From contig CAXXGI010000002.1 in the NCBI GenBank assembly GCA_963674695.2, positions 32,001 to 96,000 of the forward strand: 64,000 nt of DNA, read 5' to 3'. The notes beneath the pieces were generated by a model. It was not told where the DNA came from and ran no database searches. It was given only the letters and a program-made list of their open reading frames with translations. This stretch comes from a bacterium. Its GTDB lineage: Bacteria; UBA10199; 2-02-FULL-44-16; JAAZCA01. The number at the start of each line of letters is the position of its first letter. Within the stretch, counting starts at the first letter, position 1. Positions 1 to 64,000 of the stretch are shown here, piece by piece. A program made the position numbers and the translations under genes.

Positions 1-4
1 CATC

Positions 5-1069
5 GTGGGTCTGGCCGCACAGAACTCGCTGAGCAATCTCTTCGCGGGGCTCTCCATCCAGATGGAGCGACCCTATGCGATCGGCGAATGGATCCAATAT
101 AATGATACGATCGGCCGCGTGATCGGCGTGGGATGGAAGTCGACGCGCGTGCGCACCTTCGACGATGAAATCGTCTACATCCCGAACCTCGACATCGTCA
201 AGACGACGGTGACCAATTTTTCGAAGCCAACGCCCATGCACTACATGAACGTCTCCATCGGCGTCGAATATGGCGCGGCGCCCAATCATGTGCGCAAGGT
301 GCTCCTGGAAGTCTGTCGACACGACCCGCGCGTGCTCGCGCACCCGGTGCCGGAAGTACGCCTCGTCGATTACGGTGATTTCGCCATCACCTATGATGTG
401 CGTTTCGCCTACAACGGATACGGCCAATCGCCGCGCCTGCGCTCGGATATTCAGTACCGTTTTTGGTATGCCTTAAATCGCGTCGGAATCCGCATTCCCT
501 TTCCGATTCGCGACGTGCATCATCGACATATCGAACGCCGCATCGAAGAGGAAAAGAGCAAACAGGTGCGCCTCGAAGCACGGGGGGAGATCGATCGCGT
601 GCCCATCGTCGAACCGCTCTCGGTTGCCGAACGCGACCTGCTCGGCGCCCGCATGCAGATCCAGACCTTCGGCGATAATGAAACGATCGTCGCTCAAGGG
701 GACGCCGGCGATTCGCTCCACATCCTCCATGACGGCGCCTGCGATATCTTCGTTCGCAATGAACGGGGGGGACAGGCCAAGGTCAGTCAACTCACGCCCC
801 CCGCGTTTTTCGGCGAGATGAGCCTGCTCACCGGAGAGCCGCGCTCGGCCACCGTGCGCGCCGTGGGCGATACCACCGTCTTCACGATCGACAAGGAACT
901 CTTCGGCGAGATCCTCACCGCAAACCCGACCGTCTCGGATGCACTCGCGCAGGCGCTGGCCAAACGCTCCGACGACACGCGCGAGAGCGTCGGGCGCTCC
1001 AACGAGGACGAACGCCGCCGCGCCTCACAGCTCAAGGCAAGGATTAAGAAGTTTTTTGGAATGGGGTAG
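5..1069 (+). CDS. MscS-family mechanosensitive channel with C-terminal cyclic-nucleotide-binding domain (5'-truncated by window edge)
   Basis: GLAAQNSLSNLFAGL and RPYAIGEWI...IPN MscS motifs; C-terminal QGDAGDSLHIL and FFGEMSLLTGEPRSATVRA cNMP-binding signature. Confidence 0.9.
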   Translation: MGLAAQNSLSNLFAGLSIQMERPYAIGEWIQYNDTIGRVIGVGWKSTRVRTFDDEIVYIPNLDIVKTTVTNFSKPTPMHYMNVSIGVEYGAAPNHVRKVLLEVCRHDPRVLAHPVPEVRLVDYGDFAITYDVRFAYNGYGQSPRLRSDIQYRFWYALNRVGIRIPFPIRDVHHRHIERRIEEEKSKQVRLEARGEIDRVPIVEPLSVAERDLLGARMQIQTFGDNETIVAQGDAGDSLHILHDGACDIFVRNERGGQAKVSQLTPPAFFGEMSLLTGEPRSATVRAVGDTTVFTIDKELFGEILTANPTVSDALAQALAKRSDDTRESVGRSNEDERRRASQLKARIKKFFGMG

Positions 1070-1100
1070 GGAAAGCAATGGTCGGTGAGGTCGTATCGAT

Positions 1101-1988
1101 TCACCACGAACGGGCGGCCGATAGGTCGATAAGCGGCCCGATCTGCTCCTCGAGTCGCCCGACCCCCTCGCGCTCCGGGCGGGGGACCTCCTCGGCGTTC
1201 CTATAATCCTTCACGGCACCCTTGATCGTCATCGCGGTAAACTGGCGCCCGCCCTTCTCGAACGTGAACGATCGCGCTGAGCGCAGCGCCTCATGCGCCG
1301 CCTCCCGATGGCGTCCCGTGGCACTCAGAACGGCCGACATCAGCATATGTCCACATGCGACTGAGACGCCATGCCCACCGAGATGTCCCACATAGATGAT
1401 GCGCGACAGGAGCGTCCGAAGAAACATCTGTTTCACCGGATTCAGGGAGTGCAACAGGTCACGCTGCTGGGAATCATTTATCTTGGATGAAAAACAGGGC
1501 ATCTCCAACACCGTTCGATGCCATGAGCGAGCGACCGCTGCGATCGCCGGTCGATATCCTTCGGTCGTTCGGCACCCTTCGGCGATCAGCTCCGAGACGA
1601 GCGCCGCCGACGTAAAACGCCCCTCCTCCTCCAACAACATCTTCACCCGTTCCAGCGCCGAACCCGATGGCGTCCCTTCATCGCTCCTGTCTCGGCCGGC
1701 ACTCTTCATGATGGTCCGATGCAGATCTTCCCTCGCCCGCTCGCCCGGGAAGGAAAAGGACCTCCCCCCGAAGGTCCCCCGCAGGGGAGACTGCATCAGC
1801 GGCTTGAGCGGCGTCATCGACGACGTCGCATCAGGTTCCGACGACGGCGGGGTATAAGCGATCTCACCGGTCACCTCATCGATCGCCTCGGGGGAAAAGC
1901 CGATCCCATTGTCATTGAAGAATTGATCGATGGCCGCGCGCGCACCGACCGAGCCAACAGTCATGTTCGATGAAGTGAGAAGAGACAT
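1101..1988 (-). CDS. Hypothetical protein, paralog 3 of a tandem orphan family
   Basis: Shares N-terminal AIDQFFNDNGIGFSPEAID..TGEIAYTPP and C-terminal GRHREAAHEALRSAR with the two upstream genes. Confidence 0.75.
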   Translation of the reverse strand: MSLLTSSNMTVGSVGARAAIDQFFNDNGIGFSPEAIDEVTGEIAYTPPSSEPDATSSMTPLKPLMQSPLRGTFGGRSFSFPGERAREDLHRTIMKSAGRDRSDEGTPSGSALERVKMLLEEEGRFTSAALVSELIAEGCRTTEGYRPAIAAVARSWHRTVLEMPCFSSKINDSQQRDLLHSLNPVKQMFLRTLLSRIIYVGHLGGHGVSVACGHMLMSAVLSATGRHREAAHEALRSARSFTFEKGGRQFTAMTIKGAVKDYRNAEEVPRPEREGVGRLEEQIGPLIDLSAARSW

Positions 1989-1991
1989 CGA

Positions 1992-3244
1992 TCATCCTCC
2001 CTTTCCCGTCTGTGCGTCGCTCGACCCGTCGCCCCGCGAGGCGTCGAGAATGTGTTCGATCTCCTGCTGCAGCTCTTTGATCCCCTCCCGCTCCTGCGGG
2101 GAGGCTTCCTCCGCCTCTTCATAGTTCAGCACGGCGTTGTCGAGCATATCCGCAACCGCGTCCGCCGACTTCCCGGAACGGGCAAAGACCTGGGCGGCGC
2201 GCACCGCCTCGTGCGCCGATTCCCGATAGCGCGCATCGTTGTAGAGGGTTATCGCCAGGAGCGCCTGCGCATTTCCGATGAAGGCCAGCATCTCCGGATC
2301 CTCCGAAACGCCCGAATACCCTTCATAGATCGCCCGGGAGAGAAGGATCTTCATGAGGACGATCTCCGGCGTGCTCATGCGGTCCCATGCCGCATCGTCT
2401 TCTCTCTCTCCGGAGAAATAGGGCATCGCCTCGACCAGCCGATACCAGGATAAGGCAGCTTCCACCAGGTACCACGACGTGTACTTCCGATTGCCGATCG
2501 ACTGAAATCCGGCAGCGGTCAGCTCCGAGATGAGCGCCGCCTCCGCATGCCAGCGCACCGACTTGGCCCTCTTCACCGCGCTGTCCAAACAGCGCAAACT
2601 CGAATGCGTCTCGAATCGACCGCTGTCGCCCACGGCGCGGATCGCGCTGTCCAGGAGGGCCTCGATCGTCCCCGTCACCAAGACGGGGTCGTCGCCGCGC
2701 ATCTGCTGTTCGAACTCCTCCAGCGGGATCCGCATCTGAATGCGCGACGGAAGCTTCGTCGCCCTGGTGATCGCCATGACATCGCCAATCTTGGTGAACC
2801 CCAGGGCCATCTCGACGTCCACGTCCTCGGAGGGGTGTTCGGCATCGAAGAGCCGCTGCGAGTGCTGTGCCGCCATCTCATAGAGCATCCCTTGCAACTG
2901 AAACCACGTCCGGGGATAGGCCCCGACGACGGAACGCGATGCGAGTTCCTGCGCCGCAGGCCGCATGATATGGGCATGGATAAGATCGGCACCGCTTTGA
3001 TACGCCCCGGCGAGCCTCGCATCCGCCGCGGGGACGGGCAGCGCCAGGAGAGGTTCGGGCGGCGCCAACTCCGGCATCGCCTCGAACGCCGCGGGGTCCG
3101 GCGGCGGCGCATAGTCGACCTCGCCCGTCGTCCCGTCGTCCCGTCGAGTTCCTGCGGGATGAGGCCGATGTTGTTGTCGACGCAGAACGTGTCGATGGCC
3201 GAAACCAGGCCCGTAGCTGCCGGTGGCGGTGTGATGAGCGTCAT
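1992..3244 (-). pseudogene. Orphan paralog 2, frameshifted by an 8-bp tandem duplication
   Basis: GGAGGAG RBS and ATG at 3244; N-terminus AIDTFCVDNNIGLIPQELDGTTG is in a different frame from ORF 1992..3077; removing one ACGACGGG unit (3124-3146) gives LDGTTGEVDYAPPP...MPELAPP, matching the paralogs. Confidence 0.8.
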
Positions 3245-3274
3245 AATGGTGGTCTCCTCCTCAGATCATCCTCT

Positions 3275-3301
3275 TCATCGCGGCGGGCGCAAAAAAGTTG
3301 C
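3275..3301 (-). promoter_or_regulatory. Putative alternative-sigma promoter (CAACTT-N14-CGAT motif)
   Basis: GCAACTTTTTTGCGCCCGCCGCGATGA, about 30 nt before ATG 3244. Confidence 0.55.
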
Positions 3302-3338
3302 CCATTTTTATCCCAACCGTCGGTTCCTCTCCGGTGTG

Positions 3339-4505
3339 CTATTTCTTTTTGGGAAAGAGCTGCCGGGCCTGTGCGATGAGCGCGGTCATCGCCCGGCACT
3401 CAGTCGGTGAGACGCTCGGCACACACTCCAGCTCCCCCGCTGCATCGACGATGAGTTTCAGAACGACATCGCCAATGGACTCGACGTCCAAGGGCCAATC
3501 GGAGGACGCATCCCTCCTCGTCGCCAGCATGTTCCGCGCCGACCGGAGGGTTTCATACGCCGCGTCCCGATGCCGCCCCTCAGCGCTCATCATCATGGCC
3601 GACGCCTGCTGGGCCCTGGCAAGATAATACCGGGTGACGCCGTGCGACCCTCCGAGATGTCCGTTTAAAATAGCGTGTGAGATGATCATGCGCTGGAGTG
3701 CCGGTCCGATCCGGCCCATTTCGGAAGGGGGCAGCAGTTGTGAGAGAAAAAACCACGCTCCGGCAGCCTGGGCGGAGGCCTCCGCGAATCGATCCGCATG
3801 CCCCAACGCCCGCCATCCCGACGCCGCCAGTTCCGTCAGAAGCGCCGCGTCCGAAAATCGCTCCGAGATGGTCGCAAACGACGACGCCCCCATCAGCAAT
3901 TCGAGGACGCTTTCCTGTTCAAATCGTCCATGGTGTCCGGCCATATCGATCGCCGCCAGAAGGCGTGCATTCATCGCCAAATTCGTGGCGAACGCATTCC
4001 CCTCCATGGCCTGGCGATGGAGTTCGTCGACATCCCCCTTCGGATCCACCTCCCTCGGCGTGTGAGTGAAAACCCTCATCGCGAGAAATTCGTGACTCAC
4101 GGTCTGTCCCGTGAGGATCACGACCGAAGGAGTCTCCGGCGCAGTCGTCGGGGAAAACATGCCACCCGCGCTCGAGGCGTCCGCCGCCATGGAAAAAAGA
4201 TTCCCCTGGAGTTCCAGCCATCGGTGCGGATAGTCGGCGTCGTCGGTGAAACGCGGGTTAAAATCCTTCATGTACGCGCTGGTCTCCCGATAGACCCGTT
4301 TCACCTCCGCGTCCGCCGCGGGGACCGGAAAGATGAGGAGCGGTTCGATCCAAGCGTCGACCTCCTCGGCCTCCGCTGGCGGCGCATAGACGACCCCGGC
4401 GTTATCGTCGATCGCCTGGGGATGGATGCCGATATCGCTGTCGCCGAAGAACTGATCGATGGACAGAATCAAGGCGCCAAAATTCGGCATGATCGTGTTC
4501 GGCAT
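3339..4505 (-). CDS. Hypothetical protein, paralog 1 of a tandem orphan family
   Basis: AAGGAG RBS; SIDQFFGDSDIGIHPQAIDDNAGVVYAPP, PVPAADA and GRHRDAAYETLRSAR shared with neighbours. Confidence 0.75.
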   Translation of the reverse strand: MPNTIMPNFGALILSIDQFFGDSDIGIHPQAIDDNAGVVYAPPAEAEEVDAWIEPLLIFPVPAADAEVKRVYRETSAYMKDFNPRFTDDADYPHRWLELQGNLFSMAADASSAGGMFSPTTAPETPSVVILTGQTVSHEFLAMRVFTHTPREVDPKGDVDELHRQAMEGNAFATNLAMNARLLAAIDMAGHHGRFEQESVLELLMGASSFATISERFSDAALLTELAASGWRALGHADRFAEASAQAAGAWFFLSQLLPPSEMGRIGPALQRMIISHAILNGHLGGSHGVTRYYLARAQQASAMMMSAEGRHRDAAYETLRSARNMLATRRDASSDWPLDVESIGDVVLKLIVDAAGELECVPSVSPTECRAMTALIAQARQLFPKKK

Positions 4506-4629
4506 ATACGGTGCTCCTTTTCATCGTGAAATCCCGCCCTTCTCTTATGATCCGAGGGCCGAAGAATCAAATCCCGTTTAAAAATGGCATGCGATGACAA
4601 GACGCGGTGGAATCGAAAAGGAGGGGCGA

Positions 4630-6012
4630 TCACTTCTTGTACGTCGACAGAAACCGTTCCACCTCGGGGATGCCACCTTGGTAGACGAGGTAGCCGTTGT
4701 GCGGTTCGCGCTCGGTGGTCTCGCCGGCGATGGGCATGAGCATCAGTTCGCGAATTTTTTCGGGATCTTCGGTCTGCCCCAGCGTCCAACAGAGCTTCAT
4801 GTAGGCCGCTTCCGGCAACATATTTTCGCAGGGGATGACGCCGAGTTCGAGGAGATAGCGACCGGTGTCGTAGACGTTCATGTGCACGTAGCCCCAGAGC
4901 GTCTGGACCGTCATGACGACGGTCACGCCCGCATCGACCGCGCGTTTGAGCGACGGATTGAGCGCGGCGTTGACGTGCCCAAGCCCCGTTCCCGCGATCA
5001 CGATTCCGCGATAGCCGTTTGCAACGAGACTGTCGACCATGTCGGGGCGCATGCCGGGGTAGTAATAGAGGATGGAGACGCGATCGTCATAGGCGGGGAC
5101 GATCTTCACCTCGCGATCGTCGCGGCGCTTGCGATACGGGCGTAGCGCCGCGACGCGATCGCTCCAGCACATGGCGATCGGAATCTCGCCGATCGTCCGA
5201 AACGTCGAGCGATAGCTCGAGTGCATCTTGCGCACGCGCGTGCCCATGTGCAGCAGGCCGTAGTCGTCGGAGGTCGGCCCGAACATGCAGACCATGACCT
5301 CGGCGATGTCGGAGTGCCCCGCGGTGAAGGCGGCGTTCAGGAGATTGCGCGCGGCATCGGAAGAAGGGCGATCGGAGGAGCGCTGACTGCCCACCAGGAC
5401 GATCGGAACCGGCGTATTTTGCACCATGTAGGAGAGGATCGATGCGGTGTGGTGCATCGTGTCGGTCCCGTGTCCGATCACGATCCCGCGCACACCCTCG
5501 CCGATGAGTCGCCCGATCTCCTCGGCCAGGACCTTGTACTGCTCGGGCCCCATGTTCTCGGAGAAGACGCCGAAGAGTTTTTTCGTCGTCAGGTTGCACG
5601 CATCGGCCAGTTCCGGAACCGCGCCGTAGAGTTCGCCGGGTGAGAAGGCCGGCACCACAGCACCCGTCGTATAGTCGAGCCGCGAGGCGATCGTGCCGCC
5701 CGTGCCCAGGAGCGTGACATTCGGTTTGCGTTTGTCGAACGGAAACTCCTGCTCCGGGATGGAATAGTGCCCCTCGCGACGCCCGACCTTTCGAATCGCC
5801 TGAATCGAATCGACATGCACGCCGGTGTTGTATCCGCTGTCCATCTTGATGACGATGTGGAGGGGATCCTCGGTCTTCGAGCGGGGGAGAATGAGGCCGG
5901 CAAACGGCCCCTTCGGCGTGTCGATCTCGACGCGATCCCAGACCTCGACGCCAAACTTCTTCAGGACATCGAGCCCCGGAGAGCGGTACCCCTTGTGCAC
6001 ATCATCGGACAT
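4630..6012 (-). CDS. gatD: Glu-tRNA(Gln) amidotransferase subunit D (archaeal-type)
   Basis: N-terminal GatD_N-like domain (LILPR..HIVIKMDSGYNTG) plus asparaginase-like core TGGTIASRLDYTTGAV, HGTDTM, GSQRSSDRPSSDA, GTRVRKMHSS. Confidence 0.92.
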   Translation of the reverse strand: MSDDVHKGYRSPGLDVLKKFGVEVWDRVEIDTPKGPFAGLILPRSKTEDPLHIVIKMDSGYNTGVHVDSIQAIRKVGRREGHYSIPEQEFPFDKRKPNVTLLGTGGTIASRLDYTTGAVVPAFSPGELYGAVPELADACNLTTKKLFGVFSENMGPEQYKVLAEEIGRLIGEGVRGIVIGHGTDTMHHTASILSYMVQNTPVPIVLVGSQRSSDRPSSDAARNLLNAAFTAGHSDIAEVMVCMFGPTSDDYGLLHMGTRVRKMHSSYRSTFRTIGEIPIAMCWSDRVAALRPYRKRRDDREVKIVPAYDDRVSILYYYPGMRPDMVDSLVANGYRGIVIAGTGLGHVNAALNPSLKRAVDAGVTVVMTVQTLWGYVHMNVYDTGRYLLELGVIPCENMLPEAAYMKLCWTLGQTEDPEKIRELMLMPIAGETTEREPHNGYLVYQGGIPEVERFLSTYKK

Positions 6013-6107
6013 ATCGGCAACCTCCCGGGAAACGTCATCCCAGGGGGGTTCTCGCCGGATCGGAGCGGGTTGTCAAGACACCCTCGATCCCGTACAATTC
6101 GGATCCC

Positions 6108-7313
6108 ATGCGCAAAAACCTCCTCGTCATCCTGCTCCTCATCGGCGCCACCGCCGGCGCCCTCTGCGGCTGGTGGTTCGGCCCACGCATGGAGGCCGTC
6201 GCCTTCATCGGCGACTTCTTCCTCACCCTCCTCTGGATGCTGGTGGTCCCGCTCATCCTCTTCTCGATGATCGCGGGGGTCGCCAGCCTCGGCGACATTC
6301 GGCGCGTCGGCGGCATCGGCCTCAAGACCCTCTTCTATTATTTTTCCACGACCGCAGCAGCGGTCTTCGTGGGTCTCGTCCTCGTCAGCATCATCCAGCC
6401 GGGTCGGGGGATCGCCATCGTCGGAAGTGTGGTGGAATCGAGTGCCGTGCAGGCCGGCTTTGTCCAGATCCTCAACTCCTTCATCCATCCCAACATCGTT
6501 CAGGCGATGGCGGAGACGAAGATCCTTCCGATCATCGTCATCTCCATCGCCTTCGGCGCGGCGCTCACGACCCTGGGCGAACGGGGCCGGGCGGTCATTC
6601 GCATCTGTGAGACGATCAATCAGGCCATCCTCGTCATCGTGCGACTCGTCATGTGGCTCGCGCCCGTCGGCGTCTTCGCCCTCGTCGCGGCAAAGCTCGG
6701 GGCGAGCGGGGGAGGGGATGCCTTTCTCGCAGAGCTGGCAAAGGTCGGAAAATATACCGCCACGGTGATCATCGGTCTCGGCATCCATGCCGTCGTCGTC
6801 CTACCCCTCATCCTCTGGATATTCGGGCGCCGCAATCCGCTGACCTATGCCTGGGGGATGATCGAAGCGCTCGTGACGGCTTTTTCCACCTCGTCGAGTT
6901 CGGCCACGCTTCCGGTCACCCTCGAAGCGCTCAAGGATCGCAACCACGTGAAGGAAGCGGCCGCCGATTTTGTCGCGCCGATCGGCGCCACGATCAACAT
7001 GGATGGCACCGCGCTCTACGAAGCGGTCGCGGCGATGTTCATCGCCCAGCGCTACGGCATCGAGCTGAGCTTCTTTCAGCAGTTCCTCATCTTCATCACG
7101 GCCACGCTCGCCTCCATCGGCGCGGCCGGCATCCCGCAGGCCGGTCTGATCACGATGGTGATCGTCCTCGAGGCCGTGGGACTTCCGCGCGAAGGGATCG
7201 GCATCATCCTCGCCGTCGACTGGTTCCTCGACCGCTGCCGCACGACCGTCAATGTCTGGGGAGATTCCGTCGGCGCCGCCGTCATCGAACGCGTCAAAGA
7301 GATGCGCGGGTGA
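6108..7313 (+). CDS. Dicarboxylate/amino acid:cation symporter (DAACS, GltP-like)
   Basis: AFSTSSSSATLP, GATINMDGTALYE, GAAGIP, DRCRTTVNVWGD motifs; hydrophobic. Confidence 0.93.
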   Translation: MRKNLLVILLLIGATAGALCGWWFGPRMEAVAFIGDFFLTLLWMLVVPLILFSMIAGVASLGDIRRVGGIGLKTLFYYFSTTAAAVFVGLVLVSIIQPGRGIAIVGSVVESSAVQAGFVQILNSFIHPNIVQAMAETKILPIIVISIAFGAALTTLGERGRAVIRICETINQAILVIVRLVMWLAPVGVFALVAAKLGASGGGDAFLAELAKVGKYTATVIIGLGIHAVVVLPLILWIFGRRNPLTYAWGMIEALVTAFSTSSSSATLPVTLEALKDRNHVKEAAADFVAPIGATINMDGTALYEAVAAMFIAQRYGIELSFFQQFLIFITATLASIGAAGIPQAGLITMVIVLEAVGLPREGIGIILAVDWFLDRCRTTVNVWGDSVGAAVIERVKEMRG

Positions 7314-7446
7314 TTCCCCTTGTCGCCTTCCCTCTCACCACGCGATTGTAAATCCAGGCGTGTGACCTGCCCGCCGGTTTGTTAGGCGGGGCCGAGACGG
7401 CGGTTCCGAAAAATGCCTTTCTCCAGGGGATTTCTGTCGCGCCGAT

Positions 7447-8058
7447 TTACGTCTCGCCATCTCCGCTTGCCAACATCCGCATGATCTCGGCGTCCTCGTC
7501 GGCGTTTTGTTCGGCCGCCTCATCGCGCAGGAGGAGCAGGCCGTCGAGGAGCGTGCGCTCGAAGCGATCGAGGCGCTCGGGGGCGGCCACCTGAAAGAGG
7601 ACGCGCGCGCCCGCCTCGGTCACGCGCACGGCACGCGCATGCATCGTCCCATCGACGCGATAGCACAGCTCCCTCGAACGGAGGCGATAGGCATCCCCCT
7701 GGATGGGGGCATCGACGAAATGGGTGTGATGATCGACGCCGTGTTGGTCGGGCAGTTCGCGCGCGAAGAATTCGATCACCTGCGCACGCCGAATGCGAAA
7801 GAGCTCGCCCTTTTCGCGTTCGGCCTCGCGCCAGAGCAGGATCATCGTCCCGTGCGAGGAACCGCCGCCGTCCGGGGCGTGCTGGGTATGGATGTATTCA
7901 TCGATCGCGCCGTCGCCATCGGCGTCGGCGAAGCGCTCTTCGTGAATGATGCCGTGTTCGTCCTGAAAGGAGAGTTCCAGGTATTCGTGATCTCTGGTCT
8001 GCTTGTAGACCGCATCGAGAATGCGAACCATGGGCCACCCGCTAACGCCCCCGGGCAC
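7447..8058 (-). CDS. Hypothetical protein (contains a DxDGDG Ca-binding-like loop)
   Basis: ORF fills the gap between symporter and gatE; DADGDGAIDE; preceded by the CAACTT/CGAT motif; start uncertain (GTG 8058 or ATG 8031). Confidence 0.6.
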   Translation of the reverse strand: MPGGVSGWPMVRILDAVYKQTRDHEYLELSFQDEHGIIHEERFADADGDGAIDEYIHTQHAPDGGGSSHGTMILLWREAEREKGELFRIRRAQVIEFFARELPDQHGVDHHTHFVDAPIQGDAYRLRSRELCYRVDGTMHARAVRVTEAGARVLFQVAAPERLDRFERTLLDGLLLLRDEAAEQNADEDAEIMRMLASGDGET

Positions 8059-8075
8059 ACGCGCCCCTCACACCT

Positions 8076-8105
8076 ATTATCGGTTGCCGGACAGGTGAAA
8101 GTTGC
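8076..8105 (-). promoter_or_regulatory. Putative alternative-sigma promoter (CAACTT-N16-CGAT motif)
   Basis: GCAACTTTCACCTGTCCGGCAACCGATAAT. Confidence 0.55.
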
Positions 8106-8205
8106 GTGAAATTCCAGAATTGCAGACAATTTTTCACTGCAGGGCGAACGCCGCCTCGTCATACCCCTTGCCTTGGAGCCTCCTTCATTCTATGCAGACA
8201 GCCAC

Positions 8206-9960
8206 ATGAGCGACGACCTCAAAAAACTCGGGTTCAAGTGCGGCGTGGAGATCCACCAGCAGCTGCTGACACAGAAGAAGCTCTTCTGCCGCTGCCCCGC
8301 GGGGCGCTATTCGCAGGAGCATCACGCCGAAGTCTTGCGCCACATGCGCCCGACGCTCTCGGAGATGGGCGTCTACGACGGCTGCGCGCTCATGGAGTTT
8401 AAGACCAAAAAGGATATCGTCTATCAGCTCAACAAGGAGAGTGTCTGCACCTATGAGATGGACGACACGCCCCCCTTTCCAATCAATGCCCAGGCGCTCG
8501 ACATCGCCATCGAGATCGCGCTCATCACCGGATGCTCCATCGTCGACGAGCTGCACATCGCGCGCAAACAGTACCTCGACGGCTCGATCCCGACGGGATT
8601 TCAGCGCACCGGGATCGTCGGCATCAATGGGAGCGTCCCCTTCGAGGGAGGCCAGATCCCGATCCGCCAGTTCTCGATCGAAGAGGATTCCTGCCGCGAG
8701 GTCAACGATTCGGGCCATCGCATCCATTTTCGTACCGATCGCCTCGGCATGCCGCTGATTGAAATCGTCACCGAACCCTGTTTTAAAACGCCCGAGGAGG
8801 CCGCGCGCGGCGTGCGCCACTTAGGGCGCCTCATGCGCGCGACCGGAGATGTCCGCCGCGGACTCGGTGCGGTGCGCCAGGACGTCAATGTCTCCATCGA
8901 TGGCGGCGCGCGCGTCGAGATCAAGGGCGTGCCGCGCTATCAGCTGATCCCAAACCTCACACGCATCGAGGCGCTGCGCCAAAAGGCGCTGCTCGGCATT
9001 CGCGAAGAGCTCATCCGCCGCGGCCTGACCAAAGAGACGCTCGAAACGAGCGAGCGCGACCTGACGGAGAGCTTTCGCAACACGCGCTCACCGATCTTGA
9101 GCGCGGCGCTCGAGCAGGGCCATCGCATCCGCGGCATCTGCATCCGTGGCATCGCCGGAATTCTGAACACGCCGACGCAGCCGGGCAGGATGTTCGCCTC
9201 GGAACTGGCCGGCCGTGTACGCGTCATCGCCTGTCTGGATGACATTCCGAACCTCTATCATACCGACAACTACCCCGAGTATCCGCGCACCCACATCGAC
9301 CGTCGCGCGATCCGGCTCGCCCTCAAACTCCGCGACGAGGACGTCGGCGTCATCGTCTGGGGTCCGGAGGCCGACACGATCACGGCGGCAAACGAGATCC
9401 GCGATCGCCTCGGCGAGGCCTTCGATGGCGTCCCGTGTGAGACGCGCCAACACCTGCGCGAGGGACTGACCGACTTCGAGCGGATTTTGCCGGGCGCGGA
9501 CCGGATGTACCCGGACACCGACCATCCGCCGGTGCGTATCACCGCCGAACGCGTCGAAAAGATTCGGGCCACCCTTCCGGAGCCGACAGCAGCGGTTGAG
9601 GCGCGTCTGCGCGCGCACGGCCTCCCCGAGGACACGATCGGCGACCTCGCACTCTCGACGCACGTCGCGCTCATCGATCGCCTGCATGCGGAAAAGTTCG
9701 ACATGAAGCTCGTGGGAAGGGTGCTGGGTCAAACCGCCCGGAGTCTCAAGCGACAGGGGATCAACATCGAGTGGATCACCGAGAAGAACTGGATCGCCTT
9801 TCTGCACCACACCGCGAAGGCCAAGACGAAACCCAAATACTTTGAAGCCGCCCTCATCGAATTCGCTGCCTCTCCAGAACGCACGATCGCTGAAATCCTG
9901 GACACCTTCGTTGAAGAGGGCCCTGCACTTCACGACAAAGAAGAACTGTCCGCAACTTGA
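8206..9960 (+). CDS. gatE: Glu-tRNA(Gln) amidotransferase subunit E (archaeal-type)
   Basis: GFKCGVEIHQQL..KLFCRCP, YEMDDTPP, RKQYLDGSIPTGFQRT, EEDSCR, DRLGMPLIEI, RRGLGAVRQDVNVSI, RVEIKGV, internal GAD-like insert, LPGADRMYPDTD. Confidence 0.92.
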   Translation: MSDDLKKLGFKCGVEIHQQLLTQKKLFCRCPAGRYSQEHHAEVLRHMRPTLSEMGVYDGCALMEFKTKKDIVYQLNKESVCTYEMDDTPPFPINAQALDIAIEIALITGCSIVDELHIARKQYLDGSIPTGFQRTGIVGINGSVPFEGGQIPIRQFSIEEDSCREVNDSGHRIHFRTDRLGMPLIEIVTEPCFKTPEEAARGVRHLGRLMRATGDVRRGLGAVRQDVNVSIDGGARVEIKGVPRYQLIPNLTRIEALRQKALLGIREELIRRGLTKETLETSERDLTESFRNTRSPILSAALEQGHRIRGICIRGIAGILNTPTQPGRMFASELAGRVRVIACLDDIPNLYHTDNYPEYPRTHIDRRAIRLALKLRDEDVGVIVWGPEADTITAANEIRDRLGEAFDGVPCETRQHLREGLTDFERILPGADRMYPDTDHPPVRITAERVEKIRATLPEPTAAVEARLRAHGLPEDTIGDLALSTHVALIDRLHAEKFDMKLVGRVLGQTARSLKRQGINIEWITEKNWIAFLHHTAKAKTKPKYFEAALIEFAASPERTIAEILDTFVEEGPALHDKEELSAT

Positions 9961-9980
9961 ACTCCCCGTCGGCCGATAAT
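9952..9980 (+). promoter_or_regulatory. Putative alternative-sigma promoter (CAACTT-N15-CGAT motif), overlapping the gatE stop
   Basis: GCAACTTGAACTCCCCGTCGGCCGATAAT, about 20 nt before ATG 9998. Confidence 0.6.
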
Positions 9981-9997
9981 CGATAGAGGATCCATTC

Positions 9998-10768
9998 ATG
10001 GGAGAGATCACCATCACGCCCGTCGGCGGCGCTACTCCGCTGACGACGCCATCGACCACAACGCCCGCCACAGCTCCGGTGGGGGGCAGCAGCATATTCG
10101 TGGTAACCGTGCTGCCGAAGAAAACCCCCTCGCCGTCACTGCCTGACGCGCGACGCTTTGGAAGCACCGCCGCCGATTACCAGCGCGATCTCGCACGCTT
10201 CAAAGAACACATCCCGACGTTCAGCCCGATCCTGCCCGGGACGAAATGCGCGCAGATCACATCCCTCTTTGGCAAACGACGGCGCAGAAAAAAAGAACGC
10301 GGCGTCGGTGGACCGCGCTGGCGTCGACACCAGGGGGTCGACTTCGCCGCGCTTCGCGGCACGCCGGTGATGGCAGCTGCATCGGGACGCGTCGCCTTTT
10401 CCGGATACAAGCGTGGCTACGGGTGGATCGTCATCATCGATCATGGGTTTGGATTTCAGTCGCGCTATGCGCATCTGAGGCGCAGGTCGAAGTGCCGGAA
10501 GGGCGCACACATCGAGCGGGGCGATCGGATCGGAGGCGTCGGAAACTCCGGACGCAGCACGGGACCGCATCTGCATTTTGAAATTCGAAAAAATGGAAAG
10601 CCGATCGATCCGATGCCGTTCGTGGGGGGCGAGGCCTTCATCACTCCTGGCCGGTCGTGGAGGAAGCTCTTCCGCGGAAAAGCAAACGGAAGATCCAAAA
10701 AAAGCCAAAGACGATCGCCACGCCGATCGCACCGGCCGAAAGCCCGGACCAAAAAGGCGACGCGATGA
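9998..10768 (+). CDS. M23-family metallopeptidase (peptidoglycan endopeptidase-like), no signal peptide
   Basis: HQGVD (HxxxD), YAHL, GRSTGPHLHFEIR; Thr/Pro-rich N-terminus. Confidence 0.88.
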   Translation: MGEITITPVGGATPLTTPSTTTPATAPVGGSSIFVVTVLPKKTPSPSLPDARRFGSTAADYQRDLARFKEHIPTFSPILPGTKCAQITSLFGKRRRRKKERGVGGPRWRRHQGVDFAALRGTPVMAAASGRVAFSGYKRGYGWIVIIDHGFGFQSRYAHLRRRSKCRKGAHIERGDRIGGVGNSGRSTGPHLHFEIRKNGKPIDPMPFVGGEAFITPGRSWRKLFRGKANGRSKKSQRRSPRRSHRPKARTKKATR

Positions 10769-10949
10769 AGGGAAGCGAATAGTCGGGCAACGGCGACGCA
10801 ATCACGGGCGCTTCCGAAGCGCTTTCAATAAATCCCGTCTGCTCGGCCACCCATTCGAGGCCGTCGGGAAAGGCGGAGGCAAACGCCGACGCGAGCGCCA
10901 CGACGGCGAGACAGATCGCGAGCGCGATGACGATCGATCGACGATTCAT
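10641..10949 (-). CDS. PDGLE-domain membrane protein (CbiN/NikN-like ECF component)
   Basis: MNRRSIVIALAICLAVVALASAFASAFPDGLEWVAE...PLPDY; ATGA overlap with cbiM stop. Confidence 0.85.
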   Translation of the reverse strand: MNRRSIVIALAICLAVVALASAFASAFPDGLEWVAEQTGFIESASEAPVIASPLPDYSLPFIASPFWSGLSAGAIGVAIVFGFFWIFRLLFRGRASSTTGQE

Positions 10950-11569
10950 GTGAGCATCTCCGGTTTGACCTTCCCGATGAAGGCAACGACGAGCCAGGTG
11001 ATGATGCCTTCGCCGATGCCGATCACCGCGTGCACACCTGCCATCGCCGGAAGCGCGACGCGCAGCGGAACCGTTCCGGAGAGTGCGAGCTCCCCCGCAC
11101 ACGCGGTCGCGGCCACGACCACCGAGATCCAGGCGCCGAAGAAGACGCCGACGTGTCGCCACGCCGTGGAGCGCCCGAGGCGCGCGATGCTGGCAAAGAT
11201 CGCCCAGCCAACCCAGGTCCCGAGGATGGCCATGTTGAAGACGTTCGCCCCCAGGACGATGAGCCCTCCGTCCTGAAAGACCAGACACTGGACGATGAGC
11301 ACGACGGTGAGGATGAGCGTGGCCGCCATGGGACCGACCACAACCGCGGCGAGCACGCCGCCCATCAGGTGACCGGAGGTCCCTCCAGCGACGGGAAAGT
11401 TGAACATCTGGGCAGCGAAGATGAAGGCCGCCAGCACGCCCATGACGGGGATGAGCCGATCGGCGAAGCGCTTCTTGAGGCGCGCGATCGCCAGCGCCAG
11501 GCCGCCCGCCGAGAGCAGGGCGCACCCGCCGGAGACGGGGAGGTTTAAGAATCCATCTGGAATATGCAT
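10946..11569 (-). CDS. cbiM: ECF Co/Ni transporter substrate-binding component CbiM/NikM
   Basis: Diagnostic MHIPDGFL N-terminus, FAAQMFNFPV, GTSGHLMGG, QDGG. Confidence 0.9.
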   Translation of the reverse strand: MHIPDGFLNLPVSGGCALLSAGGLALAIARLKKRFADRLIPVMGVLAAFIFAAQMFNFPVAGGTSGHLMGGVLAAVVVGPMAATLILTVVLIVQCLVFQDGGLIVLGANVFNMAILGTWVGWAIFASIARLGRSTAWRHVGVFFGAWISVVVAATACAGELALSGTVPLRVALPAMAGVHAVIGIGEGIITWLVVAFIGKVKPEMLT

Positions 11570-11590
11570 GGGCCTCGGCTTTACGGTTGT

Positions 11591-11670
11591 GTCATCCCCG
11601 CATGATGGAAGCGGGAATCCAGCCTTGTGTCTTCCAGACTGGATCCCCGATAGAATCACTCGGGGATGAC
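11591..11670. repeat. REP-like palindromic doublet (degenerate copy)
   Basis: GTCATCCCCGC..GCGGGAATCC ... GGATCCCCG..CGGGGATGAC. Confidence 0.7.
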
Positions 11671-11694
11671 CACTAAAATGAATACAGCTCCTTC

Positions 11695-13419
11695 TTACAC
11701 GACCACGATCTTCTTCGGGCGCCACTTCCCCTTTATGAGATCCATAAACCCGATGTCGTGGTTATACATATACTGCTGCGTCACGCTCATGACCGTGTTC
11801 ACGAGGATGTAGACCACCAGCCCCACCGGCAGGAAGAGCATGAAGGCGGTGAACATGACCGGCATGATCATCATCATCTTCTTCTGCGCCGGATCCGCGG
11901 AGGTCGACGGCATGAGTTTCTGCTGCGCCACCATGAAGACGCCCAGGAGAATCGGCGTGATGTAATAGGGATCGGGCGCCGAGAGGTCCTTATAGATCCA
12001 GAAGAAGGGCGCGTGATAGAGTTCGATCGAGTTCCACAAGACCTTATAGAGGGCGATGTAGATCGGGAACTGCAACAGCATCGGCAGGCATCCGCCCATC
12101 GGGTTCACCTTGTGCGCCCGAAAGAGCTGCATCGTCTCCTGGTTGAGCCGCTGCTTGTCGTCCTTGTACTTCGCCTGCAACTCCTTGAGCTTCGGCTGGA
12201 GCTGCTGCATCGCCTTCATCGACTTGAGCGACTTCTTGTTGATCGGATGGAGCAGGAGCTTGGCACAGATCGTCAGCAGGATGATGGCGATGCCGTAGTT
12301 GTGCACGATGGAGTAGAAGAATTTCAACACATAGAGGATGGGGACCGCGATGACCGTGAACCATCCATAGTCGATGGCGTCGTCGAGGTGCACGCCGATC
12401 GCCTTGAGATCGTTGATCTCCTTTGGCCCTGCATAGGCGGAGAAGGTGACCGTGCTGCTCGCCCCCGCCGGGATGACCGTCTGCGGCATGACCGCCCCGG
12501 CAAAGACCGCATGCGTCCCTGCGGGCGATCCGTCCGGCGCGGGTGCGGCGCCATATTCAGCGGCCAGACCCATGCCCTGCAGGCGCGGCACAATGACCGA
12601 GAGAAAATAACGGCTCTCCAGGCCCGACCAGAGCACCGCTCCTCCCTGTTCCGTACGCGGACCCATCTTGGCCGCATCCTTCTCGCGTTCAACATTGCCA
12701 TCCAGATAATAGAGCGGCGTCATGCTCTCGACGTTCGGCTGTTTCATGAAACCCAAGAGCCCACCGCTGCCCTGGGCGGGCAGAACCATGCCGCTCCAGG
12801 TCATCGCGGGACGCCCCCGGAGGACCCCTCCGCTGCGATTGCGTAGGACAATCCCCACCTCGACGAGATAGTTCTTCGGATCGAAGGCATAGCTCTTCTC
12901 GACCTCGAGCTCCTTCGAACGCCAGCGAAAGACCGCGCCGCTGGCCGATGATTCCACCAGCTCATACCGCGGCTTTTCCGGAAAGGCGAAGGTGGCCCCC
13001 TGAAAGGAGAGGGCGGTCGGCGCGGGGAGGTTCGGCACCTTCTGCACCAGTTCGATCAACGGACTGTTTGCATCGGTTCCCTGATGGTATCCCTTGATGC
13101 GCCAGGAGGCAGGAACGCCGCCGTCGGTCGTGAGCTCCACCTCATAGAGATCGTTTGTAATGGTGACCGTTTTAATCGGCAGGTTTGCCTGCGGATCGAT
13201 TGTCGTCGGCACCGCAGCAGCCGCTGTCGTTTCCGCCGGCGTCGTCGTGACGGCCGGTGCTGGCGCCGTCGCCGCTGCCGTTTCGGCCGCGACAGGCGCG
13301 TTCGTCACGGTGCTCGCCGGTGCGGTCGGCTCCTGTGCCGGCTTGATCACCGTGAACCAGAGGAGGAAGAATCCTGCCGACAGCGCAATGGCGAGAATGC
13401 CGCGATGTTGCGATTTCAT
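11695..13419 (-). CDS. yidC: Membrane protein insertase YidC
   Basis: YAGPKE, IDYGWF, NYGIAIILLT, NPMGGCLPMLLQFPI, DLSAPDPYYI; synteny with yidD-rnpA-rpmH. Confidence 0.97.
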   Translation of the reverse strand: MKSQHRGILAIALSAGFFLLWFTVIKPAQEPTAPASTVTNAPVAAETAAATAPAPAVTTTPAETTAAAAVPTTIDPQANLPIKTVTITNDLYEVELTTDGGVPASWRIKGYHQGTDANSPLIELVQKVPNLPAPTALSFQGATFAFPEKPRYELVESSASGAVFRWRSKELEVEKSYAFDPKNYLVEVGIVLRNRSGGVLRGRPAMTWSGMVLPAQGSGGLLGFMKQPNVESMTPLYYLDGNVEREKDAAKMGPRTEQGGAVLWSGLESRYFLSVIVPRLQGMGLAAEYGAAPAPDGSPAGTHAVFAGAVMPQTVIPAGASSTVTFSAYAGPKEINDLKAIGVHLDDAIDYGWFTVIAVPILYVLKFFYSIVHNYGIAIILLTICAKLLLHPINKKSLKSMKAMQQLQPKLKELQAKYKDDKQRLNQETMQLFRAHKVNPMGGCLPMLLQFPIYIALYKVLWNSIELYHAPFFWIYKDLSAPDPYYITPILLGVFMVAQQKLMPSTSADPAQKKMMMIMPVMFTAFMLFLPVGLVVYILVNTVMSVTQQYMYNHDIGFMDLIKGKWRPKKIVVV

Positions 13420-13426
13420 GAAAGCC

Positions 13427-13666
13427 TCATTTCGTTGGGGTTGATACCGTCGGCACCGGATCGACGCCGCCGGCATTCCAGGGGCCACACTTGACGAGCC
13501 GCGCTGCAATCAGTTGCAGTGCCCGCGACCAATAATGCGTTTCAAGCGCTTCGCGCGCATAGGCCGAACAGGTCGGATGAAAGCGACACCCACCTCCCAG
13601 CGCATGCACGACCGGCGAGAGAGCCACGCGATAAGCGTCGATCATCCAGATGAGCAATCGGTTCAT
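13427..13666 (-). CDS. yidD: Membrane protein insertion efficiency factor YidD
   Basis: CRFHPTCSAYA, KCGPWNAGGVDPVP. Confidence 0.93.
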   Translation of the reverse strand: MNRLLIWMIDAYRVALSPVVHALGGGCRFHPTCSAYAREALETHYWSRALQLIAARLVKCGPWNAGGVDPVPTVSTPTK

Positions 13667-14025
13667 GCTTTCTCCGGTGGTTTTCGCTTGGGCCTCGATG
13701 CCCATCGTGTCAGCGCGCTTTCCAGATCATGTCGAATGACGCTGTTGGGAAGCTCAGCCGCGCCGGCAAAGGGAATAACGACGCAGTCGCCCTGAGGAAA
13801 CCGATCGCGGTGGAGCCGAAAGAACTCTCGAACGACGCGCTTGAAGCGATTGCGATCGTGCGCTTTTCCCGCGCGCCGTGAAACCGCAAGCCCTAATCGT
13901 TGCGCGTCGCCCGCGAGTACCGCCACACGAAGACAACCGCTTCGCGTCGCGCGCCCCTGCTCGCGAACCGCAGCAAACTCCTCGGCACGCAGCAAGCGCG
14001 CCGACTTTGGGAATCGATGCGCCAT
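13663..14025 (-). CDS. rnpA: Ribonuclease P protein component
   Basis: FPKSARL, RLGLAVSRRAGKAHDRNRFKRVVRE (RNR motif). Confidence 0.95.
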   Translation of the reverse strand: MAHRFPKSARLLRAEEFAAVREQGRATRSGCLRVAVLAGDAQRLGLAVSRRAGKAHDRNRFKRVVREFFRLHRDRFPQGDCVVIPFAGAAELPNSVIRHDLESALTRWASRPKRKPPEKA

Positions 14026-14038
14026 GGAAACAGGGTCA

Positions 14039-14176
14039 TCAGTCGGCAGCGAGGCGGACGCGCCCCTTTGCGCGGCGGTTGTTGATGATCTTGCGGCCGC
14101 TCTTCGTCTTCATTCGCGCGCGAAACCCTAAGCGGCGCTTCCGTCGTCTGTTGCTTGGTTGGTAGGTACGTTTCAT
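14039..14176 (-). CDS. rpmH: 50S ribosomal protein L34 (absent from ORF track)
   Basis: Manual translation [45 protein letters not shown]. Confidence 0.97.
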
Positions 14177-14364
14177 TTTTTCACTTCCTCTTCAGGTGAT
14201 GCCCCCGAACCCTTCATGTAGAGTCAAAAAATGACGGCTAATTGCCGTCACCGCGGGAACTTCTTCATCGTCATCGACCGTTCGCGTTTGCGGCGCACAT
14301 ACATATAATTTTTCCGCCCAGAGTCAAGGCGATTTTTCGCTTATTCCAAGACGAGTTAAACCAC

Positions 14365-14633
14365 TTATCCACTTTTTTTTGTTTTTACCTTGCAAAGGTT
14401 CACCGCTCTCAAATAGGAACAGTTTCGTCACACGATGAAAACTTCAACACGGAATGACATGCGCCCCTTCTTTTTTCACAGCCATTCACCTTCGACGATG
14501 TCCGTCAGATCCAAAAGCGCGCATGGATCGACCAAGCAGCCCCGACGCCTCTTCCGAGTGGCCGTGGAGCTATCACACTAACGCGCGCATGGGAACCCCC
14601 GTTATCCACACCTGTGGGTAATGCTGTGGACTT
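14365..14633. promoter_or_regulatory. DnaA boxes in the dnaA promoter region
   Basis: TTATCCACA 14602-14610, TGTGGGTAA 14613-14621, TTTTTCACA 14472-14480, TTATCCACT 14365-14373. Confidence 0.75.
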
Positions 14634-14641
14634 TTTGACCA

Positions 14642-15979
14642 ATGGCCAACTTGCTCGAACAACTCCGCAACAATATCAAGAGTAAAATCAGCGACTTAAA
14701 CTATACAACCTGGTTTCGCCCCATCATTGACGCCAACGTCAAGGATGGTGTTTTTACGCTCGTCGTCCCCAACAAATTCGTCGCCGACTGGATCAGCGAC
14801 TACTATCAGGACCTGATTCGCCAGGAGCTCTTTCGGCTCACCGAGGCCAATTATCGCATCGGCTACCTGGTCGCGCCCGAGGCCGAAATCGAGACGCCCG
14901 AGGTTGCGCCAAAACAGACGCCCACCTCCCCGGCGATGCCGCGCGTGCGCACGGTCGACCATCTCAACCCGAAGTATGATTTCGATCGCTTCGTCGTGGG
15001 AAGTTCCAATCAGTTCGCCCATGCCGCCTGCAAGGCGGTCGCCGACCTGCCCGGCGGTCATTACAATCCGCTGTTCATCTATGGCGGCGTCGGCCTGGGA
15101 AAAACTCACCTCCTGCACGCCGTCGGACTCGGCGCGCTGGCACGTCGTCCAGAGACGCAGATCATCTATGTGAGCGCTGAGAAGTTCATGAACGAGCTGA
15201 TCAACGCTATTCGCTATGAAAAGATGCCGTCCTTTCGGCAGAAGTACCGCGATCGGTGCGAAGTGCTGCTCATCGACGACATCCAGTTTCTCGGGGGCAA
15301 GGAGCGCACGCAGGAGGAGTTCTTTCACACCTTCAACGCCCTCCATGAATCACAGCGCCAGATCGTGCTGACCAGTGACAAACTGCCGCGCGACATTAAG
15401 GGGATCGAAGAGCGGCTGCGCTCGCGCTTCGAGTGGGGGCTGATCGCCGACATCCAGGCACCCGACCTCGAGACGCGCATTGCCATCCTGCGCAAAAAGG
15501 CCGAGGCCTCAAATCTCTCCTGTCCGGACGACATGTCGATGTATCTGGCCAGCTGCATCAAGAGCAACGTCCGCGAGCTCGAGGGGAGCCTCATTCGCAT
15601 CAACGCCTTTGCCTCGCTCACCGGCGTACCCGTTTCGCTCGCACTCGCCCAGGAGATCCTGGGCAACACCATCGGGCGCACGCAGGACTTGGTCGCCACG
15701 ATCGAGTCGATCCAGAAGATGGTCGCGGGGTATTACAACGTGGGGATCTCCGATCTCAAATCGCCCCGGCGCCTCAAGGTGATCGCCTATCCGCGCCAGA
15801 TCGCCATGTACCTCTGCAAGAAACACCTCAAGACGTCATTTCCAGAGATCGGTGGAAAGTTCGGCGGGAAAGATCACACGACCGTCATGCACGCCTGCCG
15901 CAAGATCGAACGCCTACTCGCTAGCGACGCCTCCCTCCAGAACGACATCGCCCGTCTCGAAAAGAGTATTCTGCAGTAG
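14642..15979 (+). CDS. dnaA: Chromosomal replication initiator DnaA
   Basis: YNPLFIYGGVGLGKTHL, LLIDDIQF, TQEEFFHTFN, RLRSRFEWGL, GGKDHTTVMHA. Confidence 0.99.
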   Translation: MANLLEQLRNNIKSKISDLNYTTWFRPIIDANVKDGVFTLVVPNKFVADWISDYYQDLIRQELFRLTEANYRIGYLVAPEAEIETPEVAPKQTPTSPAMPRVRTVDHLNPKYDFDRFVVGSSNQFAHAACKAVADLPGGHYNPLFIYGGVGLGKTHLLHAVGLGALARRPETQIIYVSAEKFMNELINAIRYEKMPSFRQKYRDRCEVLLIDDIQFLGGKERTQEEFFHTFNALHESQRQIVLTSDKLPRDIKGIEERLRSRFEWGLIADIQAPDLETRIAILRKKAEASNLSCPDDMSMYLASCIKSNVRELEGSLIRINAFASLTGVPVSLALAQEILGNTIGRTQDLVATIESIQKMVAGYYNVGISDLKSPRRLKVIAYPRQIAMYLCKKHLKTSFPEIGGKFGGKDHTTVMHACRKIERLLASDASLQNDIARLEKSILQ

Positions 15980-15998
15980 GGTTGAGCTCGTACCAATT

Positions 15999-16183
15999 TA
16001 ACCCTAATTCGGCAATAATTCTAGAGCAAATCTCTTCCAGCCGTTGTCATCCCCGCGAAAGCGGGGATCTCGATGCTCACCGTAACATCAACCAAAGGTG
16101 GACTTTGAAAACGGAAGAAACATCGAGATTCCCGCCTGCGCGGGAATGACAAAACAAGGGATTCTTTTGCCGGATTAGGGCTA
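15999..16183. mobile_element. MITE-like element carrying a REP doublet (16046-16150)
   Basis: Terminal inverted repeats TAACCCTAATTCGGCAA / TTGCCGGATTAGGGCTA (15 of 17) enclosing GTCATCCCCGCG...CGCGGGAATGAC. Confidence 0.55.
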
Positions 16184-16210
16184 ATTATTCCAGATGGATG
16201 TCTCCATCTC

Positions 16211-16355
16211 AGACTGCTGACAAAGCCTTCTCGTGCTGTCATTCTTGTAAAACCAAAGATTGTCATTCCCGCGAAGACGGGAATCTCGCTTTTTGCGGTA
16301 CACCGAGATCCCCGCCTGCGCGGGGATGACAAAAACACACGTTTGTCATCAGCCT
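16211..16355. mobile_element. Second MITE-like element carrying a REP doublet (16262-16330)
   Basis: Inverted ends AGACTGCTGACAAA / TTTGTCATCAGCCT (12 of 14) enclosing GTCATTCCCGCGAAGACGGGAATC...CGGGGATGAC. Confidence 0.5.
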
Positions 16356-16384
16356 CATCGATGCCGCTCTTTTTATTCCCCAGC

Positions 16385-16612
16385 CCTCCGGGATAACCCT
16401 GTGGACTGCTGTGAATTGCGTGTTGACACTTCGCGCCTCGGTGGATTACTTCTCATCCATCAGGGGATGAGTCGGGATAAGGTGCCTTTTTCCACATTGG
16501 CTCACGGTCGAGAAACGCTTTTGTATTCACCGTTTCCCTCACTTATCCCTGTTTCCACAGCCCCTACTACGACTACTGTTCTTTCTTTTAATAAAGAAAA
16601 AAGAACTAAAGA
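16385..16612. other. Replication origin oriC (DnaA boxes, DnaA-trios, AT-rich unwinding element)
   Basis: Several degenerate boxes (TTTTCCACA 16488-16496, TTATCCCTG 16543, GTTTCCACA 16551) then GCCC, CTACTACGACTACT trios and an AT-rich tract directly before dnaN, matching the B. subtilis-type basal unwinding system. Confidence 0.85.
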
Positions 16613-16641
16613 AGAGAGACCAACCCCCAAGAGAGGCCTTC

Positions 16642-17754
16642 ATGGAAATCAAAATCACACGTGCGGAGATGCTCAAAGGACTGGGACTCGTTCAGGGAAT
16701 CGTCGAGCGCAAGACGACGATGCCGATCCTTTCGAACGTCCTGTTCGAAGCGAAGGATAAATCGCTCGTTCTGACGGCGACCGATCTCGAGGTGGGAATT
16801 ACCGGTGCCTATCCCGCCGACGTGATGACCGAGGGGAAGATCGCGATCCACGCCCGCAGCATCTACGATATCGTGCGCGAACTTCCCGAGGAGATGGTGC
16901 ACCTCAAGGCCGTCGATGGCAATTGGGTGGAGGTGCGATGTGGACGAAGCAAATTTCGCATCGTCGGTCTCTCGCCGGATGAATTTCCCGCACTGCCCAC
17001 GAAGGGGAAGGGGGATGTGCAGCGCATCGAGGCCAGAGCCCTTCGTGAGATGATCGAGCGCACCTCCTTTGCGATGTCCACCGACGAAACGCGGTTTAAC
17101 TTGAATGGCGCCTACCTCGATCCATCCGGAACCGGGAAAGAGGCGAAGCTGCGCATGGTGGCCACGGATGGGCATCGACTCTCGATCGTCGAGCGGCCGA
17201 TCGCGGCGAAGTGGGGGCTCAAAAAAGGCGTGCTCATTCCGCGAAAGGGCGTGCTCGAGATCAAACGTCTCCTCGACGGCGTCGAAGAGGGGATCGACCT
17301 CTGGATCGATGAGAAGCACGTGATCGCCTATCGGGACAATATCACGCTCGTGGTGCGGCTCATCGACGGGCAGTTCCCTCCCTACGAACAGGTCGTGCCG
17401 AAGGAGAGCAAGCGCATCGTCCAGGTCAGTCGCCAGGAACTCATGCGTGCGCTCAAGCGCGTCTCCGTCCTCTCTACCGATCGGACGCGCGGGGTTAAAT
17501 TCTCCATCTCGCCGAAGAATATGGATATTTACGCCTCCAATCCGGATGTCGGCGAGGCGCGCGAGGAGCTCACCGCCGACTATAAGGGCGAAGCGTTCGA
17601 GGTGGGGTTCAATGCCAAATATTTTCTCGATGCGCTCGGCAGTATCAGCGACGAGACCGCCGCGATCAGTATGGGGGATGAAACGGCCCCCTGCGTCCTG
17701 CGCAGCGAGCACGATTCCGGCTTTACGCACGTGATCATGCCGATGCGGTTATAA
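16642..17754 (+). CDS. dnaN: DNA polymerase III beta sliding clamp
   Basis: TMPILSNVL, LTATDLE, VATDGHRL, RLIDGQFPPYEQVVP, GFNAKY, IMPMRL. Confidence 0.98.
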   Translation: MEIKITRAEMLKGLGLVQGIVERKTTMPILSNVLFEAKDKSLVLTATDLEVGITGAYPADVMTEGKIAIHARSIYDIVRELPEEMVHLKAVDGNWVEVRCGRSKFRIVGLSPDEFPALPTKGKGDVQRIEARALREMIERTSFAMSTDETRFNLNGAYLDPSGTGKEAKLRMVATDGHRLSIVERPIAAKWGLKKGVLIPRKGVLEIKRLLDGVEEGIDLWIDEKHVIAYRDNITLVVRLIDGQFPPYEQVVPKESKRIVQVSRQELMRALKRVSVLSTDRTRGVKFSISPKNMDIYASNPDVGEAREELTADYKGEAFEVGFNAKYFLDALGSISDETAAISMGDETAPCVLRSEHDSGFTHVIMPMRL

Positions 17755-17767
17755 TAGAAACAATTTC

Positions 17768-18886
17768 ATGCACATTACCTCTCTTCACCTGCGCAGCTTT
17801 CGCAATATCGGCGAGGAGCGCATCGAGTTGTCGCCTGCGTTCAATCTCTTCGTGGGTCCAAATGCACAGGGCAAGACCAACGTCGTCGAAGCGGTGGGGC
17901 TCCTCTCCATCGGCCGCTCCTTTCGTACCTCCGAATTTCGCGACATGATTCAGTGGAAATCGCCCACAGGGGCCGTGCGCGCGCAAACGGTGGGGGAGGC
18001 GGGGGGCGACGACCTTCACGTCACGCTCGACGAGAGCCGCAAGACGTTCCTGCGCAACCAGAAGCGGACGCGCCCTGGTGGATTTTCCGGCATGCGGATC
18101 GTGCTCTTTGCGCCCGAGGAGATCGGCCTCATCCGGGGCTCCCCCGCAGGGCGACGGCGCTATCTCGATACCCTTATCGGCCAGCTCGTCCCCGGCTATC
18201 GCACGACCGTGCGCAACTATGAGCGCGTCGTCGCACAGCGCAACCGCCTCCTGCAGGACGATGCTCAACCACGCAACCTGCGGGAAGCGGCGATGCCGGC
18301 CTGGGATACCCAGATCATACAGCTCGGTGCAGCGATCATCTCCACACGCCAGCGTTGGATCGGCGAGATCAATCGGTTTCTCCCCCACCGATACAACGCG
18401 ATTGCGCCAAACGATGCTCCGGCAACGCTTCACTACTGCCCCCACGACGGCGCAGGCGCGCTCGTGTTGGACGAACAGGCCCTTCGCCAGGCCCTGAGTC
18501 AGGCCCTCACCGCGCGTTGCTCCGACGAGTGGATACGCGGCGTCACGCTCGTCGGTCCCCATCGCGACGAGATCGAACCGATCATCGGCGACAATACCGT
18601 CAAACACTTCGGCTCACAGGGGCAGCACCGCACCTTCGTCCTGGCGCTCAAGATCGCCGAGGTGGAGCTGATGCGCGAGATCACCGGCGAGATGCCGATC
18701 CTTATCCTCGACGACGTGGCCAGTGAACTCGATGCTGCAAGGCGGCGCTATTTCTTCGACTATCTCTGCGCCATTCAGGGGCAGGTCTTCATCACCGCGA
18801 CGAGCCCCGATGACGTGGGGCTTGGGTCCCAGGCACAGGTGCGCTGCTTCGATGTTGTCGCTGGGCACATTGATATCCGCAAATGA
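17768..18886 (+). CDS. recF: DNA replication/repair protein RecF
   Basis: FRN, GPNAQGKTN, GPHRD, GSQGQ, ILDDVASELD. Confidence 0.97.
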   Translation: MHITSLHLRSFRNIGEERIELSPAFNLFVGPNAQGKTNVVEAVGLLSIGRSFRTSEFRDMIQWKSPTGAVRAQTVGEAGGDDLHVTLDESRKTFLRNQKRTRPGGFSGMRIVLFAPEEIGLIRGSPAGRRRYLDTLIGQLVPGYRTTVRNYERVVAQRNRLLQDDAQPRNLREAAMPAWDTQIIQLGAAIISTRQRWIGEINRFLPHRYNAIAPNDAPATLHYCPHDGAGALVLDEQALRQALSQALTARCSDEWIRGVTLVGPHRDEIEPIIGDNTVKHFGSQGQHRTFVLALKIAEVELMREITGEMPILILDDVASELDAARRRYFFDYLCAIQGQVFITATSPDDVGLGSQAQVRCFDVVAGHIDIRK

Positions 18887-18983
18887 TGCTATAGCAATGT
18901 TTGCGGCGATTTTCCCTCTGCCATTTTGCTTTACTTCCCCCGGTCGGTGTGGTACTCCCCTTCGCGTCTCACGCATACACTGA

Positions 18984-21560
<2,577 letters not shown>

Positions 21561-21565
21561 TTGGT

Positions 21566-21634
21566 GTCATCCCCGCGAACGCGGGGATCTCGATTGGCCA
21601 TTACGAGCGAGATTCCCGCCTGCGCGGGAATGAC
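21566..21634. repeat. REP-like palindromic doublet
   Basis: GTCATCCCCGCGAACGCGGGGATCTCG...CGAGATTCCCGCCTGCGCGGGAATGAC. Confidence 0.85.
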
Positions 21635-21674
21635 AATCTCTGTTTTGCGGGAATGGCAGGTTCAAGGGGTGAAC

Positions 21675-21720
21675 AAAAAAACGGCCGGTGGAGATCGTCT
21701 CCGCCGGCCGTTTGTGTTTT
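21675..21720. terminator. Probable bidirectional intrinsic terminator
   Basis: A-tract, CGGCCGGTGGAGA/TCTCCGCCGGCCG stem, T-rich tail, between convergent genes. Confidence 0.75.
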
Positions 21721-21736
21721 CGATAGACTCGATTTC

Positions 21737-22222
21737 CTACCCGATCTTCAGGCTCTTCAAAAACAGCTGGAACGGCTTGTAGTAGTCGTTGAATTTGTCG
21801 TCGGGAAAGCTGGCCGTCATGTTGATGGCGAGCTTCTCTTTCAACAGCGTCACCTGCACCTGCTTGACGATCTGTCCCGGCTGGACGTTCGGGGCCGGCT
21901 TGTCCGGCTGCTGCTGCTTCATCATCTCGGCCATGGCGGAGACATCCCAGCTGCAGACCATCATCTTGCCGCGCACGCCGGAGATGGCGATATCCTTCTC
22001 GTCCGAGATTTTGAGGTCCTTGATGCCGCGTTTCTGGATGGAATCTTTGATGCGGCCGAAGTAGCTGGTCAGGTCGATCTCCTGGGGCAGGTACTCCTTG
22101 GTGAGAATGACATTCGGCTTGACGTTGGGGTCCGAAGAAGGCAACGTCAGCGTCAACATCCCCTGAACGTTCCAGTCTTCGGGGGTTTGCGCGGATAGAT
22201 CACCGATTTGAATCTGTGGCAT
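21737..22222 (-). CDS. Hypothetical protein, possibly PsbP/DcrB (DUF1795)-like
   Basis: GGAGG RBS before MPQIQIG; PEDW near N-terminus, KPNVILTKE; fold call is pattern-based only. Confidence 0.65.
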   Translation of the reverse strand: MPQIQIGDLSAQTPEDWNVQGMLTLTLPSSDPNVKPNVILTKEYLPQEIDLTSYFGRIKDSIQKRGIKDLKISDEKDIAISGVRGKMMVCSWDVSAMAEMMKQQQPDKPAPNVQPGQIVKQVQVTLLKEKLAINMTASFPDDKFNDYYKPFQLFLKSLKIG

Positions 22223-22298
22223 AAGCCCTCCTTTTTCGTGTTCGGCGACGCTAACACGGATATATGGGGGGCACAAGTGGATTTGAGGTAGGTTGCCG

Positions 22299-23507
22299 AT
22301 GGAACACCGCTTCACCGTTCCCCCGCAGGAAGCGGGCGAACGCATCGATACGTGGCTGACCAAGAAGTTGGGTCACTACTCCCGAAAACAGATCAAGGCG
22401 CTCCTCGATGGCGGCCGCATTATCGTCAACCGTCGTCGTGTGCTCATCGCCGGCTGGGAACTCGAGCCCGATGACAACATCGAGGTGCGCATTCCGCCGG
22501 GGTTTGACAAGCGGCCTGAAGGCGCCGAGGCCCCAACACCGAAGGCGCCGCGCGAACAAGCGTCCCCGTTGAAACACGAACACGGCGAACGCGTCAGCAC
22601 CTCGATCGATCGCTTCCTCGAGCGGAGCAAGGATCGCCGTCAACGAGCCGACGAAGCGGCGCGCGCGGAACGCGAGAATTCCAAGGGGAAGGCGCCGGGC
22701 GGAAGACCGAAGGGCAGAGGTGATCGCGCCAAGGAGAAGGGGCAGGGCGAAGGACGGCAGAAGGGGCGCGAATGGCTGCACGTCTATCATGAGGATCGCG
22801 ATATCATCGTGGTGGAAAAACCCGCCGGCATCCTCTCCATTCCGCCGAAACGCGAAGAGGGCAAACCCCAGGAGGCGCGCGGTGGGCGCCGGAGTCGGCG
22901 TAACAGTCGCGATACGCTCTTGGCGCAGGTGCAGCGCTATGTGCGTCGGCGTCATCCGGATGCAAAGGGCGTCTTTGTCTCGCCGCTGCATCGGCTGGAT
23001 GTGGAGACCAGCGGCATCATGGTCTTTGCGCTTTCCAATGCGGGCAAACGTCTCTCCCGTCAGTTTCGGGAACACACCATCGTGCGCGAATATACCGCTG
23101 TCGTCGGGGGGCGCTTAGAGAAGGAACAGGGCGTCATCGATCGGCCGCTCGAGAAGGGGAAGTACGCCGGAGGTCGCAAGACGCGCGAGGCCGAGTCCGG
23201 CGAGGGCCAGCGCGCGGTGACCGAGTGGCGCGTCAAAGAACGCTATGGGGATGCCACCCAGCTCATCGTGCGCGTGCGCACCGGACGCACGCACCAGATT
23301 CGCGTGCACCTGGCCGGCGAGGGCCATCCCGTCGTTGGCGACACCACCTATGGCGAGGGCGGGCGCAAGATGGCCTTCCGTCGCCACGCCCTGCACGCCC
23401 ACACGCTCTCCTTCAAGCATCCCAGCGGCAGTGCCAAGCTCAACTTCAACTCACCGCTCCCCGAAGATATGGTCAAACTCATCGACGATCTGCGCGAAGG
23501 GAAATGA
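22299..23507 (+). CDS. RluA/RluD-family pseudouridine synthase with S4 domain
   Basis: GERIDTWL..SRKQIKALL S4 domain; VVEKPAG, HRLDVETSG, TGRTHQIRVH, GHPVVGD, ALHA. Confidence 0.93.
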   Translation: MEHRFTVPPQEAGERIDTWLTKKLGHYSRKQIKALLDGGRIIVNRRRVLIAGWELEPDDNIEVRIPPGFDKRPEGAEAPTPKAPREQASPLKHEHGERVSTSIDRFLERSKDRRQRADEAARAERENSKGKAPGGRPKGRGDRAKEKGQGEGRQKGREWLHVYHEDRDIIVVEKPAGILSIPPKREEGKPQEARGGRRSRRNSRDTLLAQVQRYVRRRHPDAKGVFVSPLHRLDVETSGIMVFALSNAGKRLSRQFREHTIVREYTAVVGGRLEKEQGVIDRPLEKGKYAGGRKTREAESGEGQRAVTEWRVKERYGDATQLIVRVRTGRTHQIRVHLAGEGHPVVGDTTYGEGGRKMAFRRHALHAHTLSFKHPSGSAKLNFNSPLPEDMVKLIDDLREGK

Positions 23508-23521
23508 CAACACTTGCTGTC

Positions 23522-23640
23522 GTCATTCCCGCGAAGGCGGGAATCTCGATTTTCAAGTACTTCGAGATTCCCGCCTTCGCGGGAATGACAAAAATCAATG
23601 CGAGAACGACAAAAATCAAAGCGGGAATGACAAAAATCAA
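23522..23640. repeat. REP doublet followed by tandem ~21-bp partial copies
   Basis: GTCATTCCCGCGAAGGCGGGAATC...GATTCCCGCCTTCGCGGGAATGAC, then GCG(G/A)GAA(T/C)GACAAAAATCAA x3. Confidence 0.85.
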
Positions 23641-23658
23641 GCTCACAAGCCTTCAAAC

Positions 23659-26600
23659 TTACCTGCGTACATCGTACACACCCAGGTCGATGACGTAGCG
23701 CTTCCATTCAATTCGATTGTTCTCATCGAGGTAGTGATAGGCCCCATAGAGGTCGACGTCGAAGCGATTGGCGTCGATGCGCGTGAAGACGAGGCCGTCG
23801 CCGGCAAGAACCGTAAAGCCCATATCAGCCCCGCCGTTCTCACCGCCGCTCGGTCCAGCATAGGAGGCGCTGTCGCATTCACCGGCACCCGTCGGATCGT
23901 CGGATCCTGCCTTGACCGCATGGTTGTGCCAGTGCATCTGCCAGCCAAAGCGGGTTGCGAGGTAGTACGATGAAGGTACATAGGCCCCATCGAACCCCCC
24001 GACGAGCGCGGCGCGCTGCTCCTTGAGCTGTTTCTTCACCGCCGGATCGCCGGCCTTGGCGATCTGCTCGTCGATGAGACGGATGAGCTTTCGGTTTTCA
24101 TCGACCGTTCCCGACGGCGCGTGGACGATCGCCAGCGGATCGTAGAGAGAAGCGATGCCGCTGCCCTGACCATCGGCCTGCACCAGATACCCGCCGTATT
24201 CGGTCGATTCATCGGCATAGTCGGCTTCGATCTGTTTGTGGATGCCCTGGACGAATGCGGGTGTGTCCAGGTTGTTGAGGACCCACTGCATCTTGATGAG
24301 CTTGGCGATCGGGAGCGATTCCAGCGTTTCGCGGCTGACCGATTCGCGAAAGTGGTAGAGGCGATTTTTTTCGCGCCGTCGGATGGGCAGCATCGCGAGC
24401 TGATCCATCAGCGATTCGACGAGCGCCGCCTTGTTCCGTTCCCCCATGACGGAGGCATAGGTTTGCTGTGGCAGGGCATGTGTGTAAAGGGCATAGTCGT
24501 GGAGCGAGAACCCGTGCTCGGGGTCGTCGTCGAAGAACCAGCGACCGTTTCGTGATTCACGCGCCGCGCGCACGACGATCTCGCCCGATGCAAACCCTTG
24601 GCGATGCGACCGGAAGAATTTATCCTGCAGATCGTGACGAAACGTCGAGAGTGCGGCGAGATCCAGCGGGATTGCCAGCTGGCTCTTGGGCAGGATCATC
24701 GGATTGCGGTATTCGTCGAAGCGCCAATCGCGAAAGCGCTCGGCGAGCGCATCGAGCATGTCGAACGCACGTTTGCGTTCCATCGGCGGACGATCGAGGA
24801 TCGCCTCGCTCCAGGTCTGAAGGAGCTGGGAAAGCGATATGCTTTTCGTAAAGCGCTCATCGAGAAGGCCTCGCTCTTTGAGGTGCGCAAGCGCCGGAAG
24901 GACATCCGGAATATCCATGAGCGCGACCGACCCAGCCGCACTCAAGGAAATGCCCTTTGTGCGGAGCTCGCCGTTGAAGCTCGACCAGCGCGCATATTGC
25001 TCCTCGGTGAGCCCCAAGAGCGATACCGCCGATGGATCGTCCCCGTGTGCCCTCAGGCGTTCGGCCTGCTTCTCGGTCAGGCCCAGGAGGACGGAGTCGG
25101 CGTAAAATCGTGAGATGCTGAGGCCCGCCTTGTCCCAAGTGCCCAGCAGTTTGCGCAGCTTGCCTTCGCCTTCTTTGCAGAAGCGATCGAAGAGCATCTG
25201 AAAGGCATTCGATGACGTGAAGCGCAGTTCATCGTGCCGCTCGACCAGGATGTCGATGAAGGCACCCAGCGCATCCGACTTCTCGACGATGATCGCGCGA
25301 AGGGTCTCGAGGTGGGAGACAAGCCGCTCTGGTCCCTCTTCATTGTGGATGTAAATCTCCAGGGTCAAATGGCGAAAGAACAGGTTGAGCAACCGCTCCC
25401 GGCTCTCTTCGGAAAGCGTGTCCAGACTGCGCTCGATGGCGACGAGGGCCTGATGGACGCGTTCGTCGTCCAGGAATGTCCGAGCGGGGATGACGCCGTG
25501 TTGCGCCTCGTTATTGCGCACGATCGACTGCACCATCTGTGCAGAAAGGGCGCGCGTGACCCGTGGTGCCTTCTGCAGAAGTTCCATCGGCGGGCGGGCG
25601 AGGAAGAGGAGCGCGATGATGGCACCCTCTTTGCGCCCTTGCATGGCGTTCGAGTCGATCGCTTCTCGCTCGATGAGGGCAAGCTCCGCATCGGAGGGGA
25701 CGCGGCCGTTCGCGCCGAGGATGAAGTGCCGGAGCAGATTTCGCTTCAGGGCCGCGTGCGCTTCGGGTTTGTCGCGCAGGAGTTCCGGCCGTTCCAAGGG
25801 GATACGGCCCGCGACGCGTTCGGTCCAGGCGTCCAGACGCGCCAGCTCCGCCTCGGTCGGCCTGGGTGCGCCTGCGGAGATGGAGGGTTCGAAGATCTGT
25901 TCGAGGTGATAGAGGGTATCCCAGATTTCACGCCGGAGTTGATCGTCGTTTTCGATCGCCTCCGGGAGATCATAGGTTTGGGATGTCGCGGCGAGCCCCA
26001 CCCAGAAGGCCTTGTCGGGGATGGAGATTGCATCGAGATCCGAATCGACGAGCTTCGGCCACGTCTTCGTCTCATGTCGCTCCTTGCCCAGGGCGGCGAG
26101 CAGGGCAAAGGGAAGACCTTCGAACCGCCGTCCGAACGTATCACAGAAATCGCCCGATCCCCGAGGAATGCACATGCCCTCGAGCGGTGCGCGGTACGCG
26201 TCCACCTGTTTGCGCCATCCGTCGAGCGTCCCTTCGAGCAGGCCCTTCGCGTCGAGTGCGATGAGCATCTTCGCGGTCTGCTGCGGATAGGCGTCGGGGG
26301 CGATCCTCGGGTAGAGCATGAATCCGAAGTACTTCGCGGACTGCACATAGAGGTGATAGATCGAGGCGCTCCCCGGGTCCCGTTCGAAGGGGATGAGGCC
26401 GAGCAGTCGCTTCGGATCGCCGCCCTGTCGTTCGATTTCGACGAAGAGGCGATAGATCGGGACGTACGACAACGAGGGCTTTGCGGTGAGGCTCAATGCG
26501 TCGTGGATCTGTCGGATATATGGTTCACCGTGTGCATCGAGCAGCTCGAGGAAATGGGACAGGCGCTGATTGAAGTCGTCGCCGAGGATGTGGATGAACT

Positions 26601-27582
26601 GATCGCCGTGCAGATCGAAGAAGTCTTTCGCGTTTCCGTCCTGGAGAAAGGGGAGGAGTTTCTCCATCGATGTATCGGCCGGGTTCGCGAGCTGCGCCAG
26701 GAGCGCCTCATCCGCGCGCTTGAGAACGCCCGCCCCCTCGAGGAGCTTCTCTGCGTCTCGGCGCTTGGCGAGCATCGTGAAAAGGGCTTCTCCCTCCTTT
26801 TGCCAGCGCGCATAGAGTCGTTTGTAGAGCGGCATCTTCTGAAAGCGAAACGTGCGCTCGAGGGTTGCGTCGACGCGCCGGATAAACGCGATGCCGTCCT
26901 GCCATCCGGCGATCGTCGCCATCGCCTCGACGGCGCGCGCAAAGCGCTCGGGCGCGCGTCCGTCGACGACAGGAATATTCGTATAATCGAACCAGCGGTT
27001 GAAGCCGCTATTGAATTCGTCGGGGAAGGCCTCTTCCAACTGCTCGATCAAGGCGATCGCCTGCTTGCCGTCGCCGGACACTTCACACAGGTCGAGGATG
27101 GCGTGCTCCACCCGGGGATGGGGCGGCAGGGCGTGGTAGCGCTGGCGCGGATCCACGCCCTTCACATCCTCGACGCGCGTCGGAACCATATAGAGGTGCG
27201 ACATCAGGCGATGCCGCACGCGCACGACATCCATCCGCCAGCGCTTGCGCTTGGCAAACATGGCGGGATCGGCCAGGAGCGAGAGCTGGCCATGCCACGC
27301 CGCGAGGTTGTCCCGCCCGTATCGGGCGACCCAATCCTGTCCCACGCCGTGCTCGTCGTCGAAGACCATCGCGATCGCATCGGCGTATTCGATCTGTTCG
27401 GCTTCTGAGAGGGAGCGCGGTTCGAGGATGAGTTCGATCGCCTGCGCGAGACGCTTGGCCTCTTCGGGGTCGTCGAGTCGGGAGTTCGGATTGACGGTGC
27501 GATCGGAGAGAAAGCGCGTGAGGTCGCGGTTGATATTCTCCGGTTGGGCAACGCTCTGACGCGGGCGAGTCGGTCCGGGCAT
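23659..27582 (-). CDS. Large hypothetical protein (1307 aa) with candidate C-terminal JAB/MPN-like metalloprotease motif
   Basis: Long ORF with GGAG RBS; C-terminal EYGG...WHNH...GPS...D pattern. Confidence 0.75.
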   Translation of the reverse strand: MPGPTRPRQSVAQPENINRDLTRFLSDRTVNPNSRLDDPEEAKRLAQAIELILEPRSLSEAEQIEYADAIAMVFDDEHGVGQDWVARYGRDNLAAWHGQLSLLADPAMFAKRKRWRMDVVRVRHRLMSHLYMVPTRVEDVKGVDPRQRYHALPPHPRVEHAILDLCEVSGDGKQAIALIEQLEEAFPDEFNSGFNRWFDYTNIPVVDGRAPERFARAVEAMATIAGWQDGIAFIRRVDATLERTFRFQKMPLYKRLYARWQKEGEALFTMLAKRRDAEKLLEGAGVLKRADEALLAQLANPADTSMEKLLPFLQDGNAKDFFDLHGDQFIHILGDDFNQRLSHFLELLDAHGEPYIRQIHDALSLTAKPSLSYVPIYRLFVEIERQGGDPKRLLGLIPFERDPGSASIYHLYVQSAKYFGFMLYPRIAPDAYPQQTAKMLIALDAKGLLEGTLDGWRKQVDAYRAPLEGMCIPRGSGDFCDTFGRRFEGLPFALLAALGKERHETKTWPKLVDSDLDAISIPDKAFWVGLAATSQTYDLPEAIENDDQLRREIWDTLYHLEQIFEPSISAGAPRPTEAELARLDAWTERVAGRIPLERPELLRDKPEAHAALKRNLLRHFILGANGRVPSDAELALIEREAIDSNAMQGRKEGAIIALLFLARPPMELLQKAPRVTRALSAQMVQSIVRNNEAQHGVIPARTFLDDERVHQALVAIERSLDTLSEESRERLLNLFFRHLTLEIYIHNEEGPERLVSHLETLRAIIVEKSDALGAFIDILVERHDELRFTSSNAFQMLFDRFCKEGEGKLRKLLGTWDKAGLSISRFYADSVLLGLTEKQAERLRAHGDDPSAVSLLGLTEEQYARWSSFNGELRTKGISLSAAGSVALMDIPDVLPALAHLKERGLLDERFTKSISLSQLLQTWSEAILDRPPMERKRAFDMLDALAERFRDWRFDEYRNPMILPKSQLAIPLDLAALSTFRHDLQDKFFRSHRQGFASGEIVVRAARESRNGRWFFDDDPEHGFSLHDYALYTHALPQQTYASVMGERNKAALVESLMDQLAMLPIRRREKNRLYHFRESVSRETLESLPIAKLIKMQWVLNNLDTPAFVQGIHKQIEADYADESTEYGGYLVQADGQGSGIASLYDPLAIVHAPSGTVDENRKLIRLIDEQIAKAGDPAVKKQLKEQRAALVGGFDGAYVPSSYYLATRFGWQMHWHNHAVKAGSDDPTGAGECDSASYAGPSGGENGGADMGFTVLAGDGLVFTRIDANRFDVDLYGAYHYLDENNRIEWKRYVIDLGVYDVRR

Positions 27583-27613
27583 AATTCATCTCCAGGACCC
27601 CCGCCCTATTCCT

Positions 27614-27641
27614 ATTATCGTCAGGAGACGAACAAAGTTGT
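27614..27641 (-). promoter_or_regulatory. Putative alternative-sigma promoter (CAACTT-N14-CGAT motif)
   Basis: ACAACTTTGTTCGTCTCCTGACGATAAT, about 32 nt before ATG 27582. Confidence 0.6.
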
Positions 27642-27710
27642 GTTGGAAAACAAACAACCTAGAGGTGACGTGCGGGTGCTGACGGCAAATGAACATGGCC
27701 AGGAAATCGG

Positions 27711-28853
27711 TTATATCGGTGGTGTCCAAGCCTGCGCGATCGCGACGGTGTCGTTCGATGCGATGCGTGTGGTATTCGTTTCGAGCGCGACGATGTCGCC
27801 GCGACGGACGCGATCGAAGGCGGCGTTTGTCTCCGACGCATCGCGGTCGAGGCGCCGCACGCGACGGAGTTCGCCGTTCGATCCGCACAGGACGAGTTCG
27901 ATCTTTCCCTTCGAGCGGATGGGGCTGGAGACGACACGATGGAGTGTATTATGGTGCCCCCGGTCTCGGGTCTCAGGTCTCGGGTCTCGAGTCAGAATGA
28001 GATAGGCCATCTTGAGAAACCGGTGATCCAGGCCGGTGAGCGCATCGATGCGTGCGATGAGTGGGGGACGTTTCCACTCGCAATAGAAGTGGCACCAGTC
28101 GCGCTCGTTTGCGGCGAGCATGGGGCAGGATTTCTGATGGAGGCAGGGCGCGATGACCTTCATGCCCTCCCCGGTGAGTGTGTCGCGCAATGCCATCAGG
28201 GGACGGGTCGTCTTGCGGAGCGCCGGGTCGATGATGAGGAGGCGGCCCTCCCGTTCGAGATGGTCGGCCAGGAGCGCGCGGGTAAACACGAGTGCTGTCG
28301 CCGCATCGTCGAATTCATTGAGGAGGTTGGCAGCACAGATGAGATCGAAGCGATTCATCCCGATGGCTGTGCCTGGATTGGTCGGATCGATCTGTGCTCG
28401 AATCGTTTCGAGCCCATGGTTTTTCGGTGCGACGCGATCGAAGAGTGCGCGAGCATCGGAGAGAATGTCGGCGTTCTGTTCGACGGCGGTGAAGCGAACG
28501 GCCGCATCGGGAAAGCGCTCGGCCAGAATAAGCGATGCGGCCAGTGTCACCGATCCGGGGCCGCTGCCGAGGTCCAGGATCGCAAGCGGTCGATTCGGAG
28601 GGAGCGAGAGGGTTTCGAACGCGGCTGCTAGGGCGTGCATCGCCTTTGCGGCATTGAGCAGGAGAAAACAGCCGACGTAGGCCGCACGCCGGCCGGGGTC
28701 GGCGAGATAATCCGCCGGCAGCTCGTCGCGCTCCTTGGTGAAGGCATCCGAGAGCGCCTTCACGCGCGCCGCGAGCGGCCCCACCGACCTGGCGTCAGGC
28801 AGACCCAGGTGCGCGAGCACGGCCGATTCGAGGTGATCGAGGGCGGAGATCAT
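27711..28853 (-). CDS. Rsm22-family SAM-dependent methyltransferase-like protein
   Basis: ILDLGSGPG motif I; APCLHQKSCPM...WCHF and KGKIELVLC Cys/His cluster typical of Rsm22/METTL17. Confidence 0.82.
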   Translation of the reverse strand: MISALDHLESAVLAHLGLPDARSVGPLAARVKALSDAFTKERDELPADYLADPGRRAAYVGCFLLLNAAKAMHALAAAFETLSLPPNRPLAILDLGSGPGSVTLAASLILAERFPDAAVRFTAVEQNADILSDARALFDRVAPKNHGLETIRAQIDPTNPGTAIGMNRFDLICAANLLNEFDDAATALVFTRALLADHLEREGRLLIIDPALRKTTRPLMALRDTLTGEGMKVIAPCLHQKSCPMLAANERDWCHFYCEWKRPPLIARIDALTGLDHRFLKMAYLILTRDPRPETRDRGHHNTLHRVVSSPIRSKGKIELVLCGSNGELRRVRRLDRDASETNAAFDRVRRGDIVALETNTTRIASNDTVAIAQAWTPPI

Positions 28854-29144
28854 GCCGCGATCATCGGTGAGAACGACGAAAATGTCCAGGCGTGTTGGCC
28901 GTCACGATTTTTTGGCCGGGTTGAATCGGTATTGTAACAGGGATAAAACAGGCCGCAGGGGTGGGACGCCAATCGGACACCTCTCGCTATTTTAAAAAAA
29001 CATGCCGGATAATCGTTTAATATTATATGCAAATTTTGAGGCGTCGGATTTGGGATCTATTTTTTACACACTATTTCCGAGAATGGTGCGATAGCCTCTA
29101 CGTGAAATGCTCATGAGGCCGTTCATCGCAGAAAGGAGATTTCC

Positions 29145-30248
29145 ATGAACGTACAACCATTCAATCATCCGTCCTCTCTGTACATCCTGCCGGATCTCGC
29201 ATTTGGAGATGTCGTGAGCACCGTGCAAAATTTTATAGGCGACCCTGTCGACGGAGATATTCAGGGTGCGGCCGTGAGCGTACAAAATTGTTTCGAGTCG
29301 GATGCATTTTCCTATCGTTCGGACAACGACCAGGTGCAATTGCGGTTGCCGAGTTCATCGGGAGCGAAAGAATATACCCGCGCGGAATTTACGGGGGTGA
29401 TGCAGAAGGGATTTTCCCGCTGGCTCGAGGATATCGCATTGCAGCCGAGGCTGCGGGATGTTGCCGGGAAAGAAAAGCTCAATGACACCTCTCTGCCGGA
29501 TATCGTCTCGGCAGGACTTCTGACGATGGAGTCGGTGGAGATGTATAATGAAGCCCTCTTGGCCGATACGCCCTGGAATCGCTTCATCGATCCACAGCCT
29601 CAGGAGCGCACACAGGGAGGATATCTGCGTTTAGGCTCGGAGGTGATTGTTGCGGGGATGGCAACGAGCGCGATCGAGGTCTTCGCAAACACGACAAGGG
29701 TCCTGGCACGTTTGCCCCGCGCCATGGCCAAGGGATATGAGACGGCGTTTCATTCGCCGCGCATCACGCCGACGCTCAAGGTGCTCATCGCTGCCGGGAT
29801 CCCGGGTGTTGCGGTTGCCGTTCCGCCCTCGGTGATGATCACATCGGGAATGTTGGGGTGGTATCGCGGAATGTTTGCGCGCGAGTATGGCATTATGGGG
29901 GCGATCGGTTTCGGGATGAACGACGTCACGCGTTTCTGGAAAGCGAGCGGCGTTCGGAATATCGATGCCCTCTCTGTGGCGGCAATGCGCAGGCTTCCCG
30001 ATCGGCAGGAACCGATCGGCGTTCGGGAGGCGGCAAAGATGTTGGGAAGAGAATCGAAGGGGTTGGGGAGGGAAGCGGCTGCAGGAGCAAGAATGGTAAA
30101 AACGGAAGCAGTGAAATTGGGGCGAGGGGTGATCGGAGAGGTAAGGGTTCTGGGGAGGGAAGCGATGAAGCTGAGGGGAGAGATCAGAGCGTTGAAGCGA
30201 CAGGCAAGAGGCCTTCTCCGGCTAGGGTATGAATTGTGGCCATTATAA
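29145..30248 (+). CDS. Hypothetical protein with amphipathic LGRE-type C-terminal repeats
   Basis: AAGGAG RBS; 367-aa ORF; repeated (M/K/V)LGRE/LGRG units. Confidence 0.65.
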   Translation: MNVQPFNHPSSLYILPDLAFGDVVSTVQNFIGDPVDGDIQGAAVSVQNCFESDAFSYRSDNDQVQLRLPSSSGAKEYTRAEFTGVMQKGFSRWLEDIALQPRLRDVAGKEKLNDTSLPDIVSAGLLTMESVEMYNEALLADTPWNRFIDPQPQERTQGGYLRLGSEVIVAGMATSAIEVFANTTRVLARLPRAMAKGYETAFHSPRITPTLKVLIAAGIPGVAVAVPPSVMITSGMLGWYRGMFAREYGIMGAIGFGMNDVTRFWKASGVRNIDALSVAAMRRLPDRQEPIGVREAAKMLGRESKGLGREAAAGARMVKTEAVKLGRGVIGEVRVLGREAMKLRGEIRALKRQARGLLRLGYELWPL

Positions 30249-31154
30249 TTCTCCTATGACCAACGCCGTTGTTTTATCAGAGGAGAGAAAGGTGCGGTGG
30301 GAGGAATGGGTGTTCTCTAATAATTGTTCCAGCTCCAAATGCGTATATCGATAGGAGATGGCGGTTACAATTCTCTGACCAGGGTGGATGGATGTGCGGC
30401 GCTGTACGTCAGGAGGAATGTTCGAGACGACGAACTGCATCTCGACGCGGGAATTGTTGAAGGCAACTTCATACCGAACGGCTTCCGGATTAAAACCCAA
30501 ATTCTTGAGCGGCCCGAAGGCCACCGATTCTGTCTGTGCATTCCGATAGTGCGAGAGGATGCGTTCGGTCGAGTTGGTTTTCGTCACCAGCTCGCTGGCC
30601 AGCAGCGTCTGTCCCCGCCCGGCGGAGATCTCCTTGAGCCGGGGGAGGATCTCCTCGGGCGGAAAGTTCATGAACGTCAATCCGATCATGCAGAGGATCT
30701 CCTCCGTCCTCAGATGCGGTGCGATCAGTCGAGCGCATTCCTCGAACGAGGCGTGGATGGGGGTTGTTCGTCGTGAAAAGTCGGCCATCTCACGGGCGGC
30801 AATAGACAGGAACGGTTCGCTGATATCGACGGGATAGTAATCGAGGGCGATGCCCCTTTGCTGAAACTCGTGAGCGATCGGCAGGCTCTTGTCGGGAAAT
30901 CCGGGGCCGAGGTCGATGAGCGAGACCTCCGATGTGACGTCGTCGAGAATCTCGTCGAGGTGTTCACGGATGAGCTGAACCGTCGGGCTGTGGAAAGCAT
31001 TCACGTAGTCCGGATTGTTCATGGCATCGAGGTAGCGGTCGGACTGTTCCTCGGAGAGGTAGAGCAGGTGCGGCTCGATCAGGAGCAGGCGATCGGAATC
31101 GTGAGAATCCGCCTTGAGGCATCGGAGGGTTTCCTCGAATGGGGAATGGGCCAT
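30243..31154 (-). CDS. EgtD-like (Methyltransf_33) L-histidine N-alpha-methyltransferase family protein
   Basis: LIDLGPG..DKS, YYPVDIS..FL, GLTFMNF, RVEM, ISYRYT resemble EgtD motifs. Confidence 0.7.
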   Translation of the reverse strand: MAHSPFEETLRCLKADSHDSDRLLLIEPHLLYLSEEQSDRYLDAMNNPDYVNAFHSPTVQLIREHLDEILDDVTSEVSLIDLGPGFPDKSLPIAHEFQQRGIALDYYPVDISEPFLSIAAREMADFSRRTTPIHASFEECARLIAPHLRTEEILCMIGLTFMNFPPEEILPRLKEISAGRGQTLLASELVTKTNSTERILSHYRNAQTESVAFGPLKNLGFNPEAVRYEVAFNNSRVEMQFVVSNIPPDVQRRTSIHPGQRIVTAISYRYTHLELEQLLENTHSSHRTFLSSDKTTALVIGEL

Positions 31155-31172
31155 GAGAGCGCCTTTGGAACA

Positions 31173-31211
31173 CAAACGGCCGGGAAGGACATCATGCCTT
31201 CCCGGCCGGTT
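31173..31211 (-). terminator. Hairpin terminator after tRNA-Leu
   Basis: 12-bp stem CGGCCGGGAAGG/CCTTCCCGGCCG followed by TTTGTGTT on the minus strand. Confidence 0.7.
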
Positions 31212-31217
31212 GCATTG

Positions 31218-31299
31218 TGCCCAGGGCGGGATTCGAACCCGCATGGGTCGCCCCACACGCCCCTCAAGCGTGCGTGTCTGCCAATTCCACCACCTGGGC
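31218..31299 (-). tRNA. tRNA-Leu(GAG), CCA not encoded
   Basis: GCCCAGG acceptor stem, GGAATTGGCAGAC D-loop, CACGC-TTGAGGG-GCGTG anticodon arm, variable arm, GGTTCGAATCC; typical position after secG. Confidence 0.95.
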
Positions 31300-31377
31300 C
31301 AATTTTCAAAACAACATCCGTCGGCTGCTTTTCCAACCGGCGCGTCTCTAGCACCGGCGATTTGTCTGCGCAAGCCC

Positions 31378-31746
31378 CTATTTCTTCGGTGCTTCTGTAG
31401 CCTTTTCGGCGGGGACCGCTTCCGTTGCCGGTTCGAGTTTGTCTACTTCCGCCGTTGCCGCTGCGGTTGGCGCTGTTTGCTCTGTCACCGCGGCTTTGTC
31501 CATGACCGACGTTCCCGTCTGGGTCTTGGCGATGTGCGCCAGCCAGATCGAGGTCACCAGAAATCCGGCAGCGACAAACGCCGTGGCCTTGTTGAGAAAT
31601 GTTGCGGGGCCACGACTGCCGAAGACCGTCTGGGATGCACCGCCGAAGACGGCGCCGACGTCGGCACCCTTTCCGGCCTGCAGCAGGATGACGACGATCA
31701 GAAAAAAGCAGAGCAGATAGTGTGTAATGATGAGCAGTGTTTCCAT
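31378..31746 (-). CDS. secG: Preprotein translocase subunit SecG
   Basis: ILLQAGKGADVGAVFGG..TVFGSRG..FLNKAT. Confidence 0.95.
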   Translation of the reverse strand: METLLIITHYLLCFFLIVVILLQAGKGADVGAVFGGASQTVFGSRGPATFLNKATAFVAAGFLVTSIWLAHIAKTQTGTSVMDKAAVTEQTAPTAAATAEVDKLEPATEAVPAEKATEAPKK

Positions 31747-31777
31747 GTTATGACACCTTTCTTTCCCCACGATTGAA

Positions 31778-32533
31778 CTAATGTGCGCTGTGCACGATGG
31801 CGGCGAACGCTTTTGGATCGAGGGCGGCGCCGCCGACGAGCGCGCCGTCGATGTCGGGTTTGGTCAGGAGCTCGCGGCTGTTCGACGGCTTCACGCTGCC
31901 GCCATAGAGCAGGCGCGTCGTGTCGGCGACTTTGGCGCCGAAGGTGTCGGCCAGGTGCTTGCGGATCAGGGCATGCACCTCCTGTGCCTGCTCCGGCGTT
32001 GCGGTGAGTCCGGTGCCGATGGCCCAGACGGGCTCATAGGCGATGCAAAATTCAGGAGCGTCCGCGACATCGATGCCTTCGAGGCCGCCGCGCAGCTGTG
32101 AACCGATGACCTCCCACATGCGATCGGCCTCGCGCTCCTCGAGCGTTTCGCCGACACAGAGGATCGGAACGAGTTCATGCCGGAGTGCGGCGCGGATGCG
32201 TTTGTTGACCGTCTCGTTCGTCTCGCCGAAGAACTGCCGACGCTCCGAATGGCCGATGATCGCATAGCGGCAGCCGGCGTCGACGAGAAAGGGACCGGAG
32301 ATCTCGCCGGTGTAGGCGCCGGAATCCTCCCAGAAGATGTTCTGGGCTCCCAGTTTGAATTCCGTTCCGCCCATCGCTTCGCCGAGCGCATAGAGCGCGG
32401 TGAATGGCGGCGCGATGACGACGTCGACGGAACCGGCGGCCTTGACCTCTCCCTGGAAGGCGGTGATGAAGCGCAGCGCCTCGGGGATGGTGTTGTTCAT
32501 CTTCCAATTGCCGGCGATCAGCGGTGTGCGCAT
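31778..32533 (-). CDS. tpiA: Triosephosphate isomerase
   Basis: [32 protein letters not shown]. Confidence 0.98.
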
Positions 32534-32552
32534 CGATTGCTCCTTTGCGTGA

Positions 32553-33734
32553 TTACTGTTCCAGTGCCGCAATGCCCGGCAGCGTCTTGCCCTCGAGAAA
32601 TTCGAGCGACGCCCCTCCACCGGTCGAAATGTGTCCAATCTTGTCCGCCAGACCCGATTGCGTGACCGCAGCGACCGAATCGCCACCACCGATGACCGAG
32701 GTGGCTTTTGCACTGGCCACCGCTTGGGCGACCGCATTCGTGCCCTTGGCAAAGGCGGGAATTTCAAAGACGCCCATCGGACCGTTCCAGAAGATGGTCT
32801 TGGCTAGGGCGATGCTGTCGCTATAGGCGGCGATGGTCTTCGGCCCGATGTCGAGCCCCATCATCCCTTCCGGAATGGATCGGTCCTCCGTCACCTTCGG
32901 CGTGGCGCTCGCTTCACAGGCCTCGGCGATGACGTGGTCGAGCGGCAACCGAATGCGGATGCCGCGCGTCTCGGCGCGTTCGAGGATGCGACGTGCCGCA
33001 TGGATCTTTTCCGTTTCGACGAGCGACTTTCCGATGGAGACGCCCTTGGCGGCGAGAAAGGTGAAGGACATGCCGCCGCCGATCAGAAACTGCTGGCAGA
33101 GGTTCATGAGGTTGTCGATCACGCCGATCTTGTCCGAGACCTTCGCTCCGCCCAAAATGGCGATGAAGGGTTTTTCCGGATTCTTGAGCAGTGGCGAGAG
33201 CGCTTCGATCTCGCGACGCATCAAAAAACCGGCGCCCTTGATCGCCACAAACGGGACCATGCCTGCGGTCGAGGCGTGTGCGCGGTGCGCGGTGCCGAAG
33301 GCATCGTTGATATAGACCTCGGCCAGCCCCGCGAGTTGCTTGGAGAAGTCCGAATCGTTCTTGGTCTCTTCCGAATGAAAACGCAGATTTTCCAACAGCA
33401 TGACTTGTCCCGGCTGAAGGTCCAGGGAGAGCTTTTTCACCGCATCGCCCACACAGTCTTCGGGGAGGACGACATCGCGGCCCAAAAGCCCTGCGAGATG
33501 CTCCGCCACGGGCTTGAGCGAGAACTTCGGATTCACCTCGCCCTTCGGCCGCCCGCGATGCGAGGCGAGGATCACCTTCGCATCGTGATCCAGGGCATAC
33601 TGAATGGTTGGAAGAGCGGCTCGGATGCGGGTGTCATCGGTGATGACACCCGCACCGTCCGTCGGCACGTTGAAGTCGACGCGGATGAAGACGCGCTTTC
33701 CCTCAAGCGGAATCTGGTCGATATATGTGATCAT
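32553..33734 (-). CDS. pgk: Phosphoglycerate kinase
   Basis: RVDFNVP, LLENLRF, NDAFGTAHRAHAS, GGAKVSDKI, WNGPMGVFE, HISTGGGASLE. Confidence 0.98.
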   Translation of the reverse strand: MITYIDQIPLEGKRVFIRVDFNVPTDGAGVITDDTRIRAALPTIQYALDHDAKVILASHRGRPKGEVNPKFSLKPVAEHLAGLLGRDVVLPEDCVGDAVKKLSLDLQPGQVMLLENLRFHSEETKNDSDFSKQLAGLAEVYINDAFGTAHRAHASTAGMVPFVAIKGAGFLMRREIEALSPLLKNPEKPFIAILGGAKVSDKIGVIDNLMNLCQQFLIGGGMSFTFLAAKGVSIGKSLVETEKIHAARRILERAETRGIRIRLPLDHVIAEACEASATPKVTEDRSIPEGMMGLDIGPKTIAAYSDSIALAKTIFWNGPMGVFEIPAFAKGTNAVAQAVASAKATSVIGGGDSVAAVTQSGLADKIGHISTGGGASLEFLEGKTLPGIAALEQ

Positions 33735-33825
33735 AAACGATTCCTCGTAGGGCGTAAGGAGTATATGCCGTTTCGCCCATCGTCCGAGATCCCGAAGGGA
33801 TCGGTCGCCCATCGTCCTTCGTCAA

Positions 33826-34830
33826 TTATAAACTCTTTCCCATATAGAGCATCAGCTCCACCATGCGGTTGCAGAAGCCGATCTCATTGTCGTACCAGGC
33901 CATGACCTTGGCGGTGTTGCCGATCGTCTTCGTGCAGAGCGAATCCACGGTCGAGGAATGCGCATCGCCCATGAAGTCGACGGAGACGAGCGGTTCGTCC
34001 GTGTAGGCGAGGATGCCCTTGAGTTCGCCTTCGCTGGCCTTTTTGAGCTCCGCGTTGATCTCTTCGGTGGTGGCGGCTTTTTTCAAAGTGACCACGAGAT
34101 CGACCATCGAGACGTTCACGGTCGGGACGCGAACGGCCAGGCCGTCCATCTTGCCCTTGAGCTCCGGCAGGACCAGGCCCACGGCCTTGGCCGCACCCGT
34201 CGTCGTCGGGATCTGATTGACCGCGGCGGCACGCGCGCGGCGCAGATCCGAGTGCGGCGCATCGACGACGCACTGATCGTTCGTATAGGAATGGATGGTC
34301 GTCATGAGGCCGTGTTCGATGCCGAAGGTCTCGTGCAGGACCTTGGCGACCGGCGCCAGACAATTGGTCGTGCAGCTGGCGTTGGAGACCACATCGTCGG
34401 TGGCCGGGTTGTACTTCTCGTTATTCACGCCCATGACGAAGGTGGCGACATCGTCGCCCTTGGCCGGAGCGGAGATGACCACCTTCTTTGCGCCCGCCTG
34501 CAGGTGCAGACCCGCCTTCTCCTTCGAGCGAAAGATGCCCGTGCACTCCAAAACGATCTGCGCTTCCTGCTTGCCCCAGGGGAGCTTGGTCGGATCCTTC
34601 TCGTTCGAGACGGGAATGGTGCGTCCGTTGATCGTGATGCTCGTCTCGTTGTGGCTCACCTCGCCCTTGAAGCGTCCGTGGGCGGAATCATATTTGAATA
34701 GGTGCGCCATCTCCTTGGCGGAAATCAGGTCGTTGATGCCGACGCACTCGACTTCGGGGTGATCCGCGATGACCCGCATTGCGAGCCGACCGATACGACC
34801 AAAACCATTGATTCCAATACGCAGTACCAT
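33826..34830 (-). CDS. gap: Glyceraldehyde-3-phosphate dehydrogenase type I
   Basis: GINGFGRIGR, SNASCTTNCLAP, PTTTGAAKAV, WYDNE. Confidence 0.98.
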   Translation of the reverse strand: MVLRIGINGFGRIGRLAMRVIADHPEVECVGINDLISAKEMAHLFKYDSAHGRFKGEVSHNETSITINGRTIPVSNEKDPTKLPWGKQEAQIVLECTGIFRSKEKAGLHLQAGAKKVVISAPAKGDDVATFVMGVNNEKYNPATDDVVSNASCTTNCLAPVAKVLHETFGIEHGLMTTIHSYTNDQCVVDAPHSDLRRARAAAVNQIPTTTGAAKAVGLVLPELKGKMDGLAVRVPTVNVSMVDLVVTLKKAATTEEINAELKKASEGELKGILAYTDEPLVSVDFMGDAHSSTVDSLCTKTIGNTAKVMAWYDNEIGFCNRMVELMLYMGKSL

Positions 34831-35034
34831 GTGAAGCCTCCTCAAAAGGGTTGGTGGTGATCTCCCTCGCGAGAGGGGGAATGTTGTTTATTGTGTTGAA
34901 AATCCTGTGGAGAAAAACCACGAATTTCCCGCAGGGGCGCGCAGTATACCGATTTGCCGATACCCGTCAAGCATTCGAAATACAGGCGTTTTTTGGGATG
35001 TCCACAAGGGGGCAATGAAAATTCAAGAGGAATA

Positions 35035-37470
35035 TCAAACAGTTGAAAGGTTTTCCTCCTTCGACGCCTCCGTGCCCCTCCAGATGGTGGCCAAAATCGG
35101 GGGGAAGAAAAAGAGGACGACCACCAGGCAGGCCATCATGCCGATATCGGCGGCGATGCCGATCGAGGCGAGCCCCCCGTGGTGGGCGAAGAGCAGGCCC
35201 GCAAATCCGGCGGCGGTCGTGAGCGTGGTCATCACGACCGAGCCCCCCGTGGTGGTGAGCACCTTCGGCAGATCGCGATACCCCTCCTCCTGGAAGCGGT
35301 GAAAGAAGTGGACGCCGTTGTCGATGCCGATGCCAAGGATGACGGGCAGCACCACCATGTTGAAGAAGTTGAGCGAGGCGCCGGTGGCCCCCATGATGCC
35401 GAGCATGAGCACGACGCCCGCGACGAGCGGCGCCATGGTGACCAGCGCAAAGCGCAGGTTTCTGAAATCGAAGAGCAGGAGGATGAAGACGGTGATAAAC
35501 GAGATGCCGACGGCCCAGGGGGAATCGCTGAGCATCACGTCGAGCACGTCGGCGAAGATCACGGAGCTGGAAACGGCGTGGAAGGTTGTGCCGTCCTCCG
35601 TCTGGATATCGCGGATTTCATCGGCCAACTGCATGGCGAGTCGGCCGTCCTTCAGATCGACCTCGGAATGGAGGAAGAGATAGACGAGTTGGTTTTGCTC
35701 GCCCGTCTTCTCATCGACGAAGACCTCCTTGAGCGTTGCAGGAACATCGTCGAGCGTGAAGGGGCTGGCGCGCGTGGATTTTTTAAGACCGTCGATGTGT
35801 TCCTTGTTCTCCCCCTTGACGAGCTTTTCGATCGTCTCGTCCTCGAGCATGACCTGAATCTCGCGCATGACCGGGATCTTTTTCTCCTGCCCTTCCGGCA
35901 CGAGCGAGTAGATGTTGCGCACGCTGTTCATGAGCGAGTTGGGATTGGCTTCGATCTTGGCTTCGAGGGCGAGCTTGACCGCACGCGCCTCGGCGGCGCT
36001 GTGCACCAGCACCACCGAAGGGCTGGCTTTCTGGGGGTTGACCCGATGCTCCAACTCCTGGGCGCGTTCGATGGCGGCGTTCGGGGCGCGGAAGTTCGCG
36101 AAGTTGTAGTTGAAACGCAGGAAGAGGGCGGCGACGAGAATCGAGACGCCGCAGGCGACGAAGAGGATCGTGAGCATAGTCTTGCGCGGGAGTGCGGTGA
36201 TGCGGACGAGCTTCCATCCCGAGACGGCGAAACGCTTGCGGCGCAGAAAGGGGACGCGCTGCTCCAGCGTAAAGAGTGCCGGCAGGATGATGGCGTAGGC
36301 CACGAGCGTCATGAGGATGCCGATGCCGGCGATCAATCCGAACTCGGAAAATCCCTTGAAGTCGTTGATGACCAAGACGATGAACGCCGCGGCGGTTGTG
36401 AGTCCCGCCGTGAGCGAGGAACGCCCGGTCTGGGTCAGCATCGTCATCAGCGCTTCGGCCAGGCCCGCCCCATTGAGACGCTCTTCGTTATAGCGTGAGT
36501 TGAGGTGGATGCCGAAGTCGATGCCGAGGCCGAAGAGGATCGAAAAGAGAAAGGCCGTGGTCATGTTGAGATGACCGATCATGAAATAGGTCAGCGCGAA
36601 GTTCCAGATGAGACCGCAGGCCAGCGGCAGCGTCACGAAGATCACCGCGCGCAGTGTTCGGAAATAGATCAGAATGAGCAGCAGGATGAGCGCGCCGGAG
36701 ACGATGCCGGCCATGCGCAAGTCATGCAGGAGCGATTCATACTCATGCGTGCCCGTAATCACGCCGCCCGTGTAGTGAATGACGGCGCTCGGGTCGTGTT
36801 TGGCCAGATCAAATGCGACGATGCGCTCCTTGATGTGCTGGGCGAATCGCTTGTAACTCTTCAGGTTGAACCCCTCCCCCTTGGGGAAGATGCCGACGAG
36901 AAAGACGCTTTCCTCGTCGTTGGTGTAATAGGGGCTCGTGATCTTTCCCGAATAGTTGCTGGCGTATTTTTCCTTCAGGTCGCCGAAGGTATCCTTGCCC
37001 GCGTCCTCGTCGTCTTCGAAGCTGATGTAGAGGCCGCCGAGCTTTTCGCGCTGGATGCGTCGGTCGATCCGGTCGCGCAGGTCTTCGAGATCATCGATGC
37101 CGGGGAAGAAGAGTTTGTGTTCGTCGAAGAAGTCATAGCCACGCTTGCGATAGTCGACCTCATCCACGGCGGGGTCGGCGGCGATCGCCGCGGCGAGTTG
37201 GGGCAGCGCGAGCGCGAGTCGCTTCGGGTCCTTCGTCTCGATGACGAGTGTGAGGTTCTTGAGGCTTCCGAATCGCTCGTCCACCTCGTTCATCAGCTGC
37301 ACGCTGCGGTAGTCCTGCGGCAGGAGCGACTTGAAGTCGGTCTGGATATTCTTGAAGAGCGCGATCACGTTCGGCACGGCCAGCCATGTGAGCAGGGCCA
37401 CCGCGATCAGGACGGGGATGAAGAGCTTCTGTGCGGCGCGGGCATATCCGCGCATGATGCGTTCGAACAT
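35035..37470 (-). CDS. MMPL/RND-family lipid transporter (HpnN-like)
   Basis: Two repeats of 1+5 TM with GLGIDFGIH and GIGIDNGVH motifs. Confidence 0.85.
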   Translation of the reverse strand: MFERIMRGYARAAQKLFIPVLIAVALLTWLAVPNVIALFKNIQTDFKSLLPQDYRSVQLMNEVDERFGSLKNLTLVIETKDPKRLALALPQLAAAIAADPAVDEVDYRKRGYDFFDEHKLFFPGIDDLEDLRDRIDRRIQREKLGGLYISFEDDEDAGKDTFGDLKEKYASNYSGKITSPYYTNDEESVFLVGIFPKGEGFNLKSYKRFAQHIKERIVAFDLAKHDPSAVIHYTGGVITGTHEYESLLHDLRMAGIVSGALILLLILIYFRTLRAVIFVTLPLACGLIWNFALTYFMIGHLNMTTAFLFSILFGLGIDFGIHLNSRYNEERLNGAGLAEALMTMLTQTGRSSLTAGLTTAAAFIVLVINDFKGFSEFGLIAGIGILMTLVAYAIILPALFTLEQRVPFLRRKRFAVSGWKLVRITALPRKTMLTILFVACGVSILVAALFLRFNYNFANFRAPNAAIERAQELEHRVNPQKASPSVVLVHSAAEARAVKLALEAKIEANPNSLMNSVRNIYSLVPEGQEKKIPVMREIQVMLEDETIEKLVKGENKEHIDGLKKSTRASPFTLDDVPATLKEVFVDEKTGEQNQLVYLFLHSEVDLKDGRLAMQLADEIRDIQTEDGTTFHAVSSSVIFADVLDVMLSDSPWAVGISFITVFILLLFDFRNLRFALVTMAPLVAGVVLMLGIMGATGASLNFFNMVVLPVILGIGIDNGVHFFHRFQEEGYRDLPKVLTTTGGSVVMTTLTTAAGFAGLLFAHHGGLASIGIAADIGMMACLVVVLFFFPPILATIWRGTEASKEENLSTV

Positions 37471-37573
37471 AATCGCAGATCCTAAGCAATATCGGCAACC
37501 TTCGTCAACGCTCGGGGTTCGCTTATCGCAGGAGTTGACAGGAAAGGCTTGCGGGGGCTACAGCTGCGCGGCG

Positions 37574-39001
37574 ATGCTGACCTCAAACACCGACACGATC
37601 GTGGCGATCGCCACCCCCGCGGGGATGGGGGGCGTGGGCGTGGTGCGTCTGTCCGGCCCGGCCTCACGCGCGATCCTCGCCCAGCTCTGGCGCGGCCGCA
37701 TGCCCGTCGAACGATTTGAGCCCCGAAAGCTCTACCTCGGCGAGATCGGTGCGCCTTCATCCGAAGAATGTTCACCGAATGAACGTTCAGACCGTGAACA
37801 CGACGAGTTACGAGTCACGAGTTACGAGTCACGAATAGATCGTGTCCTCGCCGTCCACATGCCCGCTCCGCAGACCTATACCGGCCAGGAGGTCGTCGAG
37901 CTGCACGCGCACGGCTCTCCGATCGTTTTGCGTCAGATCGTTGACGCATGTGTGAATTTTGGCGCACGGCTCGCCGAGCCGGGCGAGTTCACACGGCGCG
38001 CCTTTCTCGCCGGAAAGCTCGATCTCGCCCAGGCCGAGGCCGTGGCCGATCTCATCCACGCCGACAGCGAGCGGGCCGTCCGCGCCGCATCCGAACAGCT
38101 CGACGGCAGGCTCTCCCTCGAAGTGGGCGTGCTCCACGAGGCGCTGGCCGATGCGCGCGCGCGCGTCGAGGCGGCCATCGATTTTCCCGAGGAGGAGGAT
38201 GTCATCACCCACGCCTGTCACGATGCCGCCGACCGCCTCGCGTCGATCGCGCAGCGCTGTGGAGTTCTGGCCGCGACCTTTCGCGAGGGACGTCTCGTGC
38301 GCGAGGGGGTGCGCACGGCGATCGTCGGTCCGCCGAACGCGGGAAAATCGACGCTGCTCAATCGGCTGGCCGGGCAGGATCGCGCCATCGTTCACCACAC
38401 GCCGGGGACGACGCGCGACGTGATCGAGGAATCGGTCGTCATCTCCGGCATCGCCTTTCGGCTGTGCGACACCGCCGGCCTTCGTGATGGTGCCAGCGAG
38501 ATCGAAGGCCTCGGCATCGATCGCACGCAGGCGCAGATAGAACGGGCCGATCTGATCATCGCCGTCATCGATGGATCCCGGCCGATGAGCAGCGATGAGG
38601 AGATCCTATTCGCTTCACTCGATCCCACCCGCACGATCGTCGTCCAGAACAAATCCGATCTTTCGCAACCCTCCGATGCTCGAATTCCTGGGGGCGATGT
38701 GGCGATCTCCGCCAAGCTCGGCACGGGCATCGACGAGCTCAAGCGGCTGATGGTGAACGCGACCGAGGCCGGCGCTGCGACCGATGGTGCCATGGTGACC
38801 AATGCGCGTCACAAGGGCGCGCTCGATGAGGCGCACTCATGTCTGACCCAAGCCCAGCGCGCGCTCGATGCGTCCGAGCCGATCGAGTGCATCGCCCAGC
38901 TCCTGCGACGGGCACAGGACGTCCTCGGCACGATTACGGGAAGCGTCACCGACGACGCGATCCTCGATCGCATCTTTTCGCAGTTCTGCATCGGGAAGTG
39001 A
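37574..39001 (+). CDS. mnmE: tRNA modification GTPase MnmE
   Basis: DTIVAIATP, GEFTRRAFLAGK, GPPNAGKS, GTTRD, DTAG, NKSD, FCIGK C-terminus. Confidence 0.97.
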   Translation: MLTSNTDTIVAIATPAGMGGVGVVRLSGPASRAILAQLWRGRMPVERFEPRKLYLGEIGAPSSEECSPNERSDREHDELRVTSYESRIDRVLAVHMPAPQTYTGQEVVELHAHGSPIVLRQIVDACVNFGARLAEPGEFTRRAFLAGKLDLAQAEAVADLIHADSERAVRAASEQLDGRLSLEVGVLHEALADARARVEAAIDFPEEEDVITHACHDAADRLASIAQRCGVLAATFREGRLVREGVRTAIVGPPNAGKSTLLNRLAGQDRAIVHHTPGTTRDVIEESVVISGIAFRLCDTAGLRDGASEIEGLGIDRTQAQIERADLIIAVIDGSRPMSSDEEILFASLDPTRTIVVQNKSDLSQPSDARIPGGDVAISAKLGTGIDELKRLMVNATEAGAATDGAMVTNARHKGALDEAHSCLTQAQRALDASEPIECIAQLLRRAQDVLGTITGSVTDDAILDRIFSQFCIGK

Positions 39002-39025
39002 CGACGTGACGGTCATCCTGAGGAC

Positions 39026-39080
39026 GTCTCGATCGTGTCTCGATTACGGCTCAATTATGGCTTGATTATGTCTCGATAGA
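39026..39080 (+). repeat. Five tandem degenerate 11-bp repeats upstream of fic (candidate operator)
   Basis: GTCTCGATCGT GTCTCGATTAC GGCTCAATTAT GGCTTGATTAT GTCTCGATAGA. Confidence 0.7.
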
Positions 39081-39096
39081 GTGTCAAAATAATCCT

Positions 39097-40146
39097 ATGT
39101 TTACAGCAAGATATACAATTTCTGATGCCGTCGTTCAAAAGGTTTCAGCAATCGAACGCCTCTCGATGGCGCTCGATGCGCTCCCCGTCCCTGGAGAGAT
39201 CCTTCGATATCTGCAACGGCAATGTCTTATCGCGCTCACCCATTATTCGAATCAGATCGAGGGAAACCTCCTCTCATTTGAAGAGGTTTCAGATCTCCTC
39301 GAGCGGCATCGCACCTTTGGAAGGCCACGCGATGAGCGCGAGGTGAAGAATTATTTTTCCTTGCTGGAGCATATTCCTGCTCACATCGAAACGCATGGAG
39401 CTCAGATCACACCCGATCTTGTCCGGCTTTTCCACCGGGGGGTCGAGGAGGGGATCGTCGAGGAGGGGCTCTTGGGATCGTTTCGAACGACGCAGAACGC
39501 CGTCGACACGATCGGCGGAAAGATCGTCTATCTTCCGCCGGAACCGAATGATGTCGGCGGACTCGTTTCGGATCTCTGCGACTGGATACATCGCGCGGAT
39601 GTTCATCCCATCATCGCTGCCGCTATCCTCCACGATCAGTTTGTGACGATTCACCCCTTTCTCGATGGAAACGGGCGGTGTGCTCGCAGCTTGAGCCTCT
39701 ATTTCCTGGCGGCGCACGGTTTTCAGTGGCGACAGTGGGTGCCCGTCGATCAATTCTATGCATCCGACCGCGCGCGATATTATGCCGCCCTCCAGCAGGA
39801 GTATCCCCACAACTATTATGATGGGCGCTGTGATACGGACTTCACGTCATGGATCGAATATTATGTTGAAGGCATCGCCGTGATGCTCGCGGAGACGATT
39901 GAACGCGTGCGACATCTGGGATCCGGACAAACCCCCCTGAACAATCGCCAGGAACGAATCCTGAAATATCTGCAAACGCATTCGGCGATAACGGCGCGAG
40001 AATATGCCGCGCGTTTTTCTCTATCGATGCGCATGGCGGCCCGGGATTTAGGGTTTCTCGTTCGTGAGGGCAAGCTGCTTCGCCTGGGAAAGGGCCCATC
40101 AGTGCGCTATGTGCGAGTGAAACCAAAGATGGATTTAACACCTTGA
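39097..40146 (+). CDS. Fic-family protein with C-terminal winged HTH
   Basis: SNQIEGN inhibitory-type motif, HPFLDGNGRCAR catalytic motif, LNNRQERIL...MAARDLGFLV HTH. Confidence 0.92.
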   Translation: MFTARYTISDAVVQKVSAIERLSMALDALPVPGEILRYLQRQCLIALTHYSNQIEGNLLSFEEVSDLLERHRTFGRPRDEREVKNYFSLLEHIPAHIETHGAQITPDLVRLFHRGVEEGIVEEGLLGSFRTTQNAVDTIGGKIVYLPPEPNDVGGLVSDLCDWIHRADVHPIIAAAILHDQFVTIHPFLDGNGRCARSLSLYFLAAHGFQWRQWVPVDQFYASDRARYYAALQQEYPHNYYDGRCDTDFTSWIEYYVEGIAVMLAETIERVRHLGSGQTPLNNRQERILKYLQTHSAITAREYAARFSLSMRMAARDLGFLVREGKLLRLGKGPSVRYVRVKPKMDLTP

Positions 40147-40376
40147 GATCCTCCTGTCGCGGCTCATCGCGAAACGAGCCGTTTTGGCCTGCGAAGAGCC
40201 GTCGGTTGAGATCGGAGATCTCAATTCCGAGTGCTGTCTGAGCCCGCCAAAAATCGAATGTGTTCTTTTTCCTTCGGCGGGCGAGTTCAGGAGGAAAGAC
40301 GGGTCGAGTCAGATGCCAAAACGTGCGAGTGAAGCGCTAAAGCCGCGACAGGAGGATCTCAAGGTGTTAAATCCAT
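40129..40376. mobile_element. MITE-like element with perfect 36-bp terminal inverted repeats
   Basis: ATGGATTTAACACCTTGAGATCCTCCTGTCGCGGCT (40129-40164) is the exact reverse complement of 40341-40376. Confidence 0.75.
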
Positions 40377-42249
40377 GAACGATTCATTCGACATCATCGT
40401 CATCGGGGCGGGGCATGCCGGGTGCGAGGCGGCGCTCGCGGCCGCGCGAATGAATGTGCGCGTCTGCGTTGTGACCGATCGCGTCGAGACGATTGCGGCG
40501 ATGAGCTGCAATCCGGCCATCGGCGGCACGGCCAAGGGGCACCTCGTGCGCGAGATCGATGCGCTCGGCGGCGAGATGGGGCGTGCCTCCGACGCCACCG
40601 GCATTCAGTATCGGCGTTTGAACGCCAGCCGCGGGCCGGCGGTGCGCGCCACGCGCGCGCAGATCGATCGCGCCCGCTATCATCATTATATGCGCGCGGC
40701 CCTGGAGTCGCACCCGAACATCACGATCATCGAGGGGGGCGCGACCGACCTCCTCGTTGAAAACGACGTCGTTGCTGGTATTGCTTTTCACGAACGACGA
40801 ACGACGAACGACGAACAGCGTCTTTTCGGAAAAAAAGTGATTCTCACCGCCGGCACGTTCTTAAACGGCCTGCTCCACTTCGGCATGGAATCCAAACCCG
40901 GAGGACGCGTGGGCGATGTGGCCGACGCCGCTCTCTCCGATGCGTTGCGCACGCTCGGCTTTCCCCTCGGGCGCCTCAAGACCGGTACCTGCCCGCGCCT
41001 GATCGCCGACTCCATCGATTTTGTGAAATGTACGCGTCAGGAGGACGATGATCCGCGCCCGCGCTTTTCCGACGACGTGATCGCAAACGATCTCGAGCAG
41101 CTTCCCTGCCACATCACCTTCACGAACGAGGCGACACACGAGGTGATTCGCCAAAACCTCGATCGCTCGCCGCTCTATGCGGGGCGCATCGAGGGGGTCG
41201 GCCCGCGCTATTGCCCCTCGATCGAGACAAAGGTCGTGCGTTTTTCCGACAAGGATCGCCATCAACTCTTTTTGGAACCCGAAGGGCTCGACACCGACTG
41301 GATCTATGTCAACGGCCTGACGACCTCGCTGCCCGTCGATGTGCAGCAGCAGATGCTCGCGACGATTCCAGGTCTTGAGCGCGCGACGATCGTCCAGCCC
41401 GGCTATGCCGTCGAATACGACTACGTGCCGCCCACCGAGCTTCGCTCGACACTCGAGACCAAACGCGTTTCCGGGCTCTATCTGGCGGGACAGGTCAACG
41501 GGACCTCCGGATACGAGGAGGCCGCGGCCCAAGGGCTCATGGCGGGGATCAACGCCGTCCGTTCGCTGCGCGACGAGGAACCGGCGGTCCTTCGGCGCAG
41601 CGATGCCTACATCGGTGTCCTCATCGACGACCTGACGGTGAAGGGCGTGGACGAGCCCTATCGCATGTTCACCTCGCGCGCGGAACATCGCCTGCTCCTG
41701 CGCGAGGAGAACGCCGACGCGCGGCTCACCGCCATCGGTCGCGATCTCGGGCTCATCGACGACGCGCGCTGGGAAGGCTTTTGTGCACATCGCGATGCGG
41801 TGGAGCGCACGATCGCGGTGCTCCATGAGACGATGGTGACGCCCAGCGCAAGGATCAACGCCGTCGTTGAAGGGTGGGGTTCGGCGCCGATCAAAAAACG
41901 GATGCCCTTGGCCGATCTCGTCGCGCGCCCCGAGATCTCCATCGCGCAGGTCCTCGATGGCCTCGTCGGCGATGGCGCAACAACTCCATCCGCAGCGCTC
42001 ATGTGCGCCGAGATCGAACTCAAGTATGCGGGATACCTCAAGGCGGAGCGGATACAGGTGAAGCGACTCGACGAACTCGAATCGGTGCGTCTGCCCCAAT
42101 CATTCGACTATGCAACGGTCGCGAGCCTCTCCACCGAGGTGCGCGAGAAACTCGAACGCATACGCCCGGCAACGCTCGCCCAAGCCTTGCGCATCCCCGG
42201 CATGACCCCGGCCGCCATCTCCATCCTGATGATCCATCTTGCCCGATGA
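40375..42249 (+). CDS. mnmG: tRNA uridine-5-carboxymethylaminomethyl modification enzyme MnmG (GidA)
   Basis: [64 protein letters not shown]. Confidence 0.98.
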
Positions 42250-42260
42250 GGGTTGGAAGT

Positions 42261-42276
42261 TGGCACATATTTTGCT
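42261..42276 (+). promoter_or_regulatory. Sigma-54 (-24/-12) promoter
   Basis: TGGCAC-ATATT-TTGCT with exact GG-N10-GC spacing, 50 nt upstream of ATG 42327. Confidence 0.7.
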
Positions 42277-42326
42277 AGTATTTGTATTTGGTAAAAAACG
42301 ACAAACAACTCCAAAGGAGGCCCACC

Positions 42327-42911
42327 ATGAAAGGAAAGCTGGCAATTCTGATCGTCGTCTTTTTGTGCGCACCGCTGGTCGCATCAGCGCAACAAGCAGC
42401 GCTTCAAGTAGGGGCAGCAGCAGATGCAAAAGAGATGGCAGAAGAACAACAACAATTAACAAGGGAACGGATGGAGAAGGCTCAAGAGAGGGAAGCACAG
42501 TTCGAAGTCCAGGGAAAGACACCAGGCCGTCCACAGGAAGCGCAGCTCGAAGTTCAGGGAAAGATACCAGGCCAATTACGGCTGGCAATACCCGAGATGG
42601 TACGAACCGTCTTTGGCGGCGATCCGTATTGCGACAGGGTGACAGAGCCCGAACGGAAGCTGACTTGCCTGGAGAAGATGGTCGAGAAAATTGATATCAC
42701 AACGAAATACATTTGCGACAAACGGAATGGACTGACGCGGTGTCATGGTGGAATAGGTGGACACTGTGGTGTGTTGAAACCGCTTTCCCCGCCGAGGGGC
42801 ATCGAAGAGCAAATTCAATTCCACGTGAGAGAAGTGAAAAGGGCCATCGATAACTTCGTGCGCGAGGATGAGAGGTTCAGCGAAGATCTAGCACCACTGT
42901 GCGAAGATTAG
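42327..42911 (+). CDS. Hypothetical secreted protein with short internal repeat and paired cysteines
   Basis: AAAGGAGG RBS; signal peptide MKGKLAILIVVFLCAPLVASA; EAQ(F/L)EVQGK(T/I)PG x2. Confidence 0.75.
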   Translation: MKGKLAILIVVFLCAPLVASAQQAALQVGAAADAKEMAEEQQQLTRERMEKAQEREAQFEVQGKTPGRPQEAQLEVQGKIPGQLRLAIPEMVRTVFGGDPYCDRVTEPERKLTCLEKMVEKIDITTKYICDKRNGLTRCHGGIGGHCGVLKPLSPPRGIEEQIQFHVREVKRAIDNFVREDERFSEDLAPLCED

Positions 42912-42951
42912 TTTTTTCAGGAAAAACGAGCCGAATGTGCGCGATGTGAAA

Positions 42952-42980
42952 ACGGGGTGCCGATGGCACCCCGTGGTTTT
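42952..42980 (+). terminator. Intrinsic terminator-like hairpin
   Basis: ACGGGGTGCC-GAT-GGCACCCCGT-GGTTTT. Confidence 0.6.
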
Positions 42981-43009
42981 GAAGGCATGTTGGGAAAATG
43001 ATTTTTGTT

Positions 43010-43119
43010 GTCATCCCCGCCCCCGATTCAATCATTCGAGGGCAGGCTCCAGCGGGAATCTCGACTGTAGTAATTCGAGATTCCCGCTTTCGCGGGAATG
43101 ACACAGCCACGGGAATGAC
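43010..43119. repeat. REP doublet with internal insertion and an extra half-copy
   Basis: GTCATCCCCGC...GCGGGAATCTCG...CGAGATTCCCGCTTTCGCGGGAATGAC...CGGGAATGAC. Confidence 0.8.
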
Positions 43120-43182
43120 AAAACCAAGGTTTGTCATCGGTCTGGTTTTGATCTTGGGTCCATGGTCTACAGTTCGCTTTCC

Positions 43183-44298
43183 TCACTTCGTCCCCAACTT
43201 TTTTAATATCGGCGTTTCCCACTCGAGATCCAGGCGCTTGCGCTTGTCGCACGTCCCCTTTTCCAGGGCATGGGCCATGATCAGCGGCAGCGAGACCGAG
43301 GGTTCGACAAACGCCATGCAGTGGCTTGCCTTCTTCGACACCTTGCCCCAGCTCGTGGCTTCCGAAAGGGTCGAGCCGGATAGCCCGCCCCAGTGCGGCG
43401 AGTCGGTCGTGACCTGAATGGCATAGCGATGGCCGCCGGTGTCCATGCCGAAGATGTAGGCCATGACCACCGAGTCGTTGATGAAGTTCTTGGGCACGCC
43501 GCCGGCGACATAGATCGCCGAGGTGCACGGTGATTTGACGACGAGTTGGGTCAGCTCGTAGTTGTCGCGAATCGAATCGATCACGACCCCTTCGCGTCCG
43601 TCCTTCAGGCAGCGATGATAGTGTTCGGTCAGCCCGATGCCGATCGAAGAATCATTGAGCGCGGGGGCGAAGATGGGCACGCCGTGGCGCGCGGCGGTGC
43701 CGAGGATCGAATTCGAATCATCAATCGTTTCACCGAGTTGGCGCAAAAATTCTCGCGAGGAATATCGGCCTGGCGTGAGGCTGTCGGTGAAGTGTCCGAT
43801 CGAGCAGTCCAAGCGCCAGAATTTATCCTCGTCGACATAGGTGTCGTAGATGCGATCGATGTAGAGGTCGCGCAGCTTGCGATCGTCGGCGAGCGGCGTG
43901 CCGCGTGCGTGGACATAGCCGTGCGACTGATAGAAATCCTGGTAGAGGATGGCGCCCGTGGAGACGATGACATCGACGACCTTGTGTTCGATCATGTCGC
44001 GAATCACCTTGCGCAGCCCTGCCGCGATGAGGGGGCCGGCCAGCCCCAAAAAGACCGTGGGGCGGTCGGCATCCGCCATCATCGCTTCCACGACCTGAGC
44101 GCAGCCGCCGATATTGCGGGCCTGGATGGAGGCGTCAGCGAAGGCGTCGACGAGACCGGCGACCGTGGTCGTCTCTTCCAGGTCGATCTGTTTGATCGGC
44201 CGGCGCAGGAGCGATTCCTTCTCCTCGCGTTGGGCATCGGTGAGCGTCGGGAAAGAATATCCCTCGGGTTTGTCCAGAACGGTAAATTTTGCAGTCAT
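43183..44298 (-). CDS. Deoxyhypusine synthase-like protein (possible homospermidine synthase, SpeY-type)
   Basis: IVSTGA, DRIYD, GVPIFAPALNDSSIG, GGVPKNF, GGLSGSTLSEATSWGK (catalytic Lys retained). Confidence 0.9.
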   Translation of the reverse strand: MTAKFTVLDKPEGYSFPTLTDAQREEKESLLRRPIKQIDLEETTTVAGLVDAFADASIQARNIGGCAQVVEAMMADADRPTVFLGLAGPLIAAGLRKVIRDMIEHKVVDVIVSTGAILYQDFYQSHGYVHARGTPLADDRKLRDLYIDRIYDTYVDEDKFWRLDCSIGHFTDSLTPGRYSSREFLRQLGETIDDSNSILGTAARHGVPIFAPALNDSSIGIGLTEHYHRCLKDGREGVVIDSIRDNYELTQLVVKSPCTSAIYVAGGVPKNFINDSVVMAYIFGMDTGGHRYAIQVTTDSPHWGGLSGSTLSEATSWGKVSKKASHCMAFVEPSVSLPLIMAHALEKGTCDKRKRLDLEWETPILKKLGTK

Positions 44299-44436
44299 GG
44301 GCTTCCTCCCTGTCGGTGTGGGCCGGTTCTAGCGGCCGGTGGCATCGATGTCAAACCTCAGAGCTTGTCATCCTCTGTAGCGCCCAGGATGACAAATCTC
44401 GGTGAACGCGCTATCATTATATATGGAGGTGGAACG

Positions 44437-44904
44437 ATGAAGAAATCGAACACGCGATGGATCGCAGCCCTTTCCCTACTGACCGCGGTGCTTTTCCTTG
44501 CCGCCTGCTCCGGCGGTGAGCGCAAGAACACGCTCGATGGCACGATGTGGGATGCGACCGACCTCGAGGCGATCACCGTGAGCCTGGCCGGCGAGGCAAA
44601 GTGTCCGCGATGCCTCGAGGATGAGATTCCGATCACGGGGTTGCAGGTCGAGGTCATTCACCAGAACGATCCGATGCATATGACGGCCCTGCGCACCTAT
44701 GATGGCCTCGGCCCCTTCAGTATCTCCAACATTCAGGTCGTTCCCAACGCAACCCTCGAGGTGATGGGGACGCTCTATCGTCAGACGAGCACCGGCACGA
44801 GTCCTATTCGTGGCTATGCGGCGGTCGAGGTTCCCAACGACGATGGACAGGTCATCCCCTTCACGCTCACCTTTCCCTCGAGCGCTTCGGACGATGATGA
44901 ATAA
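44437..44904 (+). CDS. Hypothetical lipoprotein
   Basis: GGAGG RBS; MKKSNTRWIAALSLLTAVLFLAAC lipobox; internal CPRC. Confidence 0.75.
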   Translation: MKKSNTRWIAALSLLTAVLFLAACSGGERKNTLDGTMWDATDLEAITVSLAGEAKCPRCLEDEIPITGLQVEVIHQNDPMHMTALRTYDGLGPFSISNIQVVPNATLEVMGTLYRQTSTGTSPIRGYAAVEVPNDDGQVIPFTLTFPSSASDDDE

Positions 44905-44914
44905 AGAGAGGCTT

Positions 44915-45000
44915 GTCATCCTCGCGAACGCGGGGATCCCGATTGGCCATTACAATCGAGATTCCCGCGTTCGCGGGAATGACAAAACCGCGGGAATGAC
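44915..45000. repeat. REP doublet plus extra half-copy
   Basis: GTCATCCTCGCGAACGCGGGGATCC...GATTCCCGCGTTCGCGGGAATGAC; spacer GATTGGCCATTAC shared with the copy at 21566. Confidence 0.85.
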
Positions 45001-45010
45001 AAAACCAGAA

Positions 45011-45967
45011 CTACCCTGGTTTCTGGATGGCCAATACGGGGAAGGATCCAAACCGTTCCAACACATCGGGGATACGACGCAGGTGGTCCATCGTCATGCG
45101 GGCGATGCGGCGACCGTAGCGGGCTTCCACCTCTTCGGCGCGCGATGCATAGATCTGCAGCATGCACTCCCAGGTCTTCATCGTCTCGGCGATGATGTCC
45201 CGTCGTTCGACAATTTCAAACCCACCTCGTTCGAAATGCTTCGGCCAATCGGTGATGAGCTCCGCCCCTCTGTGAAAGAGGATCGTGCGCATCGCCTGCT
45301 CATCGGCGCGCGAAGGAATGCCGGTGAAGGCCAGATCGGAGAACCCGATACGTCCACCGGGTTTGAGCATGCGGAACATTTCCTGAACGAGCCGATCCTT
45401 CTGCGTCTCCGACACGCAGATATCGCCGGCCACCTCGATGCAGAGGAGCGCGTCGAAAGACGCTTCGGGGAGATCCAGCGCCAGCGCGTTGCCGTGATGG
45501 ATCGCGATACGCTGCCCAAGCCCTTCGCGCGCAATGAGGGCGCTGCCTTGGCGCACCTGTTCGGCGCTGATGTTCACACCGGTGATGCGGCAGCCGAATC
45601 GCCGAGCGATGCGAACGGCGGGCGCGCCGATGCCGCAGCCGATGTCGAGCACGTGCATCGAATCATCGAGGTCCGTCATACGCGCGACGAGATCCGTATG
45701 ATTGTTGAGGGCTGCGGAAAATGTTTCGTCGCCGTCGGGGAAATAGCCGAAGTGAAAGCTGTCGCCGTAGAACATCCGGGCGTCATCCGTGATCAGGTCG
45801 AAGTAGGCGCCGACGCTTCGATTGGTGCGCCGGCCGAGCAGCATCATCGGCAGCTGCATATGGATTGCCTGAGCGATCTTGCGCGCGCAGCCGATGAGCC
45901 CTGTTTCGCGATAGGTCTGCGTGAGAAATCCGCCCTTGGCGGCCAAAATGTTTCGATCCGTTGTCAT
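45011..45967 (-). CDS. SAM-dependent methyltransferase (sterol/tocopherol C-methyltransferase-like)
   Basis: YGDSFHFGYF, VLDIGCGIGAPA, ITGVNIS, EMFRMLKPGG; start taken at MTTDRN. Confidence 0.85.
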   Translation of the reverse strand: MTTDRNILAAKGGFLTQTYRETGLIGCARKIAQAIHMQLPMMLLGRRTNRSVGAYFDLITDDARMFYGDSFHFGYFPDGDETFSAALNNHTDLVARMTDLDDSMHVLDIGCGIGAPAVRIARRFGCRITGVNISAEQVRQGSALIAREGLGQRIAIHHGNALALDLPEASFDALLCIEVAGDICVSETQKDRLVQEMFRMLKPGGRIGFSDLAFTGIPSRADEQAMRTILFHRGAELITDWPKHFERGGFEIVERRDIIAETMKTWECMLQIYASRAEEVEARYGRRIARMTMDHLRRIPDVLERFGSFPVLAIQKPG

Positions 45968-45999
45968 GCGTATGCTCCTGGCGATGCATTCGCCATAAC

Positions 46000-46731
46000 T
46001 CACTGGGGTGATGCGACGGGATGGATGCGACGAACGGGGAACAAAAAGGAGATCCCACCGCCCATCGAGACATCTCCGGCCAGCTCGCTGCGCCCGCCGC
46101 CCATCGGCGTGGGGTGGATGTAGGAGTTGATGTCCAAGCGAAAGGCGAGCCACGGGATCGGGAAGAAGAACTTCGCTCCGCCGCCGATCACCCCGGTGGG
46201 TTGCCACTGTCGATTGATCTGCATCGCCCCCACGCCGAGGGTAAAGTAGAAATCCATGTTGAAGAGGTGTGATCCCGCGCGCCATGCCGCCGGTGTGTTG
46301 AACGAGACCAGCCCCACCCCGATGTGCGTGTCGCTCGTGTTCAAGCTCTGATAGAACGGCGTGTCCTTGTCGACGACGATCGGGCTGTAGAGATACTGCC
46401 CGCCCAACGCCAGGAAGTCGTTGAAGTGAAAGTAATAGGCGGCGCCGATGTTGTATGTGTTCTTCCAATTTTCGCCGAGGTAGTCGCCGCCGACGATGAC
46501 GAATTCGCTCAAGTAACGGTCGGAATAGTCCTCACGGTGGTCCCAACTGGGGCCGAAGCGGTCCCATGCGAGGCCCCCTGAGTGCTTGCCCTTGCTCTCC
46601 TGCTGCGCCACGCGTTCGGATTCGGCGGCTGGCGGTTGGATTTTAGGCACATCACGGGCGCCTGCAACGGATGGGATGGCGATCAGGAAAACGGTAAGCA
46701 CAAATCCGACGGTGGATCTCAAGTATGTCAT
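46000..46731 (-). CDS. Outer-membrane beta-barrel protein
   Basis: Signal-peptide-like VGFVLTVFLIAIPSVAGA; alternating aromatic strands (GAAYYFHF, DFYFTLGVG, GGAKFFF, GISFLF); start uncertain. Confidence 0.7.
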   Translation of the reverse strand: MTYLRSTVGFVLTVFLIAIPSVAGARDVPKIQPPAAESERVAQQESKGKHSGGLAWDRFGPSWDHREDYSDRYLSEFVIVGGDYLGENWKNTYNIGAAYYFHFNDFLALGGQYLYSPIVVDKDTPFYQSLNTSDTHIGVGLVSFNTPAAWRAGSHLFNMDFYFTLGVGAMQINRQWQPTGVIGGGAKFFFPIPWLAFRLDINSYIHPTPMGGGRSELAGDVSMGGGISFLFPVRRIHPVASPQ

Positions 46732-46817
46732 CCTGAGCGAAGCGAAGGATCTCCATAGAATTGTAAGGAATCCGTCGCGGAGTCTGTCCTGAGCGAAGTC
46801 GAAGGGCTCAGGATGAT
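46727..46817. repeat. Second REP-like family (GTCATCCTGAGCGAAGCGAAGGATCT...CTCAGGATGA)
   Basis: Inverted ends TCATCCTGAGC/GCTCAGGATGA with internal CCTGAGCGAAGTCGAAGG; short relative TTGTCATCCT...AGGATGACAA near 44365-44395. Confidence 0.7.
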
Positions 46818-46846
46818 AAATCGAGGTGTACACATGAGATTCGAGA

Positions 46847-48262
46847 TTATTTCGCATAAGCAGCAGCTTCCCCCTTGGCCATGCGGCCGGATCGCGCAGC
46901 GGCGGCGGCCAAATCCTTCGTGACCGTCCAAGCGCTCCCCGGGAAGGTGTGACAGGCGGCGACGACCTCTTCGAAGGCATTCAGAAAGCGATCGACCTGC
47001 GCCTCGTCGATGATCAGCGGCGGCAACAATTTGATGATGTCCATGTTGTGGCCGGCCACCTGCGTGAGGATGCGGTGTTGCTTCATGAGCGGCACGGTGA
47101 GCATCTGGCAGAAGAGGCTCTTATTCAACTTGTGTACGATCTTCCATCCGGCTTTTAATTTCAGCGATTTTGGTTCGGTGAACTCGATGCCGATCATCAG
47201 GCCCAAACCGCGCACCTCGTCGAGCATCTCGTAGCGCTCGCTCATGGCGCGAATGCCGTCGGTGATGCGCGCGCCCATCGCCGTGGCGTTTTCGATGACG
47301 CCATCGTTTTCCAGGACGTCGAGCGTGGCCAGCCCCGCCGCACACGCCAGCACGTTGCGGCCGAAGGTATTGGAGTGCACGACCGCGTGCTCCATGTCGG
47401 TGAAGACCTTGTCGAAGATGGCGCGACGATAGCAGATGACGCCGACGGGGACGAAGCCGCCCGAGAGCGCCTTGGCCGCCGTGACGATATCGGGTTCGAG
47501 TCCCCAGTGCTGATGCGCGAACATCTTCCCCGTGCGCCCGAAGCCCGACTGCACCTCGTCGCAGACAAAGAGCGCGCCGTGTTTGCGGCAGAGCGCCTGC
47601 GCCTCTACATAAAACGCAGGGTCGGCGATGTAGACGCCTTTGCCCTGAACCGGTTCGAAGAAGAATGCGGCGACATCTCCCTTTTCGAGTTCCGTCTTCA
47701 GCGCACCCAGATCGCCCATCGGCATCTTCGTCGACGGAATCAGCTCGCCGAATCCCTTGCGAAACTCCGTGCCGCCGTTGAGCGCGAGCGAGCCGGAGGT
47801 GAGCCCATGAAAGGCGTGGTCCCAGAAGAGGATGCGATCGCGGCCGGTCGCTTTGCGCGCGAATTTGATCGCGCCCTCGTTGGCCTCGGTTCCGGAGTTG
47901 GTGAAAAAGATCGTGTCGACACCTTCGGGCATGTGCGCGAGCAGCCGCTCGGCCAGGAGTCCCGCGATCAGCGGCGCGTCCATCTGCACCATGTTCGGAT
48001 ATTCGAGATCGAGCGCTTCATGCAGTGCGGCGATCACCTTCGGATGGCTGCGCCCGAGGGCGAAGACGCCATAGCCGGCCAGGAGATCCAGGTAGTCGTT
48101 CCCCTCGGCGTCATAGAGCAGCGCCCCCTCGGCGCGGACGTAGTCGCGATCATAGCCGATCGTGCGCAGGACGCGCACCAGTTGCGGGTTCAAGTGCCGC
48201 GCGAAGAGTTCGTGCTGACGCCCGCGGTTGGCTTCCAGCAGGGTTTTGAGGTCGAGGGCCAT
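46847..48262 (-). CDS. Class III PLP aminotransferase (HpnO/ornithine aminotransferase-like)
   Basis: LNPQLVRVLRTIGYD, YLDLLAGYG, NSGTEANE, AFHG, EPVQG, DEVQSGFGRTG, AKALSGG. Confidence 0.88.
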   Translation of the reverse strand: MALDLKTLLEANRGRQHELFARHLNPQLVRVLRTIGYDRDYVRAEGALLYDAEGNDYLDLLAGYGVFALGRSHPKVIAALHEALDLEYPNMVQMDAPLIAGLLAERLLAHMPEGVDTIFFTNSGTEANEGAIKFARKATGRDRILFWDHAFHGLTSGSLALNGGTEFRKGFGELIPSTKMPMGDLGALKTELEKGDVAAFFFEPVQGKGVYIADPAFYVEAQALCRKHGALFVCDEVQSGFGRTGKMFAHQHWGLEPDIVTAAKALSGGFVPVGVICYRRAIFDKVFTDMEHAVVHSNTFGRNVLACAAGLATLDVLENDGVIENATAMGARITDGIRAMSERYEMLDEVRGLGLMIGIEFTEPKSLKLKAGWKIVHKLNKSLFCQMLTVPLMKQHRILTQVAGHNMDIIKLLPPLIIDEAQVDRFLNAFEEVVAACHTFPGSAWTVTKDLAAAAARSGRMAKGEAAAYAK

Positions 48263-48379
48263 AGCGGCGCGATTCCTAGCAGATGGACCGAGCAGAGGCA
48301 AACGATATTCCGGCGATCCAGCTCCCTCGGGCCTCACCCGCCGTGACCATTCAAAGTAGACGATAATTTCAATGATTCC

Positions 48380-48409
48380 ACAACATTGGAGTGCCGGGCT
48401 GCCGATAAT
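48380..48409 (+). promoter_or_regulatory. Putative alternative-sigma promoter (variant CAACAT-N16-CGAT)
   Basis: ACAACATTGGAGTGCCGGGCTGCCGATAAT. Confidence 0.5.
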
Positions 48410-48434
48410 GAAATGACATCAACGGGAGAATCAT

Positions 48435-50798
48435 ATGCGCCATATCACCACGTTCATCGGAATCGCCCTCCTCTCATTATATATGCCGGTTGCCGCCCAT
48501 GCCGCCCTCAAGGCCGCCGAGGTGGATATCCCCTACGGCAAGGGGGATCCCTGCGCCGTCTCCGAACAGTTCCCGCTCGATTTCGTCCTGCGCATGGCCA
48601 ATAAGCATAAGTGGTGTCGGTTTGGAGGGTCCGATGCCGAGGCGTTCCTGTTTATTCAGGAGCCGGAGGATCGGCCGGAGCGCGAGTGGAGCATGCCCGA
48701 TCCCGGATCGACGCATGTCGAGCGTGCGGCCGTCTTGACCGGGAAAAAACAGGACGTGGTCATCGTGGCCGGCTATCCCCTCTGGTATCAGTATGGAAAA
48801 TCTTCCTATCGGCCGAAATTTGATCCTCGGTATCTAGGGCATTGGCAAAACTGGATGGTCGATCACATCGATCGCTTCTCTATCGAAGACGATTCCATCG
48901 CCGACAGCGTCGATGATCCGTCGGACGAAAGCGTTGTTCATGATGAACTGATCGAAGTCCGTGCCGCTCTCTTTGACGAGAAGGGGCTTGTCTCCGGCCA
49001 TCCCGTCATCGGTCTGCCGAAGCCAAATCGGTTGACGCGCGTCGTCGTTGAAATGGCCGATGCAGACGAAGCGGTCTTTCAACTGGGGGGCGACGTGCAG
49101 CTCGACCTGCGGTTTATCGAAGTTGATCTCGATCACGGTGCGTTGGCTTCGCTCGCAGCAATGACGCGCGGCGGGGCCCTCGTCCTTCGCCGCAGTCGCA
49201 TCAGTGTGGCGAAGGAGAACAAAACGCCCTTCATCGTCGAGGTTCCGCATTTTCCCTTCGACCACTCCTTCTTCGTGTCGGACCGCTCGACCGTGGCCAT
49301 CGAGCCCGGGCGCACCTCTTCGCTCGACATCCTGCGCATCCAGTCGCCGATGATCCCGGATCGCGTTGAGCCATCGTCACGGCGTGTCAATGTTGACAAT
49401 GCCCAGCGTGCGCTCGCCGAAGCGCAACGAGGAGCAGAAGGTGGCGATGTCGATGGGTCGCTCGTCTCCAATCCGAACTTCGAACGCCAACTCGAACTCG
49501 CGCTCATGGTCCTGCGCAATGGATTGAAGATCGAGGCCGATGAAGATGACGGTCTCGACCCCCAGGTTTCGCTCGTCGGCTGGGAGGGGGCGCCGGACTA
49601 TTTCTGCACGCCGATCGGTGAGGACGAGGATGGGGTGGCGTGTGCGCTCGATCCCGAAGTGGTCAATGAGGTGGGCAGCTATCTCCTGATGCCGAGGGGT
49701 TCTGACAAAGATGAGTGGCTTCAGGAGAGCGTCGACACCGATCTCTTTACGCTCCAGAACCAATTGCACAAACCGAGACTGCAACAGAAGCAGATCGTGA
49801 TCATGTTGCCGACCCTCGAGACCCCCGCCTTCACCGTGCAGGGTCGTCGCATCCAGGTTCAAATGTCAGACAAGGTGTGTCCAGCCTTCGATGAGATTGC
49901 ATCATGGGAGAGAGACGACTGGTCTTCAGGCCGAAAGGATGATGCTCCCTTTCTGGAGCGCGGCGACCTCTGGCTCGATGTGGAGCGTGGTCACTATACC
50001 TGTCAGATTCCGCATGGGCAGTGGGATGTTCAGAGCTGGAGCTTGGCGGGCTGCGATGGAGGATTTATCAAGGATGAAGATGAAGACAGCCGTTGCATTC
50101 CGGTCTGCCCGGCGAATATGGTTTTCAATAAGTCCGTCGCGGACTGCAAAGCCTTGCCCGGATTCGAGCGCGACACGGAGCGCGGGCACTATCTGCCGGA
50201 GTGTCGCGAGCGGGAGGGTGGCCCTGCGATTGTTCCGGTGGCCGATGCCGACGGGAACAAGATCGGCTGCGCCTGCCGCAATGAATATCACGAGCTCTTT
50301 CCCGCCTATACGAATGATGACGACGTCGTCTATTCCTGCCTCGAACCCTGCGGAAGGAACATGCAGCGTGTCGAGGACGGATCGTGTGTCTGCATGACCG
50401 GCTTTGAATATGTCGATGGTCGACGTCCCTATTGCCGTGAGCCGCGGGCGGTCGTGGATGATCCGGAGGAAGAGGAAGAGGAGACCCTGGACGATATCGC
50501 CGCACAGGAGGCCGGAGATCTGGCCGCATCGGCCGAAAAGCGGGCCGAGGAGAACCAAGGGAATGTTGCCGATGCCCTGGGACTGTTGGGAAGCGGTGAT
50601 GGTGACGAGAATGTGGTCGATGACGGCGCGGTAGAGCAGGAAACACCCGCGGATGGGGTCGCCTCGGCGGGCTGTTCGCTGGGCGCGGGCGATGGCACGG
50701 GTGCCGCCCCGATCGGGATCCTGCTCTTCCTCTTCCTGGCGGTCTTCATCCCCCTGCGCCGCATGCGGACACGACACTTCTATCGTGTGACAAAGTAG
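48435..50798 (+). CDS. Secreted Cys-rich surface protein with MYXO-CTERM-like C-terminal sorting signal
   Basis: Signal peptide ...VAAHA; Cys-rich EGF-like stretch; acidic linker; SAGCSLG, hydrophobic helix and RRMR tail. Confidence 0.8.
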   Translation: MRHITTFIGIALLSLYMPVAAHAALKAAEVDIPYGKGDPCAVSEQFPLDFVLRMANKHKWCRFGGSDAEAFLFIQEPEDRPEREWSMPDPGSTHVERAAVLTGKKQDVVIVAGYPLWYQYGKSSYRPKFDPRYLGHWQNWMVDHIDRFSIEDDSIADSVDDPSDESVVHDELIEVRAALFDEKGLVSGHPVIGLPKPNRLTRVVVEMADADEAVFQLGGDVQLDLRFIEVDLDHGALASLAAMTRGGALVLRRSRISVAKENKTPFIVEVPHFPFDHSFFVSDRSTVAIEPGRTSSLDILRIQSPMIPDRVEPSSRRVNVDNAQRALAEAQRGAEGGDVDGSLVSNPNFERQLELALMVLRNGLKIEADEDDGLDPQVSLVGWEGAPDYFCTPIGEDEDGVACALDPEVVNEVGSYLLMPRGSDKDEWLQESVDTDLFTLQNQLHKPRLQQKQIVIMLPTLETPAFTVQGRRIQVQMSDKVCPAFDEIASWERDDWSSGRKDDAPFLERGDLWLDVERGHYTCQIPHGQWDVQSWSLAGCDGGFIKDEDEDSRCIPVCPANMVFNKSVADCKALPGFERDTERGHYLPECREREGGPAIVPVADADGNKIGCACRNEYHELFPAYTNDDDVVYSCLEPCGRNMQRVEDGSCVCMTGFEYVDGRRPYCREPRAVVDDPEEEEEETLDDIAAQEAGDLAASAEKRAEENQGNVADALGLLGSGDGDENVVDDGAVEQETPADGVASAGCSLGAGDGTGAAPIGILLFLFLAVFIPLRRMRTRHFYRVTK

Positions 50799-50807
50799 GA
50801 CTGTGAC

Positions 50808-50834
50808 GCAACTTTTCGTTGAAGCAGCCGATAC
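50808..50834 (+). promoter_or_regulatory. Putative alternative-sigma promoter (CAACTT-N14-CGAT motif)
   Basis: GCAACTTTTCGTTGAAGCAGCCGATAC. Confidence 0.6.
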
Positions 50835-50878
50835 CCCTTCTATAAGGAAGAGGCTTCAACAAAGAGGAGGAGACCCCC

Positions 50879-52240
50879 ATGGGTACGGTGACCGAAGGTT
50901 CCAGCAGACGACAGTGCATCAAAGAGTTTTCCTCGAGCGATCCGGCGCGCAAGGAATGTATACGCATCGTCAAGGATTGTGCGGCGGTGGAAAAGGCCGG
51001 TGCGAACAAGTTCGTCTTTGAGTCCGATGGCGATGCGGTGAAGACGAAGACGAGTCTGCGCGCCTGCATGAAGTACGCCCCGGATGCCGCAAAGGCGGGA
51101 TATACGCTCCAGGGCGCCAAGGCGCGGCCGAAGCGAAAGGCCGAGCCGTCGAAGCGTCGCGTGCGAAAGAAACAGGACGATGATGCGGACGAGACGCGAG
51201 CGACGCGTCCGTCGCGCAGGAAACGAACGAAGGGCCACCGCAAAGCGGAAACGGGATTGCTCAGGGGGGCCGAGCTCAAGGCGATGATCCAGAAAGGCTC
51301 CGGCAATCAGGGGCAGTTCTATGCGCTCTTTCGGGCCAATGACAAGACATCGATCGTTGTGCAGTTCGATATGGAGGATGTGGAGGAGGGGAGCGTCGAG
51401 CTGAAGGGTTCGGCCTTTCGCTATGAGGGCGGCGACGATCTGGCCGAGTTGGGAACGCTTTCGAAGGCAGATCGGCGTGAGGCAAAAAAAATCATTACAA
51501 CCTACATTCAATCGAACGCGGTGGACGTGGCTCAGGACCTCACGCAGATCATGCGCAACCTGATGAATGTCATCTCCGGAAAACCGAACGATTCGAGCGT
51601 GGAGTTCTCGGTGCGCTGTAGCGCGCGCGACGATTTTCAGTCGGTCGAGGAGTCGGCCGAGACTTATCTCGATCCGAAGCGCTGTTCCCACATGGAGATG
51701 CGCATCGAGTCGGATGACTTCGCCGTCATCGAGGATCTGCGCCTGGGCTGGAGAATCGCGGAAAAGGGGAAGCATGTGGAACTCCTCGATGCGCTCGGCA
51801 TTGAAAACGATCCAAAGCGGTGCGACAGCACTATGCGTGTCGCCGGTGTGGATACGATCGGGATCGACAACTACAAGATTTCGGCAAAGACCAGCGATGA
51901 CGATGAGGAGGGGGTTGCCCCCGCTCGTCGCAAACGCTCAAAGCGAAAGAGGAAGCGTTCTTCAGGTTCTTCGTCGGAGACAAAGACGTTTGCGCAGAAT
52001 GGGCATGAGTACAAGATGGAGAAGCGCAACGGTGTGACCCGCCTCTGGATCGACGGCGAGCGGATCAAGAAATCCGATCCACGCTATAAAAAGACACTCA
52101 AGCGCATCAAAGAGGATGCCGAACGGATCGAGGAGAATCTCGGTCAGGTGCGTGAAGAATTCGATGGCGCCATGGAGCAGATGAAGGATGCGGCGAAACG
52201 GCTTGAGCGTCGATCGAAAGACCTCTGGGACGACGAATGA
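50879..52240 (+). CDS. Hypothetical protein, paralog of 59439..60812
   Basis: GAGGAGG RBS; aligns end to end with the second copy (RRQCIKE..SSDP, CMKYAPDAAKAGYTLQGAK, VEFSVRCSARDDF, GVTRLWIDGERIKKSDPRY). Confidence 0.85.
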   Translation: MGTVTEGSSRRQCIKEFSSSDPARKECIRIVKDCAAVEKAGANKFVFESDGDAVKTKTSLRACMKYAPDAAKAGYTLQGAKARPKRKAEPSKRRVRKKQDDDADETRATRPSRRKRTKGHRKAETGLLRGAELKAMIQKGSGNQGQFYALFRANDKTSIVVQFDMEDVEEGSVELKGSAFRYEGGDDLAELGTLSKADRREAKKIITTYIQSNAVDVAQDLTQIMRNLMNVISGKPNDSSVEFSVRCSARDDFQSVEESAETYLDPKRCSHMEMRIESDDFAVIEDLRLGWRIAEKGKHVELLDALGIENDPKRCDSTMRVAGVDTIGIDNYKISAKTSDDDEEGVAPARRKRSKRKRKRSSGSSSETKTFAQNGHEYKMEKRNGVTRLWIDGERIKKSDPRYKKTLKRIKEDAERIEENLGQVREEFDGAMEQMKDAAKRLERRSKDLWDDE

Positions 52241-52290
52241 TTGCGTGTCCTCTTTGACTTCAGGCGGCACATCGTTTACTCTTCACGACA

Positions 52291-52452
52291 ATGGGCGAAA
52301 AGATCCGAAAAGAGGTAGGAATCTCGAAGCCACAGGAGGTGTTGCGTCGCGTCTATGCACTCGCGCAATTTCTCCTTCTGCACAAGTTGGAATCCAAACA
52401 TGAAGAGAACATCAAACCCATTCGAAAGACTGTTGGTCGACCTCGTTCATAG
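52291..52452 (+). CDS. Small hypothetical protein (53 aa) overlapping the nucleotidyltransferase; absent from ORF track
   Basis: Manual translation MGEKIRKEVGISKPQEVLRRVYALAQFLLLHKLESKHEENIKPIRKTVGRPRS. Confidence 0.45.
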   Translation: MGEKIRKEVGISKPQEVLRRVYALAQFLLLHKLESKHEENIKPIRKTVGRPRS

Positions 52453-52852
52453 CGGGGTTCGTTTTATCACGGTGGGGGGGCTGGCGTGTGCCTTTGCTGG
52501 CCATGTGCGCGCCACCGATGATGTCGATATCCTCATCTCTCCTGAACGCGAAAACATCGAAAAACTGATTGCCTTCCTTTCCACGTACGGAGAAGGGTAT
52601 GGCGCTGAGCTCTCGATGGCAGACTTTGGCGACGAAGAGGGGGCCGTTCGTGTGATCGAGGAGTTTCCGATCGATATCTTCGTCGTCATGGGCGGTCATC
52701 ATTACGACGATCTGGAACGATATACCGAACAGTTTGATCTTGGTGAGGTGATGCTTCCAACGCTCAATGCTAAGGGGCTCCTCAAGCTCAAAGAGGGATC
52801 CGTTCGTGAGAAAGATAAGCTCGATGTGCTCGCGCTTCGCGCTTTGATCTGA
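52400..52852 (+). CDS. Nucleotidyltransferase-family protein
   Basis: VGGLACAFAGHVRATDDVDIL (GG..DxD) and LLKLK...REKDKLD pattern. Confidence 0.8.
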   Translation: MKRTSNPFERLLVDLVHSGVRFITVGGLACAFAGHVRATDDVDILISPERENIEKLIAFLSTYGEGYGAELSMADFGDEEGAVRVIEEFPIDIFVVMGGHHYDDLERYTEQFDLGEVMLPTLNAKGLLKLKEGSVREKDKLDVLALRALI

Positions 52853-52874
52853 CCATTGGAGCAAGGGAGGCACC

Positions 52875-54794
52875 CTACCACTCCAACGCCCGCTTGAGAT
52901 CCCACATGTCTCCGTAGGAGAGCGGTGTTTCATCGCCTGTGCTGTATATGACGACCTGTGGAAAGGCCTCGATTCCGTATTCGGACTCATCCCCGTTCGG
53001 CACGATGATGAAACGATCGTTGCCGGGGGCCTTGCGCGCCATTTCATTGAATAGGGGCTTATATTCCTTACATGGCCCGCATTCCGGCATGACATAGAGG
53101 ACGATCAGTCGTTCGCCCGAGGCCAGGTTGCCTCGGGCCTTCTCGATCGCCTTTGCAGAATCGATGCTCTCCACCACTGAGGCGTTCGCCTCCCTCTCCC
53201 GTTCAATCGCCTCTTTCTCCTCCTCCACATAGAGGTGTACCTTCGCTTCATATGCATCTACCTCCCGATCTCGCCCCTGATGACGCAGGCTTGAAAGCGA
53301 TATGGAGTTGAACGTCAATCGCAGATGTCTGTTCCCGATAGGCGCGTCATCCTGAAGATCCGCGAGGGCAGATTCGGAGAGATCAAACGCCTCGCGGTAC
53401 ATGGCGACACGATGGAGCCCCAATGCAAGTAAGGCAATTTGTTTATGCGCGAAACTGTTTGGATGTTTTTGAACGGATTCGACTATTTCGAGGAGCGTCT
53501 CTTTGTCTCCCACGCTCGGTGCCAATGTGATCAGCGAACGCAATTGATCGTGTGGGATTTTGTCTCCGATCTTCTTCCAGATGTAGACCAGGTTGAGGTA
53601 GTGAAGACGCTTGAGGTGTGGATCGTCCCGCTTCCACCGGAAGACAACGCCAGCATGCGCAGGCATCACCAGACCCTCGAGTCTGGTGCGGTCGTCGACA
53701 TACGGTTCGATGAGCTCCCCATCCTCAAAGAGTGCTCCGGTATTTACGGTGCCACGCATATTCACGCCGGTCGTTGCCAAAAATGCCATAGCCGTGGCCT
53801 GATCCATGGGGCGCGCATCTTTCTGCGCAGAGGGGACTGTCGTGAGGTTTGGATCGCTCGGGTCGATCTCGATCGGGCGATAGACCTTCTCGACATCGTT
53901 CAACTGCGGAGGCACCAGTAGCCGTATGCTGCCGTTTTCGTGAGCGGTGTAGTGAACAGCCATCCCTGCAGAGGTGAGCATGTGTCCCCACAATGCCGCC
54001 ATGGCATTGTGATCGCCGTGTCCATGGATGAGAAGATTGCCCAGCCCATTGAAGGCGATGAGCGGAACGTGCACACCGCAGCTGTACACATCCTTCAGAA
54101 AAAATTCGTTTGTCTCCGTTATGGTGCGCATTGCGGGATCGGTGCTCCAGGATGGGCCGCGAAAACGCTGTACGATCTTCTTGAGTTCGTTGTTCCCGCT
54201 CCCTCTGCGGCGCAATCGCTTGATCTTCTTCAGATATTGATCGTTTAATTCGCCGAGGGCGATCGCCGCCTGCTGAAAGAAGGTCGCCATGTCGGGTCTG
54301 TTCGGCTCGACCTTTATGCGTACGGGATCCTTTTTGAAGAAGTCATTCAGAGCTGCACCGAGTCCCTGTTTTTTGCTCTCCTTGCGCACATCGATCGGCC
54401 GAACGAAGGTCACCATCGGATCGATCTCGGTGTCGGCAAATGCTGCCTGGATCGCCAACAAGAGGTACCCCACATCTTTGTGGTGGATGGCGAAGCGATA
54501 GAGCCCCTCCAGCTTGGCGAGCGAGGTGACCTCGCCGATATATTCTCGATAGATGAAATAGCGCTTTACCTGAAAGGGAATGTCACGGTTCCGGATTTTC
54601 TGCACCCGTTCCCACAGCGCCTGGCTGATTGGAAATGGCGTCGCGCTCTTAGGCGCAGGCGGTGATTTGAATCCCTTCCGATCCTCTCCATCTATTTGTT
54701 TTGGTTGTTTTTCACCCGAGGCCACATCGGGATCCTGTTGCCCCATGGTCATCGTCTGTATCGTCTGCGCTATCGACGTTATAGGTATCGTCAT
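52875..54794 (-). CDS. Multidomain hypothetical protein: degenerate transglutaminase-like region, helical region, C-terminal thioredoxin
   Basis: YVMPECGPCKEYKPLF...YGIEAFP thioredoxin motif; LIHGHGDHNAMAALWGHMLTSAG...IEIDPS; ATGA overlap with upstream gene. Confidence 0.75.
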   Translation of the reverse strand: MTIPITSIAQTIQTMTMGQQDPDVASGEKQPKQIDGEDRKGFKSPPAPKSATPFPISQALWERVQKIRNRDIPFQVKRYFIYREYIGEVTSLAKLEGLYRFAIHHKDVGYLLLAIQAAFADTEIDPMVTFVRPIDVRKESKKQGLGAALNDFFKKDPVRIKVEPNRPDMATFFQQAAIALGELNDQYLKKIKRLRRRGSGNNELKKIVQRFRGPSWSTDPAMRTITETNEFFLKDVYSCGVHVPLIAFNGLGNLLIHGHGDHNAMAALWGHMLTSAGMAVHYTAHENGSIRLLVPPQLNDVEKVYRPIEIDPSDPNLTTVPSAQKDARPMDQATAMAFLATTGVNMRGTVNTGALFEDGELIEPYVDDRTRLEGLVMPAHAGVVFRWKRDDPHLKRLHYLNLVYIWKKIGDKIPHDQLRSLITLAPSVGDKETLLEIVESVQKHPNSFAHKQIALLALGLHRVAMYREAFDLSESALADLQDDAPIGNRHLRLTFNSISLSSLRHQGRDREVDAYEAKVHLYVEEEKEAIEREREANASVVESIDSAKAIEKARGNLASGERLIVLYVMPECGPCKEYKPLFNEMARKAPGNDRFIIVPNGDESEYGIEAFPQVVIYSTGDETPLSYGDMWDLKRALEW

Positions 54795-57574
54795 CCTCCC
54801 ACCCCCTTCGAGCCCTCTCCCTTTCGTACCTCCATCTCTACCTCATCGTGTCCCGAGCCAGTGATCCTGACAGAGGGAGCGATCTTCAGCGTGCGATCAC
54901 CTATCTCGACCGTGAGATTGGCCACCTCGAAATCTCCGCTGAAGACATCTTTGGGCGTGTCGTATTCGACCCAGTAGGTGAAAACGTTTCCCGAACGCGT
55001 CCTGCCGGTGAATGTGTCGGATGGCCGGAGATTGCGAAGGGCGTATCGCGTGGTGGAGCTTCGATCCTGCAAGAGGAGCATCTCTGGAAATGAAATGTGA
55101 TCATACTGTTTTGCAAAGGACTCCAATCGCCGCGGATCCGTTGCATCGGCGACGACGCGCACCTCAAAGCGCAGTGCATCGCCGGCAGATACCACATTGG
55201 AGACGATCCCTCCCTTCGCGGCGAGCACATCGGCTGGCCCGATGAGATCGCCGCGCGTATAGCCGACGATGTTGCCTTCCTTCGGGTTCGTATCCTCGCG
55301 TCCAGGGGGAACATCGTCACGGCGCCCTGAGGTGCAGCGCTCTCGGCTGGCAATACGATCGCTAGGGTTGGGGATGAACTGTCTCAGGCCCTGAAAGACA
55401 GCTTCGCCGGAGACGGTGACGAGCTGTTCTCCACGATAGGCGAGGTCCTGACGATAGCAGCCGCGAACGACCGGAAAATCGTCGGAATCAATATCATAGA
55501 CCCCCTTGGGCAATGCATCGGTAATTCCGAGGATGCATATGCGTCCACCCTCCTCGATCGATTGCGTCGGATGCAGCGTCCTGAGGTTCTCGGTGATCGA
55601 GTCGTTGGCACCCAGCCCGTAACGGCGTGTGAGCGTCAGGGGCGTGGAGCTGGGGCAGGTGAAGATCTCCTCGTCCTTCGGATCGGCGCACATCCAACGG
55701 TATGCCGCCAGGAGGGGTTGATCGGGTTGTTTTCTCCCGGCAACATTGAATCCGGCATTGTATTCCACAAAGGGGGTGATGATTTCGAGATCCTGCCTGC
55801 AGGTCCTGCCTGCCCCCGAAAGACGATAGCTGAGATCGTCGAACGATCGCCGAAAGGTGAAGCCACCGGCGGAGACGGTCATCACCTGCTGGTCGCCCTG
55901 AATGCGGTAGGTGCCATCCGTGAAGGAGGCCATCGGGGGCATCGACCAACGATAGACCTCGGTCCCCTCTTCTCGCTTCTCTCGTGTTGTCGAGAGGGCG
56001 CATTGGCGTGTCAGCCCTCCCTCGGGACCATAGATCTTGTCGCCGATTCCCCACACCAGCGAAGCATCGTGTTTGCCCGGATGAAGCGTTGCGCCGAAGA
56101 CGATCGGTTCGTCGTTCGAAAAGGCATCTTTTTGCACGCCATAGTCGGTGACCTTGATCGGATCGTCCCCCTCGACCGCGACGTCCACCTTGAATGGGAA
56201 ATGACTTACCGTCACCATCTCCTCGATTTCGATGAAGATATTGCTTCGGATTCCGTTGAAGTGGCAGCTGCCGGGTTGGACCATGCCGCTGTCCGGGAGT
56301 TCGATATCCATGCGATGTGTTCCCGGGGAGATGTTCTCCAGGGAGCCATGCGGAAAGCACATTTCGTATGTTTGGGGTACGCCGTCGAAGACCTCCACGT
56401 TGCACATATAACAGGCCCCGACCGTGTCGATATTTTGATCGGTCAGTCGTGGGTTGGACCGAGCATCTCCACCACGGAAGTAGAGATAGACGGAGATGTT
56501 ATCTCCCGGCACGACCTTCGGTTTTTCCATATCTCTGCCGTTGATCACATAGGCCAACTCCACGCTATCAGCGTTCATACGCTGGACAAAGCCCGCCTCG
56601 TTCGGGACGAGCGTGATCACCCTGTGCCCCCAGCTCACCCCGTCGAAGGCGGAGAGTTTGAGCCGCATCGGATAGGGAAAGTTGCGCGGGACGAGGAAGC
56701 GCGTCTTGGCGCTGCGAGGATCTTCGAATATGGCATCCTGAGGTCCGTCGATGACATTCCAGAAATACTCCGTCGGCACTTGTTGGCGATGAAAGATGGT
56801 TTTCTTCTTTGTGGGAAAATCCGTATCGTACGAAATGTTACCATCCAGCTCCGTCCATGTTCCCCGAACGACTTCCTGTTCATAGACGACATCGACGATC
56901 GGCGGACGGTTATTTCCCTTGTGAGCACGATAGACGCCTACCCCAGTTGGATTTGCGCAGGCCAGGAGCATATCGCGCTGTCGTTCGAGATAATCCCGCG
57001 GCGCATCTCCCACCAGAGAAAAACCATCCATCTTTCCGCTGGCCATGAGCATGTGCTCGCGCAGGGTGCAGACGCGATCCTCGCCAACCATCGTCAGGAG
57101 AAAGGTGGTTGCGATCATATTGCTGAGCACGTCGTTTGTCAGATGGTGCTTCTGATGCCTGAGGATGGCATTCAGCTTTGCATGGATTTCATCTTTATAA
57201 ACCTTTCCCAACCGTTCCTGAAAAGAGGGGATGTTTTCGGGCGTCAGAGCGAAGCGATTGATGAGCTGGGCGACATAGGCGAGATATTTTTCATTGGCTC
57301 CACGATGATCGCCGCTGCGCGTCAGGTCGTTTCCTGCATTGTACAGAAGTTCGATCTCGGCAAGAATTCTGCTCACGACGAGTTCGAAATTGTCATGCGC
57401 TTCCACGTCAGCCCCGCCGATGATGGTGCGCATTTCCTCGGGCAGGTTGTATTCGAGCGCCTCCTTTCGTTCCACGATCGGCTTCTTCCCATAATAGTTT
57501 GGGTCGGAATCCGACAAGGCAACGGTTCGGCGGCCCGGAATCAAGAGCCGTATTTCATCACCACCCGACATCAT
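54791..57574 (-). CDS. Large hypothetical protein with PKD/Ig-like domain(s)
   Basis: NRPPIV...ELDGNISYD...YFWNVIDGP...LKLSAFDG PKD-like pattern; beta-rich, Cys-containing; coupled to both neighbours. Confidence 0.72.
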   Translation of the reverse strand: MMSGGDEIRLLIPGRRTVALSDSDPNYYGKKPIVERKEALEYNLPEEMRTIIGGADVEAHDNFELVVSRILAEIELLYNAGNDLTRSGDHRGANEKYLAYVAQLINRFALTPENIPSFQERLGKVYKDEIHAKLNAILRHQKHHLTNDVLSNMIATTFLLTMVGEDRVCTLREHMLMASGKMDGFSLVGDAPRDYLERQRDMLLACANPTGVGVYRAHKGNNRPPIVDVVYEQEVVRGTWTELDGNISYDTDFPTKKKTIFHRQQVPTEYFWNVIDGPQDAIFEDPRSAKTRFLVPRNFPYPMRLKLSAFDGVSWGHRVITLVPNEAGFVQRMNADSVELAYVINGRDMEKPKVVPGDNISVYLYFRGGDARSNPRLTDQNIDTVGACYMCNVEVFDGVPQTYEMCFPHGSLENISPGTHRMDIELPDSGMVQPGSCHFNGIRSNIFIEIEEMVTVSHFPFKVDVAVEGDDPIKVTDYGVQKDAFSNDEPIVFGATLHPGKHDASLVWGIGDKIYGPEGGLTRQCALSTTREKREEGTEVYRWSMPPMASFTDGTYRIQGDQQVMTVSAGGFTFRRSFDDLSYRLSGAGRTCRQDLEIITPFVEYNAGFNVAGRKQPDQPLLAAYRWMCADPKDEEIFTCPSSTPLTLTRRYGLGANDSITENLRTLHPTQSIEEGGRICILGITDALPKGVYDIDSDDFPVVRGCYRQDLAYRGEQLVTVSGEAVFQGLRQFIPNPSDRIASRERCTSGRRDDVPPGREDTNPKEGNIVGYTRGDLIGPADVLAAKGGIVSNVVSAGDALRFEVRVVADATDPRRLESFAKQYDHISFPEMLLLQDRSSTTRYALRNLRPSDTFTGRTRSGNVFTYWVEYDTPKDVFSGDFEVANLTVEIGDRTLKIAPSVRITGSGHDEVEMEVRKGEGSKGVGG

Positions 57575-59220
57575 CTCCTCCCTCCGGTTGTTGCCGTTTT
57601 CCCCGATGACATCGTTCGCAATAGACGCAGCGCATTTGCCGCACCCCAGTGTTTTGCTGAAAGTGTTTCAAGCCGTTCCACCTGTTTCATCCGGAAGAGC
57701 GGTCGCGTTTGGTGCTGCGTTGCTAGGAGCGCGACGTGTGCAAAGAGCTTTGGCTGTTTCTCGGCCCGATCTATGAGGGCATTCAGAAGAGCCGTCGTCA
57801 AAATCCCCGTTCTTCGTTCGATAATCGATGCGAGATGTTTCACACCATCCTTTTGAGCCAGAATCTCATCCAGAATCTTCCCGGCTCCGCTCTGAGCAAG
57901 CCGACGAGGATCGAATGGCGTCCTCTCATACTGCCACGGGCCCATCACGCGCATCGTCGGGTCGCCGAGATAGATCACCATGGAATAGCTACTCGCATAG
58001 GAGTTGCCGCCGACGGTTCCATAGATGAATGTTCGTTGGGCCCGAAGAAAATGTTTGCCGGTTGATTCGTTTGGATTGAGAAGGACGTTCTTCAGGTAAT
58101 CGCGATACATCCTATATCCCTGGTCCCAGTTGATATTCGTCGTGCCGATGAAGGCCACGGCTCCTCGCTCACTCCGAACCAGAAGATCTTCAGCGATGCC
58201 GTCGGCGTCGAGCGGCTGAATCGCAGCCGGGCGCGATTCGACGCGGCCGTCGCTGTCGACGATCCCTTTCACGGAGCCCTCGCCGAACTGTATGCCATCG
58301 ATGATCTTGGCGACCGGTGCCACGCCGGCGGCCGTGCATCCCCCGGCGACGATGATCGGGAGCGTCCCGCGCGTATCCACATTACCGCTCCAGAGGATCC
58401 ACCCGAGCGCAGCGCGGTTAGCATGCCCATGTTGCGCCAGAAAGAGCGCCCCATTGTCCATGAGCCGATCGATCGTTTGATCCGTTCCCGGGTCGCCTGA
58501 ATAAAAGGTCGTGATGTCGGTGCCCGCGTCTGTATACCCCTTATACCCCCTCGGCACCAATTGGTGTGTCCTCAGATTGCCGCCTTTGAAGATGTGATCG
58601 AGCTTGCTCGGTGCGTCTCCATGATCGTTGTGATCGCGATCGCTCAGGACGATGACCGCGCGATCGGAGGAGATGGGTCGCGGCAGCTGCTCATCCGCGG
58701 ACTCATAATCGATGACCTTCGAGAGATAGGTGTTGAACTCCCCGCGATTCGATGCCGGCACGCGGCCGATCGCCACATCGAGACGCCCTTCCCTCCCCTG
58801 GTAGTAGGCATCCGAAGCGAGATGCCCCGCCTTCGCGTGCCCGGCGGACAGGAAATTGTTCCAGCGATAGGAGTGCATCGGCAGCACATCGACGTCGCCT
58901 CCGAGGAGGATATATGATGTCTTGTGCTCATCGACGAAGCGATCGATAAAACGTTTGAGAGAGGCCGCTTCATCCTCAGGGCATGCGCTTTCCGCGCTTT
59001 CTCGATAACATTCATCGAGCGTTGCGACCGAGACGGAGTAGCCGTGTGCGCGCTTATGCTGAACAAAGCGTGCAAGCGTTCTGCTCTCGGCAAACCCGAC
59101 GGGCGTAACGATGAGCAGGTCGATGCGCTCATTCGCAAGGGGCGTGCGACGCCATGAAATCGAGGGCGTCGATGCGGACGAGGTGATATCGTGAAAACAC
59201 GCCTTTGTTCCTTCGGACAT
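57571..59220 (-). CDS. Peptidase C25 (gingipain-like) cysteine protease, no signal peptide
   Basis: LLIVTP, YILLGGD, SDAYY, AIGRVPA, KVIDYE, HGH (catalytic His), GGCTA (catalytic Cys), GAVAFIG, YLGDP. Confidence 0.85.
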   Translation of the reverse strand: MSEGTKACFHDITSSASTPSISWRRTPLANERIDLLIVTPVGFAESRTLARFVQHKRAHGYSVSVATLDECYRESAESACPEDEAASLKRFIDRFVDEHKTSYILLGGDVDVLPMHSYRWNNFLSAGHAKAGHLASDAYYQGREGRLDVAIGRVPASNRGEFNTYLSKVIDYESADEQLPRPISSDRAVIVLSDRDHNDHGDAPSKLDHIFKGGNLRTHQLVPRGYKGYTDAGTDITTFYSGDPGTDQTIDRLMDNGALFLAQHGHANRAALGWILWSGNVDTRGTLPIIVAGGCTAAGVAPVAKIIDGIQFGEGSVKGIVDSDGRVESRPAAIQPLDADGIAEDLLVRSERGAVAFIGTTNINWDQGYRMYRDYLKNVLLNPNESTGKHFLRAQRTFIYGTVGGNSYASSYSMVIYLGDPTMRVMGPWQYERTPFDPRRLAQSGAGKILDEILAQKDGVKHLASIIERRTGILTTALLNALIDRAEKQPKLFAHVALLATQHQTRPLFRMKQVERLETLSAKHWGAANALRLLRTMSSGKTATTGGRR

Positions 59221-59238
59221 ACATTCCTCCCATAAACG

Positions 59239-59266
59239 ATTATCGGTGGGGGGAGGGAAAAGTTTC
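59239..59266 (-). promoter_or_regulatory. Putative alternative-sigma promoter (AAACTT-N14-CGAT variant)
   Basis: GAAACTTTTCCCTCCCCCCACCGATAAT, about 20 nt before ATG 59220. Confidence 0.55.
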
Positions 59267-59369
59267 GCTCATTTGTGCACTGATATCGGCAAGTTCTAAA
59301 TGATATGCGATTTGAGGTTGTCGTTGAGGGAACCGACAGATCTATGGGGCAGCAAAGTAGGCCTGCGTC

Positions 59370-59396
59370 GCAACTTTTCATTGAAGCTGCCGATAC
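59370..59396 (+). promoter_or_regulatory. Putative alternative-sigma promoter (CAACTT-N14-CGAT motif)
   Basis: GCAACTTTTCATTGAAGCTGCCGATAC. Confidence 0.6.
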
Positions 59397-59438
59397 TCTT
59401 TCTATAAGGGAGTGCATTCAATCGAGAGGAGCAGCGTT

Positions 59439-60812
59439 ATGGGCAAGCCAACGGTCGGGTTTGGCAGGCGACAGTGCATCAAAGAGATTCCCTCGAGCGA
59501 TCCGGCACGCCAGGCGTGCTTTGGCATCGTCAAGGACTGTACCGCGGCCGAAGGGGATGGCGCGAGCACATTCGTCTTCGAGTTGGGTGGTGAGGCAAAG
59601 GCGACCAAGGGCAGTCTGCGCGAATGCATGAAATATGCCCCCGATGCGGCCAAGGCTGGATACACCCTCCAGGGGGCGAAGGCGCGGCCGAAACCAAAGG
59701 CCGGGCCATCGAAACAACGCGCGCGAAAAAGCCAGGACGATGAGGTCGAGGAGAAACGATCGCCGCGTCCGTCGCGCGCGAAGCGAAGGAAAAATCATGC
59801 CACCGCCGAGACCGGATTGCTCGAAGGGGCCAAGCTCACGGCGATGATTCAGAAGGGGAGCGATGAGCAGAAGCGGTTCTTTGCGATTTTTCAGACCAAG
59901 GGCGATTCGCCGGTCGTCGTCGAGTTCGATGTGGAGGGCACCGATGCAGAGGATGTCATGGTCGAACCGAAGGGAGTCGCGTTTCGGTATGAGGGCGGCG
60001 CTGATGTGACCGAGCTGGGCCGACTGTCCAAGGCCGATCGCAAGAGGGCCGGCAGGATCATCCTGCGCTATATCAAATCGGTCATGATGGATGTCGGCCA
60101 GGACATGACGGAGATGATGCGCAGCCTGATGGGGATCCTCTCGGGTCATCCGGACAATCCGAGCGTGGAGTTCTCCGTGCGCTGCAGTGCACGCGATGAT
60201 TTTCAAACGCTCGACGAGTCGACCACGACCTATCTCGATCCGAAGCGCTGTCGCAACATGGAGATGCGTATCGCATCGGACGACTTCGCCATCGTTGAGG
60301 ATATGCGATTGGGGTGGAAGATTGCAGGGAAGGGAAAATATGCCCAGCTGCTCGACACGCTCGGGATCGGAAACGATCCAAAGCGATGTGACAGCTTTAT
60401 GCGCGTCAAGGGCGTGGATACGGTCGGCATCGATAACTACAACGTTTCGATCGAATCGAGCGATGATGATGAGCCAACGAGACCAAGCCGTCGCAAGCGC
60501 TCCCGGCGCAAGAAGAAGCGCTCCTCAAGCCGGTCATCGAGCACAAAGACGTTCACGCGCAATGGACATCAGATCAAAGCGGAGACGCGCGATGGCGTGA
60601 CTCGCCTCTGGATCGACGGAGAGCGCATCAAGAAATCGGATCCGCGCTATGCCAAGACACTCAAGCGCATCGAACGGGAGAGCGAACGGGTTGATGAAGA
60701 GCTCGATCAGGCTCGGGACGAGCTCGACGGCGCGATGGAGCAGATGGACGAGGCGATGGAGCGGATGGAACGACGGACGAAGGATCTTTGGGATGATGAG
60801 GAGGATGAGTAA
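59439..60812 (+). CDS. Hypothetical protein, paralog of 50879..52240
   Basis: GAGGAG RBS before MGKPTVG; end-to-end similarity with the first copy, including its upstream region. Confidence 0.85.
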   Translation: MGKPTVGFGRRQCIKEIPSSDPARQACFGIVKDCTAAEGDGASTFVFELGGEAKATKGSLRECMKYAPDAAKAGYTLQGAKARPKPKAGPSKQRARKSQDDEVEEKRSPRPSRAKRRKNHATAETGLLEGAKLTAMIQKGSDEQKRFFAIFQTKGDSPVVVEFDVEGTDAEDVMVEPKGVAFRYEGGADVTELGRLSKADRKRAGRIILRYIKSVMMDVGQDMTEMMRSLMGILSGHPDNPSVEFSVRCSARDDFQTLDESTTTYLDPKRCRNMEMRIASDDFAIVEDMRLGWKIAGKGKYAQLLDTLGIGNDPKRCDSFMRVKGVDTVGIDNYNVSIESSDDDEPTRPSRRKRSRRKKKRSSSRSSSTKTFTRNGHQIKAETRDGVTRLWIDGERIKKSDPRYAKTLKRIERESERVDEELDQARDELDGAMEQMDEAMERMERRTKDLWDDEEDE

Positions 60813-60818
60813 ACCTGT

Positions 60819-61736
60819 CTACTCCATCTCCTGAATCCAACCTTCATCGAGGCCGAAGCGGTGTAAGATCGCTTCGGCCTCTTTAAATTCTGTTTTGGTG
60901 ATGCGGCGACCCAGGAGCGCATCGTCGACGGCGCGGTCGGCGGGGAAGTACTGGCTCATGAGGTTGACGGGCACCTCAGGCGAGAGCTCGGTGGCGATGA
61001 AGCGAAAGACCTCCTCGGGCGAATCGAGAAGACCCGGGAGCACCAGGTGTCGGATGAGCATCCCGCGCACGCCGATGCCGTCGTCATCACAGACGAGCGC
61101 GCCCACCTGACGAAACATCTCTTTCACCGCCGGACGGACGTGCTCCCAGTAGTCCGGGGCGTCCGAGCAGCGCGCCGCCGCATCGCGCGTGGCATACTTG
61201 ATGTCGGGCATGTAGATGTCGATGACCCCGTCGAGGAGTTTTAAGGCATCGAGACCTTCGTAGCCGGAGGAGTTGTAGACGATAGGGATCGTGAGTCCCT
61301 CGCGTGCGGCGATCGCGAGTCCCGCCAAAAATTGCGGCACGACGTGCGAGGGGGTGACGAGGTTCAAGTTGTGCGCCCCGCGCTTCTGGAGGTTCAGCAT
61401 CTTTTGCGCCAAGACCTTCGGTGGCGCGGGTTCGCCGTGTCCCATCTGGCTGATCGGATAGTTCTGGCAGAAGCGGCAGCGCAGATTGCAGCCGGCAAAG
61501 AAGATCGTCCCCGAGCCGCGCGTCCCCGTGATCGGCGGCTCCTCCCCCATGTGGATGTTCGCACTGGCGACTTTACACACCTTCCCTGCCCGGCAGATGC
61601 CCAACTCACCCTGCAGGCGATCGACATCACACGCGCGCGGACAGAGTCGGCATTCCTTCATCAAGCGATAGGCGACGCCTGCGCGGCGCGCGAGCTCGCC
61701 GGATTGGGCAAGGTTGAGATAGGCGGGAGGTGACAT
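60819..61736 (-). CDS. Radical SAM protein, PflX-like
   Basis: CRLCPRAC, HMGEEPPITG, GTIFFAGCNLRCRFCQN, NLVTPSH, IYMPDIKY, RHLVLPG. Confidence 0.9.
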   Translation of the reverse strand: MSPPAYLNLAQSGELARRAGVAYRLMKECRLCPRACDVDRLQGELGICRAGKVCKVASANIHMGEEPPITGTRGSGTIFFAGCNLRCRFCQNYPISQMGHGEPAPPKVLAQKMLNLQKRGAHNLNLVTPSHVVPQFLAGLAIAAREGLTIPIVYNSSGYEGLDALKLLDGVIDIYMPDIKYATRDAAARCSDAPDYWEHVRPAVKEMFRQVGALVCDDDGIGVRGMLIRHLVLPGLLDSPEEVFRFIATELSPEVPVNLMSQYFPADRAVDDALLGRRITKTEFKEAEAILHRFGLDEGWIQEME

Positions 61737-61829
61737 GGTGCGCCACGAATAGCGCGCTCCAGATCTTCGCGCAAGAGCTTCCCCGACTCCTGTCGACTGT
61801 GATCGGGGCGCAATCCCCCGGGGCAGGGT

Positions 61830-62468
61830 TTACTCGTTCTCTTTCCGATCGGTCTCCTGCGACGGGGCAACCCCAACAACCTGCCGGACCTGTCCGACGC
61901 ACATCGGATTTGCATCATGTTGGACGATCTCGGTTTTGCTGCCGCCCTTGAACTGGACATAGACGCGAATCGAGAGTTCGTACACATCACCGATCTTTGT
62001 GAGGAATGCCTTCACCTTTTTTAGGGCTTTGTCATCATCCGGAATTCCCGCTGGCACGACGTGTTTTGCACCCTTTCCCTTGGCGCCCTTCTCGGCGAGG
62101 ACAACCTGAGCGCTAAAGCCGAAGACCGCTTTGCCCTTCCACTTTCCTCCGACCTCCAAGCGTTTCCCATCGTACCACATCGCCTTGAGGTCGCTGATCT
62201 TCTCGTGGCTGATACTCACGGAAGGCTTGAACTCGGCCTCGCTAGGGGAAATTCTTTCAAAGAGAACCTCCTTTTCCACATCGGTGATGAGGACCTCGGC
62301 GCCGATCGGAGTTAATCTCGTTTCAGAACCATTTTCATCGACGGTGAGGTCTATGTAGCGGTTGAGCATCACCATGTCCTCCACACCGTCATTGTTGACA
62401 TCGGTGATATAGATCAGATCGAATCGGCACTCCGGCAGCGCTGGTTTTATGCTATTATTCCCAGACAT
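61830..62468 (-). CDS. Hypothetical protein (DVNNDGVED Ca-binding-like motif)
   Basis: GAGG RBS; 212-aa ORF; has a disrupted paralog at 63201-64000. Confidence 0.7.
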   Translation of the reverse strand: MSGNNSIKPALPECRFDLIYITDVNNDGVEDMVMLNRYIDLTVDENGSETRLTPIGAEVLITDVEKEVLFERISPSEAEFKPSVSISHEKISDLKAMWYDGKRLEVGGKWKGKAVFGFSAQVVLAEKGAKGKGAKHVVPAGIPDDDKALKKVKAFLTKIGDVYELSIRVYVQFKGGSKTEIVQHDANPMCVGQVRQVVGVAPSQETDRKENE

Positions 62469-62530
62469 GGTATCCTCGTTTTCTCATTCCGACCCATCAC
62501 GATGTCATTCCCTCTTTTTAGAGGTGTCCA

Positions 62531-62989
62531 TCAATCATATTTTTCGTCGCTGGTGTGCCAGGCTCTGAATATATATCCATTTTCTATTTCTGTGATCGTC
62601 AGCACTCCCGAATAGACAGTCGTTATGCAATTAACGCTAGTCACATCCTGCTGGGTTCCATCGAACTCCGGAGGAAGAAATCCAAGTTGCTGCTGGATCG
62701 GCTCGCGTGACGCCTTGGTGGTCGTCGTCCTACACCACCTCTCATCGGGATGCTCCTTGAGCAACCGCGCAGCTTTCTCGAGGGATTCAAGAAGTCAGTC
62801 GAGGTCCATCGCGTCGAATGACATCCACTCCTTGCGGATGCCGTGATTCTTCATGGCCGAATTGGCAAGGCGAACCTCCTTCTTGCTGAACGACTTCTTC
62901 TTGTCGCGCCTCTCGATCGCCAGCAGATCGTGCAGAGCATTCTTCACGCGCTGACGCGGCAACACAATTTTCGTAGTTATTCTGTCCAT
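62531..62989 (-). pseudogene. Hypothetical gene (about 152 codons) interrupted by one in-frame TGA
   Basis: ORFs 62795..62989 and 62531..62764 share a frame: ...MDLD*LLESLEKAARLLKEHP...; AAGGAGGAG RBS. Confidence 0.6.
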
Positions 62990-63025
62990 GACTCTCCTCC
63001 TTTTGAAATTCGTTCGTTATCACAT

Positions 63026-63052
63026 GTATCGCACTTCGCAGCGCTTTGTTGC
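63026..63052 (-). promoter_or_regulatory. Putative alternative-sigma promoter (variant CAACAA-N14-CGAT)
   Basis: GCAACAAAGCGCTGCGAAGTGCGATAC, about 37 nt before ATG 62989. Confidence 0.45.
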
Positions 63053-63200
63053 GCAAAAATGCGATTTTTAGCGAGAAATTGTCCATGAAGAAACGTCACT
63101 ATTTTTAATTTTTAATCGGTCTCCTTCCGCGTGGAGTTTTCCTTGGCGAGCCACTCGTCCAAAGGGATGAACGACATCGTCATGGGTGTGACCGCGCGTG

Positions 63201-63356
63201 TCATCGCTTCGGCGAATGCCTTGCTCTTTGATTGCAGGTCGTGCCGATGAGATTTATGTAGCGGTCGAGCGACACCGTATCCTCCACGCCGTCCTTGTTG
63301 ACGTCGGTGATGTAGATCAGATCGAATCGGCACTCCGGCAGCACTGGTTTTATACT
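63201..63356 (-). pseudogene. IS-disrupted, truncated paralog of 61830..62468
   Basis: IKPVLPECRFDLIYITDVNKDGVEDTVSLDRYI matches IKPALPECRFDLIYITDVNNDGVEDMVMLNRYI; its 5' end resumes after the IS at the window edge. Confidence 0.8.
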
Positions 63357-63991
63357 AGTGAGTTCAAGAATCTAGCGCAATGGGGTAAGGAACCCGAATG
63401 CGCATACACGAACGGCGGTACAGGCGATTGACGAACGAGGAACGAGAGGAAATCAGCCGTGGGCTGGCCAGGGGTGAAAGGGGAGCTGAGATCGCAAGGC
63501 GATTGGGACGAGAGCCAATACGTGCTGCCGCGAGGCGAGCTCAAGCGGATACTGATCTCGGCCCTGCGGCAGGAACGCTGGTGGAACGGACGACGCGCAC
63601 GACTTTGTTGGTTCGGCTGGGAGCGAAGAAGGACGCGACGAGCGTGCGAAAGGCCTATGCGCGGCGGATGCGGGAATTGCCGAAGGAGTTGGCGAAGTCC
63701 CTGACGTACGATCAGGGGAAAGAGATGAGCCAACACCGGCAGTTCACGACTGAGACGGGGATCACGGTCTACTTTGCCCATCCTGGGTCGCCGTGGGAGC
63801 GAGGGACGAACGAGAACACGAACGGGCTCATTCGGCAGTTCTTCCCGAAAGGGACGGATTTTACGAAGGTGTCAGCAAGAGAGATCAGACACGTGGAGAG
63901 GCTTCTGAATGGTCGCCCACGCAAATCGCTTCACTGGCAGACTCCGGATGAAGCCTTCAACTTACTTTTGCGCTAGATTCTTGAAACCAAG
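63357..63991 (+). mobile_element. Internally deleted IS30-family element (about 635 bp)
   Basis: Perfect 18-bp inverted repeats TTCAAGAATCTAGCGCAA (63363-63380 and 63968-63985); CT(A) target duplication. Confidence 0.9.
63398..63976 (+). pseudogene. IS30-family transposase, internally deleted (192 aa)
   Basis: HTH LTNEEREEI...IARRLGR joined to TLVERTTR, SLTYDQGKEM, YFAHPGSPWERGTNENTNGLIRQFFPKG, LNGRPRKSL; middle region including the GHWEGD context is missing. Confidence 0.88.
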
Positions 63992-64000
63992 CTATTATTC

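Follow-up and report, generated by a model that had tools for sequence, protein, structure and literature searches.

The 64,000-nucleotide stretch of bacterial DNA analysed here (the window) encodes both subunits of GatDE, an amidotransferase that reviews describe as restricted to archaea, and its GatE lacks the C-terminal tail domain. We judge the prospects to be slightly better than even that the pair constitutes a catalytically intact, tRNA-dependent amidotransferase of the GatDE type, inherited vertically within its order, which would act as an accessory to GatCAB and recognize tRNA in an altered manner. The archaea-only view of GatDE feeds scenarios for the entry of glutamine into the genetic code and for the content of LUCA. 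Bacterial GatDE is common, forms a large clade, and is already named in databases; no paper describing it was found among open-access papers and bioRxiv. New here is a whole bacterial order in which GatE is without the tail that tRNA binding and discrimination are believed to require, raising the question of whether a tail-less GatE can still select tRNA, and which tRNA.

GatD with GatE is the textbook pair, and a preliminary description of this DNA had reported both genes as intact, with diagnostic motifs. The gatD gene (4630-6012, minus strand; 460 aa) is an intact open reading frame for the asparaginase-type, ammonia-releasing subunit, with GGGAGG located 7 nt upstream of its ATG. Its product passed the NCBIfam profiles NF003217 for GatD (499.6 bits; cut-off 310) and TIGR02153, gatD_arch (494.3 bits; cut-off 324), and contained the Pfam domains GatD_N, at the N-terminus, Asparaginase, and Asparaginase_C. 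The generic type I asparaginase model asnASE_I also passed, as a subfamily model, at 373.9 bits; a stand-alone type I L-asparaginase was rejected, given that the GatD equivalogs scored about 120 bits higher and that GatD_N was present. The nearest solved structures were 1zq1_A (E 7.9e-117) and 2d6f_A (E 2.3e-114), and in alignments with both the motifs GTGGTIASR (103-111), HGTDTM (181-186), and RKMH (261-264) were identical. We take the catalytic residues of an asparaginase-type GatD to be the Thr in GTGGT, the Thr-Asp in HGTDT, and a Lys.

The gatE gene (8173-9960, plus strand; 595 aa) encodes the kinase/transamidase subunit, consisting of a cradle domain, an AspRS-like insertion, and a helical domain, without the tail; its predicted start is the TTG at 8173, the earliest start in frame. 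The product passed NF003107 for GatE (528.5 bits; cut-off 456) and TIGR00134, gatE_arch (445.8 bits; cut-off 319.55), covering positions 3-556 of 622 in the latter. The best GatB model, NF004012, gave only 134.2 bits against a cut-off of 338 (all GatB cut-offs are at least 315), and a true gatB is located elsewhere in the genome; assignment as the GatB of GatCAB was rejected on these grounds. The profile search named in the preliminary description as a check was accordingly won by GatD and GatE, not by L-asparaginase or GatB. The solved relatives nearest GatE were again the two archaeal GatDE structures (E 3.4e-99 and 3.9e-97), with long identical blocks common to both archaeal GatEs. An AF2 model (mean pLDDT 83.5) aligned with 2d6f_D at Z 37.1 over 516 residues (model 14-564 on chain 1-538) and with the full-length GatB 3ip4_B at Z 28.0 and rmsd 2.9 over 383 residues (model 18-581 on chain 2-411). 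Residues 287-417 of the model matched the insertion of the AspRS 1c0a_A at Z 13.0, and AspRS matches generally reached Z 10-13 over 287-419. Among 38 bacterial GatEs, 121 alignment columns were invariant, all at or before D450.

The C-terminus of GatE, earlier described as short and divergent, proved by alignment, Pfam, and the structural model to lack a whole domain. The profile match ended at position 556-562 of models 622-630 positions long. The AF2 model ended level with residue 538 of Methanothermobacter thermautotrophicus GatE and with residue 411 of Staphylococcus aureus GatB, the end of the helical domain; the GatB tail comprises residues 412-475, according to passages of PMC2811023. 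The helical half of the YqeY-like region was retained in the window's GatE, and the helical domain was kept within the group. Missing were the last 55-70 residues, with their G..M...RG..G motif, in 13 of the 38 aligned GatEs (the window, 11 close relatives, and L032); the motif was present in the other 25. One gene with an inner stop (L030) was left out of later protein comparisons. Pfam placed GatB_N at residues 22-461 of the window's GatE and did not detect GatB_Yqey in it; the latter domain was recovered in all three GatEs tested from Ignavibacteria, Gemmatimonadota, and Planctomycetia, and in none of six tested from the window's group plus L057. As judged from these alignments and the predicted structure, the tail has genuinely been lost from GatE in the window's order, and full-length bacterial GatEs elsewhere retain it.

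Removal of the C-terminal part of GatB abolished tRNA binding, as passages of PMC2811023 report; a GatE without its tail may likewise be a weak tRNA binder. Conceivably, the tail is supplied in trans, by a stand-alone YqeY protein or, in a transamidosome-like arrangement, by GluRS, and the enzyme is otherwise a normal Glu-tRNA(Gln) amidotransferase. The genome does contain a stand-alone YqeY gene (G000:C2:622199-622627; PF09424, 167.5 bits), the tail of GatB and GatE is homologous to YqeY and has a flexible linker (PMC2811023, in part), and archaeal GatDE forms complexes with ND-GluRS (PMC9499178, in part). However, some 590 kb separate the YqeY gene from gatDE, and since YqeY-like small frames also occur in relatives that lack GatE (e.g., G002, G015, and G031), there is no specific association of YqeY with GatE. 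We regard provision of the tail in trans as quite improbable.

As the preliminary description had observed, the pair lies close to a clearly bacterial dnaA region with similar, GC-rich codons. The conserved neighbour of gatE in the order is yidC (11695-13509, minus strand; TIGR03592 and TIGR03593 above cut-offs), followed by dnaA (14642-15979, plus strand; TIGR00362, 555.5 bits, cut-off 343.9); third-position G+C was 0.82 in gatD, 0.80 in gatE, 0.80 in yidC, and 0.79 in dnaA. YidC followed GatE in 13 of the loci compared, and DnaA followed YidC in six of these. Because the family was not expected in a bacterium and extra genes are unusually inserted between gatD and gatE, one might suspect archaeal contamination, a chimeric assembly, or relic genes in decay, but any such artefact is exceedingly improbable. 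One Logan contig spanned positions 5216-11660 with 0 differences, the next covered 11641-15451, and the region was covered by contigs of three runs, which possibly include the source sample of the window and are to that extent not fully independent. The frames are intact, the catalytic motifs are conserved, codon G+C is that of the host, and the order gatD, gatE, yidC, dnaA recurs in relatives. The closest 120 GatD matches in a set of 5.8 billion proteins were bacterial wherever named. The contig is not chimeric.

Among 41 related genomes surveyed, 17 contained GatE, and GatD accompanied it in all 17, although in one (G013) the two genes were on separate contigs. Within three families of the window's order (f1-f3), GatE was above cut-off in 15 of 17 genomes. 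GatD of the window was 80-85% identical to that of family members; at the same loci, identity was 63-76% for GatE, 48-60% for YidC (full length), and 61-73% for DnaA. Given also the synteny of gatD and gatE-yidC-dnaA kept in relatives, the pair has been inherited vertically within the order. In the GatD tree, the bacterial sequences formed a single clade against all other representatives (support 100). When the tree was rooted with a single long-branched asparaginase (branch 2.06), the root fell outside the bacterial clade, among the other representatives (supports 28-91); the three of the latter that could be named were all archaeal (Sigynarchaeota, Thermococcus, and Thermoproteota). The earlier proposal of an old horizontal acquisition holds as regards age, given the presence of GatE across f1-f3; acquisition from archaea is at most a possibility, with bacterial GatD forming one clade and the single long-branched outgroup rooting the tree weakly.

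That GatDE might replace or supplement the bacterial route had also been suggested. It supplements: gatA (600.2 bits) and gatB (G000:C1:822814-824241; 607.8 bits) are present elsewhere in the genome, and no glnS passed its cut-off there (best 74.4 bits against 425.8). AsnRS is present, and GluRS is encoded by a single gltX (565.9 bits) which, because there is no GlnRS, must be making Glu-tRNA(Gln) and would thus be non-discriminating. Both tRNA-Gln genes (anticodons CUG and UUG) are of the bacterial type and specify U1-A72 followed by G73, in place of the archaeal identity pair A1-U72, which archaeal GatDE reads (PMC2330236, in part). Since the D-loop-reading tail is lost and tRNA-Gln carries U1-A72, recognition would have to differ from that of the archaeal enzyme.

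The comparisons made here suggest that GatDE most likely acts in this organism as an accessory Glu-tRNA(Gln) amidotransferase. GatD would release ammonia from glutamine or asparagine; GatE, presumably in complex with GatD, would hold the acceptor end of Glu-tRNA(Gln) supplied by the single GluRS and activate the side-chain carboxyl, leading to amidation to Gln. Recognition of the tRNA may be relaxed, carried by the remaining domains, or aided by another protein.

By textbook logic such an enzyme is dispensable, because GatCAB can make Gln-tRNA(Gln). The 17 GatE-bearing relatives comprised 10 genomes with GatB and without GlnRS, 5 with GlnRS and without GatB, 1 with both, and 1, only 83% complete, with neither. 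GatCAB or GlnRS thus stood alongside GatDE in 16 of 17 relatives, as it did in 46 of 49 GatE-bearing genomes of other phyla (GlnRS in 44). With bacterial GatDE nearly always found beside one or the other in the sampled genomes, the textbook role does not explain its retention, and the exchange of GatCAB and GlnRS while GatDE stays fits a role other than bulk supply of Gln-tRNA(Gln). It is possible, if less than probable, that housekeeping synthesis of Gln-tRNA(Gln) is not the job of bacterial GatDE at all and that the enzyme persists for a task that the other routes do not perform; in this order the enzyme might have relaxed or dual specificity, for Asp-tRNA(Asn) and Glu-tRNA(Gln), or another substrate.

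A more specific version, which we consider unlikely, is that tail-less GatDE amidates Asp-tRNA(Asn), alone or in addition to Glu-tRNA(Gln), and so provides a tRNA-dependent route to asparagine. Both tRNA-Gln genes share U1-A72 and G73 with the tRNA-Asn of this genome, and GatDE is retained in the five relatives that have GlnRS and lack GatB. The two AsnB-like genes of the genome, one of which adjoins a glycosyltransferase gene, scored higher with an XrtA/PEP-CTERM amidotransferase model (613 and 391 bits) than with AsnB proper (317 and 267; cut-off 499). In 4 of the 49 GatE-bearing genomes of other phyla, including the complete 5.0 Mb chromosome G041, AsnA, an AsnB-like gene, and GatB were all undetected; those four, however, encode longer GatEs rather than the tail-less form (L057 and L062, 663 aa each, L057 being without a GatB_Yqey match). 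Of the 17 relatives with GatE, 15 showed AsnRS and 14 an AsnB-like gene above the TIGR01536 cut-off, leaving no complementary pattern of GatDE and asparagine synthetase among the 41 relatives. GatCAB of the window's genome can do the same job, and archaeal GatDE does not use Asp-tRNA(Asn), according to passages of PMC2330236. A precedent exists in Deinococcus, Thermus, and Bdellovibrio, which have both GlnRS and AsnRS yet retain GatCAB to make asparagine on tRNA (PMC4206432, in part). There, as for GatDE in those same five relatives and in most genomes of other phyla, a formally redundant amidotransferase is kept; but the precedent concerns GatCAB in genomes without asparagine synthetase, whereas GatDE-bearing relatives mostly have AsnB-like genes.

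The near-constant redundancy of GatDE with GatCAB or GlnRS would also suit a role outside translation, in which hydrolysis of asparagine or glutamine is coupled to ATP-dependent amidation of another carboxylate, or the enzyme is only a regulated asparaginase or glutaminase. The loss of tRNA binding on C-terminal deletion of GatB (PMC2811023, in part) and the splitting of the operon, divergent here and on separate contigs in G013, are in keeping with such a role. Its probability nevertheless appears low to us: the domains that hold the acceptor arm in 2D6F (cradle, AspRS-like insertion, and helical) are all present in a high-confidence model, the helical domain is conserved within the group, GatD and GatE occur together in every GatE-bearing relative, and no conserved neighbour indicates another pathway.

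The accessory tRNA-dependent enzyme favoured here can be placed among known systems. With the archaeal GatDE of M. thermautotrophicus (2D6F) and Pyrococcus abyssi (1ZQ1) it shares the same two subunits, the domain order as far as the helical domain, GatD motifs of the asparaginase type, and a GatE insertion resembling AspRS. It differs in that nothing in it corresponds to roughly the last 80 residues of the 619-aa M. thermautotrophicus GatE, that tRNA-Gln of its host has U1-A72 and not A1-U72, that the host is a bacterium with the genes divergent and 2.1 kb apart, and that its host has another route to Gln-tRNA(Gln) in GatCAB. Full-length bacterial GatE-GatD operons, in Ignavibacteria (Melioribacter), Planctomycetota, Gemmatimonadota, and other metagenome-assembled genomes, are named GatD and GatE by NCBI and JGI and belong to the same clade of the GatD tree, with 64-70% identity to the window's GatD and 49-57% to its GatE. 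These too coexist with GlnRS, GatCAB, or both, but their GatEs are 633-697 aa long and gatE precedes a co-directional gatD, whereas in the window's order GatE is 553-615 aa and tail-less and the genes are divergent or unlinked. GatE and the GatB of GatCAB (S. aureus, 3IP4) are paralogues with cradle and helical domains in common; GatCAB acts on U1-A72 tRNAs in bacteria (PMC2330236, in part), as the window's GatDE presumably does. In contrast to GatCAB, ammonia comes from an asparaginase-type GatD rather than an amidase-type GatA, there is no GatC, and the AspRS-like insertion is a feature of GatE.

The gatD-gatE spacer holds, as first described, a symporter gene and an orphan. The symporter (6108-7313, plus strand; 401 aa) belongs to the SDF/DAACS family (Pfam SDF, 416.6 bits) and fell under every NCBIfam cut-off (DctA, 227.5 against 513; GltP, 213.2 against 638). 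An SDF homologue adjoined GatE in none of the other 89 loci compared, and the equivalent spacer in G001 contains unrelated genes, for a V4R protein and a PAS histidine kinase; a part for the symporter in the GatDE system was rejected, and we regard it as an inserted passenger. An M23 peptidase gene (9998-10768, plus strand; Pfam Peptidase_M23, 122.6 bits), located 38 nt downstream of gatE, was likewise not found adjoining GatE in the other loci compared. Genes for tRNA flanked GatDE in only 1 of 80 loci (L085, with tRNA-Gln and tRNA-Glu). In other phyla, the genes that recur near GatDE, for a PhoH/PIN protein, an aldehyde dehydrogenase, and a methyladenine glycosylase, offered no clue to function. 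The orphan frame (7447-8058, minus strand; 203 aa, possibly shorter from an inner ATG) is a candidate gene with no Pfam or NCBIfam family and no tblastn match in related loci; its Atlas look-alikes were weak, with a recognition of 2143, below the 2300 typical of most real families. A frame on the opposite strand (7507-8109, plus) looks like its antisense shadow.

The gene at 4630-6012 on the reverse strand encodes GatD (460 aa) and that at 8173-9960 on the forward strand encodes GatE (595 aa), both in intact reading frames. The window (G000:C2:32001-96000) comes from a 3.03 Mb genome in three contigs with a completeness rating of 100%. GatD scored 499.6 bits against NF003217 (cut-off 310) and 494.3 bits against TIGR02153 (cut-off 324); GatE scored 528.5 bits against NF003107 (cut-off 456) and 445.8 bits against TIGR00134 (cut-off 319.55). 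GatB models reached at most 134 bits on the gatE product, and the naming of both genes in the preliminary description was thus upheld. The closest solved structures were archaeal GatDE complexes for GatD (1zq1_A, E 7.9e-117; 2d6f_A, E 2.3e-114) and for GatE (2d6f_C, E 3.4e-99; 1zq1_C, E 3.9e-97), and GatE had extended blocks of identity in common with both archaeal GatEs. The Pfam domains GatD_N, Asparaginase and Asparaginase_C were detected in GatD, which retained GTGGTIASR (103-111), HGTDTM (181-186) and RKMH (261-264), motifs that we take, from the asparaginase literature, to be catalytic. Within the family GatD was 80-85% identical, exceeding GatE, DnaA and full-length YidC at the same loci; an alignment of 38 bacterial GatEs contained 121 invariant columns, none beyond D450. 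The two proteins are GatD and GatE, their catalytic motifs are intact, and they are under strong constraint.

A symporter of the SDF/DAACS family (6108-7313, forward strand) and an orphan frame to which no family was assigned (7447-8058, reverse strand) lie between gatD and gatE; downstream of gatE are an M23 peptidase gene, yidC and dnaA. Third-position G+C was 0.79-0.85 for gatD, gatE, the symporter, the orphan, yidC and dnaA, the peptidase gene being the exception. The contig proved sound at this locus. Logan contigs from three public runs of one study covered it, and one of 6,445 bases matched 5216-11660 with 0 differences, running from inside gatD through the symporter, the orphan and gatE to the peptidase gene; adjoining contigs covered 3000-5242 and 11641-15451. 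These runs may include the source sample of the window and are hence not fully independent, but conserved gene order gave independent support: relatives carry gatD and gatE in head-to-head orientation, mostly with 125-500 bases between them and with yidC and dnaA next in line, and in the locus comparison YidC came behind GatE in 13 loci, with DnaA following in 6. Artefact, chimera or decay as an explanation of the locus, against which both the contig matching 5216-11660 and this synteny stand, is therefore highly improbable. Among the loci compared, the symporter and orphan occupied the spacer only in the window's genome, and the equivalent spacer of the relative G001 held a V4R-domain gene and a PAS histidine kinase. 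The spacer thus gathers unrelated passengers, and the symporter was ruled out as a component of GatDE. Between dnaA and the next gene (15609-16542), summed Logan contig depth was 8-25x that of the flanks (114-333 as compared to about 6-28), with numerous short joints and loose ends among the contigs, which points to a repeat family in the origin-proximal spacer.

The short C-terminus noted in the preliminary description is real, as length, alignment, Pfam and an AlphaFold2 model all place the end of GatE before the tail. GatE measured 553-615 aa in the window's group as compared to 633-697 aa in other phyla. Of the 38 aligned GatEs, 13 (the window's, 11 from close relatives, and the compared sequence L032) stopped ahead of a 55-70-residue block with the motif G..M...RG..G, present in the remaining 25. 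Pfam GatB_Yqey was found in all three GatEs tested from Ignavibacteria, Gemmatimonadota and Planctomycetia; the Pfam scan did not find it in those of the window or of the compared loci L020, L024, L026, L032 and L057. Alignment of the AlphaFold2 model (mean pLDDT 83.5, pTM 0.83) gave Z 37.1 with GatE of 2D6F, a protein of 619 residues (model 14-564 matching chain 1-538), and Z 28.0 with full-length Staphylococcus aureus GatB (model 18-581 matching chain 2-411). For the insertion of the model, Z was 10-13 with the insertion domain of AspRS. GatB is divided into a cradle (1-294), a helical domain (295-407) and a tail (412-475) in PMC2811023. Taken together, these limits, the alignment, the Pfam scan and the model give the window's GatE a cradle, an AspRS-like insertion and a helical domain; the tail domain is missing. 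Across the order, 15 further above-cut-off GatE matches terminated at model positions 536-575 of 622; in G036, the sole GatE elsewhere in the class, the match extended to position 600. Deletion of the C-terminal part of GatB abolishes tRNA binding, according to the same source (PMC2811023). A job for the pair that does not involve tRNA, to be weighed against the cradle, insertion and helical domain that GatE keeps, seems to us quite unlikely. Provision of the tail in trans, by a stand-alone YqeY or by GluRS, is likewise given little weight. A stand-alone YqeY gene, homologous to the missing tail, does occur outside the window (L102; G000:C2:622199-622627, forward strand; PF09424, 167.5 bits).

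Elsewhere in the genome, gatA (contig C1, 600.2 bits) adjoins gatB (607.8 bits), gltX is present in one copy (565.9 bits) and asnS was detected (457.2 bits). No glnS was found above the cut-off, the single match being the GluRS gene (74.4 bits). Two AsnB-like genes exceeded the broad TIGR01536 model, with scores closer to the XrtA/PEP-CTERM amidotransferase model than to AsnB proper. Both tRNA-Gln genes (CUG and UUG) are of the bacterial type, with U1-A72 and G73. GatDE had been proposed to replace or supplement the bacterial route; with gatA and gatB both present, it supplements GatCAB, and replacement can be set aside. The pair resembles archaeal GatDE in sequence, domains and motifs, and by that resemblance would act in a similar way; it differs in that GatE has no tail domain and tRNA-Gln does not carry A1-U72, which archaeal GatDE reportedly recognises together with the D-loop (PMC2330236 and PMC9499178). 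Because these two archaeal features are absent, we class the pair as a variant rather than a plain member. Our favoured reading, held by a modest margin over its negation, is an accessory Glu-tRNA(Gln) amidotransferase working beside GatCAB. The single GluRS would form Glu-tRNA(Gln), GatD would draw ammonia from glutamine or asparagine, and GatE would amidate the charged tRNA, selecting it by its cradle and helical domains or through a helper.

With the window's genome and 40 relatives counted, GatE was above the cut-off in 17 of 41: the window's own, ten of the 12 in family f1, all four in f2, the single genome of f3, none of four in f4, and 1 of 19 from the rest of the class. GatD was above the cut-off in 18 of the 41 and accompanied GatE in all 17. 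Ten of the GatE-bearing genomes had GatB without GlnRS, five had GlnRS without GatB and one had both; in one, 83% complete, neither was found. GatCAB and GlnRS thus substitute for each other while GatDE is retained. We judge a specificity moved to Asp-tRNA(Asn), or made dual, unlikely. Of the 17, 15 had AsnRS and 14 an AsnB-like gene, so that the idea of GatDE alternating with an asparagine-making gene finds no support in these genomes.

A GatD tree was built by FastTree and IQ-TREE from a search of 1.84 billion cluster representatives. Four unnamed representatives joined the named bacterial GatDs in a single clade (support 100 by both methods), with the window's group a separate sub-clade inside it. 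A Sigynarchaeota protein was among the nearest neighbours outside; two further named non-bacterial representatives were from Thermococcus and a Thermoproteota MAG. The root fell among non-bacterial sequences with weak support, a single asparaginase outgroup having a very long branch. Bacterial GatD has a single origin and has long resided in the window's order, so that of the old horizontal acquisition first suggested, the age is borne out. One representative in the bacterial clade, P0122 (943 aa), carries a complete GatD at 493-936 (55% identity to the window's) behind about 490 other residues, and may be a fused form.

Beyond the order, a one-genome-per-species scan returned 210 stretches encoding a GatE relative. 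The best 80 of these were all bacterial MAGs, the closest labelled Deltaproteobacteria, Myxococcales or Bdellovibrio, followed by Planctomycetota, Gemmatimonadota and Ignavibacteria/Melioribacter. In a set of 5.8 billion proteins at least 8,000 GatD-like proteins scored; the best 120 were bacterial wherever a source was named, and NCBI and JGI already annotate them as GatD. Gene order in other phyla was gatE then gatD on the same strand. Among 49 GatE-bearing genomes of other phyla, GlnRS was found in 44 and GatB above the cut-off in 26, with one partial copy besides; neither was found in three, whose completeness is not known. AsnRS matched in all five genomes tested (four above the cut-off, one partial). 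An AsnB-like gene was found in 30 of the 49, and AsnA in 1 of the 19 without one. In four of the 49, one a complete 5.0 Mb chromosome, we found no AsnA, AsnB-like gene or GatB, making them the best places to search for an asparagine-making GatDE. GlnRS and GatDE were present, and GatB, AsnA and an AsnB-like gene not found, in G041 (complete 5.0 Mb chromosome, labelled Gemmatimonadota, holding locus L038), G066 and G069; AsnRS was present in G041. Unless these organisms are auxotrophic for asparagine, they offer the best candidates for a GatDE producing Asn-tRNA(Asn). GatB was commoner where no asparagine synthetase was detected (14/18 versus 13/31, uncorrected for relatedness or completeness), which fits a use of GatCAB for tRNA-dependent asparagine synthesis independent of GatDE. 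A GatE frame with one in-frame stop codon was seen in a MAG labelled Pseudobdellovibrionaceae (L030:346-2136, forward strand); this copy is broken, or its sequence contains an error.

Reviews still describe GatDE as restricted to archaea (PMC2811023, PMC9499178), and no description of a bacterial GatDE was found in the open-access literature searched. Since databases annotate bacterial GatDE, its mere presence is not new; new are the loss of the tail throughout the order, the split layout of the two genes in the origin region, and a tally placing bacterial GatDE nearly always beside GlnRS or GatCAB.

A group I intron (Rfam RF00028, 71.4 bits, gathering score 50, E 9.4e-18) interrupts the genome's only tRNA-Asn(GUU) gene, outside the window (L109, L110; G000:C1:924014-924444, reverse strand), between anticodon U35 and U36, and for this reason neither ARAGORN nor the tRNA covariance model reported a tRNA-Asn. 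Our literature search found no description of bacterial tRNA-Asn introns; group I introns are known from tRNA-fMet and tRNA-Ile2 (PMC8450103). Both halves of the intron-bearing gene were found in at least 8 of the 40 relatives (G001, G004, G010, G012, G014, G015, G016 and G018), and an uninterrupted gene in G002, G005, G008 and G009. In its middle part the intron of the window's genome exceeds those of relatives by about 75 bases (query gap of 87 as compared to 13 bases in G004), and the extra stretch, at about G000:C1:924160-924240, resembles short word repeats.
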